64,000 nucleotides of DNA. Source: a virus. The position numbers and the translations under genes were made by a program. Each line of letters starts with the position of its first letter. Within the stretch, counting starts at the first letter, position 1. The stretch is from IMG/VR virus record IMGVR_UViG_3300025585_000040, positions 1 through 64,000 of that record; one strand, given 5' to 3'. This document shows positions 1 through 64,000 of the stretch, piece after piece. Below the pieces are notes generated by a model. It did no database searches and was not told where the DNA came from. It saw nothing but the letters and a program-made list of their open reading frames with translations.

Positions 1-300
1 TGATAGAGAATCGCCCCTCTATACGGAGTGGGTGATTCGTGATCCTGAAGATCCGATCAACGTGCGTTCACCAGGGCGGATTCGTTCAATTCCCGACCCT
101 CTTTGGCAGTCTGCGCGACCGCAAAGGCCTGTTGCTTCGTAGTGCGGGCCAGTTTCTTCTGATTGGACTTGATGTAGGTGATGAATGCTGCGTTCATTGT
201 CTTGATTCTGTAACTATTTATACAGTATCAGAACGGGAAAAATGCTGTAGTTCGCCGCGTAACACTGCTTTATGGTACTTCTGTACTAGCGCCCCGTGTA

Positions 301-368
301 TTGGCACTTCCAACGACCTAGCCAATACTCCACCCCGAAAAGGGGTGACACCACCCCCAAACGGGGTG
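301..368 (+). promoter_or_regulatory. Putative sigma70-type promoter followed by two tandem palindromes
   Basis: TTGGCA (301-306), 17-bp spacer, AATACT (324-329); then CACCCCgaaaaGGGGTG (331-347) and CACCCCcaaacGGGGTG (352-368). Confidence 0.4.
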
Positions 369-839
369 ACTCCGTCCCACCACAACCACCACCATGCCCA
401 CCACCAGTACTCACTCCTCAAGCGAGTTGCATCAGCCGACAGTCTCGCTATCGTACTACGCAGCTGGTCGACACCAGATCATCAGCTTCGCTACCTCCAG
501 CCCTGAGTTCCGCATCGCAATCCAAACTCTGAACGAACAGCGTCGCCCGTTCCGAATCATCTACCACTGAATCAAATGAATGAATCCAACCAACCGTTTG
601 ACATGATGAGTGATGAATGGCTCGATGAATTTGAACGGAACTGGGGAATCACTCCCCAAGCTGATAGCACTGATAAAGAACACCAGCGCAGAAACAGCAA
701 AAGAACCACAGATTCAGATCAAGGGGAAAGCTGTCCATCTGGAGAGTGAGTAGAAATACCTACGCCCTTCAGTTTGCCGCTCCTTCCGCTCAATACCTGT
801 AACCCGCGACACATTGTCAACACATCAACACAAACCACC

Positions 840-1214
840 ATGATCTTCCAAGTCTTCCGTCACCGTAATCCGGTCCTCGTTGAACAATTCCTCATCAACT
901 CAACAGAAGGGCTCGACCCCAGCAAAATCCTCAGTCCTGATCAAAACCTAACGGCGCAGCAGCTGAAAGCGATGCACACCTTCGCATCGATGCGTCAGGT
1001 AGCAGAAGACGCAGATATGTGTTTCGCCGCAACATTCGTTACGCCCTCTGGCCATCACTACACCACTACAAATCTCCCAGGGGTAGCGGAAGCAAACAAC
1101 ATCCTTCAATACCTCCTATCTATACCGTTCGGAGAAGAAGTAACAGAAGGCTGTCTCCGTCTCGTTGAAACAGAGGATGGAGTACAACTTCAAATCGTGG
1201 CAGACGCACAATAA
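840..1214 (+). CDS. Hypothetical early protein
   Basis: ORF in C/A-rich early-type region; ATG at 840 preferred over the TTG at 774. Confidence 0.55.
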   Translation: MIFQVFRHRNPVLVEQFLINSTEGLDPSKILSPDQNLTAQQLKAMHTFASMRQVAEDADMCFAATFVTPSGHHYTTTNLPGVAEANNILQYLLSIPFGEEVTEGCLRLVETEDGVQLQIVADAQ

Positions 1215-1300
1215 GCTACTTGCGAATAATTCTCAACAACCCCTAAAGGTAAAAGAAAAGCATCGCCCTCCTAATGTGAATCAATACATCCCTTTTCACC

Positions 1301-1627
1301 ATGAGCTACAACATCTGGAATGCCATCGCCTATGAAATAACCAACCTACTGATCAACTACGACGCACGTTGGGAGCTGAATCAATGGGTCCGGATGATCC
1401 GTAGTCACTGCTTCCCCGACTGGGTCGAATGGAAGACAGAACGAACCATGAAGAATGTCGATCGTCAAATCGAAGACATCCAAGCTATGCAACAACTCGA
1501 ACACGACAAGAAGTACGTCACCCCGATCATCATCGAACACGAACCAGATGGTTCCAAGGCTCAAGAATTGTTAGGAGGAACACTTCAAATCAAGGCTCCA
1601 TGGGTTGACGGTAGTCAAAACAAGTAA
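1301..1627 (+). CDS. Hypothetical protein
   Basis: 108-aa ORF, ATG start, tight packing with neighbours. Confidence 0.6.
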   Translation: MSYNIWNAIAYEITNLLINYDARWELNQWVRMIRSHCFPDWVEWKTERTMKNVDRQIEDIQAMQQLEHDKKYVTPIIIEHEPDGSKAQELLGGTLQIKAPWVDGSQNK

Positions 1628-1673
1628 AGGAAGCTACACTGCAGTGAACCTATACACCTACACAATCCGAATC

Positions 1674-1919
1674 ATGGCTTCGAGCGAATCGATTGAAAAG
1701 CATTTCAAGGCCATCCTCGAGAAAATCAACAGCATCATCTACACGCTCGATGATCTCCTAGAGGACCCCATCTTCCTGGACACAATTCACGGCGAACAAG
1801 AGCTGAGCCTCGACCTAGCCCTCGAGGTTCTTGACGGTATCGCAACTAAGTTCGAGCCCCAGGTGGAGGTAAAGCCTCAATATCCTCTCGTTGAAGACGA
1901 TAGTTTCGATGTTGACTGA
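1674..1919 (+). CDS. Hypothetical acidic protein
   Basis: ORF; likely start MASSES at 1674. Confidence 0.55.
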   Translation: MASSESIEKHFKAILEKINSIIYTLDDLLEDPIFLDTIHGEQELSLDLALEVLDGIATKFEPQVEVKPQYPLVEDDSFDVD

Positions 1920-1980
1920 GAAGCCAGCCGGGGCTAGATAACTTAATCTAAAATGTAGATAATAGATAGCTCTTTACCCT

Positions 1981-3327
1981 GTGGCATATATTGGTGTCCA
2001 ACCAAAAGCAGGACAGTATCGTAAGCTTGACGATATTTCCAGTGGGTTTAACGGTGCCACAACAACCTTCACTACGTCGGTTGATGGAGATAACGTAACA
2101 GCTCCGGCACCACAACAACTGCTGGTATCTATTGGTGGTGTAATCCAACAACCCAATGTTGATTACGTCACCAATACGAACAGCATTACATTTACAACTG
2201 CACCCACTGCTGGATTAAGCTTCTTCGCGATCCTTATGGGTGACGCCGTTAACATCGGTACCCCCAGTGATGGAAGCGTTACAACGGCAAAACTTGTAAA
2301 TGACAGTGTAACGACTGCGAAATTGGACTCTGCTGGGATCGCACCGATCGTAACCAGCCTTAACGGCGGACCACTGAGTGGCGCTAGGAACCGCATCATC
2401 AACGGTGATATGCGGATTGATCAGCGCAATGCTGGGGCGAGTGTTGGCACTGGTTCCGGTCTAGGCGTCTATACCGTTGATCGGTGGGCAGTCAGTTACG
2501 CACAGACCAATAAACTTACAGCGCAACAAAGCTCTGTTGCCCCCACAGGATTCAAAAACTCTCTTTTAATAACGTCCTCTTCTTCTTACAGCGTTCTCGC
2601 TGGTGATTACTTCTTTCTCCGGCAACACGTTGAAGGATTTAATACTGCTGATTTTGGGTGGGGTGCTGCAGGAGCACAAACGGTTACGTTGTCATTCTGG
2701 GTCAGGTCGTCATTAACTGGCACCTTTGGTGGTTCGTTTAGAAATAACAGCACAAACCGAAGCTATCCATTCACTTATACTATTTCTGCTGCAAATACTT
2801 GGGAGCAAAAAACTGTCACAGTTGCTGGAGATACTTCCGGTACATGGACAACTGACAACACAAGTGGGATCGAGATTGATTTTGCGCTTGGTGTTGGATC
2901 AACATTCAGCGGAACGGCGGGCTCTTGGTCGGGCAGCAATTTTGTTTCTGCCACTGGAGCTACCTCAGTCGTCGGCACCAACGGAGCCACGTTCTATATC
3001 ACGGGCGTCCAACTCGAAGCCGGAACCGTCGCCACCCCGTTTGAACGCAGGAGCTACGGGCAGGAGCTGGCGTTGTGTCAGAGGTATTACGAACAAGGAG
3101 ATTACTACATCCGAGCTGGCGTGTCGAACGCAAGTATCGTCACAAGTTACTATACATCGTGTTACTTTATGGTCGAAAAACGTATAGTTCCGACTGTTAC
3201 CGGGACGAATGATCAAGGCACGTTTGCTGTCCAAAACATACGAACAAACACTGCAGGAGTTGGTCGCAGCGATACTGTTGCAAACGTAAACAACAGCGGT
3301 ACATTTATTGCAGCTGCGGAGCTTTGA
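1981..3327 (+). CDS. Tail fibre / receptor-binding-type protein, module copy 1
   Basis: N-terminus MAYIG..LDDISSGFNG; NGGPL..RNRIINGDMRI and VQLEAGTVATPFERRSYGQELALCQRYY motifs shared with three paralogs; S/T/G-rich. Confidence 0.75.
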   Translation: MAYIGVQPKAGQYRKLDDISSGFNGATTTFTTSVDGDNVTAPAPQQLLVSIGGVIQQPNVDYVTNTNSITFTTAPTAGLSFFAILMGDAVNIGTPSDGSVTTAKLVNDSVTTAKLDSAGIAPIVTSLNGGPLSGARNRIINGDMRIDQRNAGASVGTGSGLGVYTVDRWAVSYAQTNKLTAQQSSVAPTGFKNSLLITSSSSYSVLAGDYFFLRQHVEGFNTADFGWGAAGAQTVTLSFWVRSSLTGTFGGSFRNNSTNRSYPFTYTISAANTWEQKTVTVAGDTSGTWTTDNTSGIEIDFALGVGSTFSGTAGSWSGSNFVSATGATSVVGTNGATFYITGVQLEAGTVATPFERRSYGQELALCQRYYEQGDYYIRAGVSNASIVTSYYTSCYFMVEKRIVPTVTGTNDQGTFAVQNIRTNTAGVGRSDTVANVNNSGTFIAAAEL

Positions 3328-3330
3328 TCA

Positions 3331-3564
3331 ATGACTTACCAACTTGTTGAACCTGGACTTATCAAACGACTCGCCGACGACGCCTTCATCCCACTCGCCG
3401 AAGGCAACACCGACTACCAGGCGTACCTCGCTTGGCTCGATGAAGGCAACACCCCCTTGCCTGCCCCTGAGCCTGAACCCGCCCCAGTGCTCACCACTGA
3501 GCAGAAGCTGAACGCCGCTGGGTTGACCGTGGCGGAACTGAAGGAACTGTTTGGGTTGGCGTAA
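3331..3564 (+). CDS. Putative tail fibre assembly chaperone, copy 1
   Basis: [20 protein letters not shown] motif; directly follows the fibre gene; paralogs at 50203 and 52070. Confidence 0.7.
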   Translation: MTYQLVEPGLIKRLADDAFIPLAEGNTDYQAYLAWLDEGNTPLPAPEPEPAPVLTTEQKLNAAGLTVAELKELFGLA

Positions 3565-3693
3565 AATTACCCAAAACCCCTGGTACGACTGGGTCGATCA
3601 GTTAACTTAATGTTTGTTAAGTTAATATGTTTCCGGTAATGGAATAGTATGGTCGACTCTGTGGTGTTAAAATAGAAAATAAATTATAGAAAA

Positions 3694-4065
3694 ATGGGTT
3701 CTACCGTAAAACGAGAAGGAAAATATCAATATCAGATCGCACCGACTCCAGATAGTCCTTCCAGAATGGCCGGTAACGTTATAACTATGCCAGCGGAGCT
3801 TGGGAAGGAGATCGATCCGAGAAACCGTTATCGGACCACGGGGGAAGAATCGTTCAAACAAGAACCGTTAGTGACGGAACAACCATTTGCACAGCCACAA
3901 CAACCTACTCAGACTCCACAACCTCAAGAAAGACGTAGAACAGGCACCTCGAATGTATCTTGGCATGACTTATTGCGGACGAAAAGTGATAAAGCATTCA
4001 GCGCTACGATTATTCAAAATGTTATGGAAGATGGGAACTTGCTCGGCCGAAAGAAAAACAATTAA
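3694..4065 (+). CDS. Hypothetical protein
   Basis: 123-aa ORF downstream of an AT-rich promoter-like region. Confidence 0.5.
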   Translation: MGSTVKREGKYQYQIAPTPDSPSRMAGNVITMPAELGKEIDPRNRYRTTGEESFKQEPLVTEQPFAQPQQPTQTPQPQERRRTGTSNVSWHDLLRTKSDKAFSATIIQNVMEDGNLLGRKKNN

Positions 4066-4284
4066 AGAATACAAAATAAAATCGCTTCACACTATCGACT
4101 AAACTGGGTTCCTCTCCAGGGTCTCTTTCGATGGATCCGATCTTCGTTCCCTTCATCGTCCAGGCCGCCTGCCAAATCGGCATAAGGGCAGGCGTCTGCC
4201 TGGGCGAACCACAAGTTCAACGAGCACCGACGTTGCCGGAACTGGTTACGATGCCTATCATTAACCAGTATCAGTACAGCTACT

Positions 4285-4632
4285 ATGACTATATGTACAG
4301 GTAAAAAGGACGTAACTGAAGACCAGTTCCAAATCCTCCTGGCGAACGTCATGGACAACTTCGACTTCGAGAAGGTCCACGATGTCATGGTCGAACTGGA
4401 TTGGCAATGGATCCACGTCAGTAGCGGAGAACTGAAGGTACCAACTGTCTTACAACTGAAGAACAGCGCCAGGCGTTACCTACGCCGTGCGTTCGATGGT
4501 TGCCACACCGTAGGAAGCGGGGGCCTCGAAGCCTCCTACCACCCTCCGATCGACGACGAGGACCCGGCTGGCTTTCTCTCTTTGAAATTCATCTTGGAAG
4601 AGTGGGACACAGAGGGCTGCCCAGTCGACTAA
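4285..4632 (+). CDS. Hypothetical phage protein
   Basis: 115-aa ORF (MDNFDFEKVHDVM..W.W). Confidence 0.6.
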   Translation: MTICTGKKDVTEDQFQILLANVMDNFDFEKVHDVMVELDWQWIHVSSGELKVPTVLQLKNSARRYLRRAFDGCHTVGSGGLEASYHPPIDDEDPAGFLSLKFILEEWDTEGCPVD

Positions 4633-5550
4633 ACCTGTGGTAGGGTTACGGCGTGGTTCGGGGGTGCGCCAGCTACCTCCTGCCACACCACACAACCGCA
4701 CGCACAACCATGACAATGTTCATCCCCAGGGAGCAGCTGAACAATATGCTGCAAGCCCAAGCCAACCAAGTACTGACCAATAGCACCGATCCAACCGCCC
4801 GTCTGATCGCGCTCAACACGTTGGCGAACACCCAACCCAGGCAGCCTGCCGATCTGATGCAGCCAATCCCCATCAATAACAGCACCGACAGCTGGGGCTG
4901 GATCGACGAGATTTTCTGATCAGAAAAGCTTAACAATTCCTCCCTGTTCTGGGAGCCCGACCATTGCTACCTTGGGACTCCAAACCCCAGTGGTAGCAAT
5001 GGTTTTCGAGTATTTACGGGACCTGAAAAAGATAGATTTATTCCCTCGAAAATGAAGTACGCGGATGAAATAAAGCGATGGAAAACTCACTCGAAATCAG
5101 CAGCCGACTGGCCTGGGCAGTACTGGCACAGACACCCACCGGACGGAGCGAAGTAGTCAAGATCACAACAGATTGTTACGACGCAGATCGTACAATCCAG
5201 GACAATCCAACCCTCTACTTCAAGAGCGGTCCGTTTATCCTCCCGGCCTGAAAAAAGCTGCTAGGCTTGGCGGGCTTCCAAAAAGCGATGAAATTCCCCG
5301 TGACCTCGTACGTGGTCTTCGTTCATAACGGAGATATTGGCACGCACGCACCAGCATTCCCAACGTGGGACGAAGCCGAAGAATTCGCAAACTCACTGAG
5401 AGTCGTGAGTTCTAATCTTGTAGTCAGTGAACCATATCCTGTCACTCCGGTGCAGGAGATCACCTTCAAACCTAGAGTCAAGGTTGAAGATTAATAAGTT
5501 GCAGAGCTGTGTTATCCTTGTGGTATCACAGCTTTTTTGTAGGTAAAGTT

Positions 5551-5802
5551 ATGGCCAAGGTGCTGAGTGTCAGTGTACCTGAAGTGCTGTATGAGAAGTG
5601 GCGAGAGTCGGATATTGATATCAGCCCTTCCACACTGTTCCAATCTGCACTGGAGACTGAACTGAACAAAACGAATCAGTTTCTACGTTACTGGAGCGAA
5701 AGGGCATTAAAAGCTGAAAAGAAGTTAAAGATTATCAGCGAGTTACTCCAGGCAAAAGATCAAGATGTGAAGAAGTTTCTTGTGTTTGCGGATACGGAGT
5801 GA
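5551..5802 (+). CDS. Ribbon-helix-helix, CcdA/antitoxin-like protein
   Basis: MAKVLSVSVPEVLYEKW..ISPSTLFQSALETEL fits a beta-strand plus two-helix RHH pattern. Confidence 0.45.
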   Translation: MAKVLSVSVPEVLYEKWRESDIDISPSTLFQSALETELNKTNQFLRYWSERALKAEKKLKIISELLQAKDQDVKKFLVFADTE

Positions 5803-6191
5803 GTTGTCAGAGATTCACCCTTCGCTAGGATAGTGTGAATCGCTAAAAGATGATGGACCTGAATAAGGCCACACGGCACTTCTACTCAATCGAATTAACA
5901 AACGATGAAAGGCTAGAAGCTGCTGCAATGATGGATGCGCTACGAGATGAGGGGATGATCCCTTTGAATATGAATATGGGTCACTTCCTGAGGGAATGTT
6001 TTGCTCGTGGGTATAACGATTACCGCAAAGATTTAGTCCGTAACGACTGATTCAAATTAATCGTTAATTTTATTTGCAGCAAAGTAGTGTACTGCTACTA
6101 AGTTACAAATAGAATCAATAGAAAAAGAAGACTGAATCGCATCCACCGCCAGGTGGTCTATATCTAGAATAGAAAGATACGTCTGTAAGAG

Positions 6192-6419
6192 ATGTCAAGA
6201 GATTACAAAGAAGAATATCGAGAGTATCACGGCCGCCCGGAGCAAATTAAGCGTCGGGCTGCCCGTGTAATGGCACGTCGCCATAAAGAACGGAATGGTG
6301 AAGCCCGTAAAGGAGACGGGAGAGACGTAGACCACAAGAATGGTAACCCGCTCGATAACCGACCGGAGAATCTTCGGATGCGGGATCGCAGTGCGAACCG
6401 TGGTGACAAGTCGAAGTAA
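6192..6419 (+). CDS. Small HNH endonuclease
   Basis: DVDHKNGNPLDNRPENLR..SANR HNH motif. Confidence 0.8.
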   Translation: MSRDYKEEYREYHGRPEQIKRRAARVMARRHKERNGEARKGDGRDVDHKNGNPLDNRPENLRMRDRSANRGDKSK

Positions 6420-6700
6420 AAGAAGGTAGAGCTCCGCCCGGCACCAGCGAAGCCCCATATATAAATAGAGTAGAAGTAACTACAGGTAAACTAAACCAAC
6501 AAGAAATCCTTAAGAAAAGCTGAAGATCTCTACCCAAAAGAAAAGGGTCAGGTACCACCCCGACCCCCTGAGACACACAACACACTATGGGGAGTCTTCC
6601 AACCATGCACCCAACAGGCCGGAGCAACCGGCCACTTGCAATCTAGCGAGTTTCGGGTATCCTGGTCAAGCCAGCGGGTCAAACCCTGGCGCACACTACG

Positions 6701-7157
6701 ATGTCCAACCGTGTCGACCTTCCAATTCAAGGCGGTGCAGCTTCTCCAGCTGGGAGAATCTGATAACCCCACCATCCAACTTGAGGATGGAACCCTGACA
6801 ATCTCGGCTAATCGTGACGGGGATCAAATTCTCATCACGACTCCCGTGCCTAGTACATTTGAACTGACTAAGCAAATTAGTCAGCCCATGCCCGAGAAGC
6901 GAGTCGTAAAAACCTCGCGACGAAAAAATCGATACTGGGATCGAAACGCACCTCGAGGCGAGGATCACGTCAAATCGAAACTGAAGGAACAGGATATCCG
7001 CGAAATGCGTGCTCTGTTCCGCGATGAGAAATACCGTAAAGGATTCGGAAGCTTGTACGCAATGTACATCGACATTGCGAAAGCCTATGACGTTCACTAC
7101 ACCACGGTGTACAAGATCGTCCACGGTCAAAGCTGGAGGCACGTGAAAGATGCCTGA
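6701..7157 (+). CDS. HTH DNA-binding protein (start uncertain)
   Basis: RGEDHVKSKLKEQDIREMR..IAKAYDVHYTTVYKIVHGQSWRHV resembles the C-terminal HTH of phage HNH proteins; no nuclease motif seen; the 5' coordinate is approximate. Confidence 0.55.
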
Positions 7158-7509
7158 TAAGATCTATTCCGTCCGCGTGGCGAAGGGTGATGGTCAACCC
7201 ATCGACCTCACAATTCGCGCCAAATCTGGTGTCCAGGCCCAGGATGAAGCCCGTCGTCAGCAGCCTGGCGCACGTCTGGTTTACATCCTGGGGGCACAGC
7301 CTGCACCTCACATCTTCTTTACCGAAGAACCGCCGGCTCCTGTATCAATTGATACTGAAATCCCGGTATGTGAAGGTGACGTTCAGCGCCAAGAGCAGAT
7401 TAAAACCTGCTTGACAATGCGTCACTCAGGGCAGTCACACGCTTCAATCGCTGGCTTACTGAACGTCAGCAAATCAACAGTTGGGCGCTGGCTCAAACAG
7501 TACGGCTGA
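7150..7509 (+). CDS. HTH domain protein
   Basis: GQSHASIAGLLNVSKSTVGRWL. Confidence 0.7.
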   Translation: MPDKIYSVRVAKGDGQPIDLTIRAKSGVQAQDEARRQQPGARLVYILGAQPAPHIFFTEEPPAPVSIDTEIPVCEGDVQRQEQIKTCLTMRHSGQSHASIAGLLNVSKSTVGRWLKQYG

Positions 7510-7704
7510 TGTAATCTGTGGCCAGGTACTTTCTGGCCATGATTGAGATCAGTGAAAAAGACGGACTCCGAGTCGAATTTGAGGAGGAGTCCTCTACTTT
7601 TTCGTTCGTCTGGGACAATGTCACCCATCCAGAGTGGAACTTCCTGAAGGACATGACGAGCGAAGACTTCACCCAAATGCTTCAAGATTATCTCGACTAC
7701 TGCA

Positions 7705-8019
7705 ATGGCAACCAAGAAGAAACAGGTCTTCAAGGTGGGGGATCGTGTTGCGGAACGCCCGAAATCAACGATGATTCCAGGGCTCCGGCTTGAGTCAAGG
7801 GAGAGAATCGCTCAGTACACAGTACAGCGTTACGGCGTTGTCGTTGATGTGTACACAAAAATGAGTGCTTCCCCAGGAAAGAAACCCATCAAACTGTCCT
7901 GCTTGAAGATTCTGTGGGACGGAATGAAAACCCCAAGTGAACACGCTCAAATGAGGATCTGCCATGAGTCAGAGCTGGAAAACATTCGGGAAGGCTTCTA
8001 CCATGCAACAGGAGGTTGA
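7705..8019 (+). CDS. Hypothetical protein (SH3/KOW-like)
   Basis: FKVGDRV..GVVVDV..ILWD pattern. Confidence 0.5.
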   Translation: MATKKKQVFKVGDRVAERPKSTMIPGLRLESRERIAQYTVQRYGVVVDVYTKMSASPGKKPIKLSCLKILWDGMKTPSEHAQMRICHESELENIREGFYHATGG

Positions 8020-8365
8020 TCTGGACCGCAAGCGGAAATGCGATCAACTGCGCGGTTGGATTGCAGAGTACCTCGACGAAGGCATGACGAATGAGTTCTG
8101 GGAGGATCTCAAATTTATCTTGAAAGAAGAACAAGATAAATTCCTTCAGATGGCTAAGAATTATTCAGATGTCCTCGAGATGATGGACCGTGAAACCTAA
8201 CTACTACGCAATCATTGAGGAATGTTTGGAGTTAGGCGTACCTAGAGGGTACAGGCGGGCTCACAAACATAACGAAGCCCCTTCCGAAGAAACAATCTTT
8301 TTAGAGATTGAAGAGGCAGTAATGGCTGAAATCTGTCAACGATTCTTCTTTGATCAAGAAGAGAA

Positions 8366-8725
8366 ATGATGTTCCCACCTCAGCTCCAGACATGCCCAGT
8401 ATGTAGGGAGCCTCAGCTCAAAACAATCGAATCCAGGCCATCGAAGGCATCAACGCGACGCCGTAAACAGTGTGGAGCGTGCGGTCACCGCGTGACGACA
8501 CACGAGGTTTCGGTTGAGTTTTACAACCAGGCAAAAGAAAACGCGATCCTGGTAGAGAAGTTCCGTAAACTGCTCGGTGCTTCTGCCGCTCAGACAGAGC
8601 AGGAAGAGTTCAAGTGTCCCACCTGTAAGTACAACATCGGCGGGGACTATTGTTCTTTCGATCTGCCCGAGTACAATACCAGCGATTGTTATGACTGCAA
8701 CCACTACGAACACCAGGCACCATGA
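8366..8725 (+). CDS. NrdR-like Zn-ribbon protein
   Basis: CPVC..TIESR..RRRKQCGACGHRVTTHE, plus a second Cys cluster. Confidence 0.65.
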   Translation: MMFPPQLQTCPVCREPQLKTIESRPSKASTRRRKQCGACGHRVTTHEVSVEFYNQAKENAILVEKFRKLLGASAAQTEQEEFKCPTCKYNIGGDYCSFDLPEYNTSDCYDCNHYEHQAP

Positions 8726-8892
8726 GTAAAGAAAAGATCCTGACCTCAGGAAGCTTCGACCCGCTCACCGAAGAGTACGTTCTATCGATCTCCAGCGGTG
8801 GTTTGATTGTAAGCTTCGATTTCTTGCGCGAGGAAGATCTCCGAGAGATTCGTTCCTGCATCAACTGCCTTCTCCCCTCTGAAGATTGAACC

Positions 8893-9549
8893 ATGACCAG
8901 CGTCGAATTAGTTTGGATCACGCCAGGGGCTGAGAACGTAATCAGCTACTGCGCCAGGGTCAGTAATCCTCAGAATCAGTATAACTACGACACGGCACCA
9001 GGGCTGCTCAAGTATTGCATCAAGAATCGCCACTGGAGTATCTTCGAGATGGCGAATATGTGTGTTGAAATTAACACAACTCGCGCAATTTCAGCCCAGA
9101 TTCTGCGTCACAGGTCCTTTTCCTTCCAGGAAATGTCAACGCGTTACCAAGACATTAGTGTTCTGGGCGGTAGCGTGATTCCACATCTGCGTCGGCAGGA
9201 TAATAAGAATCGTCAAAATTCAATTGATGATCTTGATACGGAATCAGTACAAGGTTACTACCGTCGAATCAGTACCTTATTTGAAGAAGCTGAGCACCTC
9301 TATAAAGAGATGGTGAGCGACGGTGTGGCTAAGGAGTGCGCCAGGAACATCCTTCCGCTCGCTACTCCGACACGGCTCTACATGCAAGGCTCAATCCGGT
9401 CATGGATAACCTACATTGCCCTTCGTGAGAAGCACGGAACTCAGCGTGAACACATGCTGATCGCAAAGGACGTGAAAAAGATCTTCTGTGGGCAGATGCC
9501 GGTCATCTCGGATGCCCTTGGTGGAGAGGCGGCTGACTGGGAGGTTTAA
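8893..9549 (+). CDS. thyX: Flavin-dependent thymidylate synthase
   Basis: HWSIFE, RHRSFSFQEMSTRY (RHRxxSxxxxSxR), KECARNILP. Confidence 0.95.
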   Translation: MTSVELVWITPGAENVISYCARVSNPQNQYNYDTAPGLLKYCIKNRHWSIFEMANMCVEINTTRAISAQILRHRSFSFQEMSTRYQDISVLGGSVIPHLRRQDNKNRQNSIDDLDTESVQGYYRRISTLFEEAEHLYKEMVSDGVAKECARNILPLATPTRLYMQGSIRSWITYIALREKHGTQREHMLIAKDVKKIFCGQMPVISDALGGEAADWEV

Positions 9550-9591
9550 TCTCACTAAGCGCACAAGATCTACACACTACGAGGTTCAACA

Positions 9592-9927
9592 ATGACTCAA
9601 GAACATCCGATTACCCCATCGTCGGAACTGGTGGAGAAGTGGTACGAGGCCATAGACAACTCGTCCACATCCTGGAAGCAGGAGCTAACTACCCAAGCCG
9701 CCCGCTGGGGCGCTGATCAGGAATTGGAAGCGTGCTGTAAGTGGCTGGTCAAAAACGACTGGAAGGCTGTGCATCAACATCTCCGCGCCGCAAGACGCCC
9801 AAAGCCGCTGAGCTTAAAGGAAAAGGCGCTACTGCAGCTAGATACGCTCAATGCAGATCTGGGTATGCACGGCCTGGGATGCGACCTGTCCCAAATCCGC
9901 CGCGCTCTTGAATCCCTGCCCGATTAG
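9592..9927 (+). CDS. HPITP-family small protein, copy 1
   Basis: HPITP..ELV, WGADQELEAC and SLKE.AL..RALE.LPD shared with the gene at 10598. Confidence 0.7.
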   Translation: MTQEHPITPSSELVEKWYEAIDNSSTSWKQELTTQAARWGADQELEACCKWLVKNDWKAVHQHLRAARRPKPLSLKEKALLQLDTLNADLGMHGLGCDLSQIRRALESLPD

Positions 9928-9948
9928 TCAACATCACTTCTCTTCCTC

Positions 9949-10164
9949 ATGACAAAACTTACACCCGCTGCAGAATCAGTCCACAATGCTTTTTGGTCTG
10001 GGCATGAGTATCCGGATAGTCTCAGCAATGAAGATCTTGCTGCTGCTCTTCGCGCTGCTGCGAACTATGACCCGCCCGACAATCCCGATGCTGCGTACGA
10101 CATGGGTTGGTATGCAGCAATGGAATTCATCCAATCCATTGCTGAAGAACTTGAAGCCCAATGA
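9949..10164 (+). CDS. ELEAQ-family small helical protein, copy 1
   Basis: MT.L.PAA..V / AAALRAAA / IA.ELEAQ blocks. Confidence 0.7.
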   Translation: MTKLTPAAESVHNAFWSGHEYPDSLSNEDLAAALRAAANYDPPDNPDAAYDMGWYAAMEFIQSIAEELEAQ

Positions 10165-10385
10165 CTAAACTCTCACCTGCTGCTGAAGCCGTGCTTGACG
10201 CGGCACTGCCTCACGTGGTTCACCGCTACTCCGTTGCCGCCGCCCTTCGCGCCGCTGCGGATCAGGTGGTGCCACCCGCACTTGAAGAGGAGTTCAACGA
10301 CAGGAATCAAGCGTTGCCGTTGAAGAAGATGGTGGAGATTCGTCAGAAGCTCAACGCCATTGCCGACGAGCTTGAAGCGCAGTAG
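10161..10385 (+). CDS. ELEAQ-family protein, copy 2
   Basis: Same three blocks; ATGA overlap with copy 1. Confidence 0.7.
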   Translation: MTKLSPAAEAVLDAALPHVVHRYSVAAALRAAADQVVPPALEEEFNDRNQALPLKKMVEIRQKLNAIADELEAQ

Positions 10386-10597
10386 ACCACCTCACATCGA
10401 GGTCTGGCTCAACTATCCGGAATTACCGGATGGTTGGGCTTGGCATTAAAAAGGAGCAGGATCTCACCCCTGCCCCCATGCAACGGAATGTCACAACCGT
10501 TGCGGTGCTTTGTCAGCCGCAGCACTGTAGCACATGGTAGTATGGTGGAGCAGCGGTGCGTCAACACCCTGCCCCTGGCCACAGTTCCCTAGAAACC

Positions 10598-10930
10598 ATG
10601 ACCCAAGAATCTTATAGGCACCCCATCACCCCACCGCCGGAGCTGGTGCAGCAGTGGATCAACGAGGAATATGGCCTCACTGCGGGGCACATCGCCGCCC
10701 GCGCTGCCCAATGGGGCGCCGACCAGGAGCTGGAGGCGTGCCTAAGGCTGGTTGAAATTGACGCTGGTGAGGATGCTTATGACTTTGCTCGCTACATCCG
10801 CGCCGCCCGCCGCCCCGAGTCGCCGAGCTTGAAGGAGCAGGCGCTAAAGGCAGCGCGCATTGAGCTTGTCGAAGGCGGCAAGAACGCTGAATTGATCTTG
10901 CGCGCACTGGAGGCGTTGCCCGATGACTGA
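10598..10930 (+). CDS. HPITP-family protein, copy 2
   Basis: Paralog of 9592; ATG at 10598. Confidence 0.7.
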   Translation: MTQESYRHPITPPPELVQQWINEEYGLTAGHIAARAAQWGADQELEACLRLVEIDAGEDAYDFARYIRAARRPESPSLKEQALKAARIELVEGGKNAELILRALEALPDD

Positions 10931-11573
10931 TTACAAAGCAACACCCGAACAGTGGGAGCATGTACACATTTGCGCCGGTATGAAACACCAAGTCCCGTGG
11001 GCTACTGCGGATTGCCTTCTTGAACTCCGCGACAGGGTTCAGTTGCTGGAGGATGCAGTTCAGAAGCACATCGTCGAAACCAGTGCCAACATCTTGGCCC
11101 TGGCAAGCCGAGTCGAGACGCTGGAGCGCTCCCAGCAACAGCCTGAGCTGATTGACGCGGAAGAAAACAACCGCCGGTTTCATGAGTGTATGGACTTGAT
11201 CCGCAATGCCACGCCAGAACAGATCCGTGCAGCCGCCGAGTTGCCCGATCGTCCAGCATCAAAGGTCTACGAGATCAATGAACCGCTGAAGTTGACACCC
11301 GAGCAGGCGCAACAGGTCAGGGATCTGCTTGCGCCAGAGCCGCGACGCAACTATCCGGCCAAATCAGATAGTTCGCTGCTGGAGCGGGTGGCCATTGCCA
11401 TCAGCCGATGTGAAGACTCCTCCTGCTGGGACGACGAGGCTGTTAACTGGGAGCCCGAAGCGCGCGCCGCAATCCGTGAGGTGGCCTTGTGGCTTAACGA
11501 AGCTCCCTTGGATCTTTACCCCGGCGATCGCGGCATCGTCGTCAATGCCCTCTATGACCAAGCAAACCAATGA
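10923..11573 (+). CDS. Hypothetical mosaic protein
   Basis: 216-aa ORF overlapping both neighbours. Confidence 0.65.
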   Translation: MTDYKATPEQWEHVHICAGMKHQVPWATADCLLELRDRVQLLEDAVQKHIVETSANILALASRVETLERSQQQPELIDAEENNRRFHECMDLIRNATPEQIRAAAELPDRPASKVYEINEPLKLTPEQAQQVRDLLAPEPRRNYPAKSDSSLLERVAIAISRCEDSSCWDDEAVNWEPEARAAIREVALWLNEAPLDLYPGDRGIVVNALYDQANQ

Positions 11574-11744
11574 CTGATTTCAAGTTCATGCCGCTGGACA
11601 GTCTTGAGGATCGTCTCGGCAATGCGCTCGGCCTGGCGCTGTTCATGATCCGCAACCCGAAGATTGTGGATAACAAGGCCATGGCTCAGATCGAGACACC
11701 CTTCAAGGAGTGGTGTGACGCGATCGTTGATGGGGGGCTGCTCA

Positions 11745-12047
11745 ATGACTGACCTTTCTCCCGTCGCCCAGGCGGTGCTCACCGCTCAAGCCAAGGAGCG
11801 CTGCCTTTTTGAGTGGAGCGCCCTGAACGATCCTCCATGTCATCCGAGCGACTCTGGATGGAATGGCTGCGTCCAGTGCGTAGACCGCCGAGGCCTGGCC
11901 GCCGCCCTGCGAGCTGTTGCGGATCAGCTTCCACTTCAACCACTCACTCGAAAGCCTGCCGATCCGTTTGAGGAAGGACTTCGCCAAGGACAGGAGCTGA
12001 GTCGCGTCGAACTCCTCGCCATCGCTGATGAACTTGAAACCCAGTAG
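11745..12047 (+). CDS. ELEAQ-family protein, copy 3
   Basis: MTDLSPVAQAV..AAALRAVADQ..IADELETQ; Cys-containing insert. Confidence 0.7.
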   Translation: MTDLSPVAQAVLTAQAKERCLFEWSALNDPPCHPSDSGWNGCVQCVDRRGLAAALRAVADQLPLQPLTRKPADPFEEGLRQGQELSRVELLAIADELETQ

Positions 12048-12061
12048 TCATTCCCACTTCT

Positions 12062-12295
12062 ATGCCTGAACTTTCACCCGCCGCACAAGTAGTGCTAGAT
12101 GCTGCCAATGGTGCTTCATCCTACGGTCCAGATGATTGCCTCAATGAATCTCGCTGGATTGCTGCCGCCGCCCTGCGAGCTGCTGCGGATCAGATTGAAA
12201 ACCTCTACTGCGATGGTGATGTGGAAGACAGTCCTGGCATCGTCTTCGCCTTGCGTCAGTTAATGCTTATTGCCAACGAGCTTGAAGCCCAGTAG
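12062..12295 (+). CDS. ELEAQ-family protein, copy 4
   Basis: Same three blocks. Confidence 0.7.
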   Translation: MPELSPAAQVVLDAANGASSYGPDDCLNESRWIAAAALRAAADQIENLYCDGDVEDSPGIVFALRQLMLIANELEAQ

Positions 12296-12315
12296 TCACC
12301 TTCACTTCTCTTTCT

Positions 12316-12549
12316 ATGACCCAACTCTCACCCGCTGCTAAAGCAGTCCTGATTGCTTTTTTAGGTGATGCCGAAAATACGGGGCTGGAAATAGACGACA
12401 TGCGAGAAAACCTTGCCTCCTCCCTCCGCGTTGTGGCAACTGCCCTTGGTGCCGAAGAAATGCTTCGCACTGAATCAAAATGCACCGAAGGCGTGAAGTT
12501 GTGCGTGCAACGCATCTATGCCATTGCTGCAGAGCTTGAAGCCCAGTAG
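12316..12549 (+). CDS. ELEAQ-family protein, copy 5
   Basis: Same three blocks. Confidence 0.7.
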   Translation: MTQLSPAAKAVLIAFLGDAENTGLEIDDMRENLASSLRVVATALGAEEMLRTESKCTEGVKLCVQRIYAIAAELEAQ

Positions 12550-12924
12550 TCCGATCAACTACTATGACTAAACTACCTCACCAAATGTGGCAATGGGACG
12601 ATGATGCAGAATCCGCTTTCGTCAACTGGTTTAATTCTCAAACCAGTGAATCCCTGTTCAATCTCATGTCTGAGTACTTCTACGAAGATTGCCGAGTAGA
12701 AGACGCGAAGACACGAGAGGACATGATGTACAAGTGGGTACACCTGGCTTTTGTAACCGGCTATATGTACGGGAAGCCTGTCACCTCAAGTGTGGAACCT
12801 TGAGGCAGGGCTTCCGTCAGGTCGAACCGGGCTTCACGAGGCTCCGGTCTTAACGACGCCTGAACGCCGGTAACGCCACATGAATGAACAAGTGGAACGT
12901 CAAATCTAACATCACACAACAACC

Positions 12925-13224
12925 ATGAAAGGGTTCAGCACCAAGAAACCCAACACCCGTAAAGCCACTTATTGGGTTGCTTGCTACGTCCAACACGACG
13001 AGGACGATCCCATCTCAATCCAAAAACAGCAGATTGAGTACGTTCCTGGACAGGATAAAGAGCAGCTGATGCTCAAGGCATGTCACAAGCTGTTTAAGCA
13101 GGATCCGACTGTCTGGGAGGTTCTTGTGCACCAGGGGCCGAATGAAGTCCCAGACTCTGGAGATCAGGTCGTCGCCAGGTTAAGCCGCGAAAAATTTGAC
13201 GGGGCAGAGGAGTTGACAATATGA
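12925..13224 (+). CDS. Hypothetical protein
   Basis: 99-aa ORF with ATG start. Confidence 0.6.
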   Translation: MKGFSTKKPNTRKATYWVACYVQHDEDDPISIQKQQIEYVPGQDKEQLMLKACHKLFKQDPTVWEVLVHQGPNEVPDSGDQVVARLSREKFDGAEELTI

Positions 13225-13658
13225 ACAGATTTGTTTTATATTTTGATCGGTTCTGATCAGACCCCAGTGGCCACTGGTTTGTAATCGATCCTCGTCCCTC
13301 GATTACAGTATGCCTTCGATGGGTGGAAGCATCGAAGCACGATGAAGCAAAACGGTAAGGCACGGGCCGCACCCGGTAAGGTTCCTAACGCGGAACATCC
13401 TTACCCTTTGTTCAAAGCAAACCGCCAGTTTGGATCGGACGATAGGATTGACCGCGATAACGGAGCCACAGGGTCGGCCTGTGAGCTAGGTTCCACCAAT
13501 TGCGGTTACGGAGCCCCTCTTCTTCCTTGAAGTACTTGGCGCCGCGATAAGTCAGTTGAGTCATGGGAATACCCACGTACTCTCTACTGTATAAATAAAG
13601 ACTGAAATGTAGTCGTTTATACAGTTACATTCAAAGTTAAATTAATATAAAGATTTGA

Positions 13659-13771
13659 GGGCGCGTCCCCACCGTGGCCAACGGAAAGGGACGGTCAGTT
13701 ACCAAGCGCAGGAGACAGCAAAAACTACGCTTCCCTCGGATAAAGGGCCTGACGCTGTCCTTCTTCGGCCC
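13659..13771 (+). ncRNA. Candidate structured ncRNA
   Basis: GC-rich multi-stem island between AT-rich flanks; no convincing ORF. Confidence 0.35.
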
Positions 13772-14158
13772 ATATTATAATAAGGCTTATGCACTGTCTA
13801 AAATCCCTTACCCGTGGTAACCTTAAGCAAACCAAAATTAATAGGATGCGTCTCTAGTGATTCCGGCAACCTCAGTGTGCTGGACCCGTGCCATCTCACA
13901 GTGTCTGAATCTGGTGAGGTACGCCTTCCGGCCTGGAACCTACACACAAACTTCAGCACCGAGCTTGGCGACGGCGAGTTCACCGTCTATGAGCAGAGGG
14001 ACCGGCGAGGTAGACTGAGAAGAGTGGTAATTGAAATCGATTGACCCCGGTTGACCCCAGGAAAACGCCGAACAAGTGGCTGCAGGCAGCGCTGCTGGAC
14101 ATGCTCGAGCAGAACACCGAGGAGTCGCGAGCGGATCTGGTGGAAGCAATTCAAATCC

Positions 14159-14761
14159 TCAGCCAGTCAATAGAACCTGGAGTAGTTGACTCAAGTTTTG
14201 GTCCTTGGATAGATCAATATCTTGAGCTTTTGGCTGAACACGAAAGCAATCAAAATAACGTTCGCCAACAGTATTCGCCAGAGGATCAACAGGCATCACC
14301 CCAGTGATGTTGAAGGTTTTACGGATTGAATCATTCGCATAGGGCGGGCGATACCAGTAAAACTCTCGTTTGAAGGGGTCGATCACCCACTCAGGGTGGT
14401 AGCGGTGCCAGCGACTCCAGGCGCGGAACTGCCGATCTGGATCTCCTGAGGTGCAGTCCAGAACGATGGCGTCGCCAGGGGGAATCATCCATCGCATACG
14501 GAGCACTTCCTCGAAGCCCCGCTTGATGGCCTTGATCCCTGAACGACCGTGAAAATGATTATCAATCGAACGACGACGTTTATTCTTGCGCTTCCAATAC
14601 CAATCGTTTAGCTGACGGCGAGATTTACCGATAGCAAAACCTACATTCCACACCCAGAACCCTTCCTCGTACTGTGACAGAGGTTCAAAGAAAATTTTGC
14701 AGAGTTGACCATCGACAGTAAATGTAGAAGAGGTAAACTTGCGGCAAACTCTGTACGACAT
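14159..14761 (-). CDS. Hypothetical Trp-rich protein
   Basis: 200-aa ORF from MSYRVCRK; overlaps + strand neighbours at both ends. Confidence 0.6.
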   Translation of the reverse strand: MSYRVCRKFTSSTFTVDGQLCKIFFEPLSQYEEGFWVWNVGFAIGKSRRQLNDWYWKRKNKRRRSIDNHFHGRSGIKAIKRGFEEVLRMRWMIPPGDAIVLDCTSGDPDRQFRAWSRWHRYHPEWVIDPFKREFYWYRPPYANDSIRKTFNITGVMPVDPLANTVGERYFDCFRVQPKAQDIDLSKDQNLSQLLQVLLTG

Positions 14762-15293
14762 TGTGGAAGAACTCCTTAGACTTATACAGTCAGACCCAGA
14801 ACTCTGGGAAATTATTGAGCAATTAAAGCACCAGGACGAAAGCCCAGAAGACTTCATCCTCAGCGTAGCGCAAATGTTATCGGTTGAGTTCCAAGAGTTG
14901 CACCGTACGGATCTCAGCGATAAATTGGCCGCATTGTTCGGTGGTCTACCTCCTGCGGCATTTCAGATGGTTCCTCTGCTGTTGCACATTGCCCTCGATA
15001 TTTTCCTGCTGAAGGCAATTCCCAATCACGACGCGATTCGAGACTGAGCCATGCAGACAGGATACGTGATCTGCTCCCCAGATTTGGAGCATGTGTTGTG
15101 CCTGACGGAAGGCCGCGACGGTGTGCGGCTGGTCCCAGTTGAGACGACCAAGGAGCTGAACAAATCGATTTGCTTGTCGGACCTGACTGAGGCGAAAAAT
15201 ATTTACAAAAGGCTTCAGGATTCGGGGTTGATTAATAGCCTCGAGATCTGTAATGTGGCAAGGCTCTATAAAAAGTTCTACTGATCCGATCTT

Positions 15294-17141
15294 ATGTTGA
15301 GTCTCATTTGCGACATTGAAACGAATGGGCTCCTCCACGAATTGGATCGGGTTCACTGCATAGTTCTGCGAGACGTAACTACTGGTGAGGTATGGAGCTG
15401 TGCTGACCAGCCAGGGTATGTACCACTAGGAGAAGCGCTCGAGCTGATCCGCCGTGCAGATCGGCTTGTCGGGCACAACCTGATAAATTTTGACCTCAGG
15501 GCGCTAAAGAAGGTTTATCCTAATCTCAACCTGAGACCCGACTGCGACATCGTAGACACACTCATCATGAGTCGTGTTCTGTGGCCAGAGTTAGATCCTG
15601 TTGACGAGCAAAAGTTCTCTCACATCGACAAGAAATACAGGGGGCGACACTCACTTGCTGCCTGGGGCGAGCGGTTGGGCGTAGCAAAGATCAAATTCCA
15701 AGAAAATCAGAAGAAAGATCCAGATGTCGACAATGTCTGGGATCATTGGAGCGCTGAGATGCAGGAATACTGCGTCGGCGACACACTGGTAACTCAAGAA
15801 CTCTATGCGTACCTTGTCACCCAAGAATTGGATCCCCGCTGCCATAAGTTGGAGCACGACTTTGCTAAAGTCATGGCACTCCAAGAGGAATTCGGTTTCC
15901 CATTTAATGAGAAAGCGGCCTTCGCATTGGTTAACACCCTTAAGGCTCGTAGGGGTGAGCTCGACGATCAGCTCCAGGAAATATTCCCACCTATTGTCGA
16001 AGAAAGAATCTCCGCTAAAACAGGACGCAAACTTAAAACTAAGGTCACTCCGTTTAACGCCGGTTCGCGTACGCAAATTGCCGATCGGTTACGAGAGCGT
16101 TATCCTGAAATTAAGTTCGAATACAGCGAAAAGGGGAATCCGAAAGTCGATGATGATGTTCTGGAGCTCCTTGGAGAGAAATATCCGGAAGCTAAAGTCC
16201 TCGCTGAATATCAACTACTGAATAAGCGTCTCGGCCAAATCGCTGACGGTAAGGAGGCTTGGCTGAAACACTGTCGGCGATATGGCGACGGCCGGATCCA
16301 CGGTGGCGTCAAGACGAATGCTTGTGTGAGCGGACGTTGTAGCCACGTTTCTCCAAACATGGCGCAAGTTCCGTCTGTCGGACACACCTACGGTGCTGAA
16401 TGTCGTGCGTTATTTACGGCACCAGAGGGTTGGATGTTGATCGGTACTGACGCGGCAGGTTTGGAGTTACGTGCGCTCGGAGCTTGGTTAGCGCATTTTG
16501 ATGGCGGAGAATATGCAAAACTTGTGAGTACAGACGGGTTCGATGTTCATACTTATAACGCCAAATTGTTTGGTATTTATGACGGCCAAGGTGAGATTCA
16601 GAAAGCAACTAGAGACCTGAGTAAGCGTCTAATTTACGCCCTGCTGTACGGGGCTGGGGCTAAAAAAGTAGGCAGCGTCGTCGATATAACGTTAAGTGAG
16701 CAACAGCAATATGAGGTAGGGAAAAAGACTATCGATACTTTCTACCGTAATCTACCAGCAATCAAGAAGTTGAAAGATAAAATTGATGAGCGAATTACGA
16801 CGCGTGGTTACCTCGTCGGGATCGACGGTAGGCATCTTCAAATCCGCTCCAGGCACTCAGCTTTGAATCAACTGCTTCAGTCGACTGGGGCTGTGGTAAT
16901 GAAGAAAGCTACCTGTATTTTACACGAAGATCTGGAAGCCGCTGGATTAAAGCACGGGAAAGATTACGGATTCTGTGCCAACATTCACGACGAATATCAG
17001 ATTGCTGTACTACCTAACTATGTAGAACAAGTGCAGGAAGTATCGATTAAAGCAATCGAGAAGTCGGGTGAGTTCTTTGGTTTACTGTGCCCGTTCACTG
17101 GGGAATCCAGGTCTGGATACAATTGGAAAGAAACTCATTGA
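15294..17141 (+). CDS. polA: T7-like family A DNA polymerase with 3'-5' exonuclease
   Basis: DIETNGL and GHNLINFD exonuclease motifs; motif A DAAGLELR; motif B KRLIYALLYG (Tyr at the 762-equivalent position); motif C HDE. Confidence 0.95.
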   Translation: MLSLICDIETNGLLHELDRVHCIVLRDVTTGEVWSCADQPGYVPLGEALELIRRADRLVGHNLINFDLRALKKVYPNLNLRPDCDIVDTLIMSRVLWPELDPVDEQKFSHIDKKYRGRHSLAAWGERLGVAKIKFQENQKKDPDVDNVWDHWSAEMQEYCVGDTLVTQELYAYLVTQELDPRCHKLEHDFAKVMALQEEFGFPFNEKAAFALVNTLKARRGELDDQLQEIFPPIVEERISAKTGRKLKTKVTPFNAGSRTQIADRLRERYPEIKFEYSEKGNPKVDDDVLELLGEKYPEAKVLAEYQLLNKRLGQIADGKEAWLKHCRRYGDGRIHGGVKTNACVSGRCSHVSPNMAQVPSVGHTYGAECRALFTAPEGWMLIGTDAAGLELRALGAWLAHFDGGEYAKLVSTDGFDVHTYNAKLFGIYDGQGEIQKATRDLSKRLIYALLYGAGAKKVGSVVDITLSEQQQYEVGKKTIDTFYRNLPAIKKLKDKIDERITTRGYLVGIDGRHLQIRSRHSALNQLLQSTGAVVMKKATCILHEDLEAAGLKHGKDYGFCANIHDEYQIAVLPNYVEQVQEVSIKAIEKSGEFFGLLCPFTGESRSGYNWKETH

Positions 17142-18452
17142 TTAACGACTAATCTCTTCAAAGTCCATTGAGGCGTGAATAGCCGCAGTATTTATATCCG
17201 CTGCGGCAGTCAGTGTCAACTCAAAGGGAGTGGAAGTAAAAGAATCTCTTTCTAATTGGAAAGAAAATAACGCTTCCTTTAGGATGTCGACAACCGCAGA
17301 ACCCTGGTTAGAGCCAAATGTAAAACCGCTGGCTAATGTCCTGCCTGTGCCAGTGGTAAAGCTGGTTCCGGTAATGTTGTACTCCACGGCAGAATCTGTC
17401 GCTGCACTAACCCATGTTCCACCTGTTGTGGTGCCGCTGGCAACTACACGCCAATTATATGTAGCATTGTTGGTCAGACCGAGGATGGATAAGGCAGTGA
17501 GGATAACGATGGCGTCTAAGCGATCCGGAGATGTTTTAAGTCGAACTGAAATAACTGGGTAATAAGTACCAGCAGTTGCCAGTGAGCTAGGCGTGAGAAT
17601 AGGAGTAGAAACAGCCCGCTGTGCACCGCGTAATTCATATCCACCCTCTGAAATCACAGTAGAGCACACCTGTTTTAATGTGCTGCTACTTGCAGTTACG
17701 CCTAAATTCTCGATCTCGTAACGTAATGGAAGAGACGCGGTCGTGATGTAAGTCGCTGTGATGAAATTAGCATGATTGAATGAATGGCAGTGAACGAATG
17801 TACCGTCAATTACAAAGCCAAGACGAACAGTACCAAGGCCCAACCATTCAACATCCATCCAAAAAATTTGAGCTTTCGTAATATCAAGTACAACTCCAGA
17901 AGGACCGGTTCCGTCTAGCTTGTCGACATTCCAATCTGCTTGTGCAACCCGCGTTTCTAATGGCGATCCACTAACTGAACTACGCTCTACTAAAGATAAT
18001 GTGCTTCCTGAGAGTTCAATGTACATCCCATTTGCAGCTCCAAAATAACCGACACGCTGCCGTAAATTTGTTTTGGCTGGATTTAGTACAAAAGTACTGA
18101 GAACAAGAAGACTCTTCCCTGGCTGATAAGAAAATACTTTTTTGGTTTCGCGGTAAACTTTAGATCCTGATGTAGTGTCAACAGTCAGATTCACAAGACC
18201 TTCATTAACACTAAATGTCGCCGCTCCTCCGCTGGCTGTACTTGTTGACCATAAACCATTATCTGCGTAGCGGTGACTCGAATCAAATAGCGTGAGCGGC
18301 TGAGCAACGCGCAAGCGACCGAATGCATCTCCAGATGTTGAGGCTTCCCCAGGTAGTTGAGGCGAAATAGCAACGTTCAGGACCCTGTCGTCAGGATTGA
18401 TAACCTGGACAACTTCGTAGCGGTTATGGTCCCGAGCGATGACTGTTGCCAT
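17142..18452 (-). CDS. Virion structural protein
   Basis: DAFGRLRV..PLTLFDS, YQPGKS, WLGLGTVRLGF; beta-rich type seen in cyanophage structural genes. Confidence 0.6.
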   Translation of the reverse strand: MATVIARDHNRYEVVQVINPDDRVLNVAISPQLPGEASTSGDAFGRLRVAQPLTLFDSSHRYADNGLWSTSTASGGAATFSVNEGLVNLTVDTTSGSKVYRETKKVFSYQPGKSLLVLSTFVLNPAKTNLRQRVGYFGAANGMYIELSGSTLSLVERSSVSGSPLETRVAQADWNVDKLDGTGPSGVVLDITKAQIFWMDVEWLGLGTVRLGFVIDGTFVHCHSFNHANFITATYITTASLPLRYEIENLGVTASSSTLKQVCSTVISEGGYELRGAQRAVSTPILTPSSLATAGTYYPVISVRLKTSPDRLDAIVILTALSILGLTNNATYNWRVVASGTTTGGTWVSAATDSAVEYNITGTSFTTGTGRTLASGFTFGSNQGSAVVDILKEALFSFQLERDSFTSTPFELTLTAAADINTAAIHASMDFEEISR

Positions 18453-18454
18453 TG

Positions 18455-20020
18455 TTACCTATTGAAATAAGGAAGCCTGCCCCTCTGGAGCTGACCAAAG
18501 AAGTATTGTAACTCGTTTCCAGCCTTTCTAGTCCTGTTAGCCCAAGCACTTCTTGCTTGCTGTGCAGCAGATTGTGCCTGAGTGATAATATTACCCTCTC
18601 CGGCTACAGATCCTCTTGGAACAATTACCGGTTTATTGTTCTTGTAAGCAATTCCCTTGTTCGTGTATCTTCCCTGAGGATCAAGAACGGTATTGCTCCT
18701 TGTGTCAACGAATTGACCCTCCGGTCCGAGTCGTTCAATTGCTGCCGTAGGTCTGCCTCCCAGACTTTCAGAACTGATTGGATCAGTTAAAGCACTTACC
18801 AAAGATTCTTGAGGAGAAGCACCTAGAGCGTAGTTAATTCCTGCATCAAGTAAAAATGCTTTGGTTGCAGGCTTGGCAGAAGAAAGGGCAACTTGTGGCA
18901 CGGCACGCGCAGCTCTCACAGGAGCTCCGAGAGACCCGCGACCTTCGAGTATGTTCCGACCAATTAAATAATTACGCGTACCAACAGCCTTTTGGAATGG
19001 TGTGAAATCAGGAGCAGGACCAGTTCCAAGCGCACTTGGCTTAGATGCGTCGAAGTTATCTAAGAACTCTGTATATGGCTGGATAGGTAATAGACGTTCG
19101 CTGCCTCTGGTAAACATTTGTACGTTACCAGACGAACCCCCATATGGACCTTTAATCTCCACTTCTGTCATGGGGCCAGCTAACCCCGCCTTTTCATATA
19201 AATTTGCCCTCCAGTATTCATCACCACCTGGGCGCAACGTTCTGGAGGATTCACGTACTGGCGTTAGTTGAGAGACAGAACCAAAAGGTTTTTCAGCTTG
19301 TAAGATTTGTTCTTTAAAAGTATCAAGAGTTGATTGTTTGAGATTTTGTGGTAACTCAAATCCACGATCTCTCCAATAAGATGGCGTTGCCATCTCACCA
19401 CTCGGTCTAATTATTGCTGAGGGCCTTTTGCTCAGTCTGTCAATTTCCTCTTGAGATGATGCTCTTAAGGGTCCTGACTCCGCTAAAGGTGTACCTGCGT
19501 CCTCTGCTTGGTAAGCAGCTCGACTATTCTCATAGTTTCGTGGATCTTGAAATATTTCCTCGATATCACGCTTATTCACATCGCTAACATTTGGTGCAGT
19601 TTCAAACCCGTAGTCCACAGTTGTTCCTGTGGGTACGCGAAAATCTTTCAAAAAACGCTGAGCTGCACTAGTAGGAGTTCCACCACCAGGGAAAGGTAGT
19701 GACTCAAATTTCATTTGCCAAGGGTTTTTTGTCGTCGGATCAACTGCTCCGGGTATATCTATAATGCTTTCTTTACCACCGGAAAGGCCAAATAAGCTAT
19801 CAGATTCCTGGATCTCCCGCCTTACATTAGGACGCCCGCCAAATAATCGCTGCGCATCAAATGTTTGATTAACAATATTGTCTTTGTCGATTCCTTTGCG
19901 ACCGATAATATTACCTTCGCCATAGAAATCAAGGATTTCCTGATCGGTGGTTGTATTACGAAGGTAATTGGTAAAGAAATCGTCTATCTTGCCACGAATT
20001 CCTTTGGTATCTTCAGGCAC
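18455..20020 (-). CDS. Hypothetical protein, possibly internal virion protein
   Basis: 521-aa ORF, P/G/S-rich, co-oriented with the structural gene. Confidence 0.55.
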   Translation of the reverse strand: MPEDTKGIRGKIDDFFTNYLRNTTTDQEILDFYGEGNIIGRKGIDKDNIVNQTFDAQRLFGGRPNVRREIQESDSLFGLSGGKESIIDIPGAVDPTTKNPWQMKFESLPFPGGGTPTSAAQRFLKDFRVPTGTTVDYGFETAPNVSDVNKRDIEEIFQDPRNYENSRAAYQAEDAGTPLAESGPLRASSQEEIDRLSKRPSAIIRPSGEMATPSYWRDRGFELPQNLKQSTLDTFKEQILQAEKPFGSVSQLTPVRESSRTLRPGGDEYWRANLYEKAGLAGPMTEVEIKGPYGGSSGNVQMFTRGSERLLPIQPYTEFLDNFDASKPSALGTGPAPDFTPFQKAVGTRNYLIGRNILEGRGSLGAPVRAARAVPQVALSSAKPATKAFLLDAGINYALGASPQESLVSALTDPISSESLGGRPTAAIERLGPEGQFVDTRSNTVLDPQGRYTNKGIAYKNNKPVIVPRGSVAGEGNIITQAQSAAQQARSAWANRTRKAGNELQYFFGQLQRGRLPYFNR

Positions 20021-20094
20021 AGTTTGGCTTAATAGTCTCTTCTACTTGCCATTCTACATAAACCTAGTACACTGTACATGCTTCCGCTACTCCC

Positions 20095-20265
20095 ATGGAA
20101 CACCAACGGTTCTACGACATCAAGAAGTCGCTCGAGGACATGTCGATGGATGAGCTCGAGCAGATGAGTAAAGATCTTAACAAATTGGTACATGTGCTCG
20201 TCTCGCGCCAGATTGCGGTAGAAGACACAATCCTGGAGCGCCTGGAGGGTGTGTTCGCTCAGTGA
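20095..20265 (+). CDS. Small helical protein
   Basis: MEHQRFYDIKKSLEDMSMDELEQ..; 56 aa, below the ORF-track cut-off; GTGA overlap with the deaminase. Confidence 0.55.
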   Translation: MEHQRFYDIKKSLEDMSMDELEQMSKDLNKLVHVLVSRQIAVEDTILERLEGVFAQ

Positions 20266-20714
20266 CAAATGATGAACGAAAGTGGCACTACCGCTTCCTT
20301 CGATTAGCAAGTGAGATCGCGGAATTCAGTAAGGATCCATCAACCAAAGTAGGCTGCATCCTTGTCCGTGATCGCCGCATCATCAGCACTGGCTACAACG
20401 GTTTCCCTAGAGGGATCAGTGACTCCTTCGACCGGTTGCTGGACCGAGACAAGAAGTACGAAATGACCGTCCACGCTGAGATCAACGCAGTCACAACCGC
20501 TGCTCTCCATGGGGTCAGTACGGAGGGGTCGACAGCTTATGTCACCTTTCAACCATGTAGCCGCTGCGCTGCAGTACTGATCAACGCTGGCATCCGAGAG
20601 GTCTATGTAACAGCTGATACCTTGATTCCGGATCGGTGGTTGGACAACATGATCCTTGCCGCTAACCTCTTGAAGGAGGCTGGCATCCTCCTCACAACAC
20701 TAGACCCGTCTTGA
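20262..20714 (+). CDS. dCMP deaminase
   Basis: SKDPSTKVG, TGYNGFPRG, HAE, PCSRC. Confidence 0.92.
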   Translation: MTNDERKWHYRFLRLASEIAEFSKDPSTKVGCILVRDRRIISTGYNGFPRGISDSFDRLLDRDKKYEMTVHAEINAVTTAALHGVSTEGSTAYVTFQPCSRCAAVLINAGIREVYVTADTLIPDRWLDNMILAANLLKEAGILLTTLDPS

Positions 20715-20718
20715 ACCC

Positions 20719-21435
20719 ATGAATTTGATCGTTGCCTCCGCCAACTACGTCGGTGAAACCTTTACCGATAGCGGCCTCCGCTTCATGGAATTGACGATTG
20801 CTGCGAGCGGAAAAAACAACGCCCCGGTTCCCCTATTCCTTGTCCCGAACAAGGCTGCAGGAGACTCCTTTGATGCGTTCGCTCCAGGTTGTCAGCTCCT
20901 GGTGAGCGGTCGGCTGTACCCAAATCGTAACGACTACAAGATGTATGTCGTACCGACACAGCCGCTGCAGGTGGTCTCGAAGGACCTGAGCATGAATCAG
21001 GTAAACCTTGCAGGCGGTGTCGGTTTCATCCAGGAGAAGAAGCTGGAAGATCTCTTCGGTTTCAGCCTGATGTGCAAAGCTCCCAGCCAGCAGCTGCTCG
21101 GTCACACCTGGCAAGATTCGATGGGATTCCGGATCGAAAGCTGGGGCGATGACGCCAAGCGTCTCGAGGCTCTGCTGTATGTAGGCCGGCAGATGGCGTT
21201 GACTGGTTCGCTCCGTTACAACACCTGGACTGCTAAGGATGGTGGTCAACGTGGCACCTACCAAGTGCGGGTACGGGCGTCACAATACTCCGTGTTTGGT
21301 AAAAACCAAGCCCGTGGTGAGGAGCAGACCACTGAGGTAGCCGCTGTGAAAGCAGCAGCGCCCGCACCGAAACTCCCACTCCAACAGGGTGCTGGAACAC
21401 CAGCAAGTGTTGAGATGGACGAGATTCCCTTTTGA
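20719..21435 (+). CDS. ssb: ssDNA-binding protein with tandem OB folds
   Basis: Two OB-like repeats (LLVSGRL; MALTGSLRYNTW); acidic C-terminus DEIPF. Confidence 0.7.
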   Translation: MNLIVASANYVGETFTDSGLRFMELTIAASGKNNAPVPLFLVPNKAAGDSFDAFAPGCQLLVSGRLYPNRNDYKMYVVPTQPLQVVSKDLSMNQVNLAGGVGFIQEKKLEDLFGFSLMCKAPSQQLLGHTWQDSMGFRIESWGDDAKRLEALLYVGRQMALTGSLRYNTWTAKDGGQRGTYQVRVRASQYSVFGKNQARGEEQTTEVAAVKAAAPAPKLPLQQGAGTPASVEMDEIPF

Positions 21436-21535
21436 TTCATAAGTAAATTTAATCCCCGGCCTCTTCCCGTTTTTCGGGGAGGGGCTATCGTTTTAGATGC
21501 ACCCACAAAGTGCGAGAACCCCTGCAACGACTGAA

Positions 21536-22459
21536 ATGTCTGTTTTAGACCGGTACCTGAACACAGAAAAATACCAAGGTGAAATGCGGGAGCTGGTGAA
21601 TGCCCAGATCCTGAACGACAAATCCCAGTGTGGCCTCTTCCTGAAGGACACCGCCCTGGCTCGCATCGGCTGGTCCGGTGACGTGAAGGACTTCCCCAAG
21701 GCGGAAGAGTATGTCCACACCTACAACAACGGTGACAAGAACGAGGGCATCTTCTTTAAGACCCCTCGCATGGTGATCCTCCACTGCGGTTTCCGCAAGG
21801 ATGTGACCTTCATCGAGAACTCCGAGAAGGGCGGCATCGACGGTATCTATCCCCGCGACAGCTACCTCTACGACGATTGGGAGGAGCAGAACCCTGGCAA
21901 GCCCTCCCCCTTCAAGCGCCGTCGCCTGGTGCTGATGTTCCTGGTGAACGCTGATGGTTTGGCCGTTCACAAGAAGCCGCTGATCCTCTCGATCCACGGG
22001 GGTGCCTCGAACCTGTTCTGCGACGCCTACGCCACGTTCATCGAACAGCTTGAGTCTGCCTTCGCCGACCGCATGGGCCTAAAGTCCGCTGCTGGTTTCG
22101 ACCCCAAGCAGGCGGCTGCTGCGATCTTCACCCCGACCTTCGGCGCCCAACTCTATGGCGGCGACAAGGCTAAGAGCTGGATCGCTTACCCCGAGAAGTG
22201 GCTCGTCCCTACGGCGGAAACCGTGGAAGACTTCTTCCCCAAGGAGTCTGATGACATCGACTTCATCGAAACCGTGTGGGAGACGTGCCCGCCCACCGTT
22301 TACGCTGCCAACTTCTTCAAGCAGTGTGAGAAGGAGATCGGCTACCACGCGATCAAGCCTGGTCTTGACTTCACCCTGCCTCCCGTGGATGGCGGTCGTG
22401 GAACCAAAGCTCTGTTCGGAGTTCGTGACGAAGAGACCGGGGAAGTTGTCCTCTCTTGA
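21536..22459 (+). CDS. Replication/recombination-associated protein (possibly DUF5895-like)
   Basis: Follows ssb; strong C-ending codon bias suggests high expression; ends at a terminator. Confidence 0.5.
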   Translation: MSVLDRYLNTEKYQGEMRELVNAQILNDKSQCGLFLKDTALARIGWSGDVKDFPKAEEYVHTYNNGDKNEGIFFKTPRMVILHCGFRKDVTFIENSEKGGIDGIYPRDSYLYDDWEEQNPGKPSPFKRRRLVLMFLVNADGLAVHKKPLILSIHGGASNLFCDAYATFIEQLESAFADRMGLKSAAGFDPKQAAAAIFTPTFGAQLYGGDKAKSWIAYPEKWLVPTAETVEDFFPKESDDIDFIETVWETCPPTVYAANFFKQCEKEIGYHAIKPGLDFTLPPVDGGRGTKALFGVRDEETGEVVLS

Positions 22460-22489
22460 CCTAGTCGCTAGCCTGTAACTGGTGCAGGA

Positions 22490-22514
22490 GCCGCTCCTTC
22501 GGGGGCGGTTTTTT
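22490..22514 (+). terminator. Intrinsic terminator
   Basis: GCCGCTCC-TTCG-GGGGCGGT followed by a T run. Confidence 0.85.
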
Positions 22515-22758
22515 ATTCGCTGCGGATTGTGCGAGTGCCGCCCATCTCCAGGTCAGCCAACCGACGTACCAAACCACGGATGACAGCCTGTCGTCCGACA
22601 GCAAGCTGAAGCAGCTTCTTGGCTCCTTCGCGGAGGTGATCGGGGTCGGTCGCCTTATCTAATTCGTTGCTCAATCTTGCGATCTGGAATTCGTCCTCCA
22701 TCGACAAGGAAAAATCATCCGGATCAAACTGAAATTCTATGAGCTCAAAGCTGGACAT
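22513..22758 (-). CDS. nblA: NblA-like phycobilisome degradation protein
   Basis: LSMEDEFQIARLSNELDK..LREGAKKLLQL..RQAVIRGLV matches the NblA LS.EQ.F two-helix pattern. Confidence 0.6.
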   Translation of the reverse strand: MSSFELIEFQFDPDDFSLSMEDEFQIARLSNELDKATDPDHLREGAKKLLQLAVGRQAVIRGLVRRLADLEMGGTRTIRSE

Positions 22759-22894
22759 AGCCACCGAGCATAATGTTTAGTCTAACTAGATACAATTCTT
22801 AGTGTGTAATAGAGACTACAAAGAGAAAGTTAAGATTAAGGCTTGCACAGCTGGAAAAATACGGTAGCCTGTCAAGGCCAACCACTTCACCACT

Positions 22895-23035
22895 ATGGCT
22901 ACCAAGAGGTCCTTGACTGGTCAACTGCACCGCGAGCCAGTCAAGAAGCGCACGTCCATCGGGCACGGGATGCGTAAGCGCGGCTCATTTAAAAAGCGTG
23001 GCGAAAAACGTTACGCGGCCCAAGGTAAAGGCTAA
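22895..23035 (+). CDS. Small basic protein (46 aa)
   Basis: MATKRSLTG..KKRTSIGHG..KRYAAQGKG; below the ORF-track cut-off. Confidence 0.6.
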   Translation: MATKRSLTGQLHREPVKKRTSIGHGMRKRGSFKKRGEKRYAAQGKG

Positions 23036-23529
23036 CAAGTTTCCCCGAAAAATCTAATTTCGGCTTCCTTCCTCACCTTGGCAGCTTCTTCAACTGTAGA
23101 AAAGCTGCCAAGGTGCACTGCCTTCTGATTTACTTTTATCTGTGCATAATAAACATTATCGCGTTTATTGTAGCTAACGCCGCGCACGCCAGTTTTATTA
23201 TGTTTGAATAATCCAGTATTTATAGCATTGAGTGAATGAGGTACTAAGCGTAAATTTTGAATCCGGTTATCAAGCGGATCTCTATTGATATGGTCTACAA
23301 CCCTGTCTCCTGGGTCTTCTCCGTAATGAAGAGCATATACGATTCTCTGTACCGTATAATACTGTCCATCTATGGCTACAAACCAATACTTGCCTTTAGT
23401 GCCAGCAGGTAAGCCCGCTTTTAGGCGACCTCTAGTTACTAGATTCCTAAGACCACTGGGGGAGGTTTCATCAATTTCGAAAACTTGACGCAGCCTGTCT
23501 ATTGAAGGAAGGGGCTTGAATGTGGCCAT
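23032..23529 (-). mobile_element. Free-standing HNH-AP2 homing endonuclease
   Basis: VDHINRDPLDNRIQNLR..N; AP2-like GVRGVS..YYAQI..HLGSF.T.EEAA; AT-rich; flanked by a duplicated gene end. Confidence 0.85.
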
Positions 23530-23739
23530 ATACTTGTGTAGAGTTTTTTCTCGAAAACAAAAGACGATTCCGCAAAAATTATAGGCCAAGGGGCCGGCCA
23601 AGGTAAGTAAGCCGTACCTAGAAGTAGGGTTTCTTAGGTTCTGACTCGTGTTTCAGCTCTGCCACAATAAATGCAGTTGCTGAAACACGAGCAAATGTAC
23701 GTTATTGCCCCTACACTACGGAAACCCAAACAAACCGAA

Positions 23740-23940
23740 ATGGCTCTCTCCACTCAGGTAAAAGAAGCGACCGAAAAGGCAGCTGCAGCATTGCGTGAAG
23801 CACTGGCATTTGCTGCACGCACTGAACATCCCGTTACGATCTCGACTCTCACTGATATCTTGGTGCGGCTCGAATCAATGGAGACGATCGAGGAACTGAT
23901 GGAAAAGTTTGGGAAGCAGGAAATCCCCAAATCCATCTGA
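23740..23940 (+). CDS. Hypothetical protein
   Basis: MALSTQVKEA..LREALAFAARTEHP. Confidence 0.6.
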   Translation: MALSTQVKEATEKAAAALREALAFAARTEHPVTISTLTDILVRLESMETIEELMEKFGKQEIPKSI

Positions 23941-24055
23941 ATTTGATACAATATTAAAGTCCCCGCTCTCCTCGATCGGCAGACATGGTCACGCGTCAGG
24001 CAGACAGCCTGGAGGGCGGCCACGGTTCTGGAGGCGTCCGATAACGTCTCCCCGA

Positions 24056-24157
24056 CATCCAGTCCGAGCTAACGGATAAGACGGCCTCCTGATCGACGCT
24101 GGACGCAGCGTTTTGAAGCAGGGTCAGGCGATGCGGGTTCGAATCCTGCCTGGGTGA
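24056..24157 (+). ncRNA. tRNA-like RNA with non-canonical, extended anticodon arm
   Basis: Acceptor CATCCAG/CTGGGTG + A; T-arm GCGGG-TTCGAAT-CCTGC; D-loop-like TAACGGATAA; no 7-nt anticodon loop. Confidence 0.55.
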
Positions 24158-24553
24158 TTTATTGACGATATGCGCACACGGGTAGCCCCAAAGGGAAATC
24201 CCGGTAGAATGTGCTGGTCAATCGGATCCAATCTATGTCCGAGTACAAATCGGAAGATTTCGAAACCTACGCCAAATGCTTCAGTGTTGAAGCTACACGT
24301 ATGGTGGAGCTAATGCGAATCTTCGATGAGAAGCTTCAGTCCGAGCTCAACATGCACTCCGTACGGCCTAAGGATTTGTTCCGAATGGTAATGGATCTGA
24401 GTTATGACACGGATCGTGCATACAAGAAAGAAAAAAATATTGAGGATGAACCTTTCAACATCACGACTTTCATCTCGAAAGATGAGCTCTCATCTCAGCT
24501 GCGAACACTCCTCCGGGATGAACTTCAACGTTACTTTAATGCAGTCGACAGTA

Positions 24554-24757
24554 ATGCTGAATGAAGCTAACAGTTGGGTACTACCTGTTGATGAGGAAGG
24601 TGTTCTCACCCTACCCGATGAGGTTTGGCAGACCCTCGGTTGGCGAGAGGGAGATGAGATCGAGTTTCTTGAACAGGAGGACGGTTCCTTTCTTTTGGTA
24701 AAAGTCGATGAAACTACACACATTGAAGGAGCGACTGATCCGACGACTGTCGGTTAA
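24554..24757 (+). CDS. AbrB/MazE-like DNA-binding protein
   Basis: VDEEGVLTLPDEVWQTLGWREGDEIEF. Confidence 0.75.
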   Translation: MLNEANSWVLPVDEEGVLTLPDEVWQTLGWREGDEIEFLEQEDGSFLLVKVDETTHIEGATDPTTVG

Positions 24758-25224
24758 TTACGTCGCCTACATGGGTCAAAAAGAAGTCACGCCAGAGTGG
24801 CTAGAAGGTTACTTTCAAGCTAAAAAGGATGCAGAACACTTCATCGAGCAACAGGAGGTCTATGAGCCTTACGATGGATGAAATGATTAAGGCGCAACAA
24901 ACGCTTCAACGCGAAGAACTGGCTTGGGTCAGCAACGTTTACCGTCAGCGGCTCAAGGATCTACAGGAAACTGAAATTCAGCGCCAGAAATGGCTGAAGT
25001 CCCAGAAGGAAACAAAAGAATGACCGAATACACACCAATTGTTCCAACACTGGAGCAGCTGAAAGCATGGGAAACAGAGTTCTTCGATGAAGAACAAAAC
25101 CTTGATGTTTTGCTGTGCCGAGCTTATGAAGCTGGTTATTGGAGGTGTCAGGGTGAATATGACGCTGGTGCCTCTCAACTTGTTAATCCCCTTGACGTGG
25201 GTATAATTCTGGAGCCAGATGACG

Positions 25225-25425
25225 ATGACTGAACTCTCACCTGCTGCTCAGGCAGTCCTGGACGCCTATCATTTCGCCCCCTTGGACGACGAGCTCACAA
25301 TTGCTGCTGTTCTCCACGCCCTCGCCACTCACTGTAAGACACAGAAGAGTGTCGGGCCTTACATTTCGCAGTACGAAGTACTGAGCATCGCCAAAGAACT
25401 GGAGCGTAAACATGAACTGGCCTGA
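25225..25425 (+). CDS. ELEAQ-family protein, dispersed copy 6
   Basis: MTELSPAAQAVLDA..IAAVLHALA..LSIAKELE. Confidence 0.65.
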   Translation: MTELSPAAQAVLDAYHFAPLDDELTIAAVLHALATHCKTQKSVGPYISQYEVLSIAKELERKHELA

Positions 25426-26052
25426 AGCCATGGTCACCATCGCTGGGATGGTTTGCTTTGTTCACCTCGTTAAAACAATCTTGAAATTTGCGGTAGGTAA
25501 AAACCGTTTCTGATGGAGCATATCTCAATAAAACAACCCGATTGGGTGTGCCATGACTGCGGACAACAGTGGGGTCGGTGGTACGAAGACGGAGAATATT
25601 TCGGCCCCAAACCGCATTACGCTACGTATCACATCGAAGAATGTGGGGTCTGTCACCAGGAGAAATCCGTGACTGAGGCTCGAGACTACGGCTTTCTGCG
25701 GCGTGGTTGGGATAAAACCTTGTCGCCTAAGTGAATACAGCTAAGCTTTGTTTGTTGTAATACTTCACCAATGAAGATCCGCAAGCAGGGTAAGTACCGT
25801 GGCGGTCCCTCCGAAATCCTCGAGCCCATCGAATTTGAGGGTTACCAGATCAAAAGCCTGAAGCACGGTAATACCAACCACGTTTTGTACTACTTCCCCA
25901 GCGAAGCGCATGACTGGGAAGGTTGCTGGACGATGGACCTTGAAACCGCTAAAAAAGGTGTAACTAAATACAATAAACACCTCAAGGAACTTGATTCAGT
26001 GCAAGGGTAAGCACTCGTATAATCAGCTTTGTATTGATAACAGGCCTAAGAA

Positions 26053-26319
26053 GTGGTCCGACCTGCATTCCGACACAGCGACCTCATGGACGATCTGGCC
26101 ATGGGGATTCACGCTTACCTACTAGAGATTTCGACTGAATTTAAAGGTAATAACCTCGTCCTGATTCCTGTTACGGAAATCGTAAAGAAGTTCGAACGTA
26201 ATCACCGGACAATTCAGCGCCGTCTCAGTGCTCTGCAGGATGAAGGTCTACTTACCCCAGTGATTCGGAAACAAACTATTGTTCTGTATCACGTCAAGGA
26301 TCAGAAGGATCAACCATGA
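26053..26319 (+). CDS. Winged-HTH protein
   Basis: VTEIVKKFERNHRTIQRRLSALQDEGLL. Confidence 0.65.
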   Translation: MVRPAFRHSDLMDDLAMGIHAYLLEISTEFKGNNLVLIPVTEIVKKFERNHRTIQRRLSALQDEGLLTPVIRKQTIVLYHVKDQKDQP

Positions 26320-26583
26320 GCGAGGAAAAAGCAACGGGCCATCTGGAAGCAATTTCGTTTCTCCTCTCGTCGTTCACTGACAACGGGAGGAGTCTTCGGG
26401 CTTTCACAACAAATCCCCAGGAATTGGCCATTACAATCCTGACCGCAGGATTGATTTCAAACAGCAAATTGATGCTGAATCCGGATGAGGCTGTACGCTC
26501 CGCCTTTGAAATCCACGCCAGGATTCAACGCCACGTTGGAAACTTTCAATCGATGCAGTTCGCAGCTAACATCGAGGATTGCT

Positions 26584-26988
26584 TCAAACCGTCACAACAT
26601 CCCGAAATTGGGGAGGTTGAGGGTGACTGAACGCTGCGTCCCTCTTCAGTAAACGCATCGATCCGTGAGTTGATTCAAAAGCATACTTCAGGCTGTGACA
26701 CGCAGCTTCCGGATCGGTGTGACTACCACAAGTGTAAGCATCGATGGAAGCGTACCCGTACTGCGGCCACGAGTGGAAGGAAATGTGTGATTCCGCTAGG
26801 AGGGCGATCGCTGTCACGCCCTGAGGTTCAAATTTGTGGGTGACGAGGTCCAGTAACGTCGCACCAGCTGACTCGGCCGCTTCAGTTAGAGACTTCTTCA
26901 CAAAGTCTTCATCATCGAGCAGGGTCGGATTACCCCCAAAAAGCTCGTAAATAGCGTGGCGACCTACTACCTGGGGAACTTCGTACAA
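26584..26988 (-). CDS. speD: S-adenosylmethionine decarboxylase proenzyme
   Basis: HKFEPQGVT..LLAESHISFHSWP..IDAYTCG; E-S autocleavage site. Confidence 0.92.
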   Translation of the reverse strand: MYEVPQVVGRHAIYELFGGNPTLLDDEDFVKKSLTEAAESAGATLLDLVTHKFEPQGVTAIALLAESHISFHSWPQYGYASIDAYTCGSHTDPEAACHSLKYAFESTHGSMRLLKRDAAFSHPQPPQFRDVVTV

Positions 26989-27083
26989 CCCGCTGTACCG
27001 ATTGTTTTTTAAACAGTCTAAGGCCTCAAATCCTGGACGGCCACTAGAAAATACGGTACGTTGCCCAGAGCTGCGTAACCCTC

Positions 27084-27974
27084 GTGCCCCTAGTGATGGA
27101 TGAAAAAGTCGCAGAAATCTCGGCGAGAGGCGAAGTAGGGCGAAAAGTTTATACAGAGTACTCTGCCGAGAAAGATTATCGGCAGTTCATGGATTATCGG
27201 TCGGATGGAGATACCCGCCTAACAATCAATGGCTCCCGTCACTACAAGACTCCCTACGGAGCACTACCTTCAGTCACGACAATCCTGTCTGCAACTGGCG
27301 GAAATAAGGCAGCATTAGAGAGGTGGGCTAAAAAAAATCCTGGTGGGAGAGAGGCTGCCGCAGCACGGGGAACCAAGGTTCACTCCCTGATGGAGGAGTA
27401 TCTTCTCGGCATCAACAAGAATCCAGTCATCGAAGATGAGGAGATCGCTCAGTTCTGGAACGGTCTTCCCGAAAACCTCGATAAGCTCGGTCGCGTGATC
27501 TGGGCGGAAAATCCAGCTGGTGACGCATTCCCATGGACAATGGGAGGTGACGGAATTAGCCGGGTTTGGCATCCAGGTGTAAAAGAAGGTGAAAATTGGG
27601 GGTGGGCAGGAGCCCCCGACATCGTGGCGGAGTACAAAAACAAAGTCGTACTGGGAGATCTCAAGACCTCAAACGGCCCTTACTACGCAAAATGGCCCGG
27701 TCCGGACACCATCAAATCGGAGTACGGGATGAAGCGGGCTGGCTTCATGAAATACCAAAAATGCATGATGCAGATGGGTGCGTACGCTATGGCGTTGGAG
27801 CACACAGTAGGTATCATCCCTGAAATTCTGATGATTTTCGTCGCCACGAGGGACCGTTCCCAGGTGTTCGCGGTCCAGGGCGGAACCATCGAGAAGTACA
27901 AACAGAAGTGGCTCGATGCCGTAGAGAAGTACTACAGCGAAATTCTACCCGGATTGGCGGAAGAAGACTCCTGA
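27084..27974 (+). CDS. PD-(D/E)XK exonuclease
   Basis: PSVTTIL, RGTKVH, AGAPD..GDLKTS, Q..AY. Confidence 0.85.
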   Translation: MPLVMDEKVAEISARGEVGRKVYTEYSAEKDYRQFMDYRSDGDTRLTINGSRHYKTPYGALPSVTTILSATGGNKAALERWAKKNPGGREAAAARGTKVHSLMEEYLLGINKNPVIEDEEIAQFWNGLPENLDKLGRVIWAENPAGDAFPWTMGGDGISRVWHPGVKEGENWGWAGAPDIVAEYKNKVVLGDLKTSNGPYYAKWPGPDTIKSEYGMKRAGFMKYQKCMMQMGAYAMALEHTVGIIPEILMIFVATRDRSQVFAVQGGTIEKYKQKWLDAVEKYYSEILPGLAEEDS

Positions 27975-28115
27975 GATTCGGCATAAGACCCGTTCAGTAC
28001 AGATGTGGTCCCGCTACGTTGGATCTACAGGAAGGGCACAGGTTTCAGGGTAGCCATAGCAGAAAATGCAGGCTAACTTGGCCCTGGCGTCCAAAACGCT
28101 TGCAATAACAGGACT

Positions 28116-30704
28116 GTGACGACCGCTACACCCGAACCCCAACGACCACGGAAGCATCTCAAGCCGGGACAGATTGATCTCAATCTGATTCCGCCAGATT
28201 GGGGTTTAACACCGCTTAATGGTAAGCGGGCTTACGTAGCGGGCTGGACTACCACTCCCTATACCGTCGATCAGATCAAGCAGGAGCTAGATCAGGGTCG
28301 CGCCACTGGTGTTGGCCTTTTAACGGGTCAGTGGTCTAATGAAGGCGGCCTGATTTGGGTTGATATCGATGGTCCCGACGCAATCCCTGCGTTAGAAGAA
28401 CTGGCTGGTGGTTCGTTAGACGTTGTTTTCCCGCCGACACTGACGATTTCATCCGGTAAAGAAGGCCGGATGCGGATGTTGTACAGCGTCCCGACGGCGA
28501 AGCTTCCGTTGCTGCCGGATAAGGCGACGATCAAAATCGGAATTCCGTCGTTTGAAATCCTGTTCCGCTCCAGGCAAGGTGCGGTCATGGGCGCTCACCC
28601 GGAAACAGACGGTTACTTTACGACACCACATGGCGGCTTTGAATATGCTAAGAACCCCCCCGAATTACCAGAGTGGCTGTACCAAGCTATTGCCAAGGCA
28701 TTTCCAACCAACAAGTACCGTAAGCCTGTAACAGGTGGCGTCATCACCCAACAGGTGAATCTCACCTATGAGGAAGGTTCGAAATATCAGATCGAGGAGG
28801 CTGAAAATGAGGCCAGGGTTTACCTGGAGAACCTCGATCTGGAGCGTGCTGAAGATTACGAGGAGTGGCTTGCGGTTGGCATGAGCCTCCACCAAGTCTC
28901 CGAGAACCTGCTCGAGGACTGGGTTGAGTGGTCTTCTACCGCCGATAACTTCCAAGCAGGCGTCTGCGAAGAGAAATGGCGGTCGTTTGAACGGCTGCCC
29001 GGTGGACCGAGTCCTGAGGGTGCCAGGGGTCTGCAGACTCTCCGTGCCAAAGCCAAGGAAGACGGTTTCATTGATCTTGGCGGCTTTGTTGTTGAGTCGC
29101 CAGAAGTGCTTGCGCAGAAGGCTGCTGAGCTGTTCGGTGATGACGAAGAGCCACCGATGCCACGAGGCAACTATGACTTCAACCGGAAAGTCAATCAGAT
29201 GCTTGGGGGTCCTGAAGAAGACGATGAAGAAGAAGTTCGTCAACGCGTCAACGGTAAAGGCCGTCCCAGGACTCCGCCTGCCTCGGAACTAGCCGAGACG
29301 GTCACTGTGATGATGAAGCAAAGCGGATGGTTATACGATCCAAAGTTCGACATCTTCATGTTTTATCAGAGTGATTCTGGTACTTGGCGACGTGAAAACC
29401 ATGCAAATGAGTATAAATACGCAATTCAGGATCTTTTCCTGTTTGAAAAGAATATACAAGTCCCTGGTGGCTTTACATCTCACCTACTGACCGATGTATG
29501 TAACCTCACGAAAGCATATCTTCTCCACGATTATTGGGACGATGACCCCGATAAACTAGCCTTCAAGAATGGCGTTTTAGAGATCAGTACAGGTGAATTC
29601 CTGGCGCATGACCGGGAAAATTACATGACGTGGGGTCTTGATTTCAACTATGATCCCGGTGCTGATCCCGGTCCAATTATTGAGTGGCTTCAGCGTACCC
29701 AGTATGGTGATGAGGGCCGGGTCCAAGTGTTGCGGGCCTGGCTGCGGGCCTGTTTGGTGGCACAAGGCCAGGAATTGCAGCGCTTCCTCGAAGTGATCGG
29801 TCCTGGTGGCCGAGGTAAGTCCACCTTCGCCAATCTGTGTTGCGCCATGGTTGGCAGTGGTAACTATGCCAGCACCACCCTCAACCAGTTAGAGCAGAGT
29901 CGATTTGAGGTGGCATCGATTAAGGGTAAACGGATGACGCTGATCAATGATTCGGAGCGTTATGGCGGTTCTGCTCAGATCTTTAAGGCTTTGACTGGTG
30001 GTGACAACCTCCGTTTCGAGGAGAAAAACAAGAACGTCGGTGAACCTTTTGTGTACACCGGTATGGTCATGGTGGTGGCCAACGAACCGATTCAGACCAC
30101 GGATAATACTTCTGGTTTGAGTCGCCGTCGCCTCACGATTGAATTTAATCGCCCGCTGTACGACAAGAGTTCGGAGGCCAAGGAGATGATCAAGCTCGAT
30201 CAGGGCATCGTAAAGGGCTTATGGAAGCATTATTTACCCGGCTTAGTGAACTGGGTGTTGCAGATGAGCGACGATGAAATGCGTCAGTATCTGCTCGACA
30301 CCTACGAAATGGTGCCTTCGCTAAAGAGGGTACGAAATGAAATCCTCCTGAACAGCAATAACCTCGTGGAATGGCTCCAATCGGAGATCGTTCTAGACGA
30401 CAAGGCTGTTACTGCTGTCGGAAAGCGCATCCCTGCTGCTAAAGACGCCGGGGAACGGTATCACAACTCGAAGTATCATTTGTATGCCAGCTATTGCTCG
30501 TATTGCGAGGACACTGGCAGTAAACCTGTCGGCCAAAAGCGCTTCATCGCACTGGTGATGGACTGTTGCACCAACCAGCTTGGTTTTAAAAATATTCGGA
30601 GCTTTTCTAAAGGTGGTAGGCCCTTTATCAAGGGTTTAGCTATTCGGGCTTCTGACCCCAAATATGACCGTTTTCCGACTATCTTGCCTGAAGGTAAAGA
30701 ATAA
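28116..30704 (+). CDS. Primase-helicase (Prim-Pol + PriCT-2 + D5/SF3 helicase)
   Basis: WVDIDG primase motif; YEEWLAVGMSLH..W..WS PriCT-2; GPGGRGKST Walker A. Confidence 0.92.
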   Translation: MTTATPEPQRPRKHLKPGQIDLNLIPPDWGLTPLNGKRAYVAGWTTTPYTVDQIKQELDQGRATGVGLLTGQWSNEGGLIWVDIDGPDAIPALEELAGGSLDVVFPPTLTISSGKEGRMRMLYSVPTAKLPLLPDKATIKIGIPSFEILFRSRQGAVMGAHPETDGYFTTPHGGFEYAKNPPELPEWLYQAIAKAFPTNKYRKPVTGGVITQQVNLTYEEGSKYQIEEAENEARVYLENLDLERAEDYEEWLAVGMSLHQVSENLLEDWVEWSSTADNFQAGVCEEKWRSFERLPGGPSPEGARGLQTLRAKAKEDGFIDLGGFVVESPEVLAQKAAELFGDDEEPPMPRGNYDFNRKVNQMLGGPEEDDEEEVRQRVNGKGRPRTPPASELAETVTVMMKQSGWLYDPKFDIFMFYQSDSGTWRRENHANEYKYAIQDLFLFEKNIQVPGGFTSHLLTDVCNLTKAYLLHDYWDDDPDKLAFKNGVLEISTGEFLAHDRENYMTWGLDFNYDPGADPGPIIEWLQRTQYGDEGRVQVLRAWLRACLVAQGQELQRFLEVIGPGGRGKSTFANLCCAMVGSGNYASTTLNQLEQSRFEVASIKGKRMTLINDSERYGGSAQIFKALTGGDNLRFEEKNKNVGEPFVYTGMVMVVANEPIQTTDNTSGLSRRRLTIEFNRPLYDKSSEAKEMIKLDQGIVKGLWKHYLPGLVNWVLQMSDDEMRQYLLDTYEMVPSLKRVRNEILLNSNNLVEWLQSEIVLDDKAVTAVGKRIPAAKDAGERYHNSKYHLYASYCSYCEDTGSKPVGQKRFIALVMDCCTNQLGFKNIRSFSKGGRPFIKGLAIRASDPKYDRFPTILPEGKE

Positions 30705-30772
30705 TTCTTGTAAAATTTAAGGGCAGCGGAGCGTCAACTCCCTGCCCAACGGTAACCACTTCTACTGGTCAC

Positions 30773-31495
30773 ATGAATAGTATAGACGGGCTCAAGACCT
30801 GCCGCAAAGGTCTGCATCAATATCCGGCGGATAAAAAGCGATGCCCAGAATGCAGTAGGGCAAGTAGTCGGCGGTGGCGACAGAAAAATCCTGATCGGAG
30901 ACAGGAGTACAACCGGCAGTGGCGAAAACAGAATCCTGATTATGATCGACTTTATTACCAGCAAAATCATGAACAGCAGCTGGAATATGATCGACGTTAT
31001 CGCGAACAGAATCGTGAGCGGATGCGGGAACTAGAACGCCTTCGCTACAAGCAAAATTCGGAACAGCAACGAAAAAAGAGTCAGCAGTGGCGCCAACAGA
31101 ATCCTGAGCGACAAAGAGATAACAACCGACGTTGGCGCGAGCAAAATCCAAACTATAGTCAACAGTGGCGCGAGCAAAATCCTGATAAAACTCGCGCATA
31201 CAAAAGTCGCCGTCGAGCGCTACAAAAACAAGCTGCACCTCCATGGGCAGATTACACTGCAATCAATGCAATCTACGACGAAGCCGTACGCCTGGAAAAA
31301 GAAACAGGAATTAAATACGAAGTTGATCACATCTACCCACTTCAAAGCGATTACATGTGCGGCTTACACGTGGAAACAAACCTTCAGATTTTAACTGTAG
31401 AGGAAAATAGATCAAAAGGTAACCGCACGTGGCCAGGTCAACTTGAGTGTCAGCGTTTATCACTTAAAGAAAATGGTTTTGATTTGATGGATTGA
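30773..31495 (+). mobile_element. Free-standing HNH homing endonuclease with WRxQNP repeats
   Basis: EVDHIYPL..CGLHVETNLQIL...ENRSK; own -10 box TAAAAT (30711-30716); flanked by a duplicated primase 3' end. Confidence 0.85.
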
Positions 31496-31611
31496 TAAGT
31501 TCCCGACTGTTCTCCCTGAAGGCCGAGAGGACTAGACCTAAGCTAGCCCGAACAGTTCCTTCAGTTCCGCCACGGTCAACCCAGCGGCGTTCAGCTTCTG
31601 TTCAGTGGTGA

Positions 31612-31785
31612 TCACGGGGTTACCTCAGGTTCATCTGCCGGAAGCGGTTCGTTGCCTTCGGCTAGCCAGGCGACAAAATCGGGATACTCAGCACTGCAGG
31701 TCAGACGGCAAACGCCATCGTCATCAATGCGAGCGTAGATCTGAGGATCTTCAGGGTTGAATTTGGGAAGTTCTTTGTAGGTCAT
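31612..31785 (-). CDS. Variant tail chaperone (57 aa)
   Basis: MTYKELPK..YPDFVAWLAEGNEPLPAD; ATGA overlap with the fibre gene. Confidence 0.65.
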   Translation of the reverse strand: MTYKELPKFNPEDPQIYARIDDDGVCRLTCSAEYPDFVAWLAEGNEPLPADEPEVTP

Positions 31786-32855
31786 AGCTCAGCACTCCAG
31801 GCGAGGTAACCGTCTCCAGTGTTTTGTAAGGATAAGAAACTGCAGTTTCCGGCAGTCAATCCGCTGGCAACAGAAACTCGAAGTGTTGCAGTATTTAAGG
31901 AACCAGTTTGATGCGTCGGAACTGCACTTGCAGTAATAAATGACCCGTTGCTGCTTAAAACTTGATAATCTGCTGCAGTACCAGATTGTTCAAGAGCTGT
32001 GGGCGAATCTCGCATCGTAACAGGATACTGAACCATATAATCTCCAGTGCCAGTGCCGATAGCTTGTCCCACGCCAATACGAATATCGACACTAGCGTTT
32101 CTGGTAATTCTGTAGTAATACCTCTGACACAACGCCAGCTCCTGTCCGTAGCTTCTGCGTTCAAACGGGGTGGCGACGGTTCCTGGTTCAACCTGCACCT
32201 GCGCGAGGTCCAGCGTATAGGTGCTGTTGATCGGCACCATAAACGTGAGACCAACGTAGTGATTAGTGCCGATGGTCTTGCCACTGATTGAGCCAACGTT
32301 GACGGTGTAGGTGTATTTCGTCCAGCTTGCGTTCAGCGCAACATTGGTTGCCAACGTGTAAGCCACTTGAGTAGAGCCGCCAGATCCAAAGGTCTGGGTT
32401 AGATAAATGTTGGGCAGGGTGCCTGTGCCCTTAGCATAAAAACTGATTGTTGCTGTTCGTCCTGCCAGAGTGCGTACGTCCTCAATGCGCTGCTCGACAT
32501 AGCAGCTACCCGTAGTTTGCCCACTCGGGGCGGAAGTAATTTGCCAACGCAGGAAATAAGTTGGTTCACCAGGAACGTCTGTCTGACCAGCAGTAAACGC
32601 TTGCTGCGAAACAGAACCATTACCACCAGTGCCGGCTGAACTGAAAACCCAACGATCAGGCCAGTAGAAGTTGCTAATTGGAGCCACCCATGTCGCTGTG
32701 CTGGTCCCTCTTTGCCAGATGTCGAAGTTGCCGTTGATAATGCGGTTCCTAGTGCCAGCAAGTGGTCCGCCGTTTAGGCTATTTACAGTCGCGTCATCAA
32801 ATGTTACATCCTGACTGGCTGTACCCGCGATTAATTGAGCTTTAGTTTGTGACAT
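31782..32855 (-). CDS. Tail fibre / receptor-binding-type protein, module copy 2
   Basis: NGGPL..RNRIING and GTVATPFERRSYGQELALCQRYY. Confidence 0.75.
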   Translation of the reverse strand: MSQTKAQLIAGTASQDVTFDDATVNSLNGGPLAGTRNRIINGNFDIWQRGTSTATWVAPISNFYWPDRWVFSSAGTGGNGSVSQQAFTAGQTDVPGEPTYFLRWQITSAPSGQTTGSCYVEQRIEDVRTLAGRTATISFYAKGTGTLPNIYLTQTFGSGGSTQVAYTLATNVALNASWTKYTYTVNVGSISGKTIGTNHYVGLTFMVPINSTYTLDLAQVQVEPGTVATPFERRSYGQELALCQRYYYRITRNASVDIRIGVGQAIGTGTGDYMVQYPVTMRDSPTALEQSGTAADYQVLSSNGSFITASAVPTHQTGSLNTATLRVSVASGLTAGNCSFLSLQNTGDGYLAWSAEL

Positions 32856-33342
32856 CGCTATTACCTTCTGAATTCATTTTACAAGAGCAGGACTTGCATT
32901 TTTTGCACCACGTTTTATCCCCAGGGATTGGCTCAGTGCCGTACGGAAAGTCATCGTAATCTTGCTGATTACGTAACCAACGCGCAAACTCTTCAATGTA
33001 CTTTTTGATGAGTTGCGTAGGCATATCAAAGAAAACTAGGCAGCTGCGGCCCCTTGGGGCCAGGAGGCTTTAGTGGTTTGAAATCGCGCCTGATTAGCTC
33101 ATCCATATAAGGCGAATCAAGATGCGGAGTCTTGATTATAGCATTCGGCGGAGAGTAGCGAATAGTCCGAGAAATCAAAGGTCCACCCTGTTCTTGGGCA
33201 TACTCTTGTTTAAAGCCAAAATCCGGAATATTTTCACCTGCTTGGCTATAATCTTGCATACCGCTAGCGTATTGCTGCAAGAAACCAATAGCGTTATTTT
33301 TTCCACCAAATTGTACTGGAAAATCGTTATCGATCAGCATAA

Positions 33343-34290
33343 TCAGAAAAGGGTCCTAATATTCGGGCGCTTCAGGAATTCAGCAGCTTTCTCACCAGTC
33401 GTCTGGAACGCGGGCATGCCTTCGCCAGTGGTCTTAGCAGCTTGGAACGGTACAACACCAGAAAACTCGGCCGAAACCTTCTCACCTTGTGTATTCCAAG
33501 GAGCAGGAACGCCATTCGCAGCCATCGAGAAGCTGTCGATGTCACTCAGCGGTTGAGCGCCCGCCTCATAACCAGGGGTTACAGGGGCTTCGGTAGGTGC
33601 AGCAGCTTGCTTTTTAGCGTAGAGGCGCTGGGCAAGCATCGGGTTAGCGGCAGCCCACTTGGCCAGGTCAGAACCTTCTGCGTAACCGAGACCTTTCTGA
33701 ATCTCAGGCATCTGAGCACGGCCCATGGCGCTTTGAGCACGGTAGTAGCTCGAGAGCGGTACGTCCTGAGGTGCAGTCAGCTCACCCGCTAACGCCTTCA
33801 TCTGACCCACGTCAGCCGGTGCACCTTTACCACGGGAAGCAGCGCCGAAGTACTGATCCATCTCAGGAGTCTTGAAGTAACGCTCGAACTGACCTTCTGG
33901 AGTTTGGGCGTACTGCTTGTAGGTATCGCTCTTCCTGCGATCTACGTTACCTGCTCCGTCAAGTCCAGAAACAACAGTTCGCTCGTTCTCGGGGCCGATG
34001 AAACGACCGGAGCGCCTGTCAAAGTATCCGATGCCAGGCTGAAGATAAACGTCTTGAGTTGGTCCCTGCTGTCCGGTTGGAGCTGCTACTGCGGCCCGAC
34101 CAATTTGAGGTAGCTGACCACTCAAAAGATTTGTGTAGTCTTGCGCAGCTTTTTCGCTACTTAAATATTGACCTGCACGACCAAGTTTGCGTCCTACGCC
34201 TTGCAACAGTCCCCAGATTTGTCCAGGCACTGCCTCAACGTTAGCCGCAGCCTGACGGGAAAACGGCCCTGTTTGCTTAAAATCGGACAC
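33343..34290 (-). CDS. Hypothetical A/Q/G-rich protein, possibly internal virion protein
   Basis: 315-aa ORF in a - strand cluster. Confidence 0.55.
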   Translation of the reverse strand: MSDFKQTGPFSRQAAANVEAVPGQIWGLLQGVGRKLGRAGQYLSSEKAAQDYTNLLSGQLPQIGRAAVAAPTGQQGPTQDVYLQPGIGYFDRRSGRFIGPENERTVVSGLDGAGNVDRRKSDTYKQYAQTPEGQFERYFKTPEMDQYFGAASRGKGAPADVGQMKALAGELTAPQDVPLSSYYRAQSAMGRAQMPEIQKGLGYAEGSDLAKWAAANPMLAQRLYAKKQAAAPTEAPVTPGYEAGAQPLSDIDSFSMAANGVPAPWNTQGEKVSAEFSGVVPFQAAKTTGEGMPAFQTTGEKAAEFLKRPNIRTLF

Positions 34291-34585
34291 TTCTAACTAA
34301 ACAATCCTTTCTTACAATAATAGTAGGCCTAAATAAAACCATGGAAGTTATTCAAACCTACCCGAATGGGACCACGATTGAGTTGGGAGTCGATAGCCAT
34401 GGGAATCAGGTCCATCGCGTCTGCACGGCGGGTGGATCGATGTGCCGCTACGTAGAACCAATCCACTGCGCCATGGTTTACGCGCAGCAGTTCGAGGAGC
34501 CGTACGCGATTAAGCCCGAATCAGAGTGAGTCTCACGAGAAAAAAGTGAGAAAACGTGAGGGAGAGCGTGAGAAGCGGTCAGAGT

Positions 34586-34798
34586 CGTTGTGCTGCAACG
34601 GATTTTGAGTTGCACTCAGTATTTCCGTTTTATACCCCTCTACCCTTAAGCGCTTGAGAGGTTGGGTCTGGGTCTAAGTGTATATATGTACATTCTGTGC
34701 ATGTACACTCAGACCCAAACCCAGTCAGATAAGAAAATATATAAACCCTAGGTAACACTGGAAATACTGACTGTACATGAAAACCCTTGACACAAGGG
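34586..34798. repeat. Nested inverted-repeat element, candidate replication origin
   Basis: Inverted-repeat pairs share one centre near 34693; AT-rich core. Confidence 0.55.
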
Positions 34799-34838
34799 CA
34801 ATTCCGCTGCTACCGTCCGGTTTAAGCGCACTGACCCA

Positions 34839-35987
34839 ATGAACATCCACTCCCTCTTCCGTGACGCTGGCGTCTCCAGGGAGGAATTGGTGGCATTTGT
34901 CAAGAGCATTGAAATATGTTGTAAACTACATGGGAGGGATTCCTGCTGGTCGATAGACCGAGCGCATCACGCAGCCTTCTCGGGATTCAACACGGCAAAT
35001 CCCAAGAATCTCCGCTACTGCGGAGTAGACGCAAGACCTTTGATCCTCTCCATCAGCGGTCAGTTCCAACCGGATGAGTCTCACGTTGCGATTCGTAAGT
35101 CCATTTGCAAATCTCAGTACTGCCTCAACCCCGCGCACTACTACTGGGGGACCAAGAGTGAGGTGGCGTTGGAGGGGCAGCGGAAGAAGAAGGACGGTCT
35201 GACTCCAGATGTGATCCGTGCACTCCAAGAAGGGCGTAGAGAGGGGAAGCGGGTCCTCGATCTGGCGCGTAAATATAAGGTTGCTTATCACACAGCACGG
35301 CGGATCTGCGCGGGCGAGACCTACGAAACTCAAAATAAGACCAGAGAATCCGTGCCAGATCAGGAGCTGTGGGCATTAGTCGATGCCATTTGCAAGGAAC
35401 TAATCTCTCGCTATCCTGAAGAGGCTAGAGAGTATCGATTAGGGGTCTACGTGGCAAACGAACTTGAATGCCCCTGGCACCAACGAGGCGAACCAGGCCA
35501 CAAAGGTAACTTCGGCCTCATGGGCGAGTGCCTGGACTGTATGGAGGAAGTCAGAAAGGGACGCTGTTCTGTCGATGTAACTAACTTTGATATGCAGTGG
35601 TACTGGCAAGTAAAACGCTTCTGGGAACAGGTTGAAATTAGAGGAGAGGATGAGTGCTGGCCTTGGAATGGTGCCACGCGTCGAAACGGGAACGAGTCGC
35701 TTGCCTATTTCCCTAGCCCGTTCCACTCAGGTAAGACTCAGTCTGCCTCCAGGGTGGCATTCTGGTTGAGCCGAGGCTATACCGGGAAATACAAAGTCTT
35801 CACCAAGCCGGAGTGCGAATCCTTCTGCTGCAACCCCCGTCATCTCCATATTCGGGAGTTCAAAGACATGCTTGACCCCGCTAAAATTGGAGAAATTCGA
35901 CTGAACCACGGTGACATCTTCGCCCACCACCGAAAAAATCTACCAGAAAAGCAGCCAGGTGTTTCCCAGCAATCACCACCTGCCTGA
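34839..35987 (+). CDS. Protein with two degenerate His-Me (HNH-like) Zn domains and an HTH
   Basis: CW..CLNPAHYYWGT; LARKYKVAYHTARRI; FWEQV..ECWPW..CCNPRHL. Confidence 0.65.
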   Translation: MNIHSLFRDAGVSREELVAFVKSIEICCKLHGRDSCWSIDRAHHAAFSGFNTANPKNLRYCGVDARPLILSISGQFQPDESHVAIRKSICKSQYCLNPAHYYWGTKSEVALEGQRKKKDGLTPDVIRALQEGRREGKRVLDLARKYKVAYHTARRICAGETYETQNKTRESVPDQELWALVDAICKELISRYPEEAREYRLGVYVANELECPWHQRGEPGHKGNFGLMGECLDCMEEVRKGRCSVDVTNFDMQWYWQVKRFWEQVEIRGEDECWPWNGATRRNGNESLAYFPSPFHSGKTQSASRVAFWLSRGYTGKYKVFTKPECESFCCNPRHLHIREFKDMLDPAKIGEIRLNHGDIFAHHRKNLPEKQPGVSQQSPPA

Positions 35988-36220
35988 GAAGAGTTATTAT
36001 GGATGCGTCAAGATCGGTAAGTCTTATCACTACACAGACTTCTATCCGACTCTTGATGAAGCAGTAATTGAACTCCGCTGCCTCGAGAAACGCCTTAGCT
36101 ACGAGTTAGTTAATACCGTCGAAATGGAGGGTATGTATCCCCAGCGTGCTATTCTTATTGAAGAAGCATACCAGAAGTCAGGCCGTACTAACGGCCTTTA
36201 CACTGGGCTAATGACGGAAG

Positions 36221-36886
36221 ATGGCGAGGTTTCTAACAACAATTCCGACGAATCTGGGGTTCTTTAATTTAGGTACTGTACAAGCTTATCCCACAGGAGG
36301 TACTGGACCTACAGCCTATGGGCCTACGAGCTACTACGGTAGTGACCCCTTACCAGAACAACCTGGAGATTCGATATACACCGCAATCAATCTTGGTGAT
36401 TTCTCCGGTGTATTCCGAACGGTCACATTAACCAATAGTCATGGTGGATTGTCTCGTAAACAGTCCACCTTTTACCGTTTTACGCTGCGGCGCCCAAGGT
36501 CTGTACAATTTGCACAGAACTTTAGCCAATTCGCATATACAGAAAATACCAACAGAAACACACTTCTTGCATTCTATAAAATTGAAGACGGAAATAGACG
36601 GGAAGAATTACCAATCAATGATCAAGGTTACGTCTATACTTCTACGGCGATTGACTACGAGGAAATTGCAACACCAACAGCAGATTATCCCAACGTTCGT
36701 TTAGGTCCAGGGGAGTACCTCTTCCTGATCACCAACGATATACGCTACCTCGAAACGACTTACTCAATCTCTATAGCTATTGCGGTAACAGATTGGAGGT
36801 TTGTAAATGAAGAGATTGAAGAGTCTCTTGATTTCGATTTAGTTTCGGAAGGAACTGATGAAATCATTGATTTTGGCGCGATCTAG
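36221..36886 (+). CDS. Hypothetical beta-rich protein
   Basis: 221-aa ORF; LGPGEYLFLI suggests a beta-sandwich. Confidence 0.55.
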   Translation: MARFLTTIPTNLGFFNLGTVQAYPTGGTGPTAYGPTSYYGSDPLPEQPGDSIYTAINLGDFSGVFRTVTLTNSHGGLSRKQSTFYRFTLRRPRSVQFAQNFSQFAYTENTNRNTLLAFYKIEDGNRREELPINDQGYVYTSTAIDYEEIATPTADYPNVRLGPGEYLFLITNDIRYLETTYSISIAIAVTDWRFVNEEIEESLDFDLVSEGTDEIIDFGAI

Positions 36887-36933
36887 CACTTATTGTTTTA
36901 AGCTGCTAAGCTACACAAATCGATTATGGAACG

Positions 36934-37173
36934 ATGAAAGTCATCACCGCAGACCAGTTCGAGCGCGATTTCGAAGCCATTATCGACGATGTAGCAGATA
37001 ATAAGCAGTACTACCGCATACAAGGTGAACAGGGAGACTTTATGCTGGTCCCCTACAATGAATATGAAGTTTTAAAAGAGACTTATAAGGAGTGGGTCGA
37101 GGAGCCGAAAATCGACCCCGACCCTCTCCCTATCCAATACATTGGAGATGCTGAACCTGAGAAGTTCAGCTGA
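36934..37173 (+). CDS. Phd/YefM-like antitoxin
   Basis: MKVITADQFERDFEAIIDDV..YRI..FMLVPYNEYE. Confidence 0.65.
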   Translation: MKVITADQFERDFEAIIDDVADNKQYYRIQGEQGDFMLVPYNEYEVLKETYKEWVEEPKIDPDPLPIQYIGDAEPEKFS

Positions 37174-37608
37174 TCAAGTCACAGTGCGTTTAGCCCAAGA
37201 CGGAGTTTCTGAAATTGTAGGCTCGGGGGGCTTGCGGCCTAACTTCTGCATAGCTTCAGCATACGCTTTTTGAGCGTCAGTCAGCTCACCCTCGACAGCC
37301 TCTCGGATCGGCTTGTACGGATCCTGTACGCCTGTAGTTTGCTCGATAGCCTTATCGCCAGTAGGTAATGAGGCTAAATAGGCAGCCGACTCTCGTGCAC
37401 GAATACCTGCTTGACGCGCACCAAGCTCCTCAGGTGTACCGACTTCAGTGAAACGCTGCGATTGCAGTTTGCCGGTTTCTTCCTGAATACGTTTTAACTG
37501 TCCGGCTAAGTCCTGGTAACTCTCTAAGGGTGTTACCGATTGGTACAGCGTCGGAGCAGTTGGCGTCGGCATCACTACCTTGGGAGCCGATGGCCTAGAA
37601 CCACCCAT
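37174..37608 (-). CDS. Hypothetical protein
   Basis: 144-aa ORF starting MGGSRPSAP. Confidence 0.55.
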   Translation of the reverse strand: MGGSRPSAPKVVMPTPTAPTLYQSVTPLESYQDLAGQLKRIQEETGKLQSQRFTEVGTPEELGARQAGIRARESAAYLASLPTGDKAIEQTTGVQDPYKPIREAVEGELTDAQKAYAEAMQKLGRKPPEPTISETPSWAKRTVT

Positions 37609-38063
37609 TGTCTTACTTCACTTTTATTTCTATACTGATTCTATCGGTGATGAATCCGTACAAATGCTGAACTCCGATAACGCCCAAGGGGCCAAGAACC
37701 AGAATCAACAAGAGCTCAGCATAGGTGATAGGCCTCTTCATGGAAACGAATACCCGTTTATTAAGGAGTTTAGCGAATTTTTGGCTTCTGTGCCAACCAA
37801 AGCTTTAAAGCACGTCCTAATGACCTACCAACAAAGGCTAACCGCTAAAACCTTCTGGGAGGCTGAAAACTATGGAGGATCTAAAGAAAAGTGCATAAAG
37901 CAGCTTACCGAGATATATGGACCAAACTGGCGTAGCATCACCAGACTCGAAGACCACATGGAAGAGGAACGCGTTTACTGCGAGTACGTACTGATCCTGG
38001 ATCATATGAAACAGTGGGACAAACATCAAAAATTAGCTAAACTGCGACAAAGCTGAGCTCCTA

Positions 38064-38657
38064 ATGGTCAAAAGCGACGTTGAAAACTGGATAGATTTCC
38101 TCGATAAAACCGCATTTGAGGTGAACGACGAAGCTCCTACTACTTACCAGAGCTACCGTTTCGTTAACCTGGAGATCAACGAAGTTACCGTTGACAACTA
38201 TAAGGATCTGCTCGTGGACTCGCTTGCGATCCAAGTCGAGCCTTTTATTCCACCAATTGGAAGCTTCGAGACGCCAGATCTGAGGCGCTATCTAGAGTTG
38301 ATCTGTAGCTACGAAACCAGTACGACAGATCTGATGATGGGGCTTTCGCTTGCTGATCAAATCAGGCTTACCTTCAGCGACATGCGTACGAGCACAATCT
38401 GTGACCGCTATCCGGATATCGGACTGGCTGAAAAACGACGCTACCGTTGTGTGGCTGAGTATCTGATTCGCCAGGGGGAGCTCACGAAGCTACGCGATGA
38501 GAACGGGAAACTCATTAAAAAAATCGGTAATATGCAGAAAGCTGTCGTCCTTTACAAACCGCTGCCGAAACTACTCGAAACTCTGAAGCGGTCTGGACTT
38601 GGTCACATGATCAAAAAGAACCAGAGCGCCGAACCAGCAAAATCCGCTGAAACTTGA
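38064..38657 (+). CDS. Hypothetical protein
   Basis: 197-aa ORF. Confidence 0.65.
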   Translation: MVKSDVENWIDFLDKTAFEVNDEAPTTYQSYRFVNLEINEVTVDNYKDLLVDSLAIQVEPFIPPIGSFETPDLRRYLELICSYETSTTDLMMGLSLADQIRLTFSDMRTSTICDRYPDIGLAEKRRYRCVAEYLIRQGELTKLRDENGKLIKKIGNMQKAVVLYKPLPKLLETLKRSGLGHMIKKNQSAEPAKSAET

Positions 38658-38682
38658 TAAACTAACTCAACTGGAGAGAACA

Positions 38683-39090
38683 ATGAGCGAACGCCGTAAG
38701 AAAATGATCAGCAAAATGATGCTGTCAGCCCCCACTGAGGCAGAGCAGACCATGATGAAACTCGTGGTCGAGCGGATCTGCGTCGACATGTGCGATTTTT
38801 TTAAGAAATTTTACGGTTTTGAAGGCCCTGGAGCTGTTGTTTATGTCCCCGATGCGGAAAATGAGGATGATTCGATGTTCTATCTACCGGTAGATTCCTT
38901 AATGAACGGGCTTAATGATTTTAATAGTCGGGATATGGAGGGTCCTGCAGAAGTAATGAAGAAAGCCATTGCCAGGGCAGAGGCCATTGATCCCGAAAAA
39001 GAGGCACTATTTATCATCCAAGACAAAGATCAAATGTCGTTAGTGCATTACAAGTATGACGCTGACGGTACTTCGCTTCTGAAGATGTGA
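38683..39090 (+). CDS. Hypothetical protein
   Basis: 135-aa ORF with GGAG upstream. Confidence 0.65.
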   Translation: MSERRKKMISKMMLSAPTEAEQTMMKLVVERICVDMCDFFKKFYGFEGPGAVVYVPDAENEDDSMFYLPVDSLMNGLNDFNSRDMEGPAEVMKKAIARAEAIDPEKEALFIIQDKDQMSLVHYKYDADGTSLLKM

Positions 39091-39713
39091 GTTTACATAC
39101 CCAGCGATTTATGAGGCGGAGCCGGCTCCTAAGTCGGATCCGTCACATTAAAGATGATTGGCTTACTCCAGTTGAATATCTTCCTTACATTGATGCGCTT
39201 TTGGGGGATATCGATCTCGACCCATGCTCGACGCATTTTGCCAATGGTCAATTTTTACGGGCAAAAAATATTTTCACTTTAGAAGATGACGGCTTAAATA
39301 TTCAAGAACCTTGGAAAGGCAAGACTTACTTATTTCCACCTACCTATGGAAGATGCTCCTTCAATAAACAACGTGGAACCTGGAGATGGAGTCTAAGTGC
39401 TGGTACAAACGCTAGGGCTCCATCAGTGATCTGGTTTCGTCGTTTGCTGAAAGAATGGAAACTCCGAAATATACCCGAAGCTCTGTTTTACACTACGAAT
39501 CCAGAAATGATGAGGGTTTGTCCTGAAATGTGGGATTTTCCTATCTGTATGCCGAAAGACCGGGCTAACCTTATTCATGGTAGAGATCTGTACAGGATGC
39601 CCTCTCCCGTTTTCTGGGGTTACTTTATCTACCTTCCACCTGTTTCGTTTGGATTCGATCAAATAAATCGATTCCGATCAATATTCAGTCATCTAGGCAA
39701 ACTTATAACCTAA
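39087..39713 (+). CDS. Phage Dam-family adenine methyltransferase-like protein, degenerate motif IV
   Basis: DDWLTP, DLDPCS, DDGL..W; FPPTY where NPPY is expected. Confidence 0.65.
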   Translation: MSLHTQRFMRRSRLLSRIRHIKDDWLTPVEYLPYIDALLGDIDLDPCSTHFANGQFLRAKNIFTLEDDGLNIQEPWKGKTYLFPPTYGRCSFNKQRGTWRWSLSAGTNARAPSVIWFRRLLKEWKLRNIPEALFYTTNPEMMRVCPEMWDFPICMPKDRANLIHGRDLYRMPSPVFWGYFIYLPPVSFGFDQINRFRSIFSHLGKLIT

Positions 39714-39962
39714 CCTGCACGGAAACCGTTTCGGAAGCTGTATGTACTATCGCCTGGCCCCGCAACAATAAATTTATTTTCTGTTACCGCGTCAGGTCCG
39801 TAAGGGAGATTCTGTATTTGTCGGCGACCTTGGATAAATCGCATCACAAAAGCCTTTCCTGCAGTATTATCAACTGAACCTTTGCCACCCTTGTATCGGG
39901 CGTCAACGTCGTAATCCTGACTAAGGCGTGTCTCCATTTGTTAATTATCGCAGACCCTAACT

Positions 39963-40253
39963 ATGACTAGATTTCTAGACACTCAAACCCACATCGCACT
40001 AATCTGCGACCAAGTGAAAGAATTATTGCTGGAAAAAAACAGGAAATACGGTGACAGCGCTTTAAACCCGACGAGAGTTTTTAGTAAAGCCGATCCAGTA
40101 GAACAGCTCTTAGTGAGAATTGACGATAAACTTAATCGAATTAAACAAGGTGCGGGACTCTTGGCTAACGATGAGGATGTGATCATGGATTTAATTGGTT
40201 ATCTGATCCTTCTCAAAATTGCCTTAAGTCGCAATACAGAGGTAGAAGTGTGA
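39963..40253 (+). CDS. DUF1599 / nucleotide-modification-associated domain 1 protein
   Basis: KNRKYGDS..VRIDDKLNRI..DLIGYLIL. Confidence 0.8.
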   Translation: MTRFLDTQTHIALICDQVKELLLEKNRKYGDSALNPTRVFSKADPVEQLLVRIDDKLNRIKQGAGLLANDEDVIMDLIGYLILLKIALSRNTEVEV

Positions 40254-40298
40254 TGGAATACGAAGAGTTTTTAGCAAACTATACGCCTGAATTGCAGC

Positions 40299-41048
40299 TT
40301 ATTGAGGCTCTGGATCTTCTTCAAAGGGGTAAACCAGTGGAGGCTGCTCAGCTCCTAGAGAGACTGGGCGTTGGGACCACAAGCGGAAAAAATACCGAAG
40401 AGATGCGCCACTTGGATCCCACTCCATGATCTTTCGTTCTAGATACTCAATCGCTCGTATCTGAGTCGGTAGATATTTGTATGTTTCTACTATGTTCAGA
40501 AGACACCCCTCTGTTTTACACACATGAGGAGTCATTGTCGGAATCTCTTTATCAGCCGTGAAATAAGTATCTAACTCCGTTCTGCGACGATTGACTACTA
40601 TTTCGCCGCCAGAGCGCCAAATTGTATTGATATGCGGCGACCATTCTCGAATAATCTCTTTTCTCGAAGCGTGCCCGTTGATCAACGCAAGCAACCGACA
40701 CTTCTTGAACGGCACAATGCCTAGACTATGCGCAAAACTAAGTAAAGCCGCTTTCCGATTTGTATTTAGAGGAACAAAAACATACTCTGCAACTTGATTT
40801 GAAAACTCTTTAAGATCCTCAATCAGCTGCTTTTCAATTTGTGCGTACGTAGCCGTCTCTCTTAAGTTAACCCAGTGTTTGCCTAATTTCTGGCTTCCCC
40901 AGCCAATGCGCCAAATATCCTCACCGTATTCCTTGTATGAACCATAACGCCCCATACCGAGATGAGTACGGGGCTCGCTATAGGTTTTTATGATGTCAAT
41001 ACCCTTTTGTGTTAGAAAAGGGTAATCCTTCCAAGCCTTACGGGACAA
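40299..41048 (-). CDS. Divergent GH24 lysozyme-like protein
   Basis: GIDIIK..WRIGWG..ALLSFAHSLG..RRRTE; start may be slightly downstream. Confidence 0.6.
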   Translation of the reverse strand: MSRKAWKDYPFLTQKGIDIIKTYSEPRTHLGMGRYGSYKEYGEDIWRIGWGSQKLGKHWVNLRETATYAQIEKQLIEDLKEFSNQVAEYVFVPLNTNRKAALLSFAHSLGIVPFKKCRLLALINGHASRKEIIREWSPHINTIWRSGGEIVVNRRRTELDTYFTADKEIPTMTPHVCKTEGCLLNIVETYKYLPTQIRAIEYLERKIMEWDPSGASLRYFFRLWSQRPVSLGAEQPPLVYPFEEDPEPQ

Positions 41049-41424
41049 CTACAGTTCCGACGTACTGCACCTCACTATACCCATCAAGAGTCAGAAGCAC
41101 AATATAGTTTTTTGTTGCATTGGTGACCGTAACGCCCACAGCGCCGCCGCCTTTACCTGCTTTAGCGATGTTGCTGAACTTCGTATAACCAGTGGGGGCA
41201 GCACCTGCGCTGTAATCGTCTTCTTGAAAAATTTCCACCGTGTTAACGCCTGAGGTGTTGTCTAACGTCACAACAATGTCACCTGTGGTTGAGGGGTTAA
41301 CACGGAAACCACGGATATTAAGACCTCCGGTGCTACCAGCCGAAGTATTGCCCACGTAGGTTACTTCTGAACCAGAATCGACCTGGAAGGTGTCAAGGGT
41401 ACCTTTGATGATGCGGGTGGCCAT
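41038..41424 (-). CDS. Probable structural protein
   Basis: 128-aa T/G/V-rich ORF. Confidence 0.5.
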   Translation of the reverse strand: MATRIIKGTLDTFQVDSGSEVTYVGNTSAGSTGGLNIRGFRVNPSTTGDIVVTLDNTSGVNTVEIFQEDDYSAGAAPTGYTKFSNIAKAGKGGGAVGVTVTNATKNYIVLLTLDGYSEVQYVGTVVVP

Positions 41425-41429
41425 TTTAC

Positions 41430-41645
41430 TTAGGAGATCTGTCCGAGCGTGGAGTAATTAAAGCTGATGTTGGCATCGATGCCGTGGTCTTTAAGGATGC
41501 CGAGAAACATCTGTCGATCCAAGGCTTTCTGGTGAAGCACCTCGATGAATGCTTCTTCTAAATCCTCTCGATCCATGTTTTGAATCGCCAGAGCCGCAGC
41601 GTGGATTGTGAATTCCACGTCCATCGGCAGATCTACTGCATCCAT
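41430..41645 (-). CDS. nblA: NblA-like protein
   Basis: LPMDVEFTI..IQNMDREDLEEAFIEVLHQKALDRQMFLGILK. Confidence 0.65.
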   Translation of the reverse strand: MDAVDLPMDVEFTIHAAALAIQNMDREDLEEAFIEVLHQKALDRQMFLGILKDHGIDANISFNYSTLGQIS

Positions 41646-41966
41646 GGTTGATCCAAACCTTATAGCTATCCTAACAGCGCTGAACTGATCGTCAATCAAA
41701 CAGGATAAGGAGTCTCTTCTAACGGCTTGAATCGCTGGTCCACTGTAAAATCTGGGATATCAGGTACGCCTTTAGAAGGTTCTGGGCCCCCGTGCTTGAC
41801 TACGTACTCTTTTAAGAAGCTTTGCGGGGTCCTGTCGCCAATCGTTTGCATCTTGCCCAAGAAGAATGGAACTTAAGCCGTAAATGCTGCCGAAAACCAA
41901 ACCAAACGTTAAAATAACCAGCTCCACGTTATGGACAGCATTTTGACCTAAGATATTCTACAGAAG

Positions 41967-42770
41967 GTGATGCCACAGATGAACAACACAATGGAAGGCG
42001 AGTTCCTGAGCGCAGCTGTTTCAGGCGCCAGCAGGACACACCTAATTCGTTTATACAAAAAACAATACGGTTTAACGGATAAAGAAATAGAGCAGTTGAT
42101 TAAACTGTGTTCATTCCGGGAAAAACCGGATATTATCAATTACGCACGTTTTTACGACGCGGCTATTACCTTGAAGGGAAAGAGGATTTGCTACCCTTTT
42201 ACACAGGTCTATACTTACAATAATCTCGTAACAGAAGAAGAATGTGGTCGGTTAATTGAAAAAATTGAACAGAATCTCAACCCTTCAACTGTAGCAAATA
42301 AAGATGATGAAGATTTTATATCTCCCTACAGGACAAGCAAAAGCGCTAATTTAAATTATTTCCACGATGATTTATATCTTGCCGTAGACAAGAGAATAAC
42401 AGACATTATGGGACTGTACCCGTTTCTAGGGGAATCAATGCAGTGCCAGAAGTATGAAGTTGGACAGTACTATAAAGAACATCATGACTTCTTCACTCCC
42501 TTTACTAAGGAGTATGAGACGTACTGCACTTGGATGGGGCAGAGAACGTGGACTGCTATGGTTTACCTAAATGATGTAGAAGAAGGTGGTGAAACATGGT
42601 TCAAGCACCTAAAATTACGAGTGAGACCAAAAAGAGGGATGTTAATCGCGTGGAATAACCTTTATCGAAATGGGTTACCTAACTTCAAAACATTACATGA
42701 GGCGCTCCCTCCAGTAAGCGGCGAAAAATATGTAATTACTAAATGGTTCAGGAGCTGGAGTTTAATTTAG
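41967..42770 (+). CDS. 2OG-Fe(II) oxygenase (prolyl-4-hydroxylase-like)
   Basis: Y..GQYYKEHHD, YLNDVEEGGET.F, LHEALP, K..ITKW. Confidence 0.9.
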   Translation: MMPQMNNTMEGEFLSAAVSGASRTHLIRLYKKQYGLTDKEIEQLIKLCSFREKPDIINYARFYDAAITLKGKRICYPFTQVYTYNNLVTEEECGRLIEKIEQNLNPSTVANKDDEDFISPYRTSKSANLNYFHDDLYLAVDKRITDIMGLYPFLGESMQCQKYEVGQYYKEHHDFFTPFTKEYETYCTWMGQRTWTAMVYLNDVEEGGETWFKHLKLRVRPKRGMLIAWNNLYRNGLPNFKTLHEALPPVSGEKYVITKWFRSWSLI

Positions 42771-43111
42771 TTGGCGGCAATACTAAACTTAACGACAGCT
42801 CTTACTCCCCCTGTTTCTTTAAAAAAATTCCCCCGAAGATGGCCAACAGGCGCCCCTTCTACGTAATAAATGTACGTTCCATCTTTGGTAATCGTGTTCG
42901 AAATTAAAGGTCCAAAATTTGTGCCATCTACGCTCCCGTCTAAGCGAACCACTACGCTTTCGTCAATATCGTAGACAGTAACCGAAAGAGTGTAGTTCCT
43001 TGTGGTTAGATAATTAGACACATAAACATCAACTACATCCGTAGTGGCAGGGAACTCCAATTCTGGAAAATCAAAAAAAGCAGTTTGTTGCTTGCTTTCG
43101 AAGAAGGTCAT
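42767..43111 (-). CDS. Small structural-type protein, paralog of 59272
   Basis: NYTL..LDGSVDGTNF.P.I shared. Confidence 0.55.
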   Translation of the reverse strand: MTFFESKQQTAFFDFPELEFPATTDVVDVYVSNYLTTRNYTLSVTVYDIDESVVVRLDGSVDGTNFGPLISNTITKDGTYIYYVEGAPVGHLRGNFFKETGGVRAVVKFSIAAN

Positions 43112-43139
43112 AGTGAAGTTATCAATGTATTAAATACGA

Positions 43140-46019
43140 TTATGCCCAAGCACCGATTGAGGTGTCAGCGCCAGAGGCTCCAACTGGATATATTTTGATG
43201 TAGCTTCCAGTTTCTGTTGAATACTGTATCCCAGTGCTGGCAGAAAGAGTGTACTGAGGGATAAAAGTGCCACTTGCGTTGACGCTAAAAGATCCTCTAA
43301 TTTGCACAGAAATGCTATAGGTTGCGATTGTAATACCAGTAGCTAGGTTTATATTGGTAGCCACTGTTCTGAAGCCCAAAACTGGCGTGCTCGCCGTCGC
43401 GGTGCTTGTATTAACAGCAGCCACAACATACTGGTAGGCGATGTTGTTAAACGTGGCTGTCCCTCCAAATGAAATGCCAAAGCTATGAGAAGTAGTACCA
43501 GAACCCCTGGAAAATCTATATACAGCTTCAAACAAATACACCGTAGATCCGGCTACGGTGACGCTTTCCCCAAAAACGCTTTGGGCCGATGTGCCAGTGC
43601 CACCGGGCAATGCACTATTTAGCCTGTAAATCAGGACGGAAGGAGAAAGCCCTCGGCCAGCTGTGGCACTCGGCGTTGTGTAGACGACGTTGCCGTCGTA
43701 TTCGACTGCGCCAGCCGTTGCTGTCGTCAGGTTGGTGCCTGACTGCATGGTGAGCGGTGACAGCGAAGTGGTGCCAGCCGCAAGCGTCAGGTTGCTTGTC
43801 AGCGTACCTCCGGTAAAGCCGCCACTAGGTGGGGCCGCCCAAGTGCCGTCTGCTCTTAAGAAATTGGTGGTGCCACCGCCTGAAGAAGGGGTTAAACCGG
43901 CTAGGGTGTCAGTGAACAAGGGCAAAGTGACATCAGTGCCGGTGCTCGACTCAAGAAGCCTACTGCTGGCTGTGTACGACAGATCGGTGCCGGCTTGGGT
44001 GTTACTGAGCGTTCCCCCACTTAACGACAACCCGGTACCAACACTAATTTCCTCCGCGACACCTGTTCCTGCGGTTGTTCGACCGAGAAGCCGGTTTGTC
44101 GCCATGGAAGTGGAAATGGTCGGCGTAGTTCCTCCACTGCTTGTAATTGGACCAGTAGCCGAAACTGTTGTTACAGGTGCAGTTCCGTTAGAAGCTGAAG
44201 TGACCCGTCCTTTGGCATCAACAGTAATGCTGGCGTATGTATAAGAATCTGCTGTTACACCAGTATTTGAAAGCGTAGCTGCAAACGAGCCAGTACCCGA
44301 ACCGGTGACATCTCCAGTTAAGGTAATAGTCTGATCGCCTGTATTTGTTCCGCTACTAGTACCAGAAAAAGTACCATTCTGCGTCGCAAGAGTTCCGAGG
44401 CCTAGAGTAGTTCGCTGAGCTGCTGCATCTACGTCATCTAATAAGGCACGTCCAGCTGATGTGCAAGTAATCTCCTCGATAACACCGGCGCCTGAGCTAC
44501 TGCGGCCTAATAATTTATCGGTTGCAGATACGTCTTGAATCTTGCCATAGGTGACTGTACTGTTGTCGATTGTCCAAGTAGCACCTGACGAAGAAACAGT
44601 AATATCACCTTTGTCACCATCAGTTAATCCAACAACATTAGAAGATAGTGTTCCACCAGAGAGACTTAAACCTGTACCGACACTGATCTCCTCCGCAACG
44701 CCTGTTCCTGCAGTAGACCGACCGAGGAGCCGGTTGGTCGTCATCGACGTAGAAATTGTTGGGGTAGTTCCTCCACTACTGGTAATTGGACCAGTAGCAG
44801 ACACTGTTGTTACAGGTGCAGTTCCATTAGAAGCTGAAGTGATTCGTCCTTTAGCATCAACAGTAATGCTGGCGTATGTATAAGAATCTGCTGTTACACC
44901 AGTATTTGAAAGCGTAGTTGCAAATGAACCAGTACCTGAGCCAGTAACGTCACCGGTCAATGTAATAGTCTGGTCACCTGTATTTGTTCCACTGCTCGTG
45001 CCAGAAAAAGTACCATTCTGCGTCGCAAGAGTTCCGAGGCCTAGAGTAGTTCGCTGAGCTGCTGCATCTACGTCATCTAATAAGGCACGTCCAGCTGATG
45101 TGCAAGTAATCTCCTCGATAACACCGGCGCCTGAGCTACTGCGACCTAATAGTTTATCGGTTGCGGATACGTCCTGAATTTTGGCGTAGCTAATTGCACT
45201 ATTATCTACCGACCATGTGGCCCCTGATGCGGAAACAGTAATATCGCCTTTGTCTCCGTCAGTTAATCCAACAACATTAGAAGATAGTGTTCCACCAGAG
45301 AGACTTAAACCTGTACCAACACTGATCTCCTCCGCGACGCCCGTTCCTGCAGTAGACCGACCGAGGAGCCGGTTGGTCGACATGGAGGTAGAAATAGTCG
45401 GCGTTGTGCCCCCACTGCTTGTGATCGGGCCAGTAGCGGCTACTGAAGTAACAGGAGAAGTACCGCTTGAGGCAGAGGTAATCCTGCCTTTAGCGTCGAC
45501 TGTTACAGTCGCATACGTATAAGAATTTGCGGTGACACCTGTATTTGAAAGCGTAGCTGCAAATGAACCAGTGCCTGAACCGGTTACATCTCCAGTTAAG
45601 GTAATAGTCTGATCGCCTGTATTTGTTCCGCTACTAGTACCAGAAAAAGTACCATTCTGCGTCGCAAGCGTTCCGAGGCCTAGAGTAGTTCGCTGAGCTG
45701 CTGCATCTACGTCATCTAATAGGGCACGTCCAGCTGATGTACAAGTAATTTCCTCGATAATACCAGCGCCTGAGCTACTGCGACCTAATAGTTTATCGGT
45801 TGCGGATACATTTTGAATTTTGGCATAAGTAACAGCGCCATTATCGATCAGCCAACTAGTACCGCTTCCTGAGACGGTAATATCGCCTTTATCTCCATCA
45901 GTGACGCCAGGGGTTCCCGGAGGTCCCTGCGGGCCGGCCGTTTTTACCTTGACAATTTTGCTATTGACCGCATTGACAACGGTTTTATTGGAGTTCGTGG
46001 TAATAATAATGCGGGTCAT
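43140..46019 (-). CDS. Long tail fibre with three 213-aa repeats
   Basis: Collagen-like GPQGPPG; DGDKGDITVS, LTGDVTGSG and ITVDAKGRIT repeats; 639-nt period. Confidence 0.8.
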   Translation of the reverse strand: MTRIIITTNSNKTVVNAVNSKIVKVKTAGPQGPPGTPGVTDGDKGDITVSGSGTSWLIDNGAVTYAKIQNVSATDKLLGRSSSGAGIIEEITCTSAGRALLDDVDAAAQRTTLGLGTLATQNGTFSGTSSGTNTGDQTITLTGDVTGSGTGSFAATLSNTGVTANSYTYATVTVDAKGRITSASSGTSPVTSVAATGPITSSGGTTPTISTSMSTNRLLGRSTAGTGVAEEISVGTGLSLSGGTLSSNVVGLTDGDKGDITVSASGATWSVDNSAISYAKIQDVSATDKLLGRSSSGAGVIEEITCTSAGRALLDDVDAAAQRTTLGLGTLATQNGTFSGTSSGTNTGDQTITLTGDVTGSGTGSFATTLSNTGVTADSYTYASITVDAKGRITSASNGTAPVTTVSATGPITSSGGTTPTISTSMTTNRLLGRSTAGTGVAEEISVGTGLSLSGGTLSSNVVGLTDGDKGDITVSSSGATWTIDNSTVTYGKIQDVSATDKLLGRSSSGAGVIEEITCTSAGRALLDDVDAAAQRTTLGLGTLATQNGTFSGTSSGTNTGDQTITLTGDVTGSGTGSFAATLSNTGVTADSYTYASITVDAKGRVTSASNGTAPVTTVSATGPITSSGGTTPTISTSMATNRLLGRTTAGTGVAEEISVGTGLSLSGGTLSNTQAGTDLSYTASSRLLESSTGTDVTLPLFTDTLAGLTPSSGGGTTNFLRADGTWAAPPSGGFTGGTLTSNLTLAAGTTSLSPLTMQSGTNLTTATAGAVEYDGNVVYTTPSATAGRGLSPSVLIYRLNSALPGGTGTSAQSVFGESVTVAGSTVYLFEAVYRFSRGSGTTSHSFGISFGGTATFNNIAYQYVVAAVNTSTATASTPVLGFRTVATNINLATGITIATYSISVQIRGSFSVNASGTFIPQYTLSASTGIQYSTETGSYIKIYPVGASGADTSIGAWA

Positions 46020-46357
46020 GACGTATATCCCTCAGATACGTAAAATGTCCCCTGAATATAGTAATCTTTAATCCCACCAGGACTTGTCAATAGGACATCG
46101 TAGTAACACTTATCAACGGTCAACGTAGCCGTTTGCGTATCTGTCAAACTCAACTTAACTTGCCCTTTCGGCCTGTTTACATAAGTGACCGTAAAATCTA
46201 GATACTTAACTGTTCTATCGACATTCCAGAGCTGAGAAGCAACTGTCCAACCAGTTAAATCAATCGGATTCTCATCGTCATCTTCAAACTGCAAATCCAT
46301 GTCGTAAACAGCACGACGTTGTAGTTCGTCATCATAACGCGCTGGACGTACCGACAT
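46016..46357 (-). CDS. Baseplate/tail adaptor-like protein (BppU-N-like)
   Basis: PIDLTGWT..GQVKLSLT..T..YYDV..G.F.V. Confidence 0.6.
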   Translation of the reverse strand: MSVRPARYDDELQRRAVYDMDLQFEDDDENPIDLTGWTVASQLWNVDRTVKYLDFTVTYVNRPKGQVKLSLTDTQTATLTVDKCYYDVLLTSPGGIKDYYIQGTFYVSEGYTS

Positions 46358-46360
46358 TTT

Positions 46361-46846
46361 TTAACCGTTGCAATCTAGTAACGATTTTAACAGCCATTGG
46401 AATTTTTTATGTGCCCGACCTCTTTCTACACCTAAATCGAGGGTAAGTTGATCACCCATCATCTCTGATTTTGCGGCTAAATCCTCAAAGCGCATGGCCA
46501 ACGAATTATGATTGGCCGCCAATTGAGCGATAATCCCCTCTTGGTTGAAACAATCCTCTAAAGGGATAGAAGGCAGCGTTGAATAAGTAAGGTCTTCAAC
46601 TGTTTTAGGAGTGGCAATATTTAACGAACGGATATGCTCAGCAATTGTGTCGATCCCTGCCTGCATTTCTTCATAAATCGCCTCAGTCAACTTGTGAACT
46701 TGATAAAACTTGCCTCCCATTAAGCCCCAGTGAACCAGTAGGGTCTGCTGGTACAGGTGCATGGAGTCCCGCAAGCACTGCACTAAATGGCAATAACAAG
46801 ATGATTTGGCTTCTTCTTCCTTAATCTTTGCCACTTTAATTACCAT
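46361..46846 (-). CDS. dps: Dps/ferritin-like protein
   Basis: HW..G..F..H.L.E..YEE..IDTIAEHIR.L; HKKFQWLL. Confidence 0.88.
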   Translation of the reverse strand: MVIKVAKIKEEEAKSSCYCHLVQCLRDSMHLYQQTLLVHWGLMGGKFYQVHKLTEAIYEEMQAGIDTIAEHIRSLNIATPKTVEDLTYSTLPSIPLEDCFNQEGIIAQLAANHNSLAMRFEDLAAKSEMMGDQLTLDLGVERGRAHKKFQWLLKSLLDCNG

Positions 46847-47139
46847 TTTACGCGATCAGCCCAGTAGGCTGCAGATCCTTTGCCCTTGGCAATATTCTTG
46901 GCGTGCCTCGCTTTGAAGCTGGCACGCTTTTGTTTCATTCTAGCTGACTCACCTTCCTTCGGCTTCCCGGCTGTTTCGGCTCCTTGTTCACCAAATCGGA
47001 TTATCTTTTCACCGCCAGGCACATCATCTCCGCACGCTTTTACAACGTGAGATTTGGTTGGATGATCTGGAGTACGTACCGGCTTGTTACACTGTAATCG
47101 ATCTTTTGCTAGCCGCTTAGCTTTAGCTCGATCTGCCAT
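46840..47139 (-). CDS. Basic phage protein
   Basis: PTKSHVV..KIIRFGEQG..SFKARH..SAAYWA.RVKW. Confidence 0.7.
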   Translation of the reverse strand: MADRAKAKRLAKDRLQCNKPVRTPDHPTKSHVVKACGDDVPGGEKIIRFGEQGAETAGKPKEGESARMKQKRASFKARHAKNIAKGKGSAAYWADRVKW

Positions 47140-47289
47140 CTTTACACCACGATTTGACCAGCAGCTGCCTTTGTCTTGATGTCATCGGCAATAGCACCAT
47201 GCGCCAGCTGCTCAAAACCGGAAGGGATCCGCTCTTTACCAAGCTTTACAATCATATCTTCGACCTTCCCCTCTAGAAACTGTTTTGCG

Positions 47290-47700
47290 TTAGGTCGCGA
47301 CCCAGCCGATGTAGTAATCATTGGATATGTACGGGACCGCAGAGTCCGCCGAAGTTAATTTAATTGAGCAGGGTCTCTGCTCCATCCACTTATTTAGTTT
47401 ATCAAGCCTCTGCTCGCAGTAATTTGGATTACCATCTGTATAAAAAACAGATAAAGGTAAAGAACCCTTGTTTCTGTTGCAACGACAGCAACAGCAAACC
47501 ATATTATTTTTTACGTTTTGACCACCTTTGTGTTTGGGCACGACGTGATCGATTGTCGCCGTGTCCTCTGTTAACTGCTGATCACAATAAGCACATTTCC
47601 ATCCCCACTCTTCAAAAATGTGTTGACGGAACTGACGGCGGGCCAGTTTTGGGGTCAGCGCGACTAGATTGACCAAAAGGTCATCTGCACAAAGGTACAT
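47290..47700 (-). CDS. HNH endonuclease
   Basis: CAYC..TIDHVVPKHKGG..N.V.CC.RCN..K. Confidence 0.88.
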   Translation of the reverse strand: MYLCADDLLVNLVALTPKLARRQFRQHIFEEWGWKCAYCDQQLTEDTATIDHVVPKHKGGQNVKNNMVCCCCRCNRNKGSLPLSVFYTDGNPNYCEQRLDKLNKWMEQRPCSIKLTSADSAVPYISNDYYIGWVAT

Positions 47701-47771
47701 GGTTTGTCATGCATCCATAACAAAACTGTAGGGTGCACACATCTCTCCAATCCGCTAATATTCGAGCGCTA

Positions 47772-47855
47772 GCCACCATGCCGGAACGGTCTACGGATCG
47801 CACTTAAAATGCGTCGGGAGTTTCTCCCTTGTGGGTTCGAATCCCACTGGTGGTA
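47772..47855 (+). tRNA. trnL: tRNA-Leu(UAA), intronless, CCA not encoded
   Basis: Acceptor GCCACCA/TGGTGGT; anticodon loop CT-TAA-AA; long variable arm; GTGGG-TTCGAAT-CCCAC. Confidence 0.9.
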
Positions 47856-47899
47856 TCTAAATTCACATAGTTTAAATTTCCGCAGACTTAGTTCTGTGC

Positions 47900-48193
47900 G
47901 TGAGCGTCGAAAAGACTCGAGCAGCCAATAAACGAGCACGTGAAGCTAGACGCCAGTGGTATCAAGCCTTGATGGAAGGGCGTCAATGTGAACTTTGTGG
48001 TGAAGATGACCCAGTCACACTGGATTGGCATCACCGTGATCCGACTCAGAAGGAGTACTCAGTTGCCAAAATGTGGAAGGATCGAGGAAGGCAGTCGATA
48101 TTAGACGAAATCGCCAAATGTCAGTGCCTGTGCTCCAACTGTCACAGGAAGGTGCACAGAGACCTGCGGCTTCAGTCCGTCAAACCGATGTGA
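47900..48193 (+). CDS. HNH endonuclease
   Basis: CELCG..LDWHHRDP..K..CQCLCSNCHRKVH. Confidence 0.85.
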   Translation: MSVEKTRAANKRAREARRQWYQALMEGRQCELCGEDDPVTLDWHHRDPTQKEYSVAKMWKDRGRQSILDEIAKCQCLCSNCHRKVHRDLRLQSVKPM

Positions 48194-48650
48194 TGTAGAA
48201 AAACATCCTCTTCCTCATCAGCTGGGTCGTAATCCGCGTCCTCGAGAAGACGGAGGACAAAGTAACGAATGCGGTCGGTAACCCACCGAAGATCTTCTTC
48301 TGAAACGTCACAGACAATGGCGTCTAGACGAAGCTCTCGAGATGGTTCACGAATGTGATCTGCCAATAACTCAAGAGCTCGGTAGCGTCCTCGGTTTAGT
48401 TCCCCTAGCATTTCATCCCATCGCTGCAGCAAGTTTATTTTCATCCTCAGCATCTTTCAATTTTTCTTTGAGGATGCTGAGGATTTCAAGGGCTCCTTGA
48501 ACTTTCAAGAAACCTTCCTTGGTTGCGATCAATGAGGATTCAGCGGCACGAATGTCTTTGGCTAGGCTGTCTAATTGTGCTCGAAGGCTGATTTCTAGTT
48601 CGTTGATTAAGTCCAACATGGTCATCGAAATGCATTAAGAGTCTAACTGA

Positions 48651-49904
48651 TTACTTTTTGAGGAATTTAAATCCGACCCAACACCACCCACTGGCTCCGC
48701 CGCCAGGGCAAAATCGCCCCTCAAAATTCTTGTAAGAATACCGGATATTGCGTCCAACAGTAGGGCCTGTCTTTTCCCAACCACCGTTCACCATATCCAG
48801 CTCCCCGTAAGGGTCCTGAACTAACCAACTTTTTTTATCATATCCAGTAATAACAACGAAGTGCCCGCCGCCAGTAGGACGAGCAGCAGTTCCATGATGA
48901 AGAATACCGGCAGCAACAGGGAGTCCTTTGTCAATCTGCGCTTTAACAATGTCAGCGTCTGCAGTTGTAATAAAATTAGCACCAACTCCTAATTCAGCAA
49001 GAGCCCGGAAGTGTGGCTCTCTGTGGGTGGTATCCCCATATTTGTTGACGATCCTCAGGTAATCTAGATCGTCGTTGATGCCTGGGGTATCGATGTACTT
49101 CAGACACATGGCAATGCTGCTGGTCTGGCACTGACGCCAGCCCTCTGGGCCGTTGTCGCGTTGGTAGAAGTAAGGGAAATTACGAAGGTAGCGCAGATCC
49201 CCGTCGACGGCATACGGGTGCATCGAGTTATCTGTGATGAGCCCCTTCCAATGCTTGTCGAACACCCACCAGTTACCGAGACCGAACCCAAACTCAAGGA
49301 GGGTATGTCCATCCTTACGGTCTAGGACATGGCAGTTGCGGTATGTGCGGACACCAGAAACGTTGGCCTTCTCGTCGTTCGGTAGTTCATAAGACGGGAT
49401 CGGTTTCTTCTTGAGCCAGGTCTGCTGAATAGATGTAATTTCAATCAAACCAGTCTTCGGTCGCGGTGGTTCTTTACAGAATAATTCAACTTCGGCGGAG
49501 CGACGGCGTTTTAAACCTTCCAGAGGTTTGCCGTTCGCTTTGTCCCAGCGGGGGAGTTCCGCTTTAGCGACAGTGCAGGGATCTTCACCAGAATTGAGAC
49601 GGCGTATAAGGGTAGATGAGGTAAACGCACTTACGCCAACGTTAAAGGCAAACGCGACCAAAGCGTCGAATTGATTCTGCTCGAGCTTGATGGTAACATT
49701 CTTATTGATCGTGTCTTCAAAGCGGATTAGATCCTGTTTAAGTAGGTATTCGGCTCTCGATGCCTTAACCTCCATACCTTCTTTTACATCTGGCCCGGTG
49801 TGTCCGTAGCCTATTGTCCACACGCCAGCGGGACATAAATAGCTTTTAGTGCGGAAACCTTCGAATTGTTTAATTAAATCGACGCCAACCTGAGATGTCT
49901 TCAT
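48651..49904 (-). CDS. Endolysin: GH24 lysozyme plus C39-like peptidase
   Basis: IKQFEG..YLCPAGVWTIGYGHT, NQFDALVAFAFNVG, RRRSAE; then QC..S.AM, GHFVVI.GY, DPYG. Confidence 0.9.
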   Translation of the reverse strand: MKTSQVGVDLIKQFEGFRTKSYLCPAGVWTIGYGHTGPDVKEGMEVKASRAEYLLKQDLIRFEDTINKNVTIKLEQNQFDALVAFAFNVGVSAFTSSTLIRRLNSGEDPCTVAKAELPRWDKANGKPLEGLKRRRSAEVELFCKEPPRPKTGLIEITSIQQTWLKKKPIPSYELPNDEKANVSGVRTYRNCHVLDRKDGHTLLEFGFGLGNWWVFDKHWKGLITDNSMHPYAVDGDLRYLRNFPYFYQRDNGPEGWRQCQTSSIAMCLKYIDTPGINDDLDYLRIVNKYGDTTHREPHFRALAELGVGANFITTADADIVKAQIDKGLPVAAGILHHGTAARPTGGGHFVVITGYDKKSWLVQDPYGELDMVNGGWEKTGPTVGRNIRYSYKNFEGRFCPGGGASGWCWVGFKFLKK

Positions 49905-49941
49905 GGAAGTTTTGTAGTTACTTCCAGTTTACATATCAAAT

Positions 49942-50196
49942 TTATTCAGCGTTACGAGATAAGCTAATCAACGTTGTAAGTACTCCCATCATTACGGTAA
50001 TGGTACGAGAGTCGACATCGACGCATCCCATAGGCGCAGGATCAATCTTTTCACTTTGATCTGTACCTACATATTTGGCATACCAAGGCCAGACGGTAGG
50101 AAGAACATAGAACCGGCAAGAACCCCACTGAAGTACAGATACAACAAGAATGGCTGTAGAACAACCAACAATAGAGCGCCACAGCCAGTTAGTCAT
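49942..50196 (-). CDS. Small membrane protein, holin candidate
   Basis: Two hydrophobic segments; immediately upstream of the endolysin. Confidence 0.4.
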   Translation of the reverse strand: MTNWLWRSIVGCSTAILVVSVLQWGSCRFYVLPTVWPWYAKYVGTDQSEKIDPAPMGCVDVDSRTITVMMGVLTTLISLSRNAE

Positions 50197-50202
50197 TGTA
50201 CT

Positions 50203-50439
50203 TTATTGAAGAAGACCAAACAGTTCCTTCAGTTCCGCCACGGTCAACCCAGCGGCGTTCAACTTCTGTTCAGTGGTAAGCACTGGGGCGGGTTCGGGTT
50301 CAGGGGCAGGCTCAGGCGTGTTGCCTTCAGCGAGCCAAGCGAGATACGCCTGGTAATCGGTGTTGGCAGGGTCTCGGGGGATAAAGGCGTTATCAGAAAG
50401 GCGAAGGATGGTGTCGCTGGTGGTGAGTTGGTAGGTCAT
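50203..50439 (-). CDS. Tail chaperone, copy 3
   Basis: Paralog of 3331. Confidence 0.7.
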
Positions 50440-50442
50440 TGG

Positions 50443-52038
50443 TTACAGCTCAATGGAGGCAGCCCAAGTTACGGTTGTGTAAAAGTAGCTTCCGCTTGTT
50501 GGAGGTGACGAAGTTCCACCAACACTGGGTCCAAACCCTTGCAAGCTATTATATTGATTTCCAAGGTTCCAATTTGTGATATAAGTTCCAGGGGAAAAAT
50601 TGGTATTGGTGGTTGGAGTCCCAAAACTAATAGTAGGAAATGCGCGCTTACTTGCATTGAAGCCAACGTTCGAGGAAAACCAAATGCCGTTGCCATAAGT
50701 AGTTGTATAGCTAAAGCTCAGCACAAGAGAGCCGGTCTCGTAGTACCTCTGACACAACGCCAGCTCCTGCCCGTAGCTCCTGCGTTCAAACGGGGTGGCG
50801 ACGGTTCCGGCTTCGAGTTGGACGCCCGTGACGCGGAATGTCGAGCCGTTGGTAGAGATCGGATCAACAGCACCAGTGACAGACCACAGTGATGATCCAG
50901 ACCAAGCGCCTGCTGTGCCTTTGAATGAGCTACCAACGCCAAGTGAAAAAGCCAGGTTGATACCAACGCCGGTATCAGTCAACCAAGTACCACTTGTGTC
51001 CCCGGTGATCGAAACTGTTTTTTGCTCCCAAGTATTTGCGGCGCTGATTGAATAACTGAATGGGTAGCTGCGATCCCCAGCAGAGTTTCTGACGACACCT
51101 CCAAAGGTTCCGGTAAGCGAGGAGAATACCCAAAACGAAAGCGTAACCGCTTTTGCACTAGCAGTACCCCAGGCAAGATCGGAAACGTTATTACCTTCAA
51201 TACGCTGAGCAATGATGTATCGCTGAGATGCACCAATCGAAGCGTCTGCAGTGGTAACTGTCGCCAGCAATGAGTTGGTAAAACCAGCCGGTGCGCTAGT
51301 GCTTGAGGCAAGCGTAAAAACACCATCAGTAGCTTCTCCGGTACCGAGCCAGCGATCTACTGAGTAGAAATTGGTCGATCCGTCATTAACTGTTTGAGTT
51401 GCGTTTCTCTGATTGATCCGCATATCACCGTTGATGATGCGGTTGCGGGCGCCACTCAGTGGTCCGCCGTTAAGGCTATTTACTTGTGCATCTCCCGCCA
51501 CATGTAACAAAGTAGCTGGGCTCGAAGTTCCAATGCCCACTCGATTATTAATTGCATCAACATAAACAGTGTTACTGTCAATATTGATTGATCCACTAGA
51601 ATCAACAGTTGCTCGGGAAACACCAGCCGTAACAATACCAAGCTGATTCGACGCTGGGTTATAAATACCTGTATCCAAATCTGTATCGAACGTAATGCTA
51701 GGCGTAGAAGCAGAACCGCTAGGGAAATTAGCGCCAACGTTAATGTAATCAGCACCGGCGAGTATTACGCCGAAGAAGTCCTCTCCTGTGTTAGGCGCAG
51801 AACTAAAAACAATACTGCCGCCACTCAAACGAAAACCTTCTGCGCCAGTATCATCAGGACGTTGTACAACGCCGCCGACTGAGATCATGCATTGATTAGA
51901 ACTCAGCGGCGCAGGAACTGGGGCAACACCCCCAACAGTCAGCGCAAATGAAGTGGTTACACCATTAAAAGAACCACTGATGTCATCGATGTTGGTGTAG
52001 CTTGGGTATGCAACCTGAAGGCTCTGCCCGATATACAC
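50443..52038 (-). CDS. Tail fibre / receptor-binding-type protein, module copy 3
   Basis: IDDISGSFNG N-terminus, NRVGIGTSSP, shared core motifs. Confidence 0.75.
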   Translation of the reverse strand: MYIGQSLQVAYPSYTNIDDISGSFNGVTTSFALTVGGVAPVPAPLSSNQCMISVGGVVQRPDDTGAEGFRLSGGSIVFSSAPNTGEDFFGVILAGADYINVGANFPSGSASTPSITFDTDLDTGIYNPASNQLGIVTAGVSRATVDSSGSINIDSNTVYVDAINNRVGIGTSSPATLLHVAGDAQVNSLNGGPLSGARNRIINGDMRINQRNATQTVNDGSTNFYSVDRWLGTGEATDGVFTLASSTSAPAGFTNSLLATVTTADASIGASQRYIIAQRIEGNNVSDLAWGTASAKAVTLSFWVFSSLTGTFGGVVRNSAGDRSYPFSYSISAANTWEQKTVSITGDTSGTWLTDTGVGINLAFSLGVGSSFKGTAGAWSGSSLWSVTGAVDPISTNGSTFRVTGVQLEAGTVATPFERRSYGQELALCQRYYETGSLVLSFSYTTTYGNGIWFSSNVGFNASKRAFPTISFGTPTTNTNFSPGTYITNWNLGNQYNSLQGFGPSVGGTSSPPTSGSYFYTTVTWAASIEL

Positions 52039-52069
52039 AGCGTGTTTTTCCGTTTAGTCTTATTCTACT

Positions 52070-52303
52070 TTAAATTAGACCAAACAACTCCTTCAGCTCC
52101 GCCACGGTCAACCCAGCCGCTTCTAGCTTCTGTTCAGTGGTGAGCACTGGGGCGGGTTCAGGTTCTGGTGCAGGCAAGGGGGTGTTGCCTTCATCGAGCC
52201 AAGCAAGGTACGCCTGGTAGTCGGTGTTGGCGGGGTCAGGGGGGATGAAGGCGTTATCAGAAAGGCGAAGGATGATGTCGCCTGTGGTGAGTTGGTAGGT
52301 CAT
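52070..52303 (-). CDS. Tail chaperone, copy 4
   Basis: Paralog of 3331 and 50203. Confidence 0.7.
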
Positions 52304-52306
52304 GGG

Positions 52307-53362
52307 TTACAGCTCGGCGTTAAACGTCATCGTCGCTGTTGCGCTTGCCGTGCGAAGTATGCACCCAGCGTTGGCGGTAGTGCCTGAGCAACTTAAGTTC
52401 ACGGCAACAGCAGTGGGGCTGGCCAAATCTAAAACTATAGCTGTGCCGGAACGACCAGATGATCCAGAATCCATAATTGCAAACGTGTTTGCTGCAGTGC
52501 TAGAAAAAGTTGGCGTAGCCCGCATTGCTACAGGCAGCGCGGCTGAAGTTTTTCCAATGGTAGCAGTTTCGTATCCGCTGCCAAAGGGAGCGTTATCACT
52601 ATTACCAAAAACCCAGCAATACCTCTGACACAACGCCAGCTCCTGCCCGTAGCTCCTACGTTCAAACGGGGTGGCGACGGTTCCTGGTTCGAGCTGGACG
52701 CCCGTGATCTCAAAGAAATCGTTGGCTCCTGCAGTACCGGTTAGACTACCTTGGAAAATGACGCCAAGTTGCGTAGCGGATGCGCCGACAGACCCGGTAA
52801 GCGTGAACTTCTGCCAAGAAGTCGTCAACGTAGCACCACTATTGATGATTGCAGTCTGTCCTGTCCAAGATCCACTCATAAAAGAACTTGCAGACTGGTC
52901 TGTTCCGGTTCCCGTGTAAACGGCGGCAGTCAGCCCACTGCCGGTTGCTGAATAGTTTGCACCAGCCCTAGCCCAAAACGAAAGTGTTACCGAGCCGCCA
53001 GCCAAATCGGTGCAGTTAAGCGTTTCTAAAATCTGAATGACAGACAAGTTACCAGTCGCAGTTTGGCCACTTGTTCTCTGAGCACGAGCGCAGTTGGTAA
53101 AACCAGCCAACCCTCCAGTGGACTGCTGGCTCAGTGTTCCTGTGACGCTAGTGCTGTAAAGCCCTGCAAAGCGATCCAGAAAGTACGTAGGTGTCGTCCC
53201 CAGTGCAACAGAAGTCCCGCGCTGTGCAATCCGCATATCACCGTTGATGATGCGGTTCCTAGCGCCACTCAGTGGTCCGCCGTTTAATGCAGAGATCTGT
53301 ACGTTGCTAATTGTGCCAAGATCACCATCAATCCGGAACAGATTAACTTCAGTTAAAGCCAT
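52307..53362 (-). CDS. Tail fibre / receptor-binding-type protein, module copy 4
   Basis: Shared core motifs; ATG at 53362 downstream of AGGAGG. Confidence 0.75.
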   Translation of the reverse strand: MALTEVNLFRIDGDLGTISNVQISALNGGPLSGARNRIINGDMRIAQRGTSVALGTTPTYFLDRFAGLYSTSVTGTLSQQSTGGLAGFTNCARAQRTSGQTATGNLSVIQILETLNCTDLAGGSVTLSFWARAGANYSATGSGLTAAVYTGTGTDQSASSFMSGSWTGQTAIINSGATLTTSWQKFTLTGSVGASATQLGVIFQGSLTGTAGANDFFEITGVQLEPGTVATPFERRSYGQELALCQRYCWVFGNSDNAPFGSGYETATIGKTSAALPVAMRATPTFSSTAANTFAIMDSGSSGRSGTAIVLDLASPTAVAVNLSCSGTTANAGCILRTASATATMTFNAEL

Positions 53363-53375
53363 TATCCAATCCTCC

Positions 53376-53720
53376 TTACGGGGTCTGCTCAAGATAGCTG
53401 ACTGTTAAATCAACAGCAGACGCTGTTCCACACCTAGCTTGTAGCTTATCGGCAGATTCAAGAATGACTTTGTTGCCATTGATGATCTCAAGTGTAGAGC
53501 CCGAAGGAACAGGTGCATTGCGGATTAGATAAACATCATCACCAGTAGATTTGTCAATGTAAATATCAACATTAGCACTCGTACCAGTCTTGTTAGATGC
53601 CAGTACACTCAAGATAATCAGTGTTGCTGTACCACCGGCAGTGACAACCGTTGCGCTTGGATCCGTAATGACAGCAGTTACAAGGCTGGCCTTAGTGTCG
53701 TTTTTGAAAGTATTTGCCAT
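53376..53720 (-). CDS. Virion structural protein
   Basis: MANTFK..NAPVPSGSTLEII.GNKVIL...DKL..SYLE. Confidence 0.65.
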   Translation of the reverse strand: MANTFKNDTKASLVTAVITDPSATVVTAGGTATLIILSVLASNKTGTSANVDIYIDKSTGDDVYLIRNAPVPSGSTLEIINGNKVILESADKLQARCGTASAVDLTVSYLEQTP

Positions 53721-53721
53721 A

Positions 53722-54126
53722 TCAGCTTAGAGCAACAATAAGGGCCAGAGTGTCACTGGAGTTAAGCGAACCTGTAACGGTCAAGCTACCCGAAATGGTT
53801 GTGTTCCCTGGGATTGTGACCGAACCTGCTGAATCTATTGTAAGTCTAGTAACACCACCAGTTACCAAGGCGACTTGATCAGGTCCAGGGCTGTACAAAC
53901 CTGTATTAGGATCACCTGCAAACTTTAACGCACAACTACTTAGAGAACCTAATGAAAAGGAAGAATTCGTGCCATCTTCTCTGAGAAGTGGGAATCCACC
54001 CGCCTGAAATGCGTCGTGAACAACACAAGTTTTTTTAGTGCTGTCAACAGTTACTTCGCCATCGGCGCCAATAAAAGTCGCAGTCTGTCCTGTTGTCCCG
54101 CGCCTAAACTGTACCTGTGTGGCCAT
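53722..54126 (-). CDS. Tail protein with Mtd-N-like domain
   Basis: QVQFRRGTT..F.GADGEVTVD..VHD..GG. Confidence 0.7.
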   Translation of the reverse strand: MATQVQFRRGTTGQTATFIGADGEVTVDSTKKTCVVHDAFQAGGFPLLREDGTNSSFSLGSLSSCALKFAGDPNTGLYSPGPDQVALVTGGVTRLTIDSAGSVTIPGNTTISGSLTVTGSLNSSDTLALIVALS

Positions 54127-54294
54127 AGTTCCTTTAACTGCTAATTTATTCTACTCAATGTAACCAAGAGCATGTACAAGCATAGCCTCTGCTTACCGAA
54201 CGCCTCCTCAGTGATCGATTTACCAAGATACACAACTAATCAGCGGCGTTGAGATGTTTCTTCATCTTAAAATAATAAAAAACATATCTGCCTT

Positions 54295-54546
54295 GTGACG
54301 CCAGAATTGATTGTAGCTGTTCTTTCTGGCAGCGCCGGTGCATTTGCTGGTTTGTCAAGAGCACTTACGAATTTTAATCGTAAACTTGAACGCCGTTTCG
54401 AAGCAATTGAAAAAGATTTAGACAACTTCCAAGACCGTGTTATTCATGATTACGTCTTGAAAGAGGACTTTCTTAGGGAAATGCAGGCAGTGCATACCAA
54501 ACTAGATCGCATCTTGGATCACATCTTGAATCATCCTAGAGGTTAA
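54295..54546 (+). CDS. Small transmembrane plus coiled-coil protein
   Basis: N-terminal hydrophobic helix; YVLKEDF..KLDRI. Confidence 0.6.
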   Translation: MTPELIVAVLSGSAGAFAGLSRALTNFNRKLERRFEAIEKDLDNFQDRVIHDYVLKEDFLREMQAVHTKLDRILDHILNHPRG

Positions 54547-54968
54547 ATAGCGACCCAAGAAGCAGTAGCAGCGTTATACATGAATAATCCGGGTATCAGC
54601 TTATCGTAATGAAGCTGCCCATCTACAGGATTGACTGGTTTGCCGTTACTATTTGACACTACAGCTTTAGGTGTCTGCCAACTGGTACCGTCAAATAACT
54701 TGTAAATATACGTACTAGATGTATCGAGCCAAGACTCTCCACGACTATTCAACGTGAAGCCAGCTGCAGGGGTATTGGGTGCCGTAGTGCCGATAAAAGT
54801 TGGACCTACTTTAATGAGGCCCGTGGAAGGTGAAACAGTACTATCTGCAAAATACAGCCCAGGATCGCCTGGATTGTTGTTGATGGCGAGCTCAGCGGTT
54901 CCCAAGCGAATTGGAAATGGCCTATCGTGCAATACGCTGGAACGACGGGATAAGATTTGAACAGCCAT
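54543..54968 (-). CDS. Tail fibre N-terminal-like protein
   Basis: QILSRRSS..RP..ELAIN..GLYFAD..GESWLD. Confidence 0.6.
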   Translation of the reverse strand: MAVQILSRRSSVLHDRPFPIRLGTAELAINNNPGDPGLYFADSTVSPSTGLIKVGPTFIGTTAPNTPAAGFTLNSRGESWLDTSSTYIYKLFDGTSWQTPKAVVSNSNGKPVNPVDGQLHYDKLIPGLFMYNAATASWVAI

Positions 54969-54970
54969 GG

Positions 54971-57271
54971 CTACGAATTAATGTATAAACCACCGTCTAC
55001 AACGGTGTCCTGTGCTGTAAGGGGAGAATACGTTTCACAGTCTATCGTGCTTGTTGCTGATGCCGGCTCAACAGGATTGCCATTAAGATAAGTACCCCCA
55101 AAAATTAAACCAAATTCAAAATCAGGAACGTAATTGACCAACGGCTCGTCCAACATCCCAAACTTTGTGTCTTGGATCAAAGTAGGCTGAATGTTCAACA
55201 GCTTACTCATCATCGAAATCATTCGATTTGTCGCATTAAGTTCAGTCCCGTTGCGATCTAGCTCGCCTGCCGCATTCCTGCGAATATTATCGGTCATCAT
55301 CATAGTGAGGAGTTGCGGATCGTAATCCGCGACTTGCTCCGGCTGGTTCCGGGAACCTGTAATGGACTTACCACCGGTCCACTTCATACCCATCTCCATC
55401 ATTCCAAGGCGTTCTGCCGCTTGATATACACGTTCGTTTTCTTTTCTAAAGTTCTCGTAAAATTTATCTAAAGCGTTACCAATCGGCTTATCACTCGGTT
55501 CTAGAATCCAAGATCCAACAAAATCATGTTCACGCAAATTACTAACGGTAACGTAACCACCTGTTGATTCACTAAACGGATATACAACAGTAAACGTATT
55601 TCTATCGGGAACACTAGTTATCGTATATTGTCCTGAAATGGCATCCCCACTGGTAAAATCTAATTGAATACGAGTGTTAGCAAGAAGGCCATGATCCGGA
55701 GCTGTAACCGTGATGCTTGGTCCAGACTGACTATAAGTGGCAGCTAAAGCAATTGGCTCATTACCTTCATCATGAAGGATTGAGAACATAGCCGCATAAA
55801 TATGTTTACACCAACGAATTTGGTGATAAAACAAATTAGGGTATGAAAAATCCGTCTTATCTTGATAATCCGGAAGCTGATAAAAATTGCCGGTAACTGT
55901 ATAGCCCAGATCGGAGAATAGGCCAGGGCTGTCTCGAATCTCATCAATCGTATTGTCAGCATTCTGAGTTTCTCCGGGCTTCGTAGATGTTATTGCTGTT
56001 ACAGGAAAACGTTTCGATGTTTTATCGCTGTATAAATCATAACTGTCCCGGCGCATGAAGTCCGAGCAAGAACACTGCCACCGTAAATCCGTAGTCAAAA
56101 ATCTTCCCACCGCAAAACCACGAGATGCGGGAACATCTGTGACATATCTAGTATTTACAAGGCGTGTGCCATAGCTATCACCACGTTGGAATATGATTTC
56201 GTTCGTAGAAGTATCTACACCTGTAACGGTATAACCAACGTAATCGTCGTACCTAAAACCAGGGATTAATCTGTTAACGATCAAGTTACCACTTGTTGAA
56301 CCACTATCGATCGTCGTAAAAGTTAACTGTGTGGGACTAGTGACAGTTATATCATATTGCCCGGATGAAACTAGTCCAGAGGTTACAGCAACGAAGATTC
56401 TATTCCCCGTAGCGAGCCCGTGAGCAGCAGTACAGTTAACCGTAACCGTAGAACCAGTTCTGGAATACGTACTGAAAATCCCAGGGTCGCGCTCAACTAT
56501 GCGGTCTACCAACCGCTCACCGGCAAAGAAACGGACTGGCGTTGGTATTGAGCGTAGACGCACACGAGTAGTAGTCCAACGCGTATCAGCAAATGTAGTA
56601 GAAAGATAATAAATTACATTTCCACTTGTCGTGAAAGGGTTAGTCGCTGTGACAGTAAACGTATTTTGAGTTACGCTAATAATAGTCAACGTTTCATCAA
56701 CGGCTGCTCCAGTCTGATAATCAAGATAAACGCTTTCTCCAACAAATAGCCCGTGATTGCTTTTGGTAATAGTTACAGTTGTACCTGACTGCGAATAAGG
56801 GGCGGTTACAGAAGGGCCTAGATAACGTACAGCAAGAATTGGAAGACCAAAGTTGTAGAAGTTGAAACCATTGGCATCACGCATGCCAACAATTTGCTCC
56901 TTAATCTCTCTATCTGTACTTGGAAACGTAAAAACACGCGCCGGGATAAAAACACCTGGGAATTGCTGGAATGTGCAATACATTCTGAAATCCCCTCGCG
57001 AACGCCGCTCATTTGCAAATGAACCGAGTACACTTTGTGTGATGGTGTATAACTCATAACCGCGTCTCCATCTAGTCCAAAGGGAGTCATAATCGTAAAA
57101 ACGAATACGACTCATTAATTTTGGATTCTGCGGAAGAAATTGAAACTTCTGTGTTTCCTTCGCGTAATCTGGCACAGCTTTAAATGGGTTTTCTTCCGGG
57201 AATTTTCCGAAATTAGCCCCATTAAAACTTTTCTTTGATGGAGGATTAAAGCCGCCAGCACTAAAAGGCAT
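54971..57271 (-). CDS. Large structural-type protein with beta repeats and a SWIM-like Zn finger
   Basis: Three YS..G.TVT.T..HGL repeats; QCSCSDF ... WCKHIYAA. Confidence 0.6.
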   Translation of the reverse strand: MPFSAGGFNPPSKKSFNGANFGKFPEENPFKAVPDYAKETQKFQFLPQNPKLMSRIRFYDYDSLWTRWRRGYELYTITQSVLGSFANERRSRGDFRMYCTFQQFPGVFIPARVFTFPSTDREIKEQIVGMRDANGFNFYNFGLPILAVRYLGPSVTAPYSQSGTTVTITKSNHGLFVGESVYLDYQTGAAVDETLTIISVTQNTFTVTATNPFTTSGNVIYYLSTTFADTRWTTTRVRLRSIPTPVRFFAGERLVDRIVERDPGIFSTYSRTGSTVTVNCTAAHGLATGNRIFVAVTSGLVSSGQYDITVTSPTQLTFTTIDSGSTSGNLIVNRLIPGFRYDDYVGYTVTGVDTSTNEIIFQRGDSYGTRLVNTRYVTDVPASRGFAVGRFLTTDLRWQCSCSDFMRRDSYDLYSDKTSKRFPVTAITSTKPGETQNADNTIDEIRDSPGLFSDLGYTVTGNFYQLPDYQDKTDFSYPNLFYHQIRWCKHIYAAMFSILHDEGNEPIALAATYSQSGPSITVTAPDHGLLANTRIQLDFTSGDAISGQYTITSVPDRNTFTVVYPFSESTGGYVTVSNLREHDFVGSWILEPSDKPIGNALDKFYENFRKENERVYQAAERLGMMEMGMKWTGGKSITGSRNQPEQVADYDPQLLTMMMTDNIRRNAAGELDRNGTELNATNRMISMMSKLLNIQPTLIQDTKFGMLDEPLVNYVPDFEFGLIFGGTYLNGNPVEPASATSTIDCETYSPLTAQDTVVDGGLYINS

Positions 57272-57280
57272 GGCTCTCGA

Positions 57281-58069
57281 TCAATAGTAGCCGCCCTGGA
57301 CGCCTACGTAAAAACCATTCGTCAATGACGTAGAACCTGAAACGGCAGCATATAACGCTTGGCCACGTTGCAGCATCAGACCGCGCATTTTAGGTGATGT
57401 GGTGCTGTTAGTGCTCGCAAAATTAGCACCAGCCTGCACGACGGGGTGATTGATCAGCGGAAGAACGTTATTGAGCGTCAGACTATAGAACTGATTCTCG
57501 TAAGTTGCTGGAACACTGGCAACAAACAGAGGAAAAAATTGATTAGTGTTTGTGATCGTGCCAGTGCTGATAAGATAGAAACACACATCGATCGGTAAAC
57601 GACAGCTTACGTTACCAGTGATCGGGCCAGACACGCTGGGAATCGTTCCCGTGAAAGTCGTTGGGGTGACTGCGGTAATAGTTACGGCCTGATCAATAGG
57701 AACTGAACCAGAGCTGTACGATGTGAAATCGAGATAAACTTTCTGCCCGACCTGAACGTTATGTCCCCCAGAAATCGTGACGACGACATCAGTGCCATTT
57801 GCGGAGTACGTGCCACTGGTAGCAGCCGCTGCGTCGATAAATTCCGTATTACGCTTCGAGTATTGCAACCAAATCTCATCGATGTAAGCACCGCTGATTG
57901 ACGTATCAGTCAATGCCGAATCAACATCAAAGACTTTAGTTGCGTTACCAACGGCAGTTGGTACCAGGCTGGTTGAGAACGCTTGGCCAGAAGCAACAGT
58001 CACCAGGGTGGATGACGTTGCCGGCCTGTCAACCATTGCCGGCTGCTTGTTACTTGAGGAGGAGGACAA
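57281..58069 (-). CDS. Virion structural protein
   Basis: One copy of the same beta repeat; C-terminal GGYY. Confidence 0.55.
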   Translation of the reverse strand: MSSSSSNKQPAMVDRPATSSTLVTVASGQAFSTSLVPTAVGNATKVFDVDSALTDTSISGAYIDEIWLQYSKRNTEFIDAAAATSGTYSANGTDVVVTISGGHNVQVGQKVYLDFTSYSSGSVPIDQAVTITAVTPTTFTGTIPSVSGPITGNVSCRLPIDVCFYLISTGTITNTNQFFPLFVASVPATYENQFYSLTLNNVLPLINHPVVQAGANFASTNSTTSPKMRGLMLQRGQALYAAVSGSTSLTNGFYVGVQGGYY

Positions 58070-58631
58070 TTCTTTTACCTAGACGCAGTTGAATTTATTG
58101 TAGCGCAGCTGCCTTTTTAGCTGCTTTTTGTTTTTTCTTATCTAACAACCAAAGCCGGAAATACTGTATCTCTGCAGGAGAATAGAGCTCAGGACGCTTT
58201 AGTGCTTCCTTTACCAGCTTTTTCTTCTTCGTCATCGCGCTTCCCTCGCTTACTTTTCTCTAGTCTAACGCGGGCTTTCTTCACAGCAACACGACGACGC
58301 TCTTTGTCGCTACCTTCTTTTTCGTCGGAGTCATTTACTTCCTCGTTCTTCTTTTTGAAGTGAGCAAGTAGCTCGGGAGGCATAGCTTTTTTCTTGGTCA
58401 TGTCAGGTTCCGCTGATATCTAAATTGCGGAGTTCGGCACCACCAATATAAGGAGGTGGTAGCGTAGGCGGTTGTCCAGTGCCTGATACTAAGTCTATCC
58501 CTAGTGCACTTCCAGCCTTACGGCGCGGTTCCCGACTCTGCGCAAATTTATCACTGCCAGAATAGCTCGGGCGATCCGCAGGCTCTTTGTCGTAATTCAG
58601 TCCATAGTAATAGCCAAGCTTCGTTGTCGGC

Positions 58632-58850
58632 TTAACCACGTTGTTTCCTCCTGGAGGCTAAATCCACTGCTCGACGTGCCTTACGAGCACGCTCTGTATT
58701 AGGAACAAACTGTTTTCCTTTACGCGATTCCCGCTGTTTTTTCTCGTCTGTGCGTTCACGCTCCTCAGGGGATAACTGCGCCCAGGCCTCCCGTGGTAAA
58801 TACCGCTCAGTACTCTTCTTGCCTGGCTCAATAGCTTTATCGGCCATCAT
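58632..58850 (-). CDS. DUF5872-like C-terminal half
   Basis: RYLPREAWAQLSPEE...TDEKK..S.KGKQFVPNT. Confidence 0.55.
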   Translation of the reverse strand: MMADKAIEPGKKSTERYLPREAWAQLSPEERERTDEKKQRESRKGKQFVPNTERARKARRAVDLASRRKQRG

Positions 58851-59272
58851 TCCTCTTTGATCGGACCACCATAAAGCCAAGCATCACAGGTGCGGGCACT
58901 GGCACACTTAAATTTAAACAACTGACAATAACCGAGATCAGCACGCTCCAAAACATCCATCGGATTTGCGGCTTGCTTCTCGTTGATTCCTTCTAGGATG
59001 CACTCCAAGATTTTATTCGATTGATCAAAAGCGGCACAATTACCACACCGTGCTGTTTGTACAGTTTCTACATCTGAATTCCAAAGCTCTGCTTTTCTTT
59101 CCCAAAATCCTGGATCGGGATAATCAGGATTCAGTGGGCCGTACGCGAAATGATCAATGGTCCAGTTACGATTCTTGGCATTCTCTTCAACATCAAGCGT
59201 CGCTTTAGGGCAGGAGGGACCAACCGCTGTAACAGTCTTATTGAGAAGAATCGATGCCTTGGGATTTATCAC
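58847..59272 (-). CDS. Cys-rich phage protein
   Basis: CP.AT, YGPLNP, RCGNCAAF, GYC..F.FKCASARTCDAW. Confidence 0.65.
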   Translation of the reverse strand: MINPKASILLNKTVTAVGPSCPKATLDVEENAKNRNWTIDHFAYGPLNPDYPDPGFWERKAELWNSDVETVQTARCGNCAAFDQSNKILECILEGINEKQAANPMDVLERADLGYCQLFKFKCASARTCDAWLYGGPIKEE

Positions 59273-59619
59273 TATGCAGCCGCAACATGAAAGGTAACCG
59301 TAGCAGCAGTGCCACCAGCTTCAGAGACAAATACTGGGCGAATGAATTTTACAGGGCGTCCGGAAACACTGAGGCTATAGGTACCATTGGCGGTGTATTG
59401 CGTACTGGCAATAATAGGCGCGAAGTTAGTACCATCAATGCTGCCCTCAAGAGAGACGTTAACACTCGTGTTAATCGAAGCAACGATAGTAATGAGGGTG
59501 TAGTTAGAAGTAGAAAAAAGATTATTCTCTGCAACTTGAATTGTGTTTCCGTTGCCGGGAGCGGTCAGCGCTGTCCCAACGTTAAAAATTGTATCTGAAA
59601 AAGTAGTGTTAACGGACAT
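59272..59619 (-). CDS. Small structural-type protein, paralog of 42767
   Basis: NYTL..LEGSIDGTNFAPII. Confidence 0.6.
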   Translation of the reverse strand: MSVNTTFSDTIFNVGTALTAPGNGNTIQVAENNLFSTSNYTLITIVASINTSVNVSLEGSIDGTNFAPIIASTQYTANGTYSLSVSGRPVKFIRPVFVSEAGGTAATVTFHVAAA

Positions 59620-59650
59620 TTTGTTTTGTGCTCTGTAGTAAATTCTAGTC

Positions 59651-59926
59651 CTACTTGTTCTTCTTCTCGTATTCTTCTTTGGTCATCCACTCTTGTTCAC
59701 CCCAGCGCTTCAGTGACTCCTGACCTTCGGTTTCTTCACCCCTGTAACCACCACCTCGTTTTTTGTACGCCTGGGCGAGTAGTTGTGCTTTCCTAGCCGA
59801 ATAAATTAGTTAGCCTTACGGCTACGACCACTCTCCACTCTTGCCACCTTTGGACCCACGCATGATCTGCTGTTTCAGTCGTTCACGAAGATCAGGTTTG
59901 GTATAGCGCCCTTTGTTTTCAGCCAT
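59651..59926 (-). CDS. DUF5872-like basic protein interrupted by a 27-nt coding gap (candidate ribosomal bypass)
   Basis: GAGGT SD, then MAENKGRYTKPDLRERLK..GSKGGKSGEWS / gap / ARKAQLLAQAYKKRGGGY..SLKRWGEQEW; absent from the ORF track. Confidence 0.7.
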
Positions 59927-60524
59927 AACTACCTCTGGTTTTCAGATAATTTAAAGAGTTTTCCAATGTAATTATGCTATCACCCAATAATCCAATTCCC
60001 CGGTTACAGTTTCTGCATAAGAGTCCGCGCACATCTCCAGTTTCATGGTTGTGGTCGACGACTAAACCTTGAGTTGGCTTTGGTGGCGTACAGCAAATTG
60101 CACAGGCACCGTTTTGGGCCTCGAGCATAACCTCATACTGATCTTTAGTTATTCCATGTCGGTGATATTTTTTATAGTCCTCGTGACACTTTCTGTCTGA
60201 TTCAAGTTTTTTGTCCTTGTATTCCGGGTGTAAATCAACCCATTTACCCCATGCGCGGGAAGAGCATTCTTTGCATTTAGACCTTAAGTACCTCTTCCCG
60301 TCTTGAACGCGATAAGAGAACTGATCCCACTGAAGAATTCTTTTGCACGCACTACATTCCTTTTTCCCTGAGGTACCGTACAGTTCTACCAGACGGACGT
60401 GAACACTGGATTTACAGTTTCTGCAAACGGTATCGCGTCTTACAGCACCGGTCTTAGTTTTACCTTTTGAATGAAAAAGGTCGTAAGGCAGCGCTTTCTT
60501 ACATTCTTTACAGGTCTTAAGCAT
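59919..60524 (-). mobile_element. Endonuclease VII-family putative homing endonuclease
   Basis: Two CxxC-rich N-terminal repeats; QNGACAIC..VVDHNHETGDVRGLLCRNCNRGIG. Confidence 0.88.
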
Positions 60525-60561
60525 GCGCCTTTCGGATTTTTAAAATCCTAGCACAAAAAGC

Positions 60562-61212
60562 TCAAGTCATTAATTGTTGATTTTGGCCAAATGCCGAAGT
60601 TAGAAGTGCAGCAGGATCAATCATTGATTTAATCTGCGGCTGCTGAGAGATTAAAGAATTTTGAATATAAGACGAAAGGAAATCAGCCCCTGGCTCCTCT
60701 TCTTTCTTTTTACGTCCACCCATAACGTAAATATAAGTATCTCCGCCTTGAGTAGATGCTTGCGGAGGAGATTGAGCTACGGATTCTGCTGGCTTACCTC
60801 CTTTCGTATGGAGAAGACGAATCTCGTAAGGCTTACCCTCAATATCCGTAGTTTTAATCGTACCGTAGCCTTTCCCAGGGGTGAATGTGCCTGGACCTTC
60901 CCAAGTCAGTGGAGTCTTAGCGGCGATTGCATAATCTTGCCCCATGTGTTGAGTCGAGGCTCCAGCTGTTGGGGCTGTACGTTTGCCGAAGGGAGAAGTA
61001 ATTGTGAAGCTTGGCTTCCATTCCTCTCCCTGTTGCTGCCAAAGTGCCTTCTGCTCTTTACCTACCTTCAATCGGGTTAGAAGTGAGCGTATAGTACCTG
61101 GATCAATATACTTACCGTCCTTTAGTACACGGACATCCAGGTGCGGTCCTGTGGTGGGGAAAATATCCTCACCAGGGGCAGCAACGTAACCTACGTCCAG
61201 CCGTGAAGTCAC
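60562..61212 (-). CDS. M23 peptidase-like virion protein with permuted motif order
   Basis: TTGPHLDVR precedes ITSPFG.R..HMGQDY. Confidence 0.6.
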   Translation of the reverse strand: MTSRLDVGYVAAPGEDIFPTTGPHLDVRVLKDGKYIDPGTIRSLLTRLKVGKEQKALWQQQGEEWKPSFTITSPFGKRTAPTAGASTQHMGQDYAIAAKTPLTWEGPGTFTPGKGYGTIKTTDIEGKPYEIRLLHTKGGKPAESVAQSPPQASTQGGDTYIYVMGGRKKKEEEPGADFLSSYIQNSLISQQPQIKSMIDPAALLTSAFGQNQQLMT

Positions 61213-61835
61213 TACTGTTCTCCTCCAAGGTAGTTAGGAGTTTGGAACATTGCCTGTGTCAAAACAGACACAGGATCGAAGCCAGTGTCAATCTTCTTCG
61301 GTGCACGTTCCACTAAAGAAGCTAAATTCTGTAAGCCATCGAATCCTGGCTTGAACTTATCTGTATAACCGCGTAAAAAATCAAGTCCTGGATCTTCACC
61401 ATAAATGATGTACGTATTTCCTTTCGGACCTGCTGCAACTCGTTCAGGCTTTTGCGTCGGTTGCTGCTGTCCTAGTTGTTGAACCGCTTGTTGAGCTTGA
61501 GGAAGAAACTCTTTGTATTTGCCGCTTTTATAGACAGACCAAGCGCCGAGACCTTGGCTACCTAATATGCCCTTAGCGGCACGTACGTTTGTCGCAGGAT
61601 CAAAAAGCTCTTGTTCGCTTTTTAAACCAAATTGCTTCATCCGCGCTGGACCAAGCCCACCGTACATGTTCACTTGGAATAAACCGTACGATTTATCTAA
61701 GCCACGGGGATTAAAAGCTTGTGGACGGCCACCTGATTCCGCCAAAGCAATGGCAGTCATCGTAGGGATCTTTTCTTTATCAAATCCCTGTTGCTGAAGC
61801 AGAGATGCGATTTCTTGAGCTTTGAGTTGTGCCAC
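61212..61835 (-). CDS. Lytic transglycosylase (SLT-like)
   Basis: IALAESGG, SYGLFQVN, DPATNVRAA, AWSVY; GTG start at 61835 with GAGGT upstream. Confidence 0.8.
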   Translation of the reverse strand: MAQLKAQEIASLLQQQGFDKEKIPTMTAIALAESGGRPQAFNPRGLDKSYGLFQVNMYGGLGPARMKQFGLKSEQELFDPATNVRAAKGILGSQGLGAWSVYKSGKYKEFLPQAQQAVQQLGQQQPTQKPERVAAGPKGNTYIIYGEDPGLDFLRGYTDKFKPGFDGLQNLASLVERAPKKIDTGFDPVSVLTQAMFQTPNYLGGEQ

Positions 61836-61857
61836 GTTCTTATACCTCGTTACTGCA

Positions 61858-62337
61858 TCAGCGGAAGTTGGTTGCAAACATGAGCCGAGTACCGACAGCA
61901 ACATCGGCAGGACCAGGAAGCGCTTGAATGAATTCAGAACCTTCCCGGTTGAATCGATACCGAGCTTGCTCGGGATTTCGATAATTGGGGACATAAAGAT
62001 GTAGGGCTAATCGATCCGTCTCGTATATGTAAATTGCCGTCCATGTTTTCAGCGTGTCCCTAAAATCTGAAGTTGCAATCGTACGGTCAACGTCACCGGC
62101 AATACTCTCAATACGACTACGAGGAACAGTATTATTATTCACGCTGCCAGTCATATCGGTGCGTTTTTCAGCTTCGTCGCACCGATTGATCTGTTCGACA
62201 ATTTTCGAATACCAGAACGAATCTTGGATGTTGTTGACAGCTTCCTCAAGACGCGCCAGGTCACCTGCCGGAATAGACGTGGTGTTATAGCCTAGGTGCC
62301 AGCGAACCTTGGATTTGAGGAAATTATCGAGTTGCAT
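61858..62337 (-). CDS. Putative head completion/adaptor protein
   Basis: VRWHLGY N-terminus; position downstream of capsid genes. Confidence 0.45.
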   Translation of the reverse strand: MQLDNFLKSKVRWHLGYNTTSIPAGDLARLEEAVNNIQDSFWYSKIVEQINRCDEAEKRTDMTGSVNNNTVPRSRIESIAGDVDRTIATSDFRDTLKTWTAIYIYETDRLALHLYVPNYRNPEQARYRFNREGSEFIQALPGPADVAVGTRLMFATNFR

Positions 62338-62408
62338 TACTCAGAAGAATGCGTTACGGGTACATGAGGCCTAGATGTACCCAGTAACACACTAGCACGC
62401 GCAAATTA

Positions 62409-62849
62409 TCACTCGACACGTACTAAGTTGTCCTTAAAAATCTCGTCCCAATCAACACGCTTAATAGACTTCAATTGCTCAAGGCGTTGAAACTTCTCCG
62501 TAGGCAAAGAAAGCTGCAGATCCTTGATGTCACGTGCAGTTTTCAGGCCGACTCCAGGGAGGGCATCGGCAATCTGACGTGCGCTGGCAGTATTGATGTT
62601 AAGCCGGGTATCAAGGGGAAAGGTCTCCTTCTTTGTTGGCTTAGCGGGATTAACACCTTCCGCCTGCAGTTGAGCCGTCAACCGTTCCTCAGTTTTAATC
62701 TGCTCGGTAGTTGCCTCAAGATGCGGAATTAAATCCGCTTCCTCGACGTAAAGGACTTCATCTTGAGAGTCAAGGCACATGACGATTCCGTCACCATGCT
62801 TTGACACCATCTCCACTAGACCACCAGTGACACGGTATTGGTACAGCAT
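62409..62849 (-). CDS. Helix-hairpin-helix protein
   Basis: LNINTAS..LPGVGLKTA..I..F..LEQL. Confidence 0.75.
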   Translation of the reverse strand: MLYQYRVTGGLVEMVSKHGDGIVMCLDSQDEVLYVEEADLIPHLEATTEQIKTEERLTAQLQAEGVNPAKPTKKETFPLDTRLNINTASARQIADALPGVGLKTARDIKDLQLSLPTEKFQRLEQLKSIKRVDWDEIFKDNLVRVE

Positions 62850-62909
62850 CTGTGTAATTATTGTCTCTGCTTAGCCTAACAAACTACACCCACAACTTCA
62901 AGAAGGCAT

Positions 62910-62935
62910 AAAAAAACGGGCTCCGAAGAGCCCGT
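62910..62935 (-). terminator. Intrinsic terminator after capsid genes
   Basis: ACGGGCTC-TTCG-GAGCCCGT followed by a T run on the - strand. Confidence 0.9.
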
Positions 62936-62953
62936 CCTTTATTTGTAGCGTTA

Positions 62954-63772
62954 TCAGCTATCAGTACCACCAACCTGAGAAGCGAAATCAATGAACTCAT
63001 TGATGTCTTCCCAGACCACGGCGGCTGCGGGGCGCAGGTAGTTCACGCGGCAGATGATGTAGCCGGCCTTACCAGCATCCTTATCAGCCTGGCTGATGAA
63101 CACACCGTCGCCATCCACGGTGGTGGAGGTGACGCCATTCACGTTGAACACCTTGAAGGTGGTGTCAGCAGTGACCTTGTAGAACATGGAGTTCGCTGCA
63201 TCCTGGTCGTCGATACCAGCAGTGGTAACGGCGGTCCAGAAGGGCAGGTCAGCCACGGTGGTGTCGCTCAAGCCCTGAGCAAACAGCGAGCTGGTTGCAG
63301 AGATGATCGAGCTGGCAGCAGCCAGACCATTGGCTTGAGTTGCAGGCACACCGAATGGAGCACCAGCGTTGTTAGGACCGAGCAGCAGACCCTCAGTGCT
63401 GGTGCCACCGATATCGGCGGTCACAGGCGAAGCAGGGAAGCCAGCGAGGCCACCAGCAGGGATATCCTGGGCCACAGCGATAGAAGCGCCGTAGACGTAT
63501 GCAGGACGAGCCGAGCTGGCTTGCACCACGAGGGAAGTGCGGTTATCGCGCACACGATCATCGGTACGACGATCGGGAGAGGGCACGATGATGTCGAAGC
63601 TCTTGTAAGAGGCTTTGTCGGCAGAAAGGTTATCAATCTTGACGTAGCCAATCAGCTCGAAAGCTTCCACGCCAGGCCAGCCGTACACACCTTCGGTGTT
63701 GTAGGAGGAAAGGCGGTTGATCTGATTACCGGGCTGGAGAATAGCACCGGCTTCTTCTTTGTAAGCAGCCAT
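62954..63772 (-). CDS. Abundant structural protein (capsid decoration/minor capsid candidate)
   Basis: Follows the capsid gene with AGGAGG SD, ends at a terminator, biased codon use. Confidence 0.55.
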   Translation of the reverse strand: MAAYKEEAGAILQPGNQINRLSSYNTEGVYGWPGVEAFELIGYVKIDNLSADKASYKSFDIIVPSPDRRTDDRVRDNRTSLVVQASSARPAYVYGASIAVAQDIPAGGLAGFPASPVTADIGGTSTEGLLLGPNNAGAPFGVPATQANGLAAASSIISATSSLFAQGLSDTTVADLPFWTAVTTAGIDDQDAANSMFYKVTADTTFKVFNVNGVTSTTVDGDGVFISQADKDAGKAGYIICRVNYLRPAAAVVWEDINEFIDFASQVGGTDS

Positions 63773-63791
63773 TAGTTAGTTACCTCCTTTA

Positions 63792-64000
63792 TCACTCTAC
63801 GATGGTAAAGGCAGTGGTCACGAAGTCCTTGTTCAGGTTCGCGAAGCCAGCGTACAGCTGCCAAATCAGAATGATAAAGCGGCTGAAGTCGTCGTTGTTG
63901 TTGATGAGAACTTGAGCGTTCGGGCCACCGATACCCACGCCCACAGCCTGAGGGCCGAAGAACAGACCAGCAGGAGTGGTGCGAGTCGCAGCACCGCCAC
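63792..64000 (-). CDS. Probable major capsid protein, 3' end (truncated by the window)
   Basis: ..FFGPQAVGVG..NNDDFSRFIILIWQLYAGFANLN..TIVE* resembles capsid protein C-termini. Confidence 0.6.
   Translation of the reverse strand, partial: GGAATRTTPAGLFFGPQAVGVGIGGPNAQVLINNNDDFSRFIILIWQLYAGFANLNKDFVTTAFTIVE

Follow-up and report, generated by a model that had tools for sequence, protein, structure and literature searches.

A probable gene-60-like translational bypass in phage DUF5872 genes, associated with a presumed homing-endonuclease cassette

The interrupted gene and its upstream neighbor

The DNA analysed here (the window) is a 64,000-nucleotide stretch of the IMG/VR virus record IMGVR_UViG_3300025585_000040, and its minus strand carries at 59651-59926 a gene of the DUF5872 family that is interrupted by a gap of 27 nt (Table 1). 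As read in the window, the order is ...GEW-UCG / UAGCC-GUAA-GGCUA-ACUAAUUUAU-UCG / GCU AGG.... Translation across the gap gives 34 amino acids, then *P*G*LIY, the asterisks standing for the in-frame stops TAG, TAA, and TAA, and then SARKAQLLA..., while joining TCG to TCG yields a protein of 82 residues; the second half (ORF2) has no start codon of its own. A sequence-only reading had described this succession of TCG, TAG, hairpin, and TCG, the three in-frame stops, and the 82-aa join, and all were confirmed on the letters of the minus strand and their translation; its side suggestion that the gap could be a decayed duplicate of the ARKA codons does not hold, as a comparison of the two 11-mers by eye finds the same letter at 3 positions out of 11.

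The gap falls within WSARKA, an invariant motif of the DUF5872 family and the most conserved one it has. About 35 homologs run through this motif contiguously (...GQWSARKAQLLA...), and the expectation that contiguous WSARKA homologs would be found was borne out by those without the nuclease gene described below. On the phrog_17747 profile, which the read-through translation matches with E=1.7e-17, the N half covers positions 14-44 and the C half positions 44-63; because one half ends and the other begins at profile position 44, the halves abut exactly at the Ser residue. The match to Pfam DUF5872 (PF19197; E=6e-4, 20.8 bits) lies under the curated cut-off of 27.5 bits, and PF19197 is carried by homologs with 60-76% identity. 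Basic in character, the N half shows good conservation (pN 0.04-0.12) and resembles the normal N half of the family. An AlphaFold model of a gap-less homolog, with a mean pLDDT of only 56, gives a hint that the second helix begins at the junction. DUF5872 is a domain without known function, and may be dispensable. No named phage matched the locus by blastn, and by tblastn the DUF5872 genes of the cultured phages S-EIVl, CRP-9, HTVC033P, and HMO-2011 are gap-less or differently split only. The 64-kb window contains the pattern TAGCC-N4-GGCTA a single time, where shuffles lead one to expect 0.07 occurrences.

Immediately upstream lies a gene for an HNH protein whose stop overlaps the DUF5872 start (ATGGCTGA). 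The protein matches PF02945 (E=6e-23, 81 bits against a cut-off of 23.6) and the PHROG endonuclease VII family (1e-34), retains the catalytic motif DHNHETG...N, and is presumed to be the homing nuclease of the cassette delimited below.

Table 1. Features of the DUF5872 locus and its cassette in the window
Feature	Position	Strand	Remarks
Mobile cassette (approximate)	59798..60561	-	Intergenic leader, HNH gene, replacement N half, and gap; ends at landing codon
Endonuclease-VII-type HNH (His-Me finger) gene	59919..60524	-	201 aa; PF02945, PHROG
GAGG	59935-59932	-	5 nt 5′ of ORF1 ATG
ORF1, N half of DUF5872 protein	59825..59926	-	34 codons (MAENKGRY...KSGEWS); ATG of the gapped gene at 59926-59924
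Purine tract GGA GAG	59831..59836	-	Gly-Glu codons; Trp codon UGG (3 nt) separates tract from take-off
Putative take-off codon UCG	59825..59827	-	Ser34; preceded by TGG
UAG stop	59824-59822	-	First three bases of the hairpin
Predicted take-off hairpin UAGCC-GUAA-GGCUA	59811..59824	-	
A/U-rich spacer ACUAAUUUAU	59801..59810	-	DNA: ACTAATTTAT; more stops, no UCN codon
Putative landing codon UCG	59798..59800	-	Decoding would resume at GCU (Ala)
ORF2, C half of DUF5872 protein	59651..59797	-	ARKAQLLAQAYKKRGGGY...EYEKKNK; 48 codons plus stop TAG (59653-59651)

Natural gapped alleles and the cassette that carries them

Gapped versions of the gene were collected from 51 viral-metagenome loci, which reduce to 44 distinct alleles with 21 distinct gaps of 23, 24, 27, 28, 29, or 33 nt. 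The codon before the gap is TCG in all 44 alleles, and the landing codon is TCG in 42 and TCT in 2, so that the same peptidyl-tRNA could read both codons in every allele; in 29 gap-less alleles the Ser codon at this site is instead TCA (9), TCT (6), AGC (5), TCG (4), TCC (3), or AGT (2). UAG directly follows the take-off codon in 44/44, and scans leaving either the codon after take-off or the take-off codon itself free found no other type. Whatever the gap length, the frame of the conserved C half is set by the landing codon. Spacers are 73-100% A+T (51% for the window), and all 21 distinct gaps are free of UC dinucleotides ahead of the landing codon, against P=0.24 for each shuffled gap. Glu at position -2 was considered as a hallmark of gapped alleles and rejected, gap-less GEWSARKA alleles being common.

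A looser viral scan added only L102, in which the hairpin core is deleted, and L104, which is degenerate. L102 otherwise looks intact, and either the hairpin is not strictly required or this allele is newly dead. A scan of a genome collection returned one chance match and two true alleles, on contigs of 2.7-2.9 kb binned into Bacteroidota MAGs; two alleles on such short contigs are too weak a basis for naming a host, and the earlier attribution to a cyanophage is not upheld. The gap is also bridged without any indel by DNA contigs of three further independent studies, and likewise by 50 other contigs, which argues against the assembly error that had been raised as a possible source of the interruption.

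The hairpin stem UAGCC/GGCUA is invariant in 43 of the 44 alleles (L102 being the exception), while synonymous sites nearby are close to saturation (pS 0.6-0.8). All loops are GNRA, of five kinds (GUAA, GUGA, GGGA, GCAA, and GAAA) in which N takes each of the four bases and R either purine; among 37 non-family matches to the same stem pattern, none has a GNRA loop. The predicted energy is about -7 to -9 kcal/mol, with about -7 to -8.6 kcal/mol for the hairpin of the window. The sequence-only reading had asked whether interrupted alleles keep matched codons and show covariation in the stem: the codons are matched throughout, but covariation is absent, since an invariant stem makes compensatory changes unavailable, and support for the structure therefore comes from the loop pattern and the analogy with T4. 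A metagenome scan for a non-C base after UAG gave unrelated matches only, among the matches listed, and has no bearing either way. Loop class tracks gap length (xxAA with 27-33 nt, xxGA with 23-24 nt), a correlation confounded by phylogeny.

Other potential RNA signals are less clear. The Gly codon of the GGA GAG tract is GGR in 44/44 gapped alleles but in 11/29 gap-less ones, and the tract is possibly an SD-like pausing or positioning signal. The observation that no mini-SD precedes the landing codon holds in that no SD-like triplet lies 5-7 nt before it, but an SD-like AAGG had been overlooked inside the hairpin; this RAGG, in the loop and 3′ arm and 9-19 nt 5′ of landing, is the sole SD-like element in the gap. 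Within the window, SD-like motifs are not enriched before ORFs (10/69 as against 6/69 at a control position, with crude start calls), so that an SD-like role for either the GGRGAR tract or the hairpin RAGG is speculation. RNAalifold predicts a long-range pairing of GCUGA at the start codon with UCGGC at the landing site, both sides of which are invariant. UAGCC could instead pair with a second GGCUA, overlapping the landing codon, only where Ala-Arg is encoded by GCU AGR, as it is in the window; the Ala codon is GCU in 13/44 alleles, the most that could form this pairing, which is therefore not a general feature.

Gap and nuclease gene are closely associated: directly upstream of the 51 gapped loci, the HNH gene is full in 36 and a remnant in 4, and is cut by the contig end in 3, while it precedes none of 42 gap-less loci. 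The gene is under purifying selection. Several comparisons delimit the unit that moves: i) when the locus is aligned with L009, L011, and L003, which are close relatives lacking the gap, the insertion point falls directly after the stop of an upstream 216-aa gene; ii) nucleotide identity between the window and L009 amounts to 65% for the N half but 80% for the C half; iii) in lineage B, distance between nuclease genes correlates with distance between N halves (rho 0.61) but not between C halves (rho 0.08), and the N half does not co-vary with the C half (rho 0.03-0.08); iv) pairs whose nuclease gene and N half are 3-8% apart have C halves 12-35% apart; and v) in the 27-nt clade, identity drops from 0.89-0.97 to about 0.7 just past the landing codon. 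We conclude that the HNH gene, N half, and gap travel between phage genomes as one mobile cassette.

A proposed bypass and its rivals

We propose that the ribosome would read 34 codons and halt while its P site holds peptidyl-tRNA(Ser) paired to UCG; that, as in the T4 gene 60 analogy, the hairpin starting at UAG would sit in the decoding site and impede release factor as well as read-through; that the peptidyl-tRNA would then unpair, and the ribosome slide 23-33 nt (27 nt in the window) over the A/U-rich, stop-filled, UCN-free spacer; and that re-pairing at the first UCG, followed by Ala-Arg-Lys-Ala, would yield one 82-aa protein with a normal WSARKA. The gap presumably also destroys the target site of the nuclease itself. 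What the sequences show is the anatomy of the gap, its pattern of conservation, its linkage to the nuclease gene, the mobility of the unit, and purifying selection on both halves; from there we infer the hop, the A-site role of the hairpin, any contribution of the nascent peptide or of the purine/SD-like tracts, and target-site immunity.

The strongest competitor, which we nevertheless regard as improbable, is that the gene is simply split: termination at UAG would free a 34-aa peptide, the C half would be made by post-termination sliding and re-initiation near the landing codon, and the two peptides would act together or alone. Such a split is tolerated elsewhere in the family: Roseobacter phage CRP-9 and many viral contigs have a gene that stops after GGGYK/T, what remains following in CRP-9 as an overlapping, ATGA-coupled ORF. 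In addition, 70S ribosomes are reported to be able to slide after termination (PMC11194080), and by eye AUU or AUA stands in frame immediately ahead of the landing codon in some gaps, with AAGG/GAGG upstream. No start codon is conserved among the gapped alleles, however, and by eye the 28-nt and some 29-nt gaps place an in-frame UGA directly before landing, other 29-nt gaps a UAA one codon further upstream, and 23-nt gaps offer no near-cognate start. The break, moreover, falls inside the most conserved motif of the family, and re-initiation would explain neither why landing and take-off codons match in 44/44 alleles nor why the gap is free of UCN.

Selection on the two halves bears on a second competitor, of slightly lower probability still, in which a selfish insertion kills a dispensable gene and the intact halves and gap features reflect recent spread and shared descent. 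Both halves are intact in 44/44 alleles. For ORF1, pN/pS is 0.27 in its own frame and 1.4-1.7 in the wrong frames. The C half contains a stop in the landing frame in 0/44 alleles, as opposed to 42-44/44 in the other frames; its pN/pS is 0.21 overall and 0.08 in close pairs sharing a gap; its diversity is 0.52 at third codon positions and 0.13-0.23 at positions 1 and 2; and five close pairs with a common gap differ by 56.8 synonymous and 19.2 non-synonymous changes. Both halves are thus under purifying selection, and the pseudogene-like decay that could have undermined the bypass reading is not seen in the 44 alleles. We wish to stress that, the cassette being mobile, part of the C-half divergence predates the insertions, which weakens the argument from selection; the close-pair test answers this objection only partly. 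Mobility also means that many insertions may be young, and the lack of a known function for DUF5872 and the one degenerate allele (L104) would suit a knock-out. But the cassette family is old (nuclease pS 0.67-0.78, with diverged loops and spacers), yet take-off codon and UAG are constant; in 8 loci that have lost the nuclease gene, probably older insertions, and in 4 with a remnant, gap and both halves remain intact; and a dead gene would give no sense to selection for matched codons and against UCN in the gap.

A third possibility, and a very unlikely one, is that the 23-33 nt are excised from the mRNA and the ends joined by a tiny intron-like or endonuclease/ligase process guided by the hairpin. 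We know of no bacterial or phage self-splicing intron this small; an Rfam search gave no match, and the only gene of the cassette encodes a DNA nuclease, with no splicing-related gene in evidence. The gap is indeed flanked by a 3-nt direct repeat (UCG) and holds a conserved hairpin that a processing enzyme could recognize, but UAG, matched codons, absence of UCN, and an A/U-rich spacer are signals of bypass with no known role in splicing. Among public runs, no RNA run was listed that contains the stretch. Finally, read-through, a single frameshift, a reassigned stop codon, or an assembly artefact is effectively refuted: the 27-nt gap of the window is in frame, and the 23-nt variant has an open +2/-1 frame, where one -1/+2 shift would formally be enough to read it, but the gap of the window holds both TAG and TAA, the 23-, 28-, and 29-nt gaps change frame, a stop blocks every route to the landing frame (by read-through or single frameshift) in 20 of 21 variants, and the indel-free contigs noted above speak against an artefact.

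The comparative evidence supports programmed bypass as a better fit than any of these rivals. We conclude that the gap in DUF5872 is probably (at roughly 0.78) a gene-60-like programmed translational bypass delivered by a homing-endonuclease cassette, an interpretation first suggested by the window alone and now supported by 44 alleles with their matched codons, UAG, common stem, GNRA loops, and open halves under selection.

Relation to known recoding and homing systems

Programmed translational bypass is among the rarest decoding events known. The 50-nt bypass of T4 gene 60 comes with the MobA HNH homing cassette and has homologs among Topo2L genes (Manning & Atkins, bioRxiv 10.1101/2022.08.31.505936). 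In T4, a short hairpin has been seen by cryo-EM to lie in the decoding site (PMC5462505), and the wider gene-60 family includes GNRA loops, wobble-mismatched landing codons, gaps down to 20 nt, and lost nucleases (bioRxiv 10.1101/2022.08.31.505936). The DUF5872 cassette resembles this system in that i) take-off and landing codons are matched, and UAG directly follows take-off; ii) the hairpin begins at UAG and has an identical 5-bp stem, UAGCC/GGCUA, with a stable tetraloop, the T4 record agreeing with the UAGCC-UUCG-GGCUA that the sequence-only reading had given; iii) the gap's 3′ portion is A/U-rich, and both T4 and many lineage-B alleles end in AUUAUU before landing; iv) a nuclease gene lies directly upstream, its ORF overlapping the start of the gapped ORF; v) the element brings with it a replacement for the 5′ segment of the gene, its end lying at the landing codon; and vi) as in the gene-60 family, some members keep the gap after losing the nuclease.

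There are also differences. The host gene encodes a 77-82-aa DUF5872 protein rather than topoisomerase II, and its two parts do not count as separate genes with names of their own; Ser UCG replaces Gly or Asp as the codon pair; the gap is 23-33 nt instead of about 50; the GAG-type mini-SD 5-7 nt before landing is missing; and the phage lineage is unrelated to T4-like myoviruses. The 5-bp stem (about -8 kcal/mol) is also weaker than the T4 take-off stem-loop, which is described as 28-base and for which we compute 9 predicted pairs and -14.7 kcal/mol. Whereas T4 MobA belongs to PF01844, to which the T4 mobA fragment was assigned here, the DUF5872-associated nuclease is of the endonuclease VII family (PF02945) with a C-terminal catalytic domain, and comparison of the nuclease of the window with T4 gp60.1 by BLASTP revealed no similarity (E=0.85). 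In its nuclease family and in its host gene, DUF5872 / phrog_17747 and not the topoisomerase II large-subunit gene, the element departs from the MobA/gene 60 mobile element, and homology with MobA is not detectable. The claim that the element arose independently of T4 is another matter: the evidence decides neither way, the stem being identical to that of T4 and the element being likewise nuclease-borne.

Classic stop-hops, short events in which a peptidyl-tRNA passes over a stop codon and pairs with a cognate codon close by, bridge a few nucleotides, do so inefficiently, and are not known as conserved, nuclease-borne cassettes; the byps of Magnusiomyces yeasts are mitochondrial, 27-55 nt long, many per genome, and not known to be linked to HNH genes. 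With both, the proposed DUF5872 bypass would share the re-pairing of peptidyl-tRNA at a downstream matching codon and the skipping of untranslatable bases. Freestanding phage homing endonuclease genes lack introns, and their own genome is protected through target-site differences. The HNH gene resembles them in lying among conserved phage genes, in being present or absent in close relatives, and in converting its flank along with it; unlike them, its protective change would be an untranslatable insert in coding sequence that needs recoding.

In the literature we searched, natural phage bypass consists of T4 gene 60 and its homologs, that is, one topoisomerase gene, mostly with MobA, and we found no report of bypass in the DUF5872 family; candidate cases are reported in Streptomyces phages (PMC10732093). 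A second family that differs in host gene, nuclease family, codon pair, and gap length (about half) would, if confirmed, mean that the bypass mechanism is not a one-off. That the stem is identical to that of T4 in unrelated phages, and invariant among alleles, suggests that a hairpin as such would not suffice and that the ribosome requires this specific sequence, and the 21 gap variants amount to a natural mutational series, with five GNRA loops, six lengths, a UCG/UCU wobble pair, and one deletion of the hairpin core. Because gene callers split or drop gapped genes, similar cassettes are probably under-counted in viral metagenomes. More tentatively, and with the odds somewhat against it, the UAG-CC/GG-CUA hairpin with its stable tetraloop and A/U-rich tail might be a portable, sequence-specific take-off module, gained or independently hit upon by unrelated homing endonucleases (MobA-type and EndoVII-type), that allows insertion into coding sequence without an intron or intein. 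Were this module reading true, selfish nucleases would have in bypass cassettes a third general strategy, in addition to introns and inteins, and the 23-33-nt family would be its compact natural version.

Anatomy and family of the interrupted DUF5872 gene

The DUF5872 gene of the window has two parts, an N half and a C half, that flank a gap running from the UAG through the landing codon, and its start overlaps the stop of the nuclease gene upstream.

Features of the nuclease-DUF5872 locus in the window
Feature	Position	Strand	Details
Endonuclease VII-type HNH nuclease gene	59919-60524		directly upstream of DUF5872; PF02945, 6e-23
DUF5872 ORF start	59926	-	GAGG 5 nt upstream
N-terminal reading	ending TGG TCG at 59830-59825	-	34 codons, then TAG
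Gap TAGCCGTAAGGCTAACTAATTTATTCG	59824-59798	-	27 bases
C-terminal reading	ending TAG at 59653-59651	-	GCT AGG AAA GCA..., 48 codons, by translation

The minus-strand sequence bears out the sequence-only reading: the gap opens with the hairpin TAGCC-GTAA-GGCTA directly after a TCG codon, contains three in-frame stops, and closes with a second TCG at 27-nt spacing; the window has a single occurrence of the stem pattern, with 0.07 expected. In three other studies (2023-2025), contigs spanning the gap show no indel, so the gap sequence is real and not the assembly error that had been considered.

Translated through the gap, the gene has a hit to phrog_17747 (1.7e-17) and a weaker one to Pfam DUF5872; profile positions 14-44 align to the N half and 44-63 to the C half, so the two meet at a single residue. 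As anticipated, the motif is contiguous in database homologues: forty of them (52-130 aa; 60-76% identity) run without interruption, reading ...KGGKPGQWSARKAQLLAQAYK..., with W, S, K, and A invariant within it. The AlphaFold model of a gap-less homologue is of low confidence (pLDDT 56). On another DUF5872 branch, comprising Roseobacter phage CRP-9 (MW514246; L101:1500-1720) and many viral contigs (e.g., loci L115, L140, and L152), the ORF stops right after GGGYK/T; in CRP-9 the remainder (QKSLKKW...) lies in a different frame with an overlapping ATGA start, at a break position different from that of the WSARKA gap; the arrangement resembles a natural split of the gene into two ORFs, or possibly a site of frameshifting.

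The source IMG/VR contig measures 77.6 kb, has a completeness of about 90%, and includes a tRNA-Leu gene (anticodon UAA) at 47772-47855 of the window. The label "cyanophage" attached to it earlier is unproven, since its DNA polymerase is at best 41-44% identical to that of any cultured phage.

Gap variants and selection on the downstream half

A pattern scan of viral contigs and two looser scans yielded 50 further gapped loci, which together with the window represent 44 different alleles carrying 21 gap variants; gaps measure 23 nt (2 alleles), 24 nt (13), 27 nt (15), 28 nt (7), 29 nt (6), or 33 nt (1). Specifically, i) the matched codons sought in interrupted alleles are kept, the take-off codon being TCG, directly followed by UAG, in 44/44 and the landing codon Ser throughout (TCG in 42, TCT in 2); gap-less alleles use six Ser codons at the same site, TCG in just 4/29; ii) the stem UAGCC/GGCUA is retained in all alleles but one (43/44; the exception, locus L102, has lost the hairpin core), an invariance that leaves no covariation of the kind proposed as a check; iii) loops are limited to GUAA, GUGA, GGGA, GCAA, and GAAA, all GNRA, a loop class absent from all 37 unrelated sequences that match the stem pattern; iv) the spacer is 73-100% A+T, compared with 51% for the window; v) no gap has a UC dinucleotide upstream of the landing codon, although only 24% of shuffled gaps lack one; and vi) neighboring codons vary, with GCA, GCT, GCG, and GCC all used for the Ala after landing and six codons for the Pro/Ser at -4. 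A degenerate locus (L104:1016-1120), with N half REWPWIGKPGEWS, 3′ arm GGCCA, and damaged SARKA codons, represents either a copy in decay or a poor assembly. Two true gapped alleles on 2.7-2.9 kb contigs (L319 and L320, genome_contigs) are binned into Bacteroidota MAGs, one Crocinitomicaceae and one unclassified Bacteroidetes, which could reflect an artefact of binning or give a faint indication of the host.

The pseudogene-like decay that would have argued against a functional gene is not seen in the 44 alleles. No C half has a stop in the landing frame (0/44 alleles), while the other two frames contain stops in 42-44 alleles; read in the landing frame, the C halves have a pN/pS of 0.21 at a saturated pS of 0.81, versus 1.3-1.9 in the wrong frames; and site diversity at codon positions 1, 2, and 3 is 0.23, 0.13, and 0.52. 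Because part of the C-half divergence may be older than the insertions, we compared the five closest pairs sharing a gap, which differ at 56.8 synonymous and 19.2 non-synonymous sites (pN/pS 0.08). Both halves are also intact in alleles without a nuclease gene.

These sequence patterns predict a full-length protein made by ribosomal bypass, with a probability of about 0.78. A split gene, the C half being made separately through re-initiation, is unlikely: a conserved start codon is absent, an in-frame stop lies at most 2 codons from the landing codon in most 28-29-nt gaps, and the matched codons would be left unexplained. Slightly less plausible again is a dead gene, inactivated by insertion of the nuclease-bearing cassette, since the C halves are intact and under selection, and bypass-specific features are conserved throughout an old cassette family. 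Excision of the gap from the mRNA seems improbable; to our knowledge, excision at this gap size has no precedent in bacteria or phages. Read-through, a single frameshift, stop-codon reassignment, and assembly error are effectively excluded by the indel-free independent contigs and by the gap variants, in 20/21 of which the landing frame is unreachable without meeting a stop (the 23-nt form alone being open, in the +2/-1 frame).

A mobile cassette in two phage lineages

A full-length EndoVII-type HNH gene (protein 46-69% identical) lies immediately upstream in 36/51 gapped loci; the other 15 have a 3′ nuclease remnant (4), are cut by the contig end (3), or have no nuclease gene (8), and none was found within 1.5 kb of 42 gap-less loci. 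Purifying selection acts on the nuclease gene as well. The window's closest relatives (L009, L011, and L003), whose flanking proteins are 84-98% identical to its own, have neither nuclease gene nor gap, DUF5872 directly following the upstream 216-aa gene; nucleotide identity between the window and L009 is 65% in the N half and 80% in the C half. The cassette occurs in the window-like lineage A, in which the C half has 48-50 aa, and in lineage B, whose C half of about 61 aa resembles that of the gap-less Synechococcus phage S-EIVl. Among 20 lineage B loci, pairwise distances for nuclease gene and N half are correlated (rho 0.61), those for nuclease gene and C half are not (0.08), and nor are those for the N and C halves (0.03); lineage B pairs differing by 3-8% in nuclease gene and N half differ by 12-35% in the C half. 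Around the landing codon, members of the 27-nt clade share 0.89-0.97 identity over about -190 to +17, with about 0.7 on either side. The gap-less relatives, distance correlations, pair divergences, and drop in identity show that nuclease gene, replacement N half, and gap are mobile as one unit ending at the landing codon.

In L014, a lineage A locus, the HNH catalytic region differs by 7-8% of nucleotides from lineage B loci L047 and L074, but the N and C halves by about 36-39%; here the nuclease gene seems to have been exchanged apart from the rest of the cassette. In sequencing run X7, a 13.3-kb contig at depth 183 matches the window at 37 bases only (59800-59836, the gap plus GEWS codons) and diverges on either side. 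Apparently the core of this cassette is also present in a phage that is far more abundant in the sample.

Proposed bypass and comparison with T4 gene 60

The anatomy is observed; the steps we infer from it are as follows. Peptidyl-tRNA(Ser) would occupy the P-site UCG while the UAG and GNRA hairpin fill the A site, blocking release factor; the tRNA would unpair, and the ribosome would slide over a spacer with stops in several frames and without a UCN codon; the tRNA would re-pair at the first UCG, or at UCU in two alleles; and decoding would restart at Ala, giving GEWS-ARKA. A GGR-GAR tract immediately precedes the Trp codon before take-off (Gly is GGR in 44/44 gapped versus 11/29 gap-less alleles), and RAGG lies in the loop and 3′ arm, 9-19 nt upstream of the landing codon, with loop class tracking gap length; that these two purine tracts help bypass is speculative. 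The ORFs of this genome show no upstream enrichment of SD-like motifs. GGCUA is present twice in the window, in the hairpin 3′ arm and overlapping the landing codon (UC-GGCUA-GG; 59798-59815 and 59811-59824); the 5′ arm could pair with either, and the second pairing, which would place take-off and landing codons next to each other, requires the Ala-Arg codons GCU AGR and hence could form in at most 13/44 alleles, those with Ala GCU.

The T4 record (GAT GGA TAGCC-TTCG-GGCTA TCTATAG...GATTATT GGA) confirms the T4 hairpin given in the sequence-only reading, with all five stem pairs after the take-off codon and the position of the UAG identical to the window and a different tetraloop. In the T4 take-off complex, as seen by cryo-EM, the decoding site is occupied by a short hairpin of the mRNA, which guards against termination and read-through (PMC5462505); we assume by analogy that the window hairpin plays the same role. 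Every type of variation seen in the DUF5872 alleles occurs in the gene-60 family, which includes GNRA loops in some clades, take-off/landing pairs with a wobble-base difference, gaps down to 20 nt long, elements stopping at the landing codon, and members whose nuclease has been lost or replaced by another type (Manning and Atkins, bioRxiv 10.1101/2022.08.31.505936). All cases in that family lie in the topoisomerase gene of T4-like myoviruses (bioRxiv 10.1101/2022.08.31.505936), whereas target gene, codon pair, and phage group are all different here; the nuclease families also differ (PF02945 in the window, PF01844 in the T4 mobA fragment), and the window nuclease has no similarity to T4 gp60.1. 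In the literature covered by full-text search, bypass is not reported for DUF5872, nor for a phage gene beyond the gene-60 family except Streptomyces phage candidates.

In DNA the gap presumably removes the nuclease target, as proposed for MobA. The L102 allele (L102:4396-4581) has a deletion of the hairpin core (TCG TAGCTA TAATATTAAATAATT TCG, 24 nt) and retains an intact HNH gene and intact N and C halves; it offers a natural experiment on the need for the hairpin.

Follow-up and report, generated by a model that had tools for sequence, protein, structure and literature searches.

The locus examined here raises the question of whether a small, conserved gene of an uncultured freshwater phage, which is interrupted by a 27-nt gap that begins with a stop codon, is nevertheless decoded into a single protein, and why this gap lies next to a nuclease gene. 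The window analysed is a 64,000-nt stretch, positions 1 to 64,000 of IMG/VR record IMGVR_UViG_3300025585_000040, and all genes around the gap are on its minus strand. A preliminary description, based on the sequence alone, noted an endonuclease VII family ORF that overlaps the start of the gapped gene and proposed that nuclease and gap move together as a mobile cassette, as do MobA and the gene 60 gap in phage T4, with the gap immunising the target and the ribosome repairing the protein. The observation is confirmed and this interpretation is largely supported, although the preliminary description did not notice that the element also carries a whole replacement for the 5'-part of the gene. The features identified are listed below, in which N' designates the element-borne 5'-part, and C the resident 3'-part, of the target gene.

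Features of the inserted element and target gene in the window; take-off and landing refer to the inferred ribosome hop.
Feature	Coordinates (strand)	Description
Whole inserted element	59798..60561 (-)	About 765 nt; leader, nuclease gene, N' and coding gap
Leader	60525..60561 (-)	Upstream of the nuclease ATG; small hairpin GGATTT-TAA-AAATCC and motif TTTTGTGCTA, shared with the left end of the lineage-2 elements
Nuclease gene	59919..60524 (-)	Endonuclease_7 family, 201 aa; putative homing endonuclease
N'	59825..59926 (-)	34 codons from the ATG (59926) to the take-off codon; homologous to the native 5'-part of the target gene
Take-off codon	59827-59825 (-)	UCG
Coding gap	59798..59824 (-)	27 nt
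Stop codon in gap	59824-59822 (-)	UAG
Hairpin in gap	59824-59811 (-)	UAGCC/GUAA/GGCUA
Spacer in gap	59810-59801 (-)	A/U-rich, ACTAATTTAT
Landing codon	59800-59798 (-)	UCG
C	59651..59797 (-)	48 codons (ARKAQLLAQAYKKRGGGY...KNK) plus the stop (59651-59653); native phage DNA

The stop codon of the nuclease gene overlaps the ATG of the target gene by 8 nt (ATGGCTGA). The target gene then reads MAENKGRYTKPDLRERLKQQIMRGSKGGKSGEWS and meets the UAG, 95 nt from the end of the nuclease ORF, and the same frame resumes after the gap. In phrog_17747, N' matches profile positions 14-44 (E 2.4e-9) and C matches positions 45-63 (E 2.1e-5), and intact homologues of 76-78 aa read ...GKPGQWSARKAQ... without interruption, so that the break lies exactly between the S and A of WSARKA. 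The relationship of C to DUF5872 (PF19197) is sub-threshold, with 19 bits against a cut-off of 27.5; the function of the gene, which is DUF5872-like, is unknown. Contigs from three other studies bridge the site without any indel, establishing that the 27 nt are real DNA and not an assembly error.

To determine whether the gap and nuclease are linked, relatives with and without the gap were collected. With the neighboring 216-aa peptidase-like gene as an anchor, 49 syntenic loci were obtained. Of these, 24 carry the small gene intact and none of the 24 has the nuclease, some (loci L028-L043) seem to lack the gene, and one (L018) has a homologous gap of 29 nt but no nuclease. A profile of the intact protein found at least 600 stretches in IMG/VR, and the best 80 are all ungapped with no nuclease within 1.5 kb. 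The 21-mer around the take-off codon and hairpin occurs in 22 IMG/VR contigs, a search with the nuclease of a second lineage found 37 close relatives of at least 74% identity, and a metagenome scan added 78 real instances. A degenerate pattern that gave mostly chance matches did yield a 24-nt GTGA/UCU variant. Pooled, there are 142 instances and 89 distinct N'-gap-C cores. Of the 81 gapped alleles that could be judged, 70 have the full nuclease gene directly upstream, 7 retain only a 3'-remnant and 4 have none, so linkage is not absolute, although this is expected for decaying homing elements. The 38 alleles sampled through the nuclease alone, which include every nuclease relative of at least 74% identity that has downstream DNA, are all gapped. 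Part of the larger sample was, however, collected with the hairpin sequence itself as the search pattern and, as all of the gaps descend from one ancestral cassette, the counts are not independent events.

The boundaries of the element are also consistent with mobility. DNA homology to an ungapped relative, L004, stops at the stop codon of the peptidase gene and resumes, with 78% identity, exactly at the first codon of C, with about 765 nt replacing the 90-nt native 5'-part. In a second phage backbone, represented by contigs of about 85 kb including L052, with L250 as the ungapped parental type, homology again breaks cleanly and resumes at the landing codon. Here, the insert sits at TG|G of the Trp codon and the old 5'-half of the gene survives upstream as a truncated duplicate, a duplicate that the window lacks. 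Deletion derivatives, in contigs L062 and L060, join this old 5'-half to the middle or the end of the nuclease gene. Between 21 distinct contigs, the nuclease gene and N' average 81% nt identity whereas the 960-nt flanks average 55-58%, and the element is the more conserved in all 210 pairs. Insertion at one site in different genomes, presence or absence among close relatives, an age younger than its surroundings and subsequent decay are, together, the marks of a homing element. A blastn search of GenBank phages with the region found nothing, and no cultured phage has a nuclease more than 40% identical. The intact gene is present, but not in synteny, in Synechococcus phage S-EIVl and in Puniceispirillum, Roseobacter and Pelagibacter phages. 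Of six hits in a genome scan, four were chance matches and two are short contigs binned in Bacteroidota MAGs that do not establish a host; tail-fibre similarity to Synechococcus phages is only a hint.

The nuclease matches Pfam Endonuclease_7 (PF02945) over residues 122-195 with 81 bits (E 6e-23) against a cut-off of 23.6, and also several PHROG endonuclease VII families. Fifteen homologues, 48-67% identical to the window protein, retain four N-terminal CxxC pairs (two zinc-ribbon-like modules) and a catalytic core in which C141, C144, D157, H158, N159, H160, C170, C173 and N174 are invariant. An AlphaFold2 model (pLDDT 83) was closest in a Foldseek search to the sequence-specific beta-beta-alpha-Me enzyme Hpy99I (E 3.9e-5), followed by T4 endonuclease VII (1e7l/1en7/2qnf; E 4e-3 to 1e-2, 31-36% identity over 81-97 columns), with TM scores that are low because of the extra domains. 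T4 mobA belongs to the HNH family PF01844, and BLASTP against T4 60.1 gave no significant similarity. The proposal in the preliminary description that a different nuclease family is involved therefore holds at the Pfam level, but both are beta-beta-alpha-Me folds.

The sequence patterns across the gapped alleles suggest that the gap is decoded by ribosome hopping. Gaps of 23 (4 alleles), 24 (28), 25 (1), 26 (1), 27 (31), 28 (12), 29 (11) and 33 nt (1) place C in frame 0, +1 or +2 relative to N' in 60, 13 and 16 alleles, respectively, but C always starts directly after a UCN codon and remains open for 47-62 codons in 87 of 87 alleles, with pN/pS of 0.12-0.18 in the 23-, 28- and 29-nt classes. 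The take-off codon is UCG in all 38 nuclease-sampled alleles, whereas ungapped genes use UCG for this Ser in only 7 of 89, and the landing codon is UCG in 85, UCU in 3 and UCA in 1 of the 89 alleles. UAG follows the take-off codon in all 38 nuclease-sampled alleles; in the pooled 89, it was required by the pattern used for collection. No earlier UC(G/A/U) triplet occurs in any gap, and the spacer is 88% A+U, with 16 G in 820 nt. A UAGCC/GGCUA stem with one of six loops (GUAA, GUGA, GGGA, GCAA, GAAA, GAGA), all GNRA, is present in 88 of 89 alleles, the exception (L280) having no G+C hairpin. In the window, the hairpin folds at -8.6 kcal/mol (z -2.65) as a 25-mer but, as the stem never varies, there is no covariation evidence. 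An alternative pairing of UAGCCG with the landing CGGCUA is not conserved in alleles with GCA CGU after the landing codon. A Shine-Dalgarno-like triplet 5-7 nt before the landing codon, typical of gene 60 cassettes, is absent, and the only such motif (AAGG, GAGG or GGAGG) lies in the 3'-arm of the hairpin, 9-19 nt upstream.

Selection patterns point in the same direction. N', with an N-terminus, MAE(D/N)K..YTKP, seen only in gapped alleles, has a dN/dS of 0.005 at a dS of 0.40 in 17 alleles and pN/pS of 0.07-0.17 within gap-length classes, although the native N part is also extremely conserved. The gap differs at 0-13% of positions where neighboring synonymous sites differ at 39-80%, and is 5-20 times more conserved, and alleles that have lost the nuclease retain the hairpin, the matched codons and the open C. 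The divergence of C between contigs may, however, pre-date invasion, and its low dN/dS does not by itself prove translation after the gap arrived. Other modes of decoding do not fit. Read-through is ruled out by the two or three in-frame stops and by the 29 of 89 gaps that are not multiples of three; for a single frameshift, inspection by eye showed that in the window the +1 frame has TAA and that the open frame is not the frame of C; and for separate initiation of C, no ATG, GTG or TTG lies in frame and, in the 29-nt gaps, the only in-frame codons after a stop are CTA and TCG. A search of the window for a phage-encoded tRNA-Ser or suppressor tRNA found only a tRNA-Leu(UAA).

The reading that best accommodates these results, to which we assign a probability of about 0.7, is that the window holds a free-standing homing-endonuclease cassette inserted into a very widespread phage gene. 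Presumably, the nuclease cuts gap-free alleles at or near the WSARKA codons during mixed infection and repair then copies the cassette in, with the gap keeping N' and the resident C from re-forming the target sequence. Ribosomes carrying peptidyl-tRNA-Ser would then stall at UCG-UAG, where the hairpin forms, slide over the A/U-rich spacer, re-pair at the next UCG and resume at GCN (Ala). Hopping, cleavage specificity and immunity are inferred from sequence alone. There are no protein, RNA or cleavage data; no sequencing run listed as RNA contains the stretch, and one metatranscriptome examined had no contig on it.

The most substantial alternative, although an unlikely one, is that cassette and hopping are real but that the gap is a scar of how the element arose, or a throttle on expression, with any immunity coming from something else. 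Part of the gap (CCGTAAGGCT) resembles the native codons that follow WS (GCGCGTAAGGCT), so that the target sequence is not simply destroyed and the gap may have begun as a degenerate duplicate of the target and, as only about half of the ribosomes bypass in T4, a gap necessarily lowers the yield. Conversely, the gap lies exactly at the junction of element and resident DNA and at the mapped insertion point; N' plus C without the gap would read almost like a native target, and N' is not heavily recoded near the junction. Gap-only alleles persist after nuclease loss, as expected of resistant alleles, and a search for N'-type alleles that had lost the gap found none. It is less likely still that translation simply ends at the UAG and that C is an untranslated relic conserved from before the invasion. 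That C is resident DNA, and that some related phages seem to lack the gene, would be consistent with inactivation, but strong protein-level selection on an element-borne N' would be pointless for a dead gene, and the conservation of the gap, the retention of UCG and of a UCN directly before GCN through spacer indels of 7-19 nt, and the intact C, including in old alleles whose nuclease has decayed or gone, all argue against it.

Removal of the 23-33 nt from the RNA would tolerate any gap length equally well but, even without RNA reads, seems improbable. An Rfam search of positions 58500-61500 at E up to 1 gave only a chance patAB leader hit, with no intron or ribozyme, and 23-33 nt is far too short for a self-splicing core. 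Splicing also does not need a stop codon straight after a codon that is repeated at the 3'-end, nor the absence of other UCN triplets in between, and the features instead match item by item those listed for gene 60 cassettes, apart from the missing Shine-Dalgarno-like triplet. That the nuclease is the phage's ordinary recombination-junction resolvase, incidentally placed, is very unlikely. Its Pfam family is named after the T4 Holliday-junction resolvase, and T4 endonuclease VII is among the fold hits, but the gene is absent from all close relatives that have the ungapped gene, is inserted at the same codon in two unrelated backbones and decays by deletion, and its product carries about 120 extra residues and has the sequence-specific Hpy99I as its best fold hit.

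Full-text searches found no paper that describes this system. According to Manning & Atkins (bioRxiv 10.1101/2022.08.31.505936), gene 60-type bypassing is confined to one site in the topoisomerase gene of T4-like phages, with no similar bypassing reported elsewhere in phages. It has been the only well-studied case of long-range hopping on bacterial ribosomes. It is somewhat more likely than not that the cassette represents a second, independently targeted family of efficient long-range programmed hopping in phages, with a minimal 23-33-nt module in a different gene and in phages of other hosts. If so, as it shares the A-site hairpin stem with T4 gene 60, it would show that a homing nuclease plus bypass gap is a recurring and portable solution by which homing elements protect their own insertion sites, and its natural variants, spanning eight gap lengths and six loops, would define the minimal requirements for take-off, scanning and landing in a much smaller cassette. 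It would also provide a testable case of a homing nuclease from the Endonuclease_7 family, and warn that small, apparently split phage genes next to nuclease genes may be whole genes.

The closest known system is the T4 gene 60 bypass within the MobA element (Bonocora et al. 2011, as cited in bioRxiv 10.1101/2022.08.31.505936; Manning & Atkins 2022). In both, a free-standing nuclease ORF overlaps, out of frame, the start of an element-encoded N-terminal part homologous to the target, by 8-32 nt in MobA elements, the gap lies at the right end of the insert, take-off and landing codons match, UAG follows the take-off codon directly, gap length is not bound to multiples of three, and alleles with a decayed or lost nuclease keep the gap. 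The T4 gap begins GGA-UAGCC-UUCG-GGCUA, with the same 5-bp stem but, as three of the five base pairs are fixed by the UAG, this may be convergence. The target here is, however, a gene of about 77 codons and not topoisomerase II, N' shows no similarity to gp60, the gap is 23-33 nt rather than 50 nt (20 nt in one Aeromonas clade), the codons are Ser UCG and not Gly or Asp, the loops are GNRA, the element replaces the whole 5'-part of the gene instead of splitting it into two functional ORFs, and the hosts are uncultured freshwater or estuarine phages, not T4-like myoviruses. The byps of Magnusiomyces capitatus mitochondria are similarly short inserts (27-55 nt), led by stop or unassigned codons, that are hopped over and spread as mobile DNA, but they are GC-cluster-like miniature elements, many per genome and without a nuclease gene, in a mitochondrial translation system, whereas here one insert per genome is tied to a nuclease gene. 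Free-standing homing endonucleases that carry a recoded copy of the target segment, for example the T4 seg and mob genes, share insertion in or beside a conserved gene, presence or absence among close relatives, co-conversion of flanking sequence and decay after fixation, but normally avoid self-cleavage through sequence differences at the target and not by an untranslatable gap that requires recoding by the ribosome. With T4 endonuclease VII (gp49) and Hpy99I, the nuclease shares the CxxC...DHxH...CxxCN zinc and active-site motif and a beta-beta-alpha-Me core, but it has about 120 additional N-terminal residues and its genomic behaviour is that of a selfish element, not of a core recombination gene.

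The type of hairpin loop present in the gap goes with gap length. GUGA, GGGA and GAGA loops, which together with the 3′-arm of the hairpin give GAGG or GGAGG, occur in 31 of 32 cases with 23-25-nt gaps, and GUAA, GCAA and GAAA loops, which give AAGG, occur in 55 of 56 cases with 26-33-nt gaps. This association may simply reflect phylogeny or, alternatively, there may be an internal Shine-Dalgarno-like site that sets the landing distance. One allele, designated L280, has a full nuclease gene and a 24-nt gap with no G+C hairpin (TAGCTATAATATTAAATAATTTCG), although the UCG take-off codon, the UAG and the UCG landing codon are all retained. L280 is either a dying allele or a natural test of whether the hairpin is needed.

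Positions of features related to the gapped gene, its cassette and other insertions
Sequence	Positions	Strand	Feature
window	59811-59821		Region of the gap compared for loop type
window	59800-59836		Region around the gap matched by a contig in run X7
window	30666-31535		HNH gene insertion reported in the preliminary description
window	22895-23610		HNH gene insertion reported in the preliminary description
L052	about 10960-11000	reverse	Hairpin at the left end of the lineage-2 element
L280	2190-2230		24-nt gap with no G+C hairpin
L074	1000-1900		DUF5872 gene split by an Endonuclease_7-like gene

The gap module is not confined to the phage represented by the window. A 13.3-kb contig, present at a depth of 183 in a freshwater metagenome (run X7), matches only the 37 nt around the gap and has flanks that are unlike the window, and the module is therefore also carried by a much more abundant, different phage in that sample. 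Two real copies of the gapped gene, designated L305 and L306, are located on contigs of 2.7-2.9 kb binned in Crocinitomicaceae and Bacteroidetes MAGs, but these are probably mis-binned phage fragments and are not usable as host evidence.

At the left end of the lineage-2 element, as exemplified by the L052 contig and also seen in L279 and L280, the truncated old gene half is followed by TTTTGTGCT-ATTGTAAGA-AAAGCACAAA, an 8-bp hairpin whose 3′-arm reads as the native R-K-A-Q codons and is positioned just before the nuclease ATG. This hairpin may be a relic of the 3′ half-site of the target or, alternatively, a regulator of nuclease expression. The preliminary description reported two further HNH gene insertions in the genome represented by the window, both carrying recoded replacement gene tails and, if this is correct, this phage would hold several homing elements that bring their own copy of the target segment.

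A related nuclease is associated with a second site in the same gene family. In locus L074, a different Endonuclease_7-like gene (37% identity) splits a longer DUF5872 gene, after ...KGGGYRD, into two ORFs. There is, however, no gap or hairpin at this site, and the second ORF starts with its own ATG (MPLKKPQESLKAWTKQKW...). The same gene family is therefore hit at a second site by a related nuclease, in this case without a bypass.
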